This document shows, one piece after another, positions 1-34,207 of a stretch of DNA of 34,207 nt. The notes under the pieces are model-generated. The model was given only the letters and a program-made list of their open reading frames with translations. It did no database searches and had not been told where the DNA came from. Source of the stretch: a virus (taxonomy: Duplodnaviria > Caudoviricetes). Position numbers and translations under genes: made by a program. The DNA lies in IMG/VR virus record IMGVR_UViG_3300005058_000015, positions 1-34,207 of that record; one strand, written 5' to 3'. Each line of letters opens with the position of its first letter. Within the stretch, counting starts at the first letter, position 1.

Positions 1-12
1 CCGAATAGTGTG

Positions 13-100
13 TATAATTACGTACGTCAGGCCAAGTGAGCCTGACACTCGCCGACTGAGAGAGTCGGAGGTTGCCCCCGCCAAGGGCAAGGAGAAAACG
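13..100 (+). promoter_or_regulatory. -10 box TATAAT followed by a three-hairpin 5' leader and AGGAG ribosome-binding site
   Basis: TATAAT 13-18; stems 26-32/40-46, 52-57/63-68, 72-77/85-90; AGGAG 90-94; ATG 101. The -35 box would lie before the window start. Confidence 0.6.
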
Positions 101-358
101 ATGACCGCTTACCACGCTATCCGAGTTGACGCCGAGAATAACGCCGACTCTTTTTGGGCTGGTCTCCGCGAGAGACTGCCGCACGTTGCCAAATCGCTTG
201 AGCGCAACGACTGCGCGATCGTCGGCGAAGAAATCTACGGGCAGCTCGCCGACCTCGGGGCATTCGACGGCGATCCGTCTCCGCTGGTCGACTGCGGAGC
301 AGATGGCGACATGTTTGCCGACGTCGCTGCCAGCCGCCACGAAGTGATCGAAGCCTAG
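101..358 (+). CDS. Hypothetical acidic protein (85 aa), probable early gene
   Basis: Strong SD before ATG 101; preferred over the track start at 8. Confidence 0.75.
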   Translation: MTAYHAIRVDAENNADSFWAGLRERLPHVAKSLERNDCAIVGEEIYGQLADLGAFDGDPSPLVDCGADGDMFADVAASRHEVIEA

Positions 359-366
359 TCGCCTTC

Positions 367-434
367 CCCGCTCCCGTCCGTGCTCGGCAGCCGGTCGACG
401 TAAGTCGTAGACGCCGCAAGGCGACGGGAGCGGG
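367..434 (+). other. Multi-branched RNA structure in an intergenic region
   Basis: Perfect 12-bp stem 367-378/423-434 enclosing two GNRA-capped hairpins (cgac-GTAA-gtcg, gcc-GCAA-ggc). Confidence 0.55.
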
Positions 435-457
435 CCTCTATTAGCAGGATCGACCGC

Positions 458-1114
458 ATGGCTTGGCCGCGAGTTGACTATTCCGGGCAGACAATTGGAC
501 CACTGACGATTTCCTCCGAATCCAGGATCGTGCACCGAGACAAGTCGCAAAGGCGCGAAGTGCTTTGTACTTGTAAATGTGGTAGCACTTTCTGGGTCTC
601 GACAAGTAACCTCAGTAATTACAGGCACTACAAGGGGTGCCGAGGTTGCCTTTCCCGCACGGCAACGCGGCATGGGCACTACACGAAAAACAAGAAAACC
701 AAAACCTACAGCACCTGGGCGAGCCATAAGGCCAGGGGAATTCTCGCTGCTGCGTGGCACGACTTCCCAACCTTCCTCGCAGCAATTGGCGACCTGACGC
801 ACCGTCGCACTGTCGTCAGGGCTCGCAAGTCCGAGCCACTTGGCCCCGGCAACTTCGTTGTTGTGCACTACAAATCGACCGCAGTTCAAGCTGATATCTC
901 TCGGTTTTTCCGCACGCTTGGCGCTCTCCGCAAACCAGCGACAGTCAAGGAGATTCAATCGCTCAGTGGTCTTTCGGAGAAAACCGTTCGGCGCGATCTG
1001 GCGCAATTGAAGCAGCTCGGCTTCGACGTGCGGTTTCGCGAAGGGGAATTCAACCGTCGCGCATTTCGCGTTGTTGGACTATGGAAAACACTCAAGCGAC
1101 TTATCGGAGACTGA
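458..1114 (+). CDS. Phage homing-endonuclease-like Zn-binding protein fused to a C-terminal winged HTH
   Basis: N-terminal GQTIGPLTI..CTCKCG..SNL..GCRGC..HG..TYSTW pattern typical of phage HNH/AP2-associated endonucleases; C-terminal ATVKEIQSLSGLSEKTVRRDLAQLKQLG is DeoR/HTH_11-like. Confidence 0.65.
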   Translation: MAWPRVDYSGQTIGPLTISSESRIVHRDKSQRREVLCTCKCGSTFWVSTSNLSNYRHYKGCRGCLSRTATRHGHYTKNKKTKTYSTWASHKARGILAAAWHDFPTFLAAIGDLTHRRTVVRARKSEPLGPGNFVVVHYKSTAVQADISRFFRTLGALRKPATVKEIQSLSGLSEKTVRRDLAQLKQLGFDVRFREGEFNRRAFRVVGLWKTLKRLIGD

Positions 1115-1116
1115 CC

Positions 1117-1350
1117 GTGACTCACGACCTCCCGCAAACACTCGTCGAGGCCGTCCGCTACTTCGCTGATCCTGCTGTATGTGCCGCGTACATGCGCACC
1201 ATCAAGTGGCCTGACGGCGATTGCGCCTGCCCGAAGTGCGGCGCGAAGGGTGATCGCATCGGCGAGATTGCCACGCGCGGCATGCTGCGATGCAAAGACT
1301 TCCGCAAGCAGTTCTCCGTCAAGGTGGACACGATTTTCGAGGATTCGCCG
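1117..1350 (+). pseudogene. Truncated IS1595-family transposase (N-terminal zinc ribbon only)
   Basis: YFADPAVCAAYMRTIKWPDG..CPKCG..RCKDFRKQFSVKVDTIFEDS matches the IS1595 N-terminus; the second CxxC is broken (CKDF) and no DDE domain follows. Confidence 0.8.
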
Positions 1351-1432
1351 CCATCGAGGCAGCGTGCCGAGTCGTCGGCGGCGCTGCTGACGATCCAGAG
1401 AGCGCGACAGCGCAATACAACTAGGAGGCCGA

Positions 1433-1624
1433 ATGAAATCCGTGCGAATCCAACTCACACAGCCCATCGACCTACTCGCCGCAATTGACTGCGCCGCCGA
1501 AGCTGCCGGCGTCAGTCGGTCGGAGTGGATAGCGGCGGCATGCCGCGCGAAGCTCGGGCGCGAGGTGCGCCAGACGCTAGCGGAGCGGCCGAAGGTAGGC
1601 AGGCCGGTTGAGCCGCGAGTATAA
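1433..1624 (+). CDS. Ribbon-helix-helix (CopG-like) DNA-binding protein
   Basis: VRIQLTQP..LLAAIDCAAEAAGVSRSEWIAAAC pattern; C-terminal GRP motif; AGGAGG SD at 1423-1428. Confidence 0.8.
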   Translation: MKSVRIQLTQPIDLLAAIDCAAEAAGVSRSEWIAAACRAKLGREVRQTLAERPKVGRPVEPRV

Positions 1625-1631
1625 TTCTCTC

Positions 1632-1699
1632 GGGAGGTGCCGGTTCGACTCCGGCCGCCTGCTGGTGAGGCAGGCGCGGTGTTGCTGGCGCGCACGCCC
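1632..1699 (+). ncRNA. Circularly permuted tRNA-like RNA (T arm, loop-closed acceptor stem, D arm; no anticodon, no CCA)
   Basis: T arm gccgg-TTCGACT-ccggc 1639-1655; 7-bp stem 1656-1662/1670-1676; D-like arm gtgt/gcac with GG loop 1679-1695; GGG 1632-1634 pairs with CCC 1697-1699; TATAAT at 1620-1625. Confidence 0.7.
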
Positions 1700-1897
1700 T
1701 GGTTTTTGCCCTATATGAGGTCGCCGCATTCTACAGCCCATTTCTCTGCACGGCCTTGCTGCTGCCTCGAAAACATAGGCAAGGTTGCGTTGGGCAGGGG
1801 TGCTCGTCAGTCGCGGGAGCAGCGGAAACCGCGAACTACCCAAGTGGCAAATGGTGCCACCGATTGCAGCCGTCGATTAAGGGCTGCCGCACGATAG

Positions 1898-1929
1898 CAG
1901 CTCGGCTTCGGTCGGGCTGTTTTCGTTTT
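1898..1929 (+). terminator. Intrinsic terminator with cUUCGg loop
   Basis: cagctcggc-TTCG-gtcgggctg followed by ttttcgtttt. Confidence 0.8.
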
Positions 1930-2092
1930 GCGTGAGACCATGTTGCCAGCGCCGGCAATATGGTCGGCGTTTTGCGGCAACCCTCGCTTTTGCGGGCTTT
2001 TGCGGACGACGCGCCGGGAAATGCGGACTTGTGCTGGCTTGTGCTGCGTGACGTGCGCTCAGCTTTCAGGCGCCACCGCCTAACCGAGTAGC

Positions 2093-2120
2093 TTGCCGTC
2101 GTCAATAGGCGTGGTAAGAT
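2093..2120 (+). promoter_or_regulatory. Sigma70-type promoter, candidate late-operon promoter
   Basis: TTGCCG 2093-2098, 16-nt spacer, extended -10 TGgTAAGAT 2112-2120. Confidence 0.55.
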
Positions 2121-2152
2121 ACCGAGAGGAAACGGGAAGGCGATTCCCGGAA

Positions 2153-2365
2153 ATGGTCATGGTCAGACCGGACTCAGCTTTCATGCTTGCGGCTGAAAAG
2201 TCCATTCGAGATGCGGTACACAATCGCGCAGAGCGGTTGATTCAACGACTTCTGCGAGCCCGACAAGAGGGAAACACCCATTGTGACGGCGAGCTTCGCG
2301 TATCTCTTGCAGACGATCGCATCGTCAGCGGCGCGGTAACAATCGTGGAGAAGTTCAAGGCGTAG
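2153..2365 (+). CDS. Small protein (70 aa), candidate RNA-binding antiterminator (YezD/DUF2292-like layout)
   Basis: Predicted helix followed by a beta hairpin (GELRVSLADDRIVSGAVTIVEKFK); lies between the promoter and the attenuator; start may be 2153 or 2159. Confidence 0.6.
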   Translation: MVMVRPDSAFMLAAEKSIRDAVHNRAERLIQRLLRARQEGNTHCDGELRVSLADDRIVSGAVTIVEKFKA

Positions 2366-2380
2366 CGGACAATTCAAACC

Positions 2381-2441
2381 GGGTTACTGAGACACAGAGC
2401 CCCGCGTCGTGCAAAAGGCAAGCACGGCTGCGGGCTTTTTT
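2381..2441 (+). terminator. Attenuator: intrinsic terminator overlapped by an alternative antiterminator hairpin
   Basis: Terminator 2397-2412/2422-2437 plus T-run; alternative gggtt-a-ctg-agaca-cag-agccc 2381-2402 shares 2397-2402. Confidence 0.65.
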
Positions 2442-2457
2442 CGTTTGGGGGCTGCAA

Positions 2458-2673
2458 ATGCAATCACGAGTCATTCCCGAGCTGCGACCGCGTATCGTCG
2501 CTCACCCTCTCTTGTCGGCTTTCCTGTCGCTCAGTTCTGGCCCGATGTTCCGCCAGTCGCGCGACAAAGCGAGGGTGAATCGCTACACGCCTTGTGCGAC
2601 CTGCGGAAAACTCACGAAGTGGAGCCAGTGCCACTCGTGCGCGGCGACTGAGGAGGCTGTGGCAGCACGATGA
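2458..2673 (+). CDS. Small zinc-finger protein
   Basis: CATC...CHSC; ATGA overlap with the next gene. Confidence 0.6.
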   Translation: MQSRVIPELRPRIVAHPLLSAFLSLSSGPMFRQSRDKARVNRYTPCATCGKLTKWSQCHSCAATEEAVAAR

Positions 2674-2771
2674 AGGCATTGAAGGTTCTTTTCTGGGTTG
2701 GCGCAGCCGCGATCGTGGTTGGATACAACGCGCTGCACTACATGGCGCTTTGGAATATGGCGACCCGATGA
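2670..2771 (+). CDS. 33-aa single-TM protein (below the ORF-track cutoff)
   Basis: MKALKVLFWVGAAAIVVGYNALHYMALWNMATR; ATGA overlaps at both ends. Confidence 0.7.
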   Translation: MKALKVLFWVGAAAIVVGYNALHYMALWNMATR

Positions 2772-3271
2772 CCGCTCCCATTCACAACACGAAGCCGGCG
2801 AGACCAGAGCCGACAGAAACGCAATTCTGGTGCCCTGGTTGCAATCGAGATCGGTGCGCATGCCTCCGGCAATCACTCAATTTATTGGGAGCGATCGGAG
2901 TTTTCGTGGGGCTGCTGTTGCTATCACTACTCGCCTCCGACAGGTCAGCCAAGTCCAAGCCCATCGACTACCAGCAGCGCACCATCAACCACCTGGAGCA
3001 AGATCGCGACACCTGGCGAGAGCGAGCCGAAGCCAGCGACCGACTGCGTGCCGACCAGGATCGCTCGCTAGACGCCTTGCTTGCGAAGTTCTCGCGCGTC
3101 GTCACTCCCGTCGAGGACCAGTCCTATCGACTCGGCGAACAAGAAAAAACCATCCACCTACTCCGGCGCGAACTGAAAGCCATCGAAGAACGCGAGCTGA
3201 TTCGAGGCTCGCTGGGCAAGGTGGATATGAGACCGGAAGAAACAAACCCATTCCCTCAAGGTGAACCATGA
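2768..3271 (+). CDS. Membrane-anchored coiled-coil protein (i-spanin/Rz-like topology) with N-terminal Cys cluster
   Basis: CPGC..CAC, then hydrophobic LLGAIGVFVGLLLLSLLA, then long charged heptad-like helices; ATGA overlaps. Confidence 0.7.
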   Translation: MTAPIHNTKPARPEPTETQFWCPGCNRDRCACLRQSLNLLGAIGVFVGLLLLSLLASDRSAKSKPIDYQQRTINHLEQDRDTWRERAEASDRLRADQDRSLDALLAKFSRVVTPVEDQSYRLGEQEKTIHLLRRELKAIEERELIRGSLGKVDMRPEETNPFPQGEP

Positions 3272-3639
3272 ATTTCGCTCAGTTCTTGAAGCTCTTGCAA
3301 ACCGTCCTGGCGTTCGCTCCGAATCTCGGCACGCTGCTCAACACGCTCTTGACCGGCAAGACGTGGAACGAAAAGCTCGCCATCGTCGGCACACTCATCG
3401 ACACGATTCTGGCCAACCTGCCAGCGGCCAAGGCTTGCATCGAGGCCAATGCCGTGATGGCCCTCGACGCCGAGCAAGAGGAAGCCCTGGTCTTTGAGAC
3501 CTGCGGGCTATTCCGTCGCAAGCCGGCCGGTGAAGTCGACGCCGATGCCTTTGACGGCACGAAGCTCAAGGCGATTTTCGCGCTGCTGCAGCCGTTCCTG
3601 CCGTTGCTCCTGAAGCTGATTGGGCTGCCAATCGCATGA
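3268..3639 (+). CDS. Amphipathic/hydrophobic helical protein, possible holin-like
   Basis: Leu-rich helices at both termini; SD aaggtga; ATGA overlap. Confidence 0.7.
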   Translation: MNFAQFLKLLQTVLAFAPNLGTLLNTLLTGKTWNEKLAIVGTLIDTILANLPAAKACIEANAVMALDAEQEEALVFETCGLFRRKPAGEVDADAFDGTKLKAIFALLQPFLPLLLKLIGLPIA

Positions 3640-3728
3640 TCACCGTTCTCGTTACGCTCGCCGTTGTTTTCATAGTTGGCGTCGTCGCCCTGGCCGTGTT
3701 CTTCCTTCGCAATCCGCCGATCCGATGA
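3636..3728 (+). CDS. 30-aa single-TM protein (below the ORF-track cutoff)
   Basis: MITVLVTLAVVFIVGVVALAVFFLRNPPIR; ATGA overlaps at both ends. Confidence 0.75.
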   Translation: MITVLVTLAVVFIVGVVALAVFFLRNPPIR

Positions 3729-4738
3729 CCGAGCCTGTTTTCCAACTTCCGCCCGACTGGCGCATCACGCCAGCAGTTTTGCCGCTCGCCGAGAAGGTGA
3801 GTTGGGCAAACGATTTCGTCGGCATCTCGGAAGCCTGGAAGATCACCAAGGGCAAGGGCGTCAAGGTGTGCATTCTTGACACCGGGTGCGACCTGCATCA
3901 TCCCGACTTGCGCTCGGGCATCGTCGAAGCGGTGGACTTCACACGCTCGCCGTACGGCCCGCAAGATCGAGCCGGGCATGGCACATGGTGCGCGGGAGCG
4001 ATCGGCGCACGCGGCCGAATCGAGGGCATCGCGCCCGAATGCTCGCTGATGATCGGCAAGGTGCTCGGCGATAACGGCGCGGGAGACGAGGAAGGTATCT
4101 ATTCCGGGCTCATGTGGGCGCTCAACAACGGCGCTGACATCGTATCGATGAGCTTGGGCGGGCCGCGCATGAGCCGCACGATGCACGAACTGATTATTCG
4201 CTTCGTCAGCCGTCGCCAAAAGTGGATCTTCGCCGCCTCGGGAAACGACGGCACCTACAACCGCATGGGCTACCCGGCCGGGTGGAAAGAAACCATTTCG
4301 GTGGGAGCCGTCGACAAGGAAGGTCGTCGCGCGAAGTTCTCCAACGCGGGCGATAACCTCGATATCGTTGCCCCAGGCGTCGACACGCTCAGCACGATTC
4401 CGCTGCGTGACGGCGGCTATGGTTCGATGAGCGGCACGTCGATGGCCACGCCGATCGTGGCGGGCGTAGCTGCTCTGGCGCTGGCCAAGCATCGAGCGGC
4501 TGGCGGGGAGTCGGGTCTCGATACTCTCGACGACATGCGCGAGCACTTGCGGAAGTCGGCAACGGATACCGGCGCACCAGGCCACGACCCTGAGACCGGC
4601 GCGGGCATCATCAACGCACCGCGACTGCTCAGCCGCATTTCCAAGGATGCAGACCTGCCGCAAGCCGGCGAAGCGTCAATTACGATTCCGTTCCCGATGC
4701 TCGGGTACAAGACCCTGACACTCATTTTCTCGCCCTAA
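3725..4738 (+). CDS. Subtilisin-family (S8) serine protease, intracellular-subtilisin-like
   Basis: Catalytic motifs ILDTG, GHGTWCAG, AASGND, GTSMATP intact; no signal peptide or I9 propeptide; start 3725 chosen from the ATGA overlap. Confidence 0.95.
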   Translation: MTEPVFQLPPDWRITPAVLPLAEKVSWANDFVGISEAWKITKGKGVKVCILDTGCDLHHPDLRSGIVEAVDFTRSPYGPQDRAGHGTWCAGAIGARGRIEGIAPECSLMIGKVLGDNGAGDEEGIYSGLMWALNNGADIVSMSLGGPRMSRTMHELIIRFVSRRQKWIFAASGNDGTYNRMGYPAGWKETISVGAVDKEGRRAKFSNAGDNLDIVAPGVDTLSTIPLRDGGYGSMSGTSMATPIVAGVAALALAKHRAAGGESGLDTLDDMREHLRKSATDTGAPGHDPETGAGIINAPRLLSRISKDADLPQAGEASITIPFPMLGYKTLTLIFSP

Positions 4739-4748
4739 GTGGCATGGC

Positions 4749-6266
4749 ATGTTTTCGGCAATGGTAGCAGCAGCGATCATCGCGATTGGCGCAGACCTTC
4801 CGCAGCCGGTGCAAACTCCGGCGAGTGCGGTTGTGGCTGCGCTGACCGACGCGCAATCATTGCCGCCGTCGACACGCCCGTTCGTTCGCTACCAGTGGTG
4901 CCCGCCCGGATCGGCCAAGGAACTGCCGGCGCTGGTGTCGTATGCGGTCAACGCTGCTGCCTCGAGCGCCAACACGATTCAGAGGCCGGTGATCATCGTC
5001 GACGGTGCTCTGATTCGCTGGGACTTGCGCTTGCTCGCCCCCGACCCCACGGAGTTGGTGCGACTCGGGAAGGTGTGGGACGACCTCGCGCAAACCGACC
5101 CGTATTTCACGGTTCGCAAGCAATCGGTGGTGGGCGGCAAGGTGCTGCTCGTCATGGCCTTCGCGCCACATCTCCCCCAGGAAATCACGCAACTTTCGGT
5201 GCTGCTCAACAGCAAGGCTCCGGTGCTCCGCGCCGATTGGATGCTTGTGAAGATGCTCACGACCGTTGACGGTGGCCAATACTACAACTTCGCCGGCATC
5301 GAGCGGAACCCCAAGCAGGGCACGGCGCAGGCCGCGTTTCTTGCCTCAGTGGGAGCCGATGAAAAGAAATCGCAGCAACTCTCCGGCGACCAACGCGCGG
5401 CAATGTTCCGCTCGGAAGTGACCGGCAAGCCGCGCCGTATCGACGTGTTCCGTGGTGTAGCGGGTCGCTCGGGAACAGGGCTCGTGTCAGTCACGCACGA
5501 CGTTAAAGACGGCGACGTGGGCGCGAATCAGAATCCCCTGCTGTCGATTCTGCGCTTCAACGACCGTGCTCGAGAAGTGATCGCCGAGAAGAATAACGGC
5601 TTGCATATCTACGCGCTCTTCGACGCCTTTGGACGCTTGCAAGATGAAGTCCCGCCTAACATTGCGGCTGACGCGACAATCCCAAGACCGCACACACAGC
5701 GACTTGAGCCCGCCCGAGGGTGCATCGTTTGCCACGGTCCTGATGACGGCTGGAAGCGCTTCGGTAATGACATTGCGACTTTGCTCACCGCCAGAAACGG
5801 CAATCGTTTCGACGTTATTGACGACCTTGCCGAAAATAAGCTGACCACCGACCAACTCCTAGACCGTTTGGCAGGGCTCTACGCTGCTGGCGACGACCTG
5901 AACCGCAAGATGCAACGCGGGCGCGACGACTACGCCATAGCTGTCTGGCGAGCCACGGGCGGCATGGAACCGGCTGCCGCTGCTGCGGGAATTGGCAGCG
6001 TGTTCGACGCCTACCGCTATCAGCAGGTGGGAGCCGACGGCGCGTGCCTGGAGCTCGGCTATCGAGTCGCACCAGAGAACGCCTCGCAGGCAATCAACTG
6101 GCTATTGCCACCGTTGCCGGCCGCTGCTGATGGCGTGTCGCCTGAAGACGGTCGAATCGCGGCGCTCAAGGCTGGAATCAAGATCAATCGCGGCGAGTGG
6201 GAGCAGGTCTACGCCGACGCTCAGGTCCGCGCGAACAAGCAACTGGAGAAGATCAATGCGAAGTAA
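4749..6266 (+). CDS. Exported 505-aa protein with one heme c motif (CIVCH)
   Basis: Hydrophobic N-terminus MFSAMVAAAIIAIGA; CxxCH at 5721-5735; motifs IRWDLR, DPYF, RADW, NGLHIYAL recall an uncharacterised CxxCH family. Confidence 0.8.
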   Translation: MFSAMVAAAIIAIGADLPQPVQTPASAVVAALTDAQSLPPSTRPFVRYQWCPPGSAKELPALVSYAVNAAASSANTIQRPVIIVDGALIRWDLRLLAPDPTELVRLGKVWDDLAQTDPYFTVRKQSVVGGKVLLVMAFAPHLPQEITQLSVLLNSKAPVLRADWMLVKMLTTVDGGQYYNFAGIERNPKQGTAQAAFLASVGADEKKSQQLSGDQRAAMFRSEVTGKPRRIDVFRGVAGRSGTGLVSVTHDVKDGDVGANQNPLLSILRFNDRAREVIAEKNNGLHIYALFDAFGRLQDEVPPNIAADATIPRPHTQRLEPARGCIVCHGPDDGWKRFGNDIATLLTARNGNRFDVIDDLAENKLTTDQLLDRLAGLYAAGDDLNRKMQRGRDDYAIAVWRATGGMEPAAAAAGIGSVFDAYRYQQVGADGACLELGYRVAPENASQAINWLLPPLPAAADGVSPEDGRIAALKAGIKINRGEWEQVYADAQVRANKQLEKINAK

Positions 6267-7179
6267 GGCAGCCATCGTGGCCGCTTTGGTGATCGTGTTC
6301 TCGGTGCAGCTCGCCGAAGCCTGCCACCGTTGCGGCTACGCGAAGTGTGTCGGCTCTTGCAAGACTGTCGAGCCCATTGGCGGCCAATACTTTGGCGTCT
6401 ATGCCACCGAGGAAGGCGCGCCGCCGAACGTCGTCGTCCGCTACTGGAAAGGTGGCGTCGAATACGTGCGCGTCAAGCAGCAATGCACCAAGGACAAGGA
6501 CCACGAAACCGGCTGGTGCTGGAAGTTTATCCCGAAGCAGGAATACACCTACGCGCAGCCAAAATCCTACGTGCCATACGCTCAGCAGGGCACGACCGTT
6601 TACGGGCAAATCAACGAGACTTCGACCTACGGGCATCCGACCTACCAGAGCTACGCCGCTGCGTACACGACCGACCCGGCCAGCTTTATGAACCAGGCGT
6701 TCCGCCTCGTGTCTCAGGCTCAGTCGGTGGCGCAGCAGGGGCAATCGGACTACACGGCCAACGCGGCGGCGCTTAATGCCAACGCCCTGGAAGTGGAGAA
6801 GATTCGCGCCGTGTCGAATGGCTTTGTTGCCGCGATGGCTGCGACCAAGACCACGCCAGACACGGTGAATCGTACGACGACGTTCCAAGCTGCGACCGGG
6901 CCAGCAGGCCAGATTGAACAACCTCAAGTCTTTACCGCGCAGGGAGGCGCGACGGTTGCCAAGTGCGCCGGTTGCCATTCGACCAACCCCCAGGCTCAGG
7001 CGGCGATGAGTTTCAGCAACCTCGCCGCGCTGAATGCCGACCAGCGAATGCAGGCAATCAACGCCATTGTGAGCGATCGAATGCCGAAAGCGCCGGGCCA
7101 ACCGCTCACACCGGACGAGGCCGCGGCGATCGTGAAAGAGTTGAGCCAGCCGCCTGTAGCGGCCGGGCAGAAGTTCTAA
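6256..7179 (+). CDS. Exported protein with C-terminal class I cytochrome c domain
   Basis: Signal peptide ending AEA-C; CAGCH at 6964-6978; distal ligand motif RMPK..PLTPDE at ~7078-7120; SD ggag before ATG 6256. Confidence 0.8.
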   Translation: MRSKAAIVAALVIVFSVQLAEACHRCGYAKCVGSCKTVEPIGGQYFGVYATEEGAPPNVVVRYWKGGVEYVRVKQQCTKDKDHETGWCWKFIPKQEYTYAQPKSYVPYAQQGTTVYGQINETSTYGHPTYQSYAAAYTTDPASFMNQAFRLVSQAQSVAQQGQSDYTANAAALNANALEVEKIRAVSNGFVAAMAATKTTPDTVNRTTTFQAATGPAGQIEQPQVFTAQGGATVAKCAGCHSTNPQAQAAMSFSNLAALNADQRMQAINAIVSDRMPKAPGQPLTPDEAAAIVKELSQPPVAAGQKF

Positions 7180-7199
7180 CCAAGAAAGGCAGGTGATCC

Positions 7200-7526
7200 T
7201 TGAAAGGTCTAATTTGCGTTCTGGCGATTGTGGCGGTGCTGTTCGCGTGCGCTCCGCAGGCGGAAGCGTGCCCGCTGGGCAACGGTTTCGCGGTGAACAA
7301 CTTCGGCGGATTCTCTCAGCCGGTGTTTGTGAACCAGGGCTTCGGCTTTGGTTCGCGTGCGTTCTTCGCGCCGCAAGTGGCCGTGAATCCGTTTGCGTTC
7401 AATAGCTTTGGCGTGAGCCCGTTCGTGGCGTTCAATGTCGGTCATGGCTTCCGTGGCAACGCGGTGATCGTGAATCGGCGTGGATTCTTCGGCGGCAACC
7501 GCGTGGTGATTCGGAGAGGTTTTTAG
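7200..7526 (+). CDS. Exported Gly/Phe/Asn/Val-rich low-complexity protein
   Basis: TTG start with aggtga SD; signal peptide ending AEA-C; repeated FG/GF and VN units; no acidic residue in the mature part. Confidence 0.8.
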   Translation: MKGLICVLAIVAVLFACAPQAEACPLGNGFAVNNFGGFSQPVFVNQGFGFGSRAFFAPQVAVNPFAFNSFGVSPFVAFNVGHGFRGNAVIVNRRGFFGGNRVVIRRGF

Positions 7527-7549
7527 CCCTCACCTGGGCTTTTGATAGG

Positions 7550-7594
7550 GCCGTCGGCGGGGACTTTGGACTGAGGCGACCGCCGGCGGCTTTT
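7550..7594 (+). terminator. Terminator-like hairpin with a large loop
   Basis: gccgtcggcgg 7550-7560 / ccgccggcggc 7580-7590, then tttt. Confidence 0.55.
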
Positions 7595-7624
7595 CACGAC
7601 GACAGCCATAGAAAGACTGCCGCC

Positions 7625-7843
7625 ATGACCAATAGCAGAAACGAGCGAGTACAGCTTAGCGCGTCCGACAAGATGGCCATTGGCTTTGGCTTCGTGTCGC
7701 TCATCGGTTCGGTTGTGGCGTCGACGGCGATCATCGTGAGCATCTTCTACAGCACGACGGGAGAGATTCAGCGAGCGAACGCGGTGCAAGACATTCGCTT
7801 GGACGCGCACGATGCGGAAATTGCGAGGCTCCGGGGGAAGTGA
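7625..7843 (+). CDS. Single-TM protein with C-terminal coiled coil, possible holin-like
   Basis: Hydrophobic MAIGFGFVSLIGSVVASTAIIVSIF followed by IRLDAHDAEIARL. Confidence 0.7.
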   Translation: MTNSRNERVQLSASDKMAIGFGFVSLIGSVVASTAIIVSIFYSTTGEIQRANAVQDIRLDAHDAEIARLRGK

Positions 7844-7846
7844 ACC

Positions 7847-8044
7847 ATGTCACTCGCTCGCGTCACGTTCGACCCTGACCAGCCGAAGCTGGTGATCGAG
7901 GGGCAATTGGACCAGCGCGAAAAGGTGTTGCAGATTCGGCAGACACTCGTGGGCAACGTGGATTTGTTCGAGGCGATTCGAGACCTGAACGCGCAGAGGA
8001 AACTGGTGCGAGTAACCGTCGAAGTGGTCAGCCATGAGTCGTAG
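7847..8044 (+). CDS. Hypothetical protein
   Basis: Tightly packed co-oriented ORF. Confidence 0.6.
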   Translation: MSLARVTFDPDQPKLVIEGQLDQREKVLQIRQTLVGNVDLFEAIRDLNAQRKLVRVTVEVVSHES

Positions 8045-8610
8045 TGGAGGGAGCGCGGATGGCAGTTAATGCACGGGCCGAAATCTATAAACACATCCAG
8101 ACGGTGCAGCGGTTACTTGGTCGCTGTATTCGCAATCTGATGTTGCGCGGCGAGGTGCATGATGCTTCCAGGCTGGAATCGCCAGAGGCGGAAATCTTCG
8201 AAGTGGCAACCGAGAAGCTTGCCGGTCTCACCTACGGGTCGGACGAGTACAAGGCTGCCCTGGCTGAGATGAAGCCGGCGCTCGATCACCACTACGCGAA
8301 CAATCGGCATCACCCTGAATTCCATGCCCGCCTTGAGTGCGGAGGATGCTTCAAGAAGTTTCCAGATGGCTGGGAGAAGTGCTGCGACGCCTGCGGTTAC
8401 AACGTTTGGCCACGTTCGCCATGCGTCGACAAGATGACGCTGTTGGACCTCGTGGAAATGCTATGCGATTGGAAGGCAGCGACGATGCGCCATCGTGATG
8501 GCGATATTCGGCGCAGCGTCGAAATCAATCAATCGCGATTTGGATACGGCGACGAGTTGAAACAGATTTTCCTCAACACGATTGATGAAATTGAGAGCAA
8601 CCGCGATTGA
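8044..8610 (+). CDS. DUF5662-like HD-superfamily protein with inserted zinc ribbon
   Basis: KHI..HDASRL..HHYANNRHHPE..DLVEMLCDWKAA; insertion CGGC..CDAC; start 8044 (GTG) or 8059. Confidence 0.75.
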   Translation: MEGARMAVNARAEIYKHIQTVQRLLGRCIRNLMLRGEVHDASRLESPEAEIFEVATEKLAGLTYGSDEYKAALAEMKPALDHHYANNRHHPEFHARLECGGCFKKFPDGWEKCCDACGYNVWPRSPCVDKMTLLDLVEMLCDWKAATMRHRDGDIRRSVEINQSRFGYGDELKQIFLNTIDEIESNRD

Positions 8611-8797
8611 AGAATCACCGAAAGAGCGAAAGGTCAGCTATTTCATGCTGGGATGGGTCGCCGGTTGTCGCAACTTGTCTCCGTGGGACTGCCCGCCGTT
8701 CGGTAGTTTCTTCGCGCGGCGTGAGTGGCGAGAGGGAGTTTACGCGGCGATCCGTGGCGCGATAGTGCAGAGTCGAAATAAGGGGTGCGGGAAGTAG
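8585..8797 (+). CDS. Ribosome modulation factor (RMF/CrpP)-like small protein
   Basis: GWVAG...S..DCP......R.EW..G...A aligns by eye with the RMF pattern GYQAG...S..MCP.....R.QW..GW..A. Confidence 0.55.
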   Translation: MKLRATAIEESPKERKVSYFMLGWVAGCRNLSPWDCPPFGSFFARREWREGVYAAIRGAIVQSRNKGCGK

Positions 8798-8821
8798 TTC
8801 TCTTTTTTGTGAGGCGTAGTC

Positions 8822-9484
8822 ATGCAATTTCGTCAGTCGTTTTCCGAATGTCCCGACCGTGGCTGGATTCTCTTTAGCGGCAATCCGCTCTTGATTGACA
8901 AGGATAACCCGCTCAGTGCCGATCGACTGGCCGTGCATTACGGCGGCCCGACGGTGATCGAAGAATACCCAGGCGTGTTTCTGGTCGACGGTGCGAATCC
9001 GGCGCTGATTGACGCCTCGGGTGCCGGCGTGGGAATCGACATCACCACCGAGGACGGCGACCCGGACGGATGGCGCGTAGTGTTCTCGGAGCCGATCGTC
9101 CCTGGCGCGCATGTCGGGCTGTGGAGTCCACCAGGGCAGGAGTGGGACGAGAACACCGACCCGCAAGTATTGAGTTCGTGGTTCGCGAGCGGCGGCACGT
9201 TTGGCGTCGTGATCGAAGGCAGCTTGGCCGAGGGCGCAATCCGCATCTCGCATATTCCAATCAACGACGGCCGGCGCGAAGTATTTCGCAAGATCGACCA
9301 GTACAACGCACTGCGAAGGCTGGTCACGTCGACGATTGAGGAAGTGGAGCCGCCGGAGCCGCCGGAGCCACCGCCAGTTGAGCCGATCGTCGTCGAAGGT
9401 GCGACGCTGGCGAACTGGGCCGAATACGACGCCTTCGTAGAGGGCGTTCACGCGCAGGCTGTAGCAGCCTTTGGAGAGCGCTAG
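8822..9484 (+). CDS. Acidic hypothetical protein with Pro/Glu linker, possible virion protein
   Basis: 220-aa ORF; EPPEPPEPPPVEP linker encoded by a gagccgccg tandem repeat at ~9347-9375. Confidence 0.7.
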   Translation: MQFRQSFSECPDRGWILFSGNPLLIDKDNPLSADRLAVHYGGPTVIEEYPGVFLVDGANPALIDASGAGVGIDITTEDGDPDGWRVVFSEPIVPGAHVGLWSPPGQEWDENTDPQVLSSWFASGGTFGVVIEGSLAEGAIRISHIPINDGRREVFRKIDQYNALRRLVTSTIEEVEPPEPPEPPPVEPIVVEGATLANWAEYDAFVEGVHAQAVAAFGER

Positions 9485-10713
9485 TGCCCAACGAGATTCA
9501 ACAATTCGAGTTCTCCGAAGAACTGTCTGCGGGCACGTTCACACTCACGCTTGGCGCTGAGACTACGGCCGCAATCGACTGGGATTACACGACCGGCGAA
9601 ATCGAATCAGCGCTGGGGGCCCTGACCGGCATTGGCCCTGGCAACGTCCAGGTGAATAGCTGGGACGGCACGACGCTCGTTGTCGAGTTCATTGGCGCGT
9701 TGGCCAACACGAACATCGCGCAAATGACGTGCGACGCGACGAATGCCGGCTATGACACCGGCGACGTGGACGTGCAAATCACGGTCAACGGCGTGGCCGG
9801 CGTCAACGAGGTGCAGCAAATCAGCTTCGGCCAGACGCCAACCGGCGGCGATTTTCGCATCAACGGCATCCTCGTGAACGGCGGTCATGCCGCAACCGCA
9901 GCAGATATCGAGGCGGCGATCGAGGACGCTGGCGGTGCAAATACTCCATGCTCCGTGGCGGGCGCAGGTCCGTTTGATGTGACCTACGACGCTCAAGGCG
10001 ATATCAGCGATAGCCTATTGGATTTCACCGACTCGACTGTCTATCTCGTGCCGCTCAGTAGCACGGAGACGCAGGCCGGCGGAACGGGCGTCAACGAAAC
10101 GCAAACGATCCTGTGGGATAACACCGCTCTCGGGTGGCTGGCGTTCGGCGGCGAGCAAAGCGACACGATGGTTACTGGCGCGACTACGGCCGTCGAGTTC
10201 CAGGTGGCGCTCGAGGAAATCGCCGCACTGACCGGCAATGTGTCGGTGACGGGCACCAGCCTTGCCACTGGCCTCACGGTCGAATTCGTCGCGGGGCTCG
10301 CTGAAACCGATGTCGGCTTGATTGACCTACGCGAGTCGGCAGGCATCTCCAAGGCGACCACGACCCAAGGCGTGACCGCAGTTCAGCAGCAAGAAGAAAT
10401 CACGCTGCCGGCCAGCACGACCGGCGGAACATGGTCATTCACCGGCTCGATTGTCAGTCTCGACTGGGATGCGACGGCCGGCGAGATCGAGGCGGATATC
10501 GAGAGCAGCCTCTCGATTCAGTGCGCCGTGAGCGGCAGTGCGCCGCAATGGACGGTCACGCGCGACGCCACAGGCCCATTCTCAGGGCTGGAAATCGGCG
10601 TCTCCAACGTGACTGGCGACGTGACTTGTGAAGAGAGCACGACGCAGGAGGGCTCGGGCGGAGCTGCGCCAGCTTACTACCAACGCATGATGGCACGACG
10701 GAGGGCAGGTTAA
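9484..10713 (+). CDS. Four-repeat acidic beta-rich protein, probable virion decoration/fibre
   Basis: About 100-aa repeats starting NEIQQ, NEVQQ, NETQT, QQQEE, each with a G(T/D)F..A.I/FE.A(L/I) core; basic C-terminal tail. Confidence 0.75.
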   Translation: MPNEIQQFEFSEELSAGTFTLTLGAETTAAIDWDYTTGEIESALGALTGIGPGNVQVNSWDGTTLVVEFIGALANTNIAQMTCDATNAGYDTGDVDVQITVNGVAGVNEVQQISFGQTPTGGDFRINGILVNGGHAATAADIEAAIEDAGGANTPCSVAGAGPFDVTYDAQGDISDSLLDFTDSTVYLVPLSSTETQAGGTGVNETQTILWDNTALGWLAFGGEQSDTMVTGATTAVEFQVALEEIAALTGNVSVTGTSLATGLTVEFVAGLAETDVGLIDLRESAGISKATTTQGVTAVQQQEEITLPASTTGGTWSFTGSIVSLDWDATAGEIEADIESSLSIQCAVSGSAPQWTVTRDATGPFSGLEIGVSNVTGDVTCEESTTQEGSGGAAPAYYQRMMARRRAG

Positions 10714-12327
10714 ATGCCAGATATCAGACAAGGCGCGGCCTTCCTTCAGTTCGGCCCGGTCGTGGCGCTCGATGGAAATACTTCGATTGAGGATCTTGAT
10801 TCCGCGAATATCACAGTTCGCTGGAACGCCAATGGCACGCGACTAGCGCACGCCGGGAACATCATTCACCGCGGCAACGGCGATTACGATTTGGGAGACA
10901 TTGCCTATTTAGGCGCTGGCAGTCTCACGCTCGAGTGCTTGCGGCCCACTGTCAACCTGCCGTGCGTCGTCGACTATCAGGTTATGACCGCCAAGCGGTA
11001 CGACGAGAAATACGGCAACGGGGGAGTGGACGCCAATGTGACGTTCATCGCCAACGGAACCATCACAGAGAACAGCATTGCGAGCGATGCGATTACGGCC
11101 GCGAAGATTGCCCCGGCGGCAATCGACGCAGCCACGTTTGCCTCCGATGTTGACGCCGAAATTCTTAGCTACATCGTCAACGACGCCACGCAAATCGACG
11201 CATCGGCGCTCAATACGCTTTCTGGCCATGATCCAGGTGGCACTCTCGCCGCATCGTCTGAAGTGACCGGGCTGAACGTCAATACCCGCGCCAATCTCAT
11301 GGTGCCAATCGAGATTGAGACACCCGACGCGAGCACGCAGGTTTATAAGATTCGCCTGTTCCTGTTCGATGTCACCGGCAACATGGAAGCGCCGGACTCG
11401 ACGCCGACCGTGGCACTCGTCAACGCTGCCGGCACCGACCGCAGCAGCCGGCTATCTTCGGCCAGCAACCCGAGCACTGGCGTCTATTCGTGGGATTACA
11501 CGTCGACGGCTGGCGACACCGAAGAACAGCTTGTGTGGACATTTACGGTTGTCGAAGGCGGCGCTACTCGCACCTATCCAGCAACGAGCTACGTGGTCGA
11601 AGAAACCGCATATCGCTTCAGCAGCTCGGATCGCGCCAACCTCACGGCGATATACAACAAATTGCCGAGTAAGAATTACCTGCCTGGCACGAACGATTCA
11701 ACGGGCAATCTGACCAAGGGAACGAATCTGATCGGCTTCAACGACGTAAGCCAGTCGAACATCCGCACCGCGTTGGGCATGAATGGCGCAACCTTCGACG
11801 ACGATATGGCGATGGTCAAGAACATAGGCATTCTGGCCATGCGCAAGGATGCCGGGTTCGCAAGCGACCTGGAAAGCTCGATTGGTCTGGTTAGCTACGT
11901 CAATCGAGACACCAACTCGGGCGCTGGCTCGTTCGACAACACGACGGATAGCGAGCAGGCGATTCGAGATAATCACCCTGCCAACTTCTCAGCTCTCGCA
12001 ATCACGGCCGGCGGCTGCACAACAGTCGGCACGAACGCGGACAAGACGGGCTACACCGGCAACGTGACGGACAAGACCGGATTTGCGCTCTCGTCAACAG
12101 GACTTAATGCTTTGACGCTGACAGAGCCCACAAGCACCGACCGAACCTCATGGACTTTCGTGCAACACGTTCTCGCCATCGGGCTCCGCATGTTCGGGCG
12201 CCGAGAGCGGATTGGCAACGACACGTCAGGGCTCCTCAAGACTCTCAATACAGGCAACACGGTTATCGGCAATCAGACTTATTCGGCAGTATCGAACGGC
12301 AACGAAACCATCGGGAATTCAACGTGA
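10714..12327 (+). CDS. Putative virion fibre/decoration protein
   Basis: Ser/Thr/Asp-rich; pentad repeats ITENSIASDAITAAKIAPAAIDAATFA; DKTGY/DKTGF repeat; central Ig-like segment. Confidence 0.7.
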   Translation: MPDIRQGAAFLQFGPVVALDGNTSIEDLDSANITVRWNANGTRLAHAGNIIHRGNGDYDLGDIAYLGAGSLTLECLRPTVNLPCVVDYQVMTAKRYDEKYGNGGVDANVTFIANGTITENSIASDAITAAKIAPAAIDAATFASDVDAEILSYIVNDATQIDASALNTLSGHDPGGTLAASSEVTGLNVNTRANLMVPIEIETPDASTQVYKIRLFLFDVTGNMEAPDSTPTVALVNAAGTDRSSRLSSASNPSTGVYSWDYTSTAGDTEEQLVWTFTVVEGGATRTYPATSYVVEETAYRFSSSDRANLTAIYNKLPSKNYLPGTNDSTGNLTKGTNLIGFNDVSQSNIRTALGMNGATFDDDMAMVKNIGILAMRKDAGFASDLESSIGLVSYVNRDTNSGAGSFDNTTDSEQAIRDNHPANFSALAITAGGCTTVGTNADKTGYTGNVTDKTGFALSSTGLNALTLTEPTSTDRTSWTFVQHVLAIGLRMFGRRERIGNDTSGLLKTLNTGNTVIGNQTYSAVSNGNETIGNST

Positions 12328-12518
12328 TATCACTCGTCAAAGAAGTCACGCTCGAATGGGAAATGCCCTTGCAGGCAGAGGGTGAGGAGTCGCCGGTGGA
12401 GCTCTACGGCTCGCACCTCTGCGGGGAAATCAACCTTGAGCCATTGCTGCGCGGATCGATCAATCTCGGACCAATGTTACTAGGCGACATCGTAATCAAT
12501 GGGTGCAGTGATGGATGA
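12324..12518 (+). CDS. Small hypothetical protein with G-x-I-N-L-x-P repeats
   Basis: GTGA overlap with the upstream stop; LCGEINLEP/LRGSINLGP/LLGDIVING. Confidence 0.6.
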   Translation: MISLVKEVTLEWEMPLQAEGEESPVELYGSHLCGEINLEPLLRGSINLGPMLLGDIVINGCSDG

Positions 12519-12828
12519 CGGCAAGCCGCTCTATATCGGGCAAGACAATCTCGTCGAATGGCGATTCATGCTGAACGCTGCGACCGAGGAATACGTCAAC
12601 GATGCGACGGTCACATTCACGGTCAAAGACAGCGACGGCAACACCGTGGCAAGCGGATCAATGTCCTATCTCGCCGCCAGCGACGGCATCTATCAGGGCG
12701 TCGTGCCCGATGATACCGACCTGGACGACGGCGACACCTACACAATCGAAGTAACTGGAATCAGTGGAACGAGCAAGGGATTCCGTAGGTTCACAAGGGA
12801 GGCGATGTACCAGGGGGCAGAGTGCTGA
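12511..12828 (+). CDS. Small Ig-like (BppU N-terminal-like) structural protein
   Basis: ATVTFTVKD..G.Y.G....D.D....Y.IEV pattern. Confidence 0.6.
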   Translation: MDDGKPLYIGQDNLVEWRFMLNAATEEYVNDATVTFTVKDSDGNTVASGSMSYLAASDGIYQGVVPDDTDLDDGDTYTIEVTGISGTSKGFRRFTREAMYQGAEC

Positions 12829-13514
12829 TGATCTGGGCCGAGCGAGTAATTGTCGCATGCGCACGATGCCAGAAGCCATTTGAACGAATGGCGTCGGAAG
12901 CCAAGAGAGCAAAGGTGCATTTCTGTAGCCGCGACTGCTACAAGCCGCCAGTTGACGGTAGATCGTGCAAAAAATGCGGCAAGACTTATAAGCCAAAAAA
13001 ATGGAACAGCGGGTTTTGTTCCGACAAGTGCTTTCGTGAGGAACAGTCGGCGAATCGCAAACAGGGCAGGTGTCGCGTATGCGGCAAGGCCACGAAGAGA
13101 ACCAAGAGGGCTGATGGCGATGGTTACGCCTATGCCCTGACGTGCGGAGCGAAGGAGTGCAGGAAGAAGCCAGGCAATGCGATAAACCGTTTGATTTCTG
13201 AGGTCGGTGTAGTGTGGGCGGCTTCGGCTTCACTCGCCCTGTCGCGATTGAATCAGCAGGCATCGCGCGAACGCAGGTATGGCAGAGATCCGTGGCTCAG
13301 AAAATGCGAGGCAATCGTGGGTTCGTTCAAGGGCAGGCATGTCAATGGCACAGGGAGGGTGGCCAAGCCTCCTGTTGATAACTGGCACGAGGCGGTAGGA
13401 ATCGCTATTCGACGCATTGATCAGCGAGCAAAGCGAAGCCAGCAAACGAAGTGGGAACGAAAGGCAGAAACGATGTGCAGGAATTGGCGACGAAAGGAAG
13501 TGTGGTATGGCTAG
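12828..13514 (+). CDS. Cys-rich basic Zn-binding protein (CxxC / FCSxxC repeats)
   Basis: CARC..FCSRDC, CKKC..FCSDKC, CRVC..TCGAKEC; basic helical C-terminus. Confidence 0.7.
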   Translation: MIWAERVIVACARCQKPFERMASEAKRAKVHFCSRDCYKPPVDGRSCKKCGKTYKPKKWNSGFCSDKCFREEQSANRKQGRCRVCGKATKRTKRADGDGYAYALTCGAKECRKKPGNAINRLISEVGVVWAASASLALSRLNQQASRERRYGRDPWLRKCEAIVGSFKGRHVNGTGRVAKPPVDNWHEAVGIAIRRIDQRAKRSQQTKWERKAETMCRNWRRKEVWYG

Positions 13515-13776
13515 CGGAATGAGCGCTGGGTTTGTCATGGATCTACTGAGAAGGCAAATGTATCGGTGCAGCCTTAGCGGTCGAGTGCTAACTCCTGAGA
13601 CAATGACATTGGATCACATTATCCCACTGGCCAAAGGCGGAAAGTATTGCTGCTCCAACGTGCAATTGGTTCACAGCGATGTGAATACGGCGAAGGGAAC
13701 CATGAGCAATGAGGACTTCAAGCAGATGTGCATGGATGTCGTCATGCATTTACAGGCAACTGCCAAGTTGGCATAG
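13507..13776 (+). CDS. HNH endonuclease, terminase-adjacent
   Basis: CSLSG..LDHIIPLAKGG..SNVQLV...VNTAKG. Confidence 0.85.
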   Translation: MASGMSAGFVMDLLRRQMYRCSLSGRVLTPETMTLDHIIPLAKGGKYCCSNVQLVHSDVNTAKGTMSNEDFKQMCMDVVMHLQATAKLA

Positions 13777-13860
13777 CCCCCCCCGGTGTCAAAGGTACTT
13801 GGAAAAATATTTCGAGAGTTGCGGTCAACCCTAGCCCCAAAATCCGTAGAGAGAGTCCGT
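13777..13860. other. Candidate packaging (cos-type) site
   Basis: Position between HNH and a gpA-type terminase; C-run then aggtact and an AT-rich near-palindrome gaaaaatatttc; positional inference only. Confidence 0.3.
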
Positions 13861-13935
13861 CCGTGACAGCTTAGCTACCTTACCGGCGATGCGAGATTTC
13901 CTAACGTGTTGCGTCTTTTGGTTTTATGTGCCCTG

Positions 13936-16065
13936 ATGGCGACTGTGACTGAACGCAGCTACGACGCGCAGCGGAAGGCGGACGCGCGAGCCGAGAAGCG
14001 CGACCTCATCATTCCGGCTCCACTCAATGTGGAGCGTCGCGAAGCGTGCGAGGCCAGTACGCCGCTTTGGCTCAGCACGTACTGCCCGGACGTGTTCTAT
14101 AATCCATTCACGTTTCACCAGCGGCGCATCATCGACGATTGCGACGAGGTGCTGCTCTACGGCACGCAGAAGTGTAAGGCGGCGCAGCGCGGCGGCGGCA
14201 AATCGTCGGTGCTGAAATACGCTGCGCTCAAGTATGCACTTCGGCGGCAGATTCGCTTTCCACTGCTCATCTCGGCGACCAGCACGAAGTCAAAGAAGAC
14301 CCTGCAATCGCTCGAGCGCAGGCTGGCGACGTCGGCTATCTACGATCCGCGAACGAAAGGCTTTCGGCTGTTGAACGCTCTTGCGGAAGATTATCCGCTG
14401 GAGTGCTGCATTGCCGCGTATGTCGACCCTTGGCCGTCGCGGGCTCGCAACGTGACGGCGAACGGCGGCCGGTCGGTCAATTGCGAATGGGGAGCCGACT
14501 GGTTCATTATCCCGACGTGGGCCGACGAGGAACCGCTGGGGCCGATCATGCTTGCCCTGGGGATTACATCTGACGAGCTCCAGGGCTGCAATATCTACGA
14601 TCAGCGGCCGGACTTCGTGTTGCTAGACGACCTCGACTCGCGTGATTCGCTGGCAGCGCAAGACGGCGTGATGGCCGGCAAGATTGAGGAGATTATCGAC
14701 AAGACCGTGGCGGGGTTGGCCGGTCAGAGTCGACGGCTTGGGCAATTCATGCTTTGCACGATCACGAGCCGCCAGGCTGCTGCGTACAAGTATTCCGACC
14801 CGGCGCAGAAGCCGGCTTGGTCCGGTGAGCGCATCCCGGCGATTCTCAAATGGCCGGAGCGACGTGACTTGTGGGACCAGTACATTGCGTTGCGGCAGGC
14901 CGGCAAGAGTGACTTGAAAGACGGCAAGCCGAAGGATGTTTTCGGTCGAGAGTCGCACGCTCTGTATCTTGCTAACCGCGAAGAGATGGATCGCGGTGCC
15001 GAAGTCGAAAACCCCTACAACTACGAATCCGGCCTATTGCCAGACGGCACGCAGAAGCAAGTCTCTGCGCTGCAGGCGTGCTTTGACTACATCGCCGACT
15101 ATGGCATGGAGTCGTTTCTCACGGAGAAGCAGAACGACCCGCCGGAGGAAGACGGTGCCGAAGACTCCGGCATTACGCCGCAACTGGTCATGTCTCGCAC
15201 GAACGGGCTTGATCGTTGCGAGCTGCCGCGCGGTTGCCAGAAGCTCACCGTCTTCATCGATCTTGGCGACCGGATTTGCCACTGGTGCGCCATCGCCTGG
15301 ACCGATGGATGCATCGGCTACGTGGTCGACTACGGGATTGAGTTGGTCGATCGAATCTACGTCGATGGCGTGGCGCAGAAGGACCGCGACCCGAGGGCGC
15401 TCGAGGTGGCGTTACTGGAGACATTGCGGCGGTGGCGAAGCGCCTTGCAATCAACCACGTACAAGGACGGCGACGGCGTGCGCAGAGAACCCGATATCAT
15501 CCTGGTCGACTCGGGCGACGGCGACCACAAGAACGCGGTCTATACCTTCGTCAAAGAGTCTGGCGGCGCGTTCCATGCGGCGAAGGGTATCGGCAAAGGC
15601 AAGTTCCACATGGGTCAGCCAGGACCGCACCGCAAGCACTTCGAGGAGTGCTATTCGCATTTTCAGCCCGACGAGCGTATCTGGCTCTACAACCACAACT
15701 CCGATCACTGGAAGCGATTTGCGCACCAGCGATTCTTGACGCAGACCCGCGACGAAGGCGGCAAGATGCAGGCCGGCACTCTGTCGCTCTTTGATTGCCC
15801 GAAGGTGGCGGCATTGCTCGACGAGCGCAAGACGTTTGCGTATCAGGTTGTCGGTGAGGTGTGGGTCGAACAATACATTCAGGGCAAGGGCTGGAAAAAA
15901 GAGTTTGTTTCGCGCGGCAAGCACAATCACTTTTTGGACGCGGTTTCTGGTTGCTGCTGCGGCGCGGCGATCGAGGGGATTCGGTTGGTGGCGACGAGCA
16001 AGCCCAAGAAAGAGCGCACCAGCCTTGCGGCTCTCAAGGCACAAGCAGGGAGGAAGGTGGGGTGA
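13936..16065 (+). CDS. terL: Terminase large subunit (lambda gpA-type nuclease domain)
   Basis: Walker A QRGGGKS, Walker B FVLLDD, nuclease motifs VFIDLG, ILVDSG, NHFLDA. Confidence 0.92.
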   Translation: MATVTERSYDAQRKADARAEKRDLIIPAPLNVERREACEASTPLWLSTYCPDVFYNPFTFHQRRIIDDCDEVLLYGTQKCKAAQRGGGKSSVLKYAALKYALRRQIRFPLLISATSTKSKKTLQSLERRLATSAIYDPRTKGFRLLNALAEDYPLECCIAAYVDPWPSRARNVTANGGRSVNCEWGADWFIIPTWADEEPLGPIMLALGITSDELQGCNIYDQRPDFVLLDDLDSRDSLAAQDGVMAGKIEEIIDKTVAGLAGQSRRLGQFMLCTITSRQAAAYKYSDPAQKPAWSGERIPAILKWPERRDLWDQYIALRQAGKSDLKDGKPKDVFGRESHALYLANREEMDRGAEVENPYNYESGLLPDGTQKQVSALQACFDYIADYGMESFLTEKQNDPPEEDGAEDSGITPQLVMSRTNGLDRCELPRGCQKLTVFIDLGDRICHWCAIAWTDGCIGYVVDYGIELVDRIYVDGVAQKDRDPRALEVALLETLRRWRSALQSTTYKDGDGVRREPDIILVDSGDGDHKNAVYTFVKESGGAFHAAKGIGKGKFHMGQPGPHRKHFEECYSHFQPDERIWLYNHNSDHWKRFAHQRFLTQTRDEGGKMQAGTLSLFDCPKVAALLDERKTFAYQVVGEVWVEQYIQGKGWKKEFVSRGKHNHFLDAVSGCCCGAAIEGIRLVATSKPKKERTSLAALKAQAGRKVG

Positions 16066-16277
16066 ATTACGGGGACGAGAAGCATTGGCAGGTAGGAGAT
16101 ATCGTGACTCGAGACGGCTCAGACGAGCAGCGGATCGATGCAATCAGTGAGTGTCGCGATCTCATCATCGTGACCTGCATTAAAGCACCGGATACGCCGT
16201 GGTGTGCGATTGGTGAGACAGAAGAGAATGCGACCAGACGCTACAACTTCGTGCGGAAGGGAGTCGCAAGTCAATGA
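16062..16277 (+). CDS. Small hypothetical protein
   Basis: GTGA overlap with terL; ggagg SD; WQVGDIV motif. Confidence 0.65.
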   Translation: MNYGDEKHWQVGDIVTRDGSDEQRIDAISECRDLIIVTCIKAPDTPWCAIGETEENATRRYNFVRKGVASQ

Positions 16278-16426
16278 GCGATCACACCGACAACTGGCCG
16301 TGGAAGCGTCTCCCTGAGGACATGCCGCGTCCGCCGGAGGTTTACCGCTATCGACTTTCGGACGGCAAAGACAAGATGCTTCCCGCCACCCATGCGGAAG
16401 CGAAGGCGCAGGGGACCGGAGGATGA
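16274..16426 (+). CDS. 50-aa hypothetical protein (below the ORF-track cutoff)
   Basis: ATGA overlap; MSDHTDNWPWKRLPEDMPRPPEVYRYRL; fills the gap exactly. Confidence 0.55.
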   Translation: MSDHTDNWPWKRLPEDMPRPPEVYRYRLSDGKDKMLPATHAEAKAQGTGG

Positions 16427-16753
16427 ATGATGTCATGGCTTAATTCGCACGTTCGATTCGAAGACCACCGAGCGATTCTCTATATCAGTCGCCGCAGCCG
16501 AAGTGGAGGCGACCGAATCAATGCCCTGCTTATGGATGCCGCCGAGCCTCACGTTATCGAGCCGCTCGTGCGGCTCCTAATTATGGAGGCACGACCCGAA
16601 TTGTCGGGCTGCTGCATCTGGGCGCTGAACTTCAACTACGATCTGTACGCTTGGGAGATCGGTATCTCTCACCCATCACTGCCGGCTGTCCCCGATGGCT
16701 GCATGTCGAAGCGGATTCCTCTATATCCAGAGCCGGCTGAGGCAGCCGCATGA
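16427..16753 (+). CDS. Hypothetical protein
   Basis: ggagg SD; coupled to neighbouring genes. Confidence 0.65.
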   Translation: MMSWLNSHVRFEDHRAILYISRRSRSGGDRINALLMDAAEPHVIEPLVRLLIMEARPELSGCCIWALNFNYDLYAWEIGISHPSLPAVPDGCMSKRIPLYPEPAEAAA

Positions 16754-17172
16754 CCGACACCAACACCGTCCGCGGCTACTCGCCGTTTTACCTTGAAGTC
16801 GTCGATGGCACCGTCACGGTTGCCGCCGAAGTCGTGCTCAACACGATTCGCCATGAGCCGCCGTGGTACGCATGGGCCGAAGGCGACAAGATGCTCGCCG
16901 TGCTCTTTGCAAGGAATGAGGTCATGGCGCGGCAGCAGGCGATGTTTATTTGCCAGATGACCGGCGTTCTTCATCGAACCGGAACCGCCGCGATGCCGCA
17001 CAGCGAAAAGGACTTGGTGAACCTGGCATTGATGCCGTGGTTCGGTGAAGAGAACCACTACGATTGGCTCTCTGGTCCGAAGTGCGCGGAGTATGTACCG
17101 CCGTCTGTTGGTCAGTCTGACCTGACGTTGCCGGCGCTGACGATCGAAGCAACCCCAGGGGGGCAGGTATGA
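16750..17172 (+). CDS. Hypothetical protein
   Basis: ATGA overlaps at both ends. Confidence 0.65.
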   Translation: MTDTNTVRGYSPFYLEVVDGTVTVAAEVVLNTIRHEPPWYAWAEGDKMLAVLFARNEVMARQQAMFICQMTGVLHRTGTAAMPHSEKDLVNLALMPWFGEENHYDWLSGPKCAEYVPPSVGQSDLTLPALTIEATPGGQV

Positions 17173-17447
17173 GCGATAAACGACCGACGTTTGGTGAAAT
17201 GAAAGCTGAGTCCAGTGGCAGCGAATCCAGCCTGCGATGCCCAGGATGTAATGCCGTATTGTTTGTCTACAAGACCACCAACGGAAAGACGGTCATTTGG
17301 CGGCACGAAGCATGTCGAAACCCGTCTTGCAAGAAAGCGTTCAAAACTCGCCAGCCACGCAAGGAGATTGTGCGTGAAATTGAGCGCCGCCGAGATGAGT
17401 CCAGCTCTGGACAAGTTGAGTTGAGGGTACTAAGGGATATCGCGTAG
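17169..17447 (+). CDS. Ogr/Delta-like zinc-finger protein, candidate late-gene activator
   Basis: CPGC..V..T......R...CRNPSC...F.T spacing matches P2 Ogr-type fingers; lies directly before the head genes. Confidence 0.65.
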   Translation: MSDKRPTFGEMKAESSGSESSLRCPGCNAVLFVYKTTNGKTVIWRHEACRNPSCKKAFKTRQPRKEIVREIERRRDESSSGQVELRVLRDIA

Positions 17448-17550
17448 AGTTTAAGTGCATACAAATTTGGGGGCCGTGCAACCTTGCATGGCTCGCGTCT
17501 GGACCGAGCTGGCCGGCTCGTTTCGGTGACGCAATTCATCGAGCTCCATT

Positions 17551-17594
17551 GCGGGGGTTCGTGCGAGTAATCGCGCGTGCCCCCGCTTTTCTTT
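17551..17594 (+). terminator. Terminator-like hairpin immediately upstream of the head operon
   Basis: gcggggg..cgtgcga-GTAA-tcgcgcg..cccccgc followed by ttttctttt. Confidence 0.65.
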
Positions 17595-17603
17595 TGGTGC
17601 TCG

Positions 17604-17801
17604 ATGGCTGAAATCACCAACGACGAAATCTCGGAAGCTGCCCGTTCAGCAGAGAGCGCGGCGGCTGGTGATAAGTCGATGACCAGGGCCAGCATCAAAG
17701 ACATGATCCTGGCCCAAGACCACGCCGCCAAGCAGGCCGTTGTAGCGGACCCGTTCAGTTGCTTGAACGTTCGCCGTCGCAAGCCGCCGGGAGGTGGCTA
17801 G
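17604..17801 (+). CDS. Head completion protein (gpW-like)
   Basis: Size and position before the portal; C-terminal KPPG. Confidence 0.6.
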   Translation: MAEITNDEISEAARSAESAAAGDKSMTRASIKDMILAQDHAAKQAVVADPFSCLNVRRRKPPGGG

Positions 17802-19333
17802 TGGCAAGGCTTCTTGATCATACCGGCAGTCCATTCCCTGATCGCCAAGGTCGACTAGGGATTGTCGATATGCGCAGCAGCCATCGCCGCGCCAGGATGT
17901 CTTACGACGCTGCCGGCGATTCGGTGGAGTTCCAAAATCACTGGGCTTCCGCAGACTCGCTCGACGCCGACTGCGCTAACAATCTGTCGGTTCGTCGCAA
18001 GCTCCGCAACCGCTCGCGGTATGAAGCCGGCTCAAACCCCTATTACAAGGGCATCCTGCGAACCTATTGCAATTCGCTAGTCGGTACTGGGCCATCGCTG
18101 CGAATGCTCAGCAAGAACCGCGACTTCAATCAACTGGTTGAGCGCGAATGGTTTAAGTGGACGCACGAGGTTCATCTCTCGCGCAAGCTCTGGTCGATGG
18201 CCTATGCCAAGACCACGGATGGAGAAGCCTTTGCGGTCTTGCAAACCAACCCCGCCTTGCCGGGCGTGCAGCTCGATTTCATGCCGATCGAGGCGGAGCA
18301 GGTTCATTCGCCGTATGTTCCACACGACGAGCCCGGCTACGTCGACGGAATCAAGTACGACGAGCACGGCAATATCGAATGGTACGACGTTCTGCCGTAT
18401 CACCCTGGAAGCAACTATGCCTTTGCAAATCAAGACCCGATTCGCGTTCCTCCGCAGAATGTCTTGCACTGGTTCAGGAGTGAGCGCCCTGGCACGCATC
18501 GCGGGGTTCCTGAGTGTACAAGCGCCCTAAACACTGGCGCGTCTTCGCGCCGCCATCGCGAGGCGACCATTACGGCAGCAGAGCACGCCGCCGATCTTGC
18601 CGCGCTGATTATGACCGACCTGCCACCCAATGGCGAAGCGGATCTTGCCAGCCCGTTTACTTCGGTCGACTTCGAACGCGGCCAGCTGACTTCGCTGCCG
18701 ATGGGTTGGAAAGCGGAGCAGATGGAAGGCAAGCATCCAAACGCACAGTATGCTGACTTTCACCGTCTGCAAATCAGCGAACAGGGGCGACCGCTAGAAC
18801 TTCCGTACAACCTTGCCTCGTGTGACTCGTCTACCTACAGCTTCGCCTCTGGCAAGCTCGATACGATTTGCTTCCGCAAGCGATTGGACGTAGAGCGCGG
18901 CGACGGCGACCTGATGGTGATGGATCGGCTGTTTGCGGCTTGGTTCCGTGAGTGGACGGTTCTCACCGGGAACGTCTTCACGCCAGCGCATCAGTGGGAC
19001 TGGCCAGCGCATCCGGTGATTGACGCCGTGCAAGAGGCGAACGCGCGACGCACGGAACTGCACGATGGCACGCTGACCTATCGTCAGGTCATGTCCGATA
19101 AGGGGCAGGACTACGAAGACCACCTGACCATCCAAGCAGAAGATATCTTTGGCGAGGCCGATGACGAGAACATCGCCAAGGTTCGCCTGATCAACCTTCT
19201 TCGCACGACCCCACAGCACGCGATTCAATACGTCGCCGCTGTCGTGGGCATTGAACTGCCGAGCGCCGCTGCGCCGCAGCCTTCTCAACCGAAGCCAATG
19301 GAGGTCAATGAAGATGACACAGTCGTCGTATAA
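17801..19333 (+). CDS. Portal protein, lambda family
   Basis: YDAA, LRNRSR...N, VGTG, DGEAF, DGI.YDE.G, HWF..ERPG..RGVP, YSFASGKL motifs. Confidence 0.95.
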   Translation: MARLLDHTGSPFPDRQGRLGIVDMRSSHRRARMSYDAAGDSVEFQNHWASADSLDADCANNLSVRRKLRNRSRYEAGSNPYYKGILRTYCNSLVGTGPSLRMLSKNRDFNQLVEREWFKWTHEVHLSRKLWSMAYAKTTDGEAFAVLQTNPALPGVQLDFMPIEAEQVHSPYVPHDEPGYVDGIKYDEHGNIEWYDVLPYHPGSNYAFANQDPIRVPPQNVLHWFRSERPGTHRGVPECTSALNTGASSRRHREATITAAEHAADLAALIMTDLPPNGEADLASPFTSVDFERGQLTSLPMGWKAEQMEGKHPNAQYADFHRLQISEQGRPLELPYNLASCDSSTYSFASGKLDTICFRKRLDVERGDGDLMVMDRLFAAWFREWTVLTGNVFTPAHQWDWPAHPVIDAVQEANARRTELHDGTLTYRQVMSDKGQDYEDHLTIQAEDIFGEADDENIAKVRLINLLRTTPQHAIQYVAAVVGIELPSAAAPQPSQPKPMEVNEDDTVVV

Positions 19334-21413
19334 GGCGAGGTTCGCGTCGGCATACACCGCAACGTTCGTTGGCGAAACCGAGCCAGTGACAGTCAAGGCC
19401 GCCGCAACCGAAGGTGGGCCGCCGTCATTCGGTGGCATCGCCTACAGCGGTGGAAGGGTCTCTGGTTCAACGTGCAGGCCGCCGCTCGATGGCGACTACG
19501 TGATCGACCTGTCGGGCACCGAGGCGACAAAGAATCCGAAAGCCAATCTCGACCACCACCGCACGTCGCGAGTCGGTCACGTCACCGACTATCAGAACGA
19601 CGGCAAGCAAATCAGCATTCTCGGACTTCTCTCGGCAAGAACGCCATCGCAAGCGGAAGTAGTCGAGAGTGCAGCCAATCAATACACCTGGGAAATCTCC
19701 AGCGAGTTCGGTCTGCCACGACCGGAAAAGCTAGCCGCTGGAAAGTCTGAAGTGATCAACGGCCGCAAGTTCTTTGGGCCGCTCTACGTCTTCCGCAAAA
19801 GCAAGTTCACCGGCGTTGGGTTCGTCGACCAGGGTGCCGACGAAGGCAACGAAGTCACCATCGCGGCCAGCGCCGCAGGAGCAAAAACAATGTCCAAGTT
19901 TGAAGAGTTCGCGGCAAGTCTGAGCATCGACCTTGACCACGCCAGCGAAGACCAAAAGGCGCGACTTCAAAAACTGTTCGATCTGGAACAGGGCGGCAAG
20001 ACCAGCGCTGAACTGAGCGGCGGCCGGCGGAAGTCGTTTGCGGAGGAAGCTGCCGAGGCTCGAAAAGACAACGAGCGCCAGGAAACCATTGCGAAGATGG
20101 GCCGCGAGGCCATGCGGGACTACCCGCTCTACATCGACCAGATTGAGCGAGCGGTTACGGACGCGCACGCTTCCAACATGAGTGCCGATCAGTTCGAGTT
20201 GGAATTGCTTCGCGGCCTGCGGACGAAGACCGGAACTTTCGTCTCACGTCAGACCGGCTCTGGCAACGATCCGAAGGTGATTGAGGCCGCGCTAGCCATG
20301 CAATCCGGCTTGCCGAACTTGGAAAAGGTCTACGGCGAGCGAGTTCTCGACGCCGTAGACCGCTCGGGACTTCGCACTGGATTCAGTCTCCAGCAAGCGC
20401 TGCTGCAGGCCGCTCACGCCAACGGCTATTCCTGCCGCGCGGGCGAGCGAATCACCGTGGGCAATATCCGCTCGGTGCTTGAATACGCATTCCCGCCGGT
20501 CATGGCTCGCATGTCTGGGTTCAGCGCAACGACCTTGCCCAACATCCTGGGCGCTGTTGCGAACAAGATGATCCTGGCCGGCTACATGGAATCGGAAAAC
20601 TCATGGAGGGAACTGGCCGAGATCAAGCCGGTTTCGAACTTCTACACGCAAAACCACTACCGAATGCTGGACAGTCTTGAATACGAGGAAGTCGGCAGCG
20701 GTGGTGAGTTGCATCTCGGGACGCTTGGCGAGGAAACGTACACCAGCCAAGCCAAGACCTACGGCAAAATGCTGGGCATCACCCGTACTCAAATCATCAA
20801 CGACGACTTAGGCGCGTTCGGTGACTTGCGTTCTCGTCTCGGCCGTGGTGCCGCGAAGAAGTTCTGCAATGTCTTCTGGGCCGCGTTCATGAACAACTCG
20901 TCGTTCTTTACGAGCGCCCTAACTAACTACATCGAAGGATCGACGACGAACCTTGGAACCGATGGCGTTGGCCTGGGGCTGGGCGTCAAGCAATTCCGCA
21001 AGATGACGACGCCATCGGCTGATGGCACTAAGCGGGTCGGCGTTTCGACTCGGCCCACCAAGCTGCTAGTTCCGCCGGAACTGGAAACGATTGCCGACGC
21101 CCTTTACATCGCGCGCAACCACGATCAGGTGGCCGTCAGCTCGGTAAACGTCCACGCCAACAAGTACCGCCCGATCGTTGAAAACCGTCTCAGCGATTCG
21201 GCTTTCACCGGCTACAGCACCACGGCTTGGTTCCTTTTCGGCGACGAAATGAAGCCGATGCTCGTCACGTTCTTGAACGGGCAGGAGTCTCCGACAGTCG
21301 AGAGCACCGACGCCGATTTCAGCACGCTCGGAATTCAGTTTCGAGGGTATCACGACTTCGGCTGTGACAAGAGCGAATACCTCGCCGGCCTCAAGAGCAA
21401 GGGCGCGACGTAA
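19308..21413 (+). CDS. Prohead protease-scaffold-major capsid fusion (Mu gpT-like capsid domain)
   Basis: N-terminal AYSGG..LDH...VGH..WEISS..FVDQGAD protease motifs; C-terminal LPNIL...ANK, TYGKM..ITR..IINDDLGAF, LLVPPELE, FLNGQESP; GGAGG SD at 19300-19304. Confidence 0.92.
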   Translation: MKMTQSSYKARFASAYTATFVGETEPVTVKAAATEGGPPSFGGIAYSGGRVSGSTCRPPLDGDYVIDLSGTEATKNPKANLDHHRTSRVGHVTDYQNDGKQISILGLLSARTPSQAEVVESAANQYTWEISSEFGLPRPEKLAAGKSEVINGRKFFGPLYVFRKSKFTGVGFVDQGADEGNEVTIAASAAGAKTMSKFEEFAASLSIDLDHASEDQKARLQKLFDLEQGGKTSAELSGGRRKSFAEEAAEARKDNERQETIAKMGREAMRDYPLYIDQIERAVTDAHASNMSADQFELELLRGLRTKTGTFVSRQTGSGNDPKVIEAALAMQSGLPNLEKVYGERVLDAVDRSGLRTGFSLQQALLQAAHANGYSCRAGERITVGNIRSVLEYAFPPVMARMSGFSATTLPNILGAVANKMILAGYMESENSWRELAEIKPVSNFYTQNHYRMLDSLEYEEVGSGGELHLGTLGEETYTSQAKTYGKMLGITRTQIINDDLGAFGDLRSRLGRGAAKKFCNVFWAAFMNNSSFFTSALTNYIEGSTTNLGTDGVGLGLGVKQFRKMTTPSADGTKRVGVSTRPTKLLVPPELETIADALYIARNHDQVAVSSVNVHANKYRPIVENRLSDSAFTGYSTTAWFLFGDEMKPMLVTFLNGQESPTVESTDADFSTLGIQFRGYHDFGCDKSEYLAGLKSKGAT

Positions 21414-21622
21414 TGCATGTTTTGATCAAGACCAACATCGGCACGAACGACGGCTGGTGTCCTCCGTTCATGGACGGAGAGACACACAAAGTCGACGACG
21501 CCATTGGAAAGCGGCTCATTGCAAGCGGGTGGGCGGTGGAAGTCGCCGACCGACCTGTCGAGCCAGAAGAACCAGAAAAACCGTCTCGGCCGCAGGCCAA
21601 GAAATCCAATCCCGAAAAGTAA
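21413..21622 (+). CDS. Small head-associated protein (gpFI-like position)
   Basis: V.D..GKRLIASGWA motif; directly after the capsid gene. Confidence 0.6.
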   Translation: MHVLIKTNIGTNDGWCPPFMDGETHKVDDAIGKRLIASGWAVEVADRPVEPEEPEKPSRPQAKKSNPEK

Positions 21623-21634
21623 AGGAACTTCAAA

Positions 21635-22336
21635 ATGGCACAGACTGCTGCCGTCCCTGTTCACTTTCCAGGCGAACGCATCGACCATACACCAGGCTCG
21701 GCAGTGACGCCTGGTCAGGTGGTGGAAATCGGCGGTCACGCATTCGTCGCCGACGTGGCCATTGCGGCCAATACACTTGGGTCACTGCCTGCTGTCGGCG
21801 TGTTCGACGTTCCCAAGGCATCTGGCGAAATCGCCGCTGGTGCTGACGTGTACTGGGACAACAACGGCACGCCGAATGTCGGCGATGCTTCCAGCGGTGC
21901 GGCCACTGGCACGGCAACCGGCAACACGCAGCTCGGCATGGCCGTTGCTGTCGCGCTTACGGGCGCTACCTATGTCCGTGTTATGAAGCGCACGGCCGCG
22001 AACTCGACGGCCGTGCCAGTCTATGGAGTTGAGGCCGTTACCGCAGCTGGCACGGCTCAAGCCAATGCCACGGCAGTTGGCGCGGCGACGACTCTCGCCA
22101 TCGTCACCGGCACCAACGGCACCTTGAGTGTCAAGCTGCCAGCCGGTCTTGGCAACGGCACGTGCATCGTGGTCAAGAACATCGAGACCAACGTGTTGAA
22201 GGTGTTCCCTGGAAGTGGCGAGGCAATCAATGCGCTCTCCCTGAACACTGCCATCAGCATGGCCAACAACACCATCGCCACGTTCTTCAAGGGCAACCTG
22301 ACGACGTGGTACACGCATCCGCTGTTGCCTTCGTAA
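21635..22336 (+). CDS. DUF2190-family capsid cement/decoration protein with extra C-terminal domain
   Basis: GERIDHTP..V..G.VV..G...VA..IAA...G....GVFDVPK...G..VYWD. Confidence 0.85.
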   Translation: MAQTAAVPVHFPGERIDHTPGSAVTPGQVVEIGGHAFVADVAIAANTLGSLPAVGVFDVPKASGEIAAGADVYWDNNGTPNVGDASSGAATGTATGNTQLGMAVAVALTGATYVRVMKRTAANSTAVPVYGVEAVTAAGTAQANATAVGAATTLAIVTGTNGTLSVKLPAGLGNGTCIVVKNIETNVLKVFPGSGEAINALSLNTAISMANNTIATFFKGNLTTWYTHPLLPS

Positions 22337-22356
22337 TGACTTTGCCCCCTCGCTCC

Positions 22357-22400
22357 AACCCGGTCGGTCACGCTCACGACCGGCCGGGTTGCTTTGTTTT
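22357..22400 (+). terminator. Terminator-like hairpin after the head genes
   Basis: 13-bp stem 22357-22369/22378-22390 followed by gctttgtttt. Confidence 0.6.
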
Positions 22401-22748
22401 ATGCCGACCAACTTCGACGAAATGTTCGCCGAGAAGTGTTCTCCGATGCTCAACGATTTATTCGGCGAGTCGGCGACTTACTTTCCGTGCAATCGTCTGC
22501 CGAGTGGCCGGGCAATCACCGTTCGCATCAACCGCAACCGTGCGGAGCGCAACGACCAAGGTGTCATGGTTCCCATGCTGACCTTCACTGTGATCGACAG
22601 TAGCACGACCGGCATCAGTCGCAGCGAAGTTTCGATTGGCAGGGACCAGATTCTTTTGAAGATCGAGCCGAACGGAGAGTCGGAGCGGCGCACGGTGGGC
22701 GCGATTGTCGAGGAGTCGGGCGGGGAACTGGAATTCATGGTGGGCTAA
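22401..22748 (+). CDS. Head-tail joining protein (gpFII-like)
   Basis: FGESATY motif, size and synteny. Confidence 0.65.
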   Translation: MPTNFDEMFAEKCSPMLNDLFGESATYFPCNRLPSGRAITVRINRNRAERNDQGVMVPMLTFTVIDSSTTGISRSEVSIGRDQILLKIEPNGESERRTVGAIVEESGGELEFMVG

Positions 22749-22752
22749 ATGA

Positions 22753-23343
22753 GTGTTCGAGCTATCCGTCGAGATCGATCAGCAGCAACTATCAGCGGTC
22801 AAAGCTGCGCTGGGGCAGATACCCGGCGCGGTGCGTCGCGCGATGGTGGGTGCGCTGAACGACACGGCGAAGACGGTGCGCGCCGGTATTTCCAAGGATG
22901 TTCGCAGGCTGGTGAACATCAAGAAAAAGGACATCGACCAGTACCTCAAGATCAAACTGGCGCACCCAGCGTCCGCTCCGTCCGCTCTTGTCACGGTCGA
23001 GAAATCGGCGCGTCTGCCTCTCAAGTATTTCGGCGCTCGCCAGAACGCCGCCGGTGTGAAGTACAAGATCAGCAAGGTTGGCAAGTCAAAGAACTTCCTG
23101 CCGTCCGGGTTCATGGGACCGAAGCCAGGGGCGATTGCTCGCCGGCTCGGCGGTCATGTCTTCAAGCGAGTCGGCACGAAGCGGCTGCCAATCCGAAAAC
23201 AGTACGGCCCTTCCGCCTGGGGAGTGGTCGCGAAGAACGGACTCGATGCGCAGGCCGCGAAGGACGGCCAAGCCATTCTTCGCAAAAACATCCAGCGTCG
23301 TCTCAACGAGGGCCTGCTCCGTGTAGCAGGTAAGATCCGATGA
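22753..23343 (+). CDS. Minor tail / neck protein (lambda gpZ-like)
   Basis: Basic; RA...ALNDTA, HVFKR..KRLPI...YGPS. Confidence 0.85.
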   Translation: MFELSVEIDQQQLSAVKAALGQIPGAVRRAMVGALNDTAKTVRAGISKDVRRLVNIKKKDIDQYLKIKLAHPASAPSALVTVEKSARLPLKYFGARQNAAGVKYKISKVGKSKNFLPSGFMGPKPGAIARRLGGHVFKRVGTKRLPIRKQYGPSAWGVVAKNGLDAQAAKDGQAILRKNIQRRLNEGLLRVAGKIR

Positions 23344-23864
23344 CCGTCGCCACTCGATATCCCGTCGTCGAGAGAATCGCACAGCTTCTCTACGCGCGCC
23401 TGGAGTTGCTGCTCTACGGTTCGTTCAACACTCGCGCCTCGGCGATTGTTCGCGCTGCCGAGCACTTCCGCGCCACGAAGCCCGGCGAACTGACCGGCGC
23501 TTTTCGATTGCAAGATCGGCTGGTGCTGTTGTCGCACTCTGACGCCGACGTAGGCAATGCGGAGGCGGCATCCCTGGGGATGCTCGAAAACATGCAGCGA
23601 TTCGAGGCGGCTTGCTTCGTCATGCCGAGCGGCAACGACAAGACGCCTACCGACACGATCGTCAACGTGTTCGCTGCGGACGTGAAGAAAGCCATCACCG
23701 CGGCGGAATCGTCCAGTTACGACTGGGCGCAAATGAACGGCCTGGCGATGAACAGCCGGTTACAGCCGGTGGTCAAGTTCGACTCTGCCGACTGGTGGGG
23801 CTGCATTGTGCCGCTGGTGGTCGAGTATCGCACCGACGAAACAAACCCCTATCAAGTGAGGTAG
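23340..23864 (+). CDS. Tail terminator protein (gpU-like)
   Basis: Synteny; ADVKKAI..., V.YRTDETNPY C-terminus. Confidence 0.7.
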   Translation: MTVATRYPVVERIAQLLYARLELLLYGSFNTRASAIVRAAEHFRATKPGELTGAFRLQDRLVLLSHSDADVGNAEAASLGMLENMQRFEAACFVMPSGNDKTPTDTIVNVFAADVKKAITAAESSSYDWAQMNGLAMNSRLQPVVKFDSADWWGCIVPLVVEYRTDETNPYQVR

Positions 23865-23868
23865 GTTC

Positions 23869-24792
23869 ATGCCGCTACTCACCAAGAAAGTTCAGCTCAT
23901 CGCAAAGGTCGAGGGGACCGTCGGCACGGCCGAAAGCCTCAGTACCGCAGATGGTGAATTCAACGCCTACGATATCGTGATTCAAAAGGCGATCGAAGTT
24001 CAGCAGCGCCAGCAGCAAGGCAGTTTCTCGAAGATCCCGAGCGTGCCAGGTGCTCGCGCTGGCCGGGTCACGTTCTCGATGGATGTGATTGGCGGCGCAT
24101 CTGACCCGCCTTGGGCCGCGACGTTTCTGCCGGCTTGCGGTTGGGTGGGCAGTTCGCACGTTTATACGCCGGTCAGCGCTCCCCCTGGTTCTGGCAACGT
24201 CAAGACAGTAACGATTGGCGTCTATCAGAACGGCATGCGTAAGGTGCTGCGCGGTTGCATGGGCTCCTGGTCGCTGACGTGGGTAGCTGGCATGCCCATG
24301 CGGATCAACTTCGACTTCATGGGCATCTGGGTTGCGCCGACAGATACCGCGATGCTCTCCGTCAACTATCCGACGACGCTCCCGCTGCGGTTCGCCTCGA
24401 GCGCAATCACGCTCAACTCATCTTCGCTCGCGCTCAAGACGCTCACGATCAACTCGGGAAACAACGTCGTGATGCGCGAGGATGCGAACGACTCGAGTGG
24501 CTACGCTTCCGCGATTGTGACCGACCGCACCGTGAACGGCAGCTTCGACCCGTACGCGGAACTTGTCGCCACGCGCGACGATTGGGGGCTGTTCCTTGCT
24601 GGCACGGAGCATGCCTTAGCGGCGAGCATTGGCTCTGGCGGCGCTGGCGTGGCGATTGCCGCGCCGAAACTCCAGCGAATCAACGTGCAAGACGAGGACG
24701 ACGACGGCAAGCGCCGCAACACAATCGAGTTCCAGTGCAACGCCTCGGCGGACGCTGGCGACGACGAATTTTCCTTCACGATTTCACAGTAG
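23869..24792 (+). CDS. Major tail tube protein
   Basis: AKVE.T.GT, LPACG, GCMG...L, INFDFMG, NNVVMR, ITDR-like motifs; no sheath gene nearby. Confidence 0.85.
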   Translation: MPLLTKKVQLIAKVEGTVGTAESLSTADGEFNAYDIVIQKAIEVQQRQQQGSFSKIPSVPGARAGRVTFSMDVIGGASDPPWAATFLPACGWVGSSHVYTPVSAPPGSGNVKTVTIGVYQNGMRKVLRGCMGSWSLTWVAGMPMRINFDFMGIWVAPTDTAMLSVNYPTTLPLRFASSAITLNSSSLALKTLTINSGNNVVMREDANDSSGYASAIVTDRTVNGSFDPYAELVATRDDWGLFLAGTEHALAASIGSGGAGVAIAAPKLQRINVQDEDDDGKRRNTIEFQCNASADAGDDEFSFTISQ

Positions 24793-24798
24793 CAGAAC

Positions 24799-25167
24799 AT
24801 GAAACGCGCTCTCGAACCTGGGGCAAAAATCAAAATCGCACTGGAAGGCGACCGGCCTTTGACGGTTGTTTTCCATTCGCTCTCGCTGCGTGACTATCTC
24901 GCGTTCTGCGAAGAACTAACGAGCGTCGACAACAGCTATTCCGGCATGTGCAAGCACTTCGTTGGCATCGCCAAGAAATACGCGAAGTCGATTCTCGAAG
25001 GCGAGACAGAGCACTCAGTCGACGAGATTGATTTGCTGCTTGGTCCTGCTGACGTGCGCGATGTGGTCTTGGAATTCCGCGACGCTCACTTATTGAGCTA
25101 TGAGGATAAAAAAAAATACGAGTCGCAAGCCTCATCCATTTCGGACAACTCTGTTCAGAGTGCGTAG
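24799..25167 (+). CDS. Tail assembly chaperone (gpG-like)
   Basis: Between tube and tape measure; A9 slippery run at 25108-25116. Confidence 0.8.
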   Translation: MKRALEPGAKIKIALEGDRPLTVVFHSLSLRDYLAFCEELTSVDNSYSGMCKHFVGIAKKYAKSILEGETEHSVDEIDLLLGPADVRDVVLEFRDAHLLSYEDKKKYESQASSISDNSVQSA

Positions 25168-25466
25168 GGTCTTGCCGGCAAACTGTCAACGACGGAATGC
25201 CTGTACTGGTCGAGTGCCCTGGTTGCTCGGAGCGCGGATGCGAGCGATGCAACGGCGTGGGCTCGTTTGAGTTGAACGGCTGTCCGTGTGCCTTTGTGGG
25301 AGACGAGATTTGGCAGGCGATTGACCTTGCCGACGACTACGAAAAAGGATTGCCGCCGGTTGCTGGCGGAACCTTGGATCAGTCGCCTTGGATCAATGCA
25401 CTGAGGCGGCGAGTGGTGAACGAACGCGAGCGCGTGAAGCTGGAGTTAACGCCGCATGGCCGGTGA
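25110..25466 (+). CDS. -1 frame extension of the tail chaperone (gpT-like part of a gpGT fusion)
   Basis: The -1 frame is open from the A9 run to 25466 and contains track ORF 25197..25466 (LPPVAGGTLDQSPW). Confidence 0.75.
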   Translation, partial: KKIRVASLIHFGQLCSECVGSCRQTVNDGMPVLVECPGCSERGCERCNGVGSFELNGCPCAFVGDEIWQAIDLADDYEKGLPPVAGGTLDQSPWINALRRRVVNERERVKLELTPHGR

Positions 25467-26565
25467 TATCACGATCAAGATTGGCGGCAAGTCGACGACG
25501 CAGCCGGCCGTGGATCGATCAATCGGCGACCTCAAGCGCTTGCAGGGCGGAGTAGCCCAAGTCGGCAAAACCTTGGGCGGGCTCAAAGCCGGGCTGGCAG
25601 GATTCGCTACGTTGTGGGGACTCCGCCGAATCTCGTCGGGACTTCACAACGTGCTCGGCAATCTTGACGAGATTGGCGACCGACTCGGTGGCACGTTAGG
25701 CGCACAAGCGCACCAGGCATCGGACGCATTCGGCGACTTGCGCGACGAGCTCCGTGGCATTACCGATGAGATTGCCGGGCGCATGTCTCCCGCCATGACC
25801 GTGTTTGCCCGCGACCTGAAAGAGGCGGTTGCCGGCACTGGTGCGCGTGATGGCTTGGGCGATTGGTTCGAGGAAAAGACGAATCAGGCGTCGGTGCTGA
25901 TTGAGAAGATGCAGGAGTTGCACCAGCAGAGTGCACTCGCCGGAATCGGCATCAAGGATGCTCTGAAATTCGACCCGATTTTCGGCGCGTTCGAGAGCAT
26001 CATGGCGCTTGGCGGCAGCGGCAAGACGGGAAGCAGAAAAGTTGAAGCGCTGAAAAGCGAGAACGCCGAAGAGGCGCGCATCAAAGCGAAGAACGATGCG
26101 GAGCTCGCCGCGCAGGGTAAGGGGTTCGCCGAGCGCCAAGCGCGTGAAGCGGTAGAGTCCGCAGCGGCGGCGCAGCAGCGCAAAGCCCAAGCCGATTGGG
26201 ATAAGTTCTCGGCGCCAGCAGTCGGCAAAGCTGCAGCCGGCAAATCGCCGAATTGGGGCGCGCTTGGCGGCCGTGGTATGGATGCGGCGAGGAAGGAATT
26301 CGACCGGGCGCAAAAAGACGCGCAGGCCGCAAAGCAAGACGACGCCGATCGACTTCGCGCCATGCTCGCACCGGCACCAGGCCTTGCGCCGCGCGAGGCA
26401 AACCGTTTGACGCGCGGGCTGGGCATGAACGTCGACCCTGCGGACCAACTTGTGTATCTCGCCAAAGAGGCGGCCAAGCGTGAGGAGGAAATGGTTAAGG
26501 CCGACAAGGCCGCGCAGAAAGCCCTTGAGAAGATCGCGGCTCAGCGTGGGCGGGGGGTCTTCTAA
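25456..26565 (+). CDS. Tape measure protein (short, 369 aa)
   Basis: MAGDITIKIGG start; Ala/Gly/Lys-rich helical; follows the frameshifted chaperone. Confidence 0.8.
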   Translation: MAGDITIKIGGKSTTQPAVDRSIGDLKRLQGGVAQVGKTLGGLKAGLAGFATLWGLRRISSGLHNVLGNLDEIGDRLGGTLGAQAHQASDAFGDLRDELRGITDEIAGRMSPAMTVFARDLKEAVAGTGARDGLGDWFEEKTNQASVLIEKMQELHQQSALAGIGIKDALKFDPIFGAFESIMALGGSGKTGSRKVEALKSENAEEARIKAKNDAELAAQGKGFAERQAREAVESAAAAQQRKAQADWDKFSAPAVGKAAAGKSPNWGALGGRGMDAARKEFDRAQKDAQAAKQDDADRLRAMLAPAPGLAPREANRLTRGLGMNVDPADQLVYLAKEAAKREEEMVKADKAAQKALEKIAAQRGRGVF

Positions 26566-27431
26566 TGGCGATTGATGTGCGGTTCGGCAGCAGCGGCAAT
26601 GCGGACGGCGCAGAGGGCGACCAGAACAACGCCACTCGTGACAACGTGATTCCGTTCACGGCTGTTACCACGGCCGGCGAAACGGCTATGCAGGTACGCG
26701 CCGCAGTCGTCGAGGGCTATATCGGCACGCCTCACGCCGAAGACTTGTTTATGCGCGTGCGTTCGTGCCGCGTGAATCAGGTCACGCCGATTTATTTTGA
26801 AGGTGAGATTTCCTACGACGCGCTAGGACCGAACCAGAACGACCGACCCGAGAACCAGCACGCGCAAATCAGCAGCGTGATCGAAAAGGTCGACGAGCCG
26901 GTGGACGAAGACGCCAACGGCAACCCGCTCCAGAACAAAGCGGGTGAGCCGTTCGACCCGCCATTGACTCGACGATACTCAGATCGCGTTTTCACAATCC
27001 GAAAGAACGTCGAAGAATTTAACGCTGAATTCTTCGACCAGTACAACGACGTGGTGAACTCCGACGAATTCCTCGGTTACAAGCCGGGCCAATGCCTGAT
27101 GGACGGCATCAGCGGAACTTTGGTATGGCAAGACGACTACGAGTATTGGGAAATCGAGGCAGTCGTGAGAGTGCGCCGTCCGCCGGCCGGCAGGCACCCG
27201 AAAAAGACTTGGTTCTGGCGCGTCCGCCACGAGGGCTATTACGTGCTCGCACCCGACGCCAACAACGTGCTAAAGGCGGTGCGACGACTGAGTCCACTCG
27301 ACGGCCAGCCGTGCTCCGTGCCTCTGCCGCTCAAGGATGACGGCACCGCGGAAGATGATCCGACAGTCGGGCACTTTCTCGAATTCAAGCGATACGAAAC
27401 GATGGATTTTGGAGCGCTGAACCTGATTTAG
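26565..27431 (+). CDS. Distal tail / hub protein
   Basis: Directly after the tape measure; NKAGEPFDPP, VNSDEFLGY.PG motifs. Confidence 0.6.
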   Translation: MAIDVRFGSSGNADGAEGDQNNATRDNVIPFTAVTTAGETAMQVRAAVVEGYIGTPHAEDLFMRVRSCRVNQVTPIYFEGEISYDALGPNQNDRPENQHAQISSVIEKVDEPVDEDANGNPLQNKAGEPFDPPLTRRYSDRVFTIRKNVEEFNAEFFDQYNDVVNSDEFLGYKPGQCLMDGISGTLVWQDDYEYWEIEAVVRVRRPPAGRHPKKTWFWRVRHEGYYVLAPDANNVLKAVRRLSPLDGQPCSVPLPLKDDGTAEDDPTVGHFLEFKRYETMDFGALNLI

Positions 27432-27445
27432 CGACTGGAGGCAGC

Positions 27446-28111
27446 ATGAATATCATCGACTCAGTGACCAGATTCATCGAGCGAGTCATTTTCGAGGGCA
27501 GCGTTACGCTTCCTGCGGACTGTATTGGCGACGACCAGATTGCAGACGGCTCGAATATTGACCCCGCGAAGCTGGCCCAGCGTCCACTATTGCGCATTCC
27601 GCAGAACCTCGCCGAGTTCGTGATTCACGACGCACCGCAAACGAGACTTCCAGGTACACAATCCGGCGACGATCTTTGCATCGCAGGCACGTCCTACGGC
27701 AACACGTCGATTGAACTGAAGACCGGAAATCAGTCGGCGGACGGCAATGTCACGATGTACGCTCGCAAGAGCATGCAACTTCCGGGCAACTACGAAGCCG
27801 GGCAATCCGTCTCTATCGAAATCAAGGCCGGCATGGAAAGCAACGTCGCCGATGTCTATGCGGCCGTGCAAGTCGAGGCCCGACTCAGTGACGGCAACGG
27901 AGGCGTAAGCTCGGAATTGACGCTGACGGCTGCGCAGTCGATCAACAATACAACGGCTGCGGTCAAGACGTTCACGATCGACCCAACGAACTTAGTGCCA
28001 GGATCGACGCTCGATGTGCGCGTCGGCCTGGTCGTCAACGATGCCGCAACTGCTGGCCCGGTCGTGGGAGCCATCGGAAATATCACACTGCTCTGCGACA
28101 CTCGGGGGTAG
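27446..28111 (+). CDS. Tail-associated beta-sandwich protein
   Basis: ggagg SD; synteny; beta-rich composition. Confidence 0.6.
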   Translation: MNIIDSVTRFIERVIFEGSVTLPADCIGDDQIADGSNIDPAKLAQRPLLRIPQNLAEFVIHDAPQTRLPGTQSGDDLCIAGTSYGNTSIELKTGNQSADGNVTMYARKSMQLPGNYEAGQSVSIEIKAGMESNVADVYAAVQVEARLSDGNGGVSSELTLTAAQSINNTTAAVKTFTIDPTNLVPGSTLDVRVGLVVNDAATAGPVVGAIGNITLLCDTRG

Positions 28112-28114
28112 TCC

Positions 28115-29665
28115 GTGCGGAACATCATCACGGATCGAGACCGCGAGGTTTTCCGGCGTGACCACAAGTTGCTGCACGACCTGAAGGGACGGCGTAACTT
28201 CCATCGTCGACGCCAGCCTCTTGACCCGCCAGACGCCGGCATTCCCTTTCGCAACGAGACTAGCGAGACGATTCCGGCCTATGGGCTGATCGTCATAGCC
28301 ACCAGCTTTGCGCGCGGCTGGTCGATTACTGTTGGCGGCAAGCCTGGACTTTCAACCGAAGTGACCTACGCGGCCAACGGTCCTATGCCGGTGCTTGCGG
28401 GCGAATGGGGGCGGTGCTATTGCAGCGGCATTGTGCCGTTGCTCCACGATGGCGCAGCAGCTCTTTCTCGCGGCGACACCCTTGGCGCGAAGCCCGGCCA
28501 GTGGTCCGCCGCCAAGGGATACCCGGCAATCGCAACCGTCACTGGTGATGCTGGTGAAAGCCCGTTCGGCGGCGATTTAGTTAAGGTGCAGTGGGGCACC
28601 GTGAATCGACTTCTGGTTAAGCTCCGCGCGACGAGCACGAAGAATAGCGCCACTCCGGTAACGTGCGATATTCTTTGGAGCAGCACGCCGGGGAGCGGCG
28701 AAACTGCTATCTCCGAAGCTCTGGTTACGATTTCGGCATTCAACAAGTTTGGCAGCCTGCCGGTCAATACGGTCGCATGGGCAGAGTCCAATAACGGCTA
28801 TTGGTACATCGTTTCTCCAGTGGCCGGAACTGGCGGGCTCATCCGTTTCGAGCTTCGCAGCGCCTTGGCTCCCGGCAGTTCCGCCACCGCAGCCGTGCTC
28901 ACCTGGGATACCGGATCATCGTCCTATATTCCACTACTCGACGACGAGGAAGACGAGATTCTGATTAACGTCGCGGACTTCACTTCGCCGGGGACGTGGC
29001 GCGGGCATGCGCCGGTTGTCGGCGGCCCGAACGGCTGCGAGGGCTGGTGCGTTCCGGTCTCGGATCGCACGTTCACGCCCACCGAATCCGTGCCCGATAC
29101 GACGTGCTACGAAATTGTTTGGATGGAGATGAAGGCGCGGCACATCCATTTCAAGTTGCATGAAGCGATCGACACTCAGGACGCTAGCGCACTCGCGTAC
29201 GTGGTGCGATGGGGCGACGGAATCAACCCGACCGACGACGCACTAGAAGATACGATTACGGTATTCAATCAGGTCGACGATTCGCCGTTCATGCCGGACA
29301 ACTCGTATCGCTATCACTCGCTCACTGGATATGTCGGCGAGGCGGTCTATGACCCGGAGACCGACAAGTATTGGATCACGTCGCTTAAGACGCCAGCGCC
29401 GTTTATCTTCGGCCACCTGAATGCGGCTTGTAATCCAGGCGCGTCCGTGATGATGAGCCGTTGGGAGCACGACGACACGGACGGCTCGATTTACGACACG
29501 GGCGAGGATATCGAGATTTGGGAGACGAACCTAAACGACGGTGAAACGGCGATTGCCCAATACACTCGCGTTCAAGCGCACCTCAACGAGCGAGGTCGCT
29601 ACATCATGGGCGTAGTCAACTGCCGGCCCGAGCTGCTTGCGAATCTTCCCGCAGTGCCGGAGTAG
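28115..29665 (+). CDS. Multi-domain tail-tip protein
   Basis: 516 aa; N-terminal FRNETSETIPAYG domain, then repeated ~90-100-aa modules ending in G....W/Y.I. Confidence 0.65.
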   Translation: MRNIITDRDREVFRRDHKLLHDLKGRRNFHRRRQPLDPPDAGIPFRNETSETIPAYGLIVIATSFARGWSITVGGKPGLSTEVTYAANGPMPVLAGEWGRCYCSGIVPLLHDGAAALSRGDTLGAKPGQWSAAKGYPAIATVTGDAGESPFGGDLVKVQWGTVNRLLVKLRATSTKNSATPVTCDILWSSTPGSGETAISEALVTISAFNKFGSLPVNTVAWAESNNGYWYIVSPVAGTGGLIRFELRSALAPGSSATAAVLTWDTGSSSYIPLLDDEEDEILINVADFTSPGTWRGHAPVVGGPNGCEGWCVPVSDRTFTPTESVPDTTCYEIVWMEMKARHIHFKLHEAIDTQDASALAYVVRWGDGINPTDDALEDTITVFNQVDDSPFMPDNSYRYHSLTGYVGEAVYDPETDKYWITSLKTPAPFIFGHLNAACNPGASVMMSRWEHDDTDGSIYDTGEDIEIWETNLNDGETAIAQYTRVQAHLNERGRYIMGVVNCRPELLANLPAVPE

Positions 29666-29669
29666 CGCA

Positions 29670-31253
29670 ATGGCCCAGCGAAACGGACGATGCCAGACAT
29701 GTTGCTGCCGGGTGTTCTCGGACGACTACAACCGCGAGAACAGCACGAACGTAGGCGACGACTGGACCGAGACCGACGGCGGCTGGGAGGTCGATGGCAA
29801 CGCGCTCATCACCGAGGATTCCGACGCGCGGATTGACTGCGACCATGAGCACCCGGACGCGATCCCAGCGCACTATGTCGAGGTCGACGTGTACGGCACG
29901 GACGACGACGACGAAGCAAAAGTCTTTGTTGGCGATCACTACGCCAAGATCACCTTCGGCGACCCTAACGGCTGCCTTGGGCTCTACACGACGGCCGGCG
30001 ATGTGCTACTGACAAAAATGCGCGTCAGTGCGCCGGCTGATATCTTCGCCACGCTCAAAGTATGGTACGGCGACGCGGACGGAGCCGATTGCAACTTTTC
30101 CGCGCAGTGGGACGACGGCGAAATTCTTTCCTACACCGTGACTAGAAACGGCAACGGCGTCGGCCTGGGAACCGGCACGATTACGGCTGAGGTGCGATTC
30201 GACAACTTCGTGTACGAAAAGCACTGGACCGAAGACCATCCAGACTGCCCGCGTGCGACGGTCGATATGTGCCCGATCCTGCACGACGACTTTACGCGCG
30301 CCAATGATACAAACGTCGGCTGCTCCTATACCGAAGTCTCCGGCGACCTGGAGATTGACACGAACGACGCCAAGACTTCGAGCGACAACGCTCAGCTTCT
30401 CATCGACACGATTCACCCTGAGATCAAGTCAACCGGCTCGATTCGAGTGGTGTTGTCTGGCGCGACGGATGACGTGTTCAAAATCTACGCCGCCGAAGAC
30501 TTCTACGCGCAATTGATCCTGGGCACTTCCAAGACGCTCAAGCTATTCGACGGTGGCGGGGAGCTGGCGAGCATTCCGATCACAACCAGCACGACAGCCA
30601 CGATTACCGTCTGTCTCTCGGATGCCGTGCTGACGGCGAATGTCGGCAGCACGCAGCTTTCGGCATCAGTCACCGCGCCGGCAGGGCCAAAGAAATGGGG
30701 CTTCGGCACTGGTTCGATTGCCGGAACGGTTTCATTTCTCACGGTCAGCTATGGCAAGTGGGGCTGCTACGAGTGCTACGACGATTGCTCTACGGAGTGC
30801 TGCGAGACTCAGTTTACCGAATACGTCGTCGACTTCGGCGCGGCTGGCTCTCTGACCGACGAAGAGTGCGACGCCTGTGATACGATCGGCGGTGAGTACA
30901 CCGTGAGGCGCTACGATACTTCCTGCCAGTGGCGGTACATTGGCCCGACGATTTGCCAAGTTGAGGCGACGTGCCTCGATCCGCCGTTTACGCGCAACTT
31001 CGACGTGAGAGTCCGCTGGCAGCTTGATATCCTGGTTCCCTGCCAGTGGCGGCTGCGCGGGTTCGTCGAAGTCGACTCTGGCGACGATACGTGCTCGATT
31101 CCCACGAATGCCACCGCGACCTATCTCGGCCCGGCTGGGCTCGATGACTGCGAGGAGCTGCCGGTTACTCTGACGCTTCAGGCGGGCTCGACGACAGGTG
31201 GTGTTTGCAACGGCGCGTGGCCGGGGACGGTTACGCTTGAGGAGGCCGCGTAG
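29670..31253 (+). CDS. Cys/Asp/Thr-rich tail fibre or receptor-binding protein with a duplicated lectin-like domain
   Basis: N-terminal CQTCCC; repeats DDYNRENSTNVG and DDFTRANDTNVG; about 25 Cys. Confidence 0.65.
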   Translation: MAQRNGRCQTCCCRVFSDDYNRENSTNVGDDWTETDGGWEVDGNALITEDSDARIDCDHEHPDAIPAHYVEVDVYGTDDDDEAKVFVGDHYAKITFGDPNGCLGLYTTAGDVLLTKMRVSAPADIFATLKVWYGDADGADCNFSAQWDDGEILSYTVTRNGNGVGLGTGTITAEVRFDNFVYEKHWTEDHPDCPRATVDMCPILHDDFTRANDTNVGCSYTEVSGDLEIDTNDAKTSSDNAQLLIDTIHPEIKSTGSIRVVLSGATDDVFKIYAAEDFYAQLILGTSKTLKLFDGGGELASIPITTSTTATITVCLSDAVLTANVGSTQLSASVTAPAGPKKWGFGTGSIAGTVSFLTVSYGKWGCYECYDDCSTECCETQFTEYVVDFGAAGSLTDEECDACDTIGGEYTVRRYDTSCQWRYIGPTICQVEATCLDPPFTRNFDVRVRWQLDILVPCQWRLRGFVEVDSGDDTCSIPTNATATYLGPAGLDDCEELPVTLTLQAGSTTGGVCNGAWPGTVTLEEAA

Positions 31254-31654
31254 TGGATTGCGCGTATGAAGCGACCGGCGCGAGTGGCGGCAAGGCGCAC
31301 TATGTTTGCACGGTATGCGGTCACACTCGACGCTCGGCCTATCCGCCGAATCTGCTGCACCACTCTTGCAGCGATGCGCCGACGCAGAGAACCAAAGGGG
31401 TTGGCGACTTCCTCAAAGAATCGCTCGAGGGCGCTGGCTTCAAGCAAGGCGGCTGCGGTTGCGCGTCGATGCAAGCGAAAATGAACGCCTGGGGGCCTGC
31501 CGGCTGCATCGAGCACATGGCCGAGATTCTTGACCATCTACAGGCCGAGGCGACGAAGCGCAAGCAACCATTTGACCGCGACTTGGTGGAAATCGCCGTG
31601 CTGATGGCGATTGGCGGGGCGGAAGAGGCCAGCAGAGCCTCACAGGTCCATTAG
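31253..31654 (+). CDS. Cys-containing protein ending the tail operon
   Basis: CTVC..HHSC, then GVGDFL..GCGC..MNAWGPAGC; TAG/GTG overlap. Confidence 0.7.
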   Translation: MDCAYEATGASGGKAHYVCTVCGHTRRSAYPPNLLHHSCSDAPTQRTKGVGDFLKESLEGAGFKQGGCGCASMQAKMNAWGPAGCIEHMAEILDHLQAEATKRKQPFDRDLVEIAVLMAIGGAEEASRASQVH

Positions 31655-32047
31655 GTCAACCGCCACCAGCATCCCCACCGCGGCGGCCGCTGCAAATGTG
31701 GCCAGCGTCAACTCAAGCGCTGTCGACCCCATTGCCATGATGACCAACAGCCCGTTGCCGGCCTTGTCGTCTGATTTGTCGAGCACGGCAAAAAGGGTGC
31801 TCGTGTTGAGAAACAGAATCAGCCAGACGAGGCAACCCCACAAGAGCATCACAAGACCGGCGAGCCTTAACGCTGTGCGGCTGCGCGGGGCCGGCTGCTG
31901 GCGATTCGTCGGTACGCTTGGCGGCCCCTGCCCGGGCTGCCGCTTCGTCACAGTGAACCGCTGTTGACAGTGAGGGCAGATTACGGCCGGAGTGTTGGCA
32001 GGGACGATGCAACCGCCGTTGCAATGCGGGCAAGTCGCGTCTGCCAT
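31640..32047 (-). CDS. Zinc-ribbon two-TM membrane protein (moron)
   Basis: CPHC..CPHC, Pro-rich linker, two hydrophobic helices; SD gggagg; own promoter. Confidence 0.8.
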   Translation of the reverse strand: MADATCPHCNGGCIVPANTPAVICPHCQQRFTVTKRQPGQGPPSVPTNRQQPAPRSRTALRLAGLVMLLWGCLVWLILFLNTSTLFAVLDKSDDKAGNGLLVIMAMGSTALELTLATFAAAAAVGMLVAVDLMDL

Positions 32048-32080
32048 TGGCTTCTCCCTCCCTGTTAGGTGAAAGGATCG

Positions 32081-32109
32081 AGCCTACCGCTGGGAGAGGG
32101 GCGGGTCAA
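32081..32109 (-). promoter_or_regulatory. Sigma70-type promoter of the moron
   Basis: Minus strand TTGACC (32109-32104), 17 nt, TAGGCT (32086-32081). Confidence 0.65.
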
Positions 32110-32223
32110 GGAAATTGCCACCCTCCCCGTTAATTCCGCGTTAGCCGGGAAACCGCATAATCCAGCGGAGGCGGAATGTCGATATCGAAAATGGGAAGGT
32201 CGGCAATCGCGACCTTTTAGGGG

Positions 32224-32272
32224 GCGACCCGCCAGCGGTGGCGTCGGGCTACAGGCTGGCGGGTCGCTTTTT
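32224..32272 (+). terminator. Strong hairpin with T-run on the + strand, abutting the integrase stop codon
   Basis: Perfect 13-bp inverted repeat 32224-32236/32255-32267 then ttttt. Confidence 0.7.
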
Positions 32273-32274
32273 CC

Positions 32275-33114
32275 CTACGTCCAAAGGCTCGGCGGCTCAG
32301 TCGGCTCTGCCGCGCAAATCTTATCTACCTTGTAGTGCTGATAGAACATTCTCGGCGACGAGTGCCCAAGGGACTCCGGGCCGGCTCCGGGCCGCTCACG
32401 CTCGCAATACGAAGCCGATCCACGGCGAATCCACCGGCTTGTCCCGCCAACACCGGCCAGCGATGCAAGCTGCTTGAACGCGCGGAACCACTGCCGGCGC
32501 TTGATGCGAATGCCCCAAATGTGTCTTCTCGCAGGGTCATGAAATGAATCGATCAGTGATAGTGTTTCGCTTGAGAATTTCCTGCGCACGATGCGTCCCG
32601 TTTTGTTCTGGACGATGGAAATAAACCCGCCAGGCTGAATAAATGCACGCTCGAACGTGAGGATGTCGCCAAGCCTGAGGGTCGACTCCCACTTTGCCGG
32701 CAACAGGGACGACCAGTAGCCGGCCCTGGGGACTGCCGTGCCGCGAAAGTTGCCGGGCAGCGCCTTCGCGGTGGCGATCAGCGCGAGCATGTCTTCGCGC
32801 AAGTAGCCGTCAATCACGCGGTCGACTGTACGGATTGGGCGGAGCTTCCGCGGTGGCTGTGAGACTAACGAATCCGCAAAGGCTTCCAGCCAAATCGTCT
32901 TGAGCATCCTGCGTCGACCGGCGATGGTTTCCCGAGCAAATCCCTGCTCGATCATCCAAGCCAGATACCGATTCACCGTGTCGTCGGTGAGGTCGGCAAA
33001 CTGTGCTTCGCGCCCAAGAAACTCGCCGAACTTGTCGACGCAGTTGCGAAGCTGAAAAGCGTAACCCTTTGATACATCTCTGGATAAACAATACGACCCT
33101 ACGTAAGCGCGCAT
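32275..33114 (-). CDS. int: Tyrosine recombinase/integrase
   Basis: SAM-like core-binding domain; catalytic R (LRLGD), K (NKTG), WIRR (W at the HxxR His), LGH, HY; SD aaggtga. Confidence 0.9.
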   Translation of the reverse strand: MRAYVGSYCLSRDVSKGYAFQLRNCVDKFGEFLGREAQFADLTDDTVNRYLAWMIEQGFARETIAGRRRMLKTIWLEAFADSLVSQPPRKLRPIRTVDRVIDGYLREDMLALIATAKALPGNFRGTAVPRAGYWSSLLPAKWESTLRLGDILTFERAFIQPGGFISIVQNKTGRIVRRKFSSETLSLIDSFHDPARRHIWGIRIKRRQWFRAFKQLASLAGVGGTSRWIRRGSASYCERERPGAGPESLGHSSPRMFYQHYKVDKICAAEPTEPPSLWT

Positions 33115-33322
33115 GGAATCACCTTAGGGAATAGGGGGAAGTGACTAAACACGCTGTCTCAAGTCTTCCCCACGAAATCAGCCTGTGCCGGTCATCCCTG
33201 TGAAAACACGCCTCCGCGGTCCTGTACGTTCCCTTACAAGTGGCACCCTTATTCGGTGCCGTTATCTCGACAAGGGAACGCATTATCCGAGCAGTCTAAA
33301 AGGTCTTGTAGCTATGCACTTA

Positions 33323-33396
33323 GGGCGATTAGCTCAGTTGGTTAGAGCGCCAGCTCGACAAGCTGGAAGTCACAGGTTCGAGCCCTGTATCGCCCA
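33323..33396 (+). tRNA. tRNA-Val(GAC), no encoded CCA
   Basis: Full cloverleaf: acceptor gggcgat/atcgccc, D stem gctc/gagc, anticodon stem ccagc/gctgg with GAC at 33357-33359, T arm acagg-TTCGAGC-cctgt. Confidence 0.95.
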
Positions 33397-33432
33397 CTGG
33401 AATGCCCTCCCTTCAGAAAGGTAGGTCAGAAA

Positions 33433-33828
33433 ATGGACTTCCCGGTTTACGTGATTCTCGATGGCCGTGGCGTGTCCGAAAACGGCAGTGGCAAACTACT
33501 GTTCTCCGGCACTCCAAAATTCCACGTTCTCGACTTCGACGGCCAGCCGTGCCTGCCGTTGTTCGAGTCTCTGTTTGAAGCGGAGGCCGTCGCCAAAGAC
33601 GGCGGCTTAGTCGGTCGATCTCCTATCACTGCGTTTGATCGGGAGAGGCTGCATGCGGTCTTGGTGGATCTTCGCGCGGCAAATCCCGATCTTGAGCTGG
33701 CGAGTTACCGTCGCCGGATTTACCGGATTGAAGATCTTCAGGCGTGGCTGGCTCGATCCAGCGACACGCCGGCAGAAACTTCGCCCACCACGGATCAGTC
33801 GAGTCAACCCCGAGAACATTTGAACTGA
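33433..33828 (+). CDS. Hypothetical protein
   Basis: 131-aa globular-looking ORF (PCLPLFES..EAEA); SD-like aaggtagg. Confidence 0.65.
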   Translation: MDFPVYVILDGRGVSENGSGKLLFSGTPKFHVLDFDGQPCLPLFESLFEAEAVAKDGGLVGRSPITAFDRERLHAVLVDLRAANPDLELASYRRRIYRIEDLQAWLARSSDTPAETSPTTDQSSQPREHLN

Positions 33829-33958
33829 ACTTGGCTTTTCCACTCATTTGATCCTCAGGTGAATTGAGACAACGGGGAAACCGAACCGACTTGGGCGGCA
33901 GCGAAAGCTGGCAGGGCAGCGAATTCCCCTGTGTTCAAACGCCCTTGTCGGTTCGGGA

Positions 33959-33987
33959 ATTGTAAATTATTCGCAAATCCGTACAAT
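33959..33987. promoter_or_regulatory. Overlapping divergent promoters built from one inverted repeat
   Basis: + strand TTGTAA-16-TACAAT (33960-33987); - strand TTGTAC-16-TACAAT (33986-33959). Confidence 0.6.
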
Positions 33988-33994
33988 AGGCGAC

Positions 33995-34195
33995 ATGTCT
34001 ATGGCACTTGTTGATACCGATAAGCTGCTCACGCCGTACGAGGCTGCGCCCATCATGGACATGAGCCCACGGCGTGTGCAGAAACTCTGCTCCGAGGGTC
34101 GCCTCGGATTCAAGGTCGGCGCTCGCTACCTAATTACGACCAAGCAAGCGCGGGAATTTAAGGCGAATCCACCAGGGCGACCATCTACGAAATAG
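33995..34195 (+). CDS. Excisionase-like HTH (HTH_17/MerR-type) DNA-binding protein
   Basis: LLTPYEAA..MS.RRVQKLC.EGRL..KVG.RYLI; C-terminal GRP. Confidence 0.85.
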   Translation: MSMALVDTDKLLTPYEAAPIMDMSPRRVQKLCSEGRLGFKVGARYLITTKQAREFKANPPGRPSTK

Positions 34196-34207
34196 CCGAG
34201 AATTGCC

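Follow-up and report, generated by a model that had tools for sequence, protein, structure and literature searches.

A protease and heme-protein gene block of tailed phages as a candidate lysis cassette

In phage lambda, the S-R-Rz/Rz1 genes form a cassette of holin, endolysin and spanin. Among heme proteins, CCP, P460 and cytochrome c'-beta are linked to peroxide and nitrogen-oxide chemistry, and enzymes of the MauG family modify the products of neighbouring genes (MauG, MbnH). Here we compare these systems with a block of nine genes in a tailed-phage contig (IMG/VR record IMGVR_UViG_3300005058_000015), which was analysed over its whole 34,207 nucleotides, hereafter the window. Like the lambda cassette, it is a late-region block in which small membrane proteins lie beside a hydrolase devoid of a signal peptide, and it has a single slot into which unrelated hydrolase families swap. 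In contrast to lambda, the hydrolytic enzyme is a general protease (S8, M10, C1 or M12A) rather than a peptidoglycan hydrolase, the block also contains two heme proteins and a secreted peptide, and no spanin pair was identified here.

We tentatively propose, with a confidence that stays somewhat short of even, that the block is a lysis cassette in which a two-heme redox unit in the periplasm aids lysis by a protease. The signal-less protease would reach a host wall that is probably rich in protein once released by holin-like membrane proteins, and the redox unit made of the predicted exported proteins BIG and CYT would weaken or prime this wall from the periplasm, helped by a small predicted secreted peptide (GF). 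BIG would provide a catalytic heme fed by CYT, making the pair the equivalent of a di-heme CCP/MauG enzyme, and the redox step would act directly in lysis. That the protease is the lysin is the firmer part of this proposal and seems fairly likely, since a single slot, next to holin-like genes, takes enzymes of four unrelated families; the export of the heme proteins, their heme attachment and the P460/c'-beta-like fold are predicted. No phage lysis system of this protease-plus-heme type was found in the openly accessible literature searched.

Table 1. Features of the gene block and its flanks in the window (aa, amino acids; TM, transmembrane)
Feature	Position	Strand	Basis
Hairpin with T-run, 5' of the block	2395..2450	+	-23.9 kcal/mol; absent from terminator scan list
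g1, 71 aa, two CxxC motifs, cassette membership doubtful	2458..2673	+	No family match
g2, 33-aa peptide, weakly hydrophobic	2670..2771	+	Hydropathy maximum 1.70
g3, one TM segment and predicted coiled coil; holin- or spanin-like candidate	2768..3271	+	Topology prediction
g4, amphipathic, 123 aa; candidate membrane-disrupting protease partner	3268..3639	+	Look-alikes beside protease
g5, 30-aa single-TM peptide	3636..3728	+	Hydropathy 3.13
S8 subtilase, short N-terminal extension, no signal peptide; candidate lysin	3725..4738	+	PF00082
BIG, 505 aa, predicted exported mono-heme c protein; candidate catalytic subunit	4749..6266	+	CxxCH, hydrophobic N-terminus
CYT, signal-like N-terminus, region rich in A/T/Q/G/Y, class I-type cytochrome c at the C-terminus; electron-carrier candidate	6256..7179	+	PF13442 below cut-off
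GF, small predicted secreted peptide, G/F/V/N/R-rich, acidic residues nearly absent, Cys right after signal	7200..7526	+	Composition, signal
Terminator-like hairpin	7540..7600	+	-31.1 kcal/mol; absent from terminator scan list
72-aa TM and coiled-coil gene, 3' of the boundary first drawn	7625..7843	+	Hydropathy 2.29

The preliminary description of this DNA had delineated nine plus-strand genes, the first six chained by ATGA overlaps. All nine open reading frames were recovered together with five such overlaps, and the observation extends far past the window. The two hairpins said to bound the block, a putative attenuator and a terminator-like one, do fold, but neither appears in the output of a terminator scan. 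Relatives of g1 and g2 were sought in 16 loci and none were found. We regard the contig as a fragment, since it has no terminal repeat and no recognised replication genes.

A fixed, lambda-like position upstream of terminase is ruled out by moves of the block among genomes. The terminase lies 6.4 kb downstream of the block in the window; in G014 and G016 the block stands between the tail genes and the integrase, in G027 it has replication genes on one side and the terminase on the other, and in L041, L077 and L052 it lies amid head genes. The relatives of the cluster are phage-borne and conserved, and do not lie mainly in chromosomes: BIG was found at 79 loci, nearly all of them phage-like. 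A chromosomal origin is unsupported, given three loci in a pattern-limited search of 185,579 species genomes, one of which duplicates a viral record. GenBank phages and GenBank plasmids gave one weak match each.

The window protease is an intact S8 enzyme, as had been stated. It matches PF00082 with an E-value of 1.5e-51 (175.9 bits against a cut-off of 21.8) and has the Asp-His-Ser triad and oxyanion Asn of this family, D52, H85 and N174 being invariant in the alignment and S239 being read from the sequence within GTSMA. However, the supposed conserved unit of S8 and CxxCH genes did not survive comparison. Among 62 BIG groups, the nearby protease belongs to M10 in 13, to S8 in seven, to C1 in seven and to an M12A-like family in five, and two families never occur together; similarly, 23 of 27 virus records have a single protease family. 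With only 7 of 32 protease-linked groups, S8 is ruled out as the defining partner, and the core consists of BIG, CYT and the small peptide. Thioredoxin was likewise rejected as a co-partner (0/62 BIG groups, 2/79 M10 loci). On a 50-tip BIG tree (FastTree), the protease family changes 13 times, and the window BIG is placed among 11 M10-linked genes with support of 0.97. A hydrophobic or signal-like N-terminus was seen in none of 32 proteases, versus 48 of 53 BIG and 48 of 49 CYT proteins. PG_binding_1 was matched at or above its cut-off by 3 of the 11 M10 proteins scanned.

The presence of two exported CxxCH proteins is borne out by the motif, which lies at residue 325 in BIG and at residue 237 in CYT, and by hydrophobic N-termini, from which export is predicted. 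CYT follows BIG in 49/49 groups. It matches PF13442 below the cut-off (E-value 8.3e-05), and its relatives match PSCyt1. Residues C237, C240, H241, M276 and P277 are invariant in 28 sequences, and an MP dipeptide is found downstream of CxxCH in 47 of 49, so that CYT has, as judged from sequence, the heme motif and distal methionine of a class I cytochrome c. An Atlas search with CYT gave leads only.

BIG is less easily placed. Its invariant residues are R229, D251, E276, C325, C328 and H329, its family comprises 3117 clusters at 50% identity (E<=0.001), it has no match in Pfam, PF03150 included, and its profile found 0 matches among PDB sequences. Two models reached pLDDT 91 and 87. The top five structural matches (VIA) of the core (residues 170-347) are all cytochrome c'-beta or P460, with best Z scores of 6.5, 5.8 and 5.7 (rmsd 3.6-3.9, 111-114 aligned residues) against 4.1 for the next unrelated row; the best of them (rmsd 3.6 over 111 residues) stays below a Z of 8. 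Foldseek returned nothing at E<=0.001, nor anything significant for the full model. With moderate confidence, based on these models, we consider that the core resembles a beta-sheet cytochrome c'/P460. As in those proteins, which have a five-coordinate heme that in P460 is cross-linked to a Lys, CxxCH is found close to where the aligned domain ends; unlike them, the core is flanked by large helical regions within a protein of 500 aa, and identity is 13-16%. Atlas models of cellular PSCyt1-fused proteins from Planctomycetota and Myxococcota also match BIG (TM 0.71-0.73), and because these clusters carry PSCyt1, BIG and CYT look like a split form of them. These uncharacterised cellular proteins differ in being fused, and often carry WD40 or DUF4384; a search for longer fused forms, weak as evidence, found none.

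The S8 genes nearest to that of the window lack the heme pair and lie upstream of a di-heme CCP/MauG gene. An S8 gene stands just upstream in 10 of 11 phage CCP/MauG loci (6/7 excluding four seed records), and a small secreted peptide is encoded downstream in eight of the 11; the profile of this CCP-type peptide matches neither GF nor CYT, and homology to either was rejected on this basis. In the S8 tree, the window enzyme falls in a clade of 16 tips, nine CCP-linked, six BIG-linked and one unlinked, the 15/16 linked tips being inflated by the way in which linked S8 genes were gathered. BIG and CCP never share a locus. The substitutes are true CCP/MauG members, matching PF03150 with E-values of about 1e-47 to 1e-49 and, in L116, L118 and L153, carrying two CxxCH motifs per chain. 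BIG differs from them in its single CxxCH, its lack of a PF03150 match and its other predicted fold, with the hemes split over two genes, although BIG and CYT would also supply one catalytic and one electron-transfer heme. The preliminary description had treated lysis and redox functions as alternatives; they are probably joint, because a di-heme CCP/MauG enzyme substitutes for the heme pair in the nearest S8 relatives.

The main rival, to which we give a lower probability than to our own proposal, is that the protease and holin-like genes lyse the cell, and that BIG, CYT and GF (or CCP) are an independent late accessory that removes periplasmic peroxide or NO and is merely clustered with late genes. 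The chemistry to which CCP, P460 and c'-beta are tied agrees with such a role, as does the separation of M10 and BIG by 20-48 kb in four jumbo phages. The majority of protease-bearing loci are also heme-free: 73 of 80 S8 and 53 of 79 M10 loci lack a nearby BIG, CCP or thioredoxin-like gene, and whole records without a heme gene near the protease contain BIG in only 0/50 (S8) and 2/45 (M10) cases. Conversely, G012 and G017 have BIG and none of the four protease families was recognised in them, in a genome-level search that missed the known C1 protease of G027. Against an unconnected accessory, two unrelated heme systems are found in one and the same position immediately after the protease gene, the adjacency persists through 13 protease swaps as well as whole-block moves within genomes, and the conserved secreted peptide would be superfluous for a plain detoxification gene. 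Even as an accessory, pairs of exported cytochromes encoded by dozens of unrelated phages were not found in the literature searched.

The small peptide suggests a further role for the heme enzyme. The Gly/Phe-rich protein described earlier has the hydrophobic N-terminus expected of a predicted exported product, and a gene of GF type lies 3' of CYT in 33 of 47 groups, whereas 4 of 556 control positions have one. The heme enzyme might modify or cross-link this peptide into a surface coat or envelope reinforcement, delaying lysis or blocking superinfection, and the protease would trim or later remove the coat. MauG and MbnH offer precedents, both heme types come with a small secreted peptide of low complexity, 18 of the 33 GF-type peptides have a Cys near the mature start, and the invariant R, D and E residues of BIG may point to catalysis. 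We nevertheless consider it improbable: the peptides are alike in composition and not in sequence, the proteases lack signal peptides and adjoin holin-like genes, and the phages would need an additional, unseen lysin.

The reported absence of a peptidoglycan hydrolase was upheld. None was recognised with Pfam and PHROGs among 51 open reading frames of the window, and the only hydrolase among the nine cassette genes is the S8 enzyme. Less certainly for whole genomes, no endolysin family was found in complete relatives either: Amidase_2 and phage lysozyme were found in 0/27 virus records, ten further muralytic families in 0/5 near-complete records (at least 90% complete), and no muralytic family in a scan of 145 + 108 proteins from five genomes, in searches that all covered carriers of the cassette and three of which ran without a positive control. 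A control set of close phages, sought by terminase and capsid, returned only copies of the window phage. That an unrecognised peptidoglycan hydrolase lyses the cell and the block as a whole serves as an accessory module, for example in receptor removal or virion release from a matrix, is very improbable: planctomycetes possess peptidoglycan (PMC12673574), most carrier proteins have no Pfam family, the searches have blind spots and the window is a fragment, but no record tested gave a match, those at least 90% complete included, and the hydrolase neighbouring holin-like genes, where such genes occur, is the protease.

A planctomycete host is only indicated. PSCyt1 matches, DUF1580 in G014, which we take to be of planctomycete range, and one member in a Planctomycetales MAG point to it; other cassette members fall in bins of an archaeon, Acidobacteriota, Nanopelagicales and Parcubacteria. 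Protein is reported to dominate planctomycete walls, which contain cysteine-rich YTV proteins (PMC12673574), and the wall has also been described as a protein sacculus joined by disulfide bonds (PMC2754498). The breakage of disulfides by an oxidative enzyme is not an obvious step. The widest reading, of a widespread third lysis route of tailed phages in which the endolysin gives way to a protease and the cross-linked planctomycete protein wall is attacked oxidatively by a phage-made heme enzyme in the periplasm (CCP/MauG or a new P460-like family), is thus far doubtful; if true, phage genes would indicate which chemistry bears the load in planctomycete walls. If the lysis cassette we propose is real, tailed phages would escape without cutting peptidoglycan, using exported c-type heme enzymes of their own, the cassette would directly test the old question of which of the two, protein or peptidoglycan, is load-bearing in this wall, and the large uncharacterised BIG family would gain its first functional context.

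Genes built like g3 adjoin the protease in many loci, and some weakly match PHROG holin or Rz-like families (E-values of 0.005-0.05, those to holins being 0.008-0.05); g3 itself and the other membrane genes of the window match no family. Look-alikes of g4, assigned by eye and recovered in part by a profile, adjoin the protease in L019, L050, L116, L118, L121, L153, L244, L281 and L286, and g4-like segments form the protease ends in L015, L037, L046 and L061 (also by eye). Short open reading frames resembling g5 adjoin the protease in L050, L052, L061 and L074. The 72-aa gene beyond the block is possibly a cassette member as well, and the CCP-type cassettes L153, L281 and L286 end in genes that, judged by eye only, have the same build.

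The window is a fragment of a tailed phage that is probably temperate, since its 34,207 bases lack a terminal repeat and carry terminase, portal, fused protease-capsid, tail tube and integrase genes together with a tRNA-Val. The nine-gene block, with its five ATGA overlaps, is present as the preliminary description had it; the S8 protease is intact in its catalytic residues, both CxxCH proteins (the 505-aa BIG and the second, CYT) retain their motifs, and no peptidoglycan hydrolase is matched by any of the 51 ORFs of the window. The attenuator and terminator said to flank the block both fold as hairpins, but neither appears in the terminator scan list.

To describe the distribution of BIG, we grouped 79 loci and the window into 62 groups below 90% identity. 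L063-L066, four identical copies spaced ~90.8 kb from one another along a single metagenome contig and likely an assembly concatemer of the virus record G026, were counted once. BIG relatives form 61 close protein clusters, and 3117 clusters at 50% identity and E<=0.001; the nearest Atlas clusters are 80-91% viral, and the more distant ones are PSCyt1 fusions from Planctomycetota and Myxococcota. Carrier records reach 408 kb. The 185,579 species genomes gave only three of the 79 BIG loci, all on MAG contigs and one duplicating a viral record. In this pattern-limited search a chromosomal origin of the cluster, which for the preliminary description would have counted against a phage system, is thus not supported. 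Planctomycete hosts are indicated, indirectly, by the PSCyt1 matches, by DUF1580 (a domain of planctomycete range) in the virus record G014, and by one member in a Planctomycetales MAG; other members are binned with other phyla, and we read these bins as misbinned phage contigs.

The conserved core of the cassette is BIG, CYT and a small peptide. A second CxxCH gene follows BIG in all 49 groups with enough sequence, and a small, signal-bearing, acid-poor peptide comes next in 33 of 47 groups, versus 4 of 556 control positions. By a hydropathy rule, which is not a signal predictor, the N-terminus is hydrophobic in 48 of 53 BIG and 48 of 49 CYT proteins. The CxxCH motif and a distal Met-Pro are invariant in CYT. 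BIG is modelled with a confident fold. When its core is compared with known structures, the top five hits all belong to cytochrome c'-beta or P460 (the best with Z 6.5 and an rmsd of 3.6 for 111 aligned residues; next unrelated match at Z 4.1). The full model retrieves the same family at Z 3.2-4.9. These scores are moderate, and Foldseek gave no significant match. R229, D251 and E276 are, like the heme motif, unchanged in all 28 sequences compared (19-49% identity), which suggests that BIG may be an enzyme. In L056 and L075 an HNH-like gene separates BIG from CYT.

The protease is variable. Of the 46 groups whose upstream sequence spans 1.5 kb or more, 31 have a protease gene within 9 kb of BIG. 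Among all 62 groups we counted 13 M10, 7 C1 and 5 M12A-like genes and, leaving out a cut S8 gene after the block in L027, 7 S8 genes, never two families together. S8 thus fills the slot in 7 of 32 protease-linked groups and is not the defining partner of the two CxxCH genes. Of the 27 whole virus records with BIG, 23 likewise gave one family each (S8 in 6, M10 in 10, C1 in 3, M12A-like in 4); two of these records are the same phage. Two of the remaining four have BIG at a contig edge; for the others, G012 and G017, scans that covered 64 of their 71 and 44 of their 50 called proteins, respectively, gave none of the four families. On the 50-tip BIG tree, where the BIG of the window nests among 11 M10-linked genes, the protease family has to change 13 times, compared with a mean of 17.8 and a minimum of 14 after shuffling. 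None of 32 linked proteases has a hydrophobic N-terminus by the hydropathy rule. Many are adjoined by, or fused to, small TM, TM-coiled-coil or amphipathic genes, and 30 such neighbors gave four holin and three Rz-like matches, all weak, with one neighbor matching both.

The heme slot is also exchanged. The S8 genes closest to that of the window are preceded by a gene similar to the amphipathic g4 and directly followed by a signal-bearing gene of the di-heme CCP/MauG family. A search with these CCP proteins returned 11 loci. S8 lies just upstream in 10 of them, or in 6 of 7 once the seed records are left out, and a small secreted peptide passes the filter in 8. In a 76-tip S8 tree, the S8 of the window is sister to a CCP-linked S8; its clade of 16 tips (support 0.82) contains nine CCP-linked, six BIG-linked and one unlinked member, in a sampling that favours linked members. 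Because its S8 groups with CCP-linked S8 proteins and its BIG with M10-linked ones, the window looks like a recombinant of CCP-type and M10-type cassettes. A third CxxCH family occupies the heme slot in L244. From this slot swapping and the heme anatomy we propose that BIG and CYT may be equivalent to the di-heme CCP/MauG protein. Most CCP-type cassettes (L277-L287) have an extra signal- or TM-bearing protein of 240-295 aa with no Pfam match between CCP and the small peptide.

We tentatively favour a cassette in which the protease would lyse the cell and BIG and CYT, as a periplasmic two-heme redox unit, would assist. That the protease is the lysin is the better supported half, and we consider it probable. 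Such a cassette would work in the same manner as a holin-endolysin unit but fails the defining test of that unit, and therefore we do not class it as one. In the literature searched, no system was found in which phages lyse their host by means of proteases or heme proteins of these kinds.

The heme unit could instead be an independent detoxification accessory, which we regard as less likely but as the main rival. In its favour, the protease often occurs without the heme pair: among the best 80 of 209 S8 loci, BIG is close by in 3, a CCP/MauG gene is in 4, and 73 lack both, and among 79 M10 loci (3 unscored) the numbers are 21 with BIG, 2 with a thioredoxin-like gene and 53 with neither. Where BIG was not nearby, whole-record searches found it in 0 of 50 S8 and 2 of 45 M10 records, and four jumbo phages have their M10 protease and BIG 20-48 kb apart. 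Both observations argue against tight coupling. Thioredoxin-like genes occur in none of the 62 BIG groups. A peptide-modifying envelope module is improbable. A hidden endolysin is more doubtful still, none having been detected in the window or in the records searched: Amidase_2 and phage lysozyme were absent from all 27 virus records, SLT, M15_3, M15_4, M23, NlpC/P60, GH25 and Amidase_3 from the five near-complete ones, as were GH108, GH19 and muramidase in searches without a positive control, and a Pfam scan of G027, G014 and G016 (145 of 146 called proteins of at least 95 aa) gave none of the endolysin families. This agrees with the preliminary description, for which a canonical endolysin-holin cassette elsewhere would have counted against the module; because the C1 protease known from G027 escaped the genome search and the comparison has no control set, we treat the result as non-detection.

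A separate phage M10 group (L215-L235 and others) has twin-arginine-like N-termini and no BIG nearby. In a jumbo-phage clade (L003, L004, L010, L021-L023, L025, L030, L034 and, in part, L007), a conserved 165-aa gene precedes BIG, a ~1200-aa gene lies on the other strand, and M10 is 20-48 kb away where tested.

Coordinates of features in the window and in the compared loci
Record	Position	Strand	Feature
Window	1081-1488		IS1595-type zinc-ribbon ORF, apparently truncated or fused to unrelated sequence
Window	2395-2450		Hairpin before block
Window	2458-7526	+	Nine-gene block
Window	3268-3639	+	g4, amphipathic, 123 aa
Window	3725-4738	+	S8 protease
Window	4749-6266	+	BIG
Window	6256-7179	+	CYT
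Window	7200-7526	+	Small Gly/Phe-rich peptide, predicted secreted
Window	7540-7600		Hairpin after block
Window	8044-13514		Region upstream of terminase: several large unknown proteins, one of them weakly matching tail proteins, and a DUF5662 gene
Window	32275-33114	-	Integrase, adjoining tRNA-Val; possible att region
Window	33323-33397	+	tRNA-Val(GAC)
L244	1878-3164		Third CxxCH protein, unassigned, 428 aa, directly behind M10 protease, then small secreted Gly-rich gene
L181	2707-5082		PSCyt1-PSCyt2-PSD1 heme protein ~5 kb from S8 gene, 160-kb phage record
L001	8557-8892		Member of a recurring holin-like family (two TM segments, TEFW-like motif) whose genes lie immediately before S8 or C1 proteases
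L052	8283-8564		Same family
L070	17906-18286		Same family
L076	12305-12865		CAP-domain or CAP-like gene near module
L007	18118-18591		CAP-domain or CAP-like gene near module
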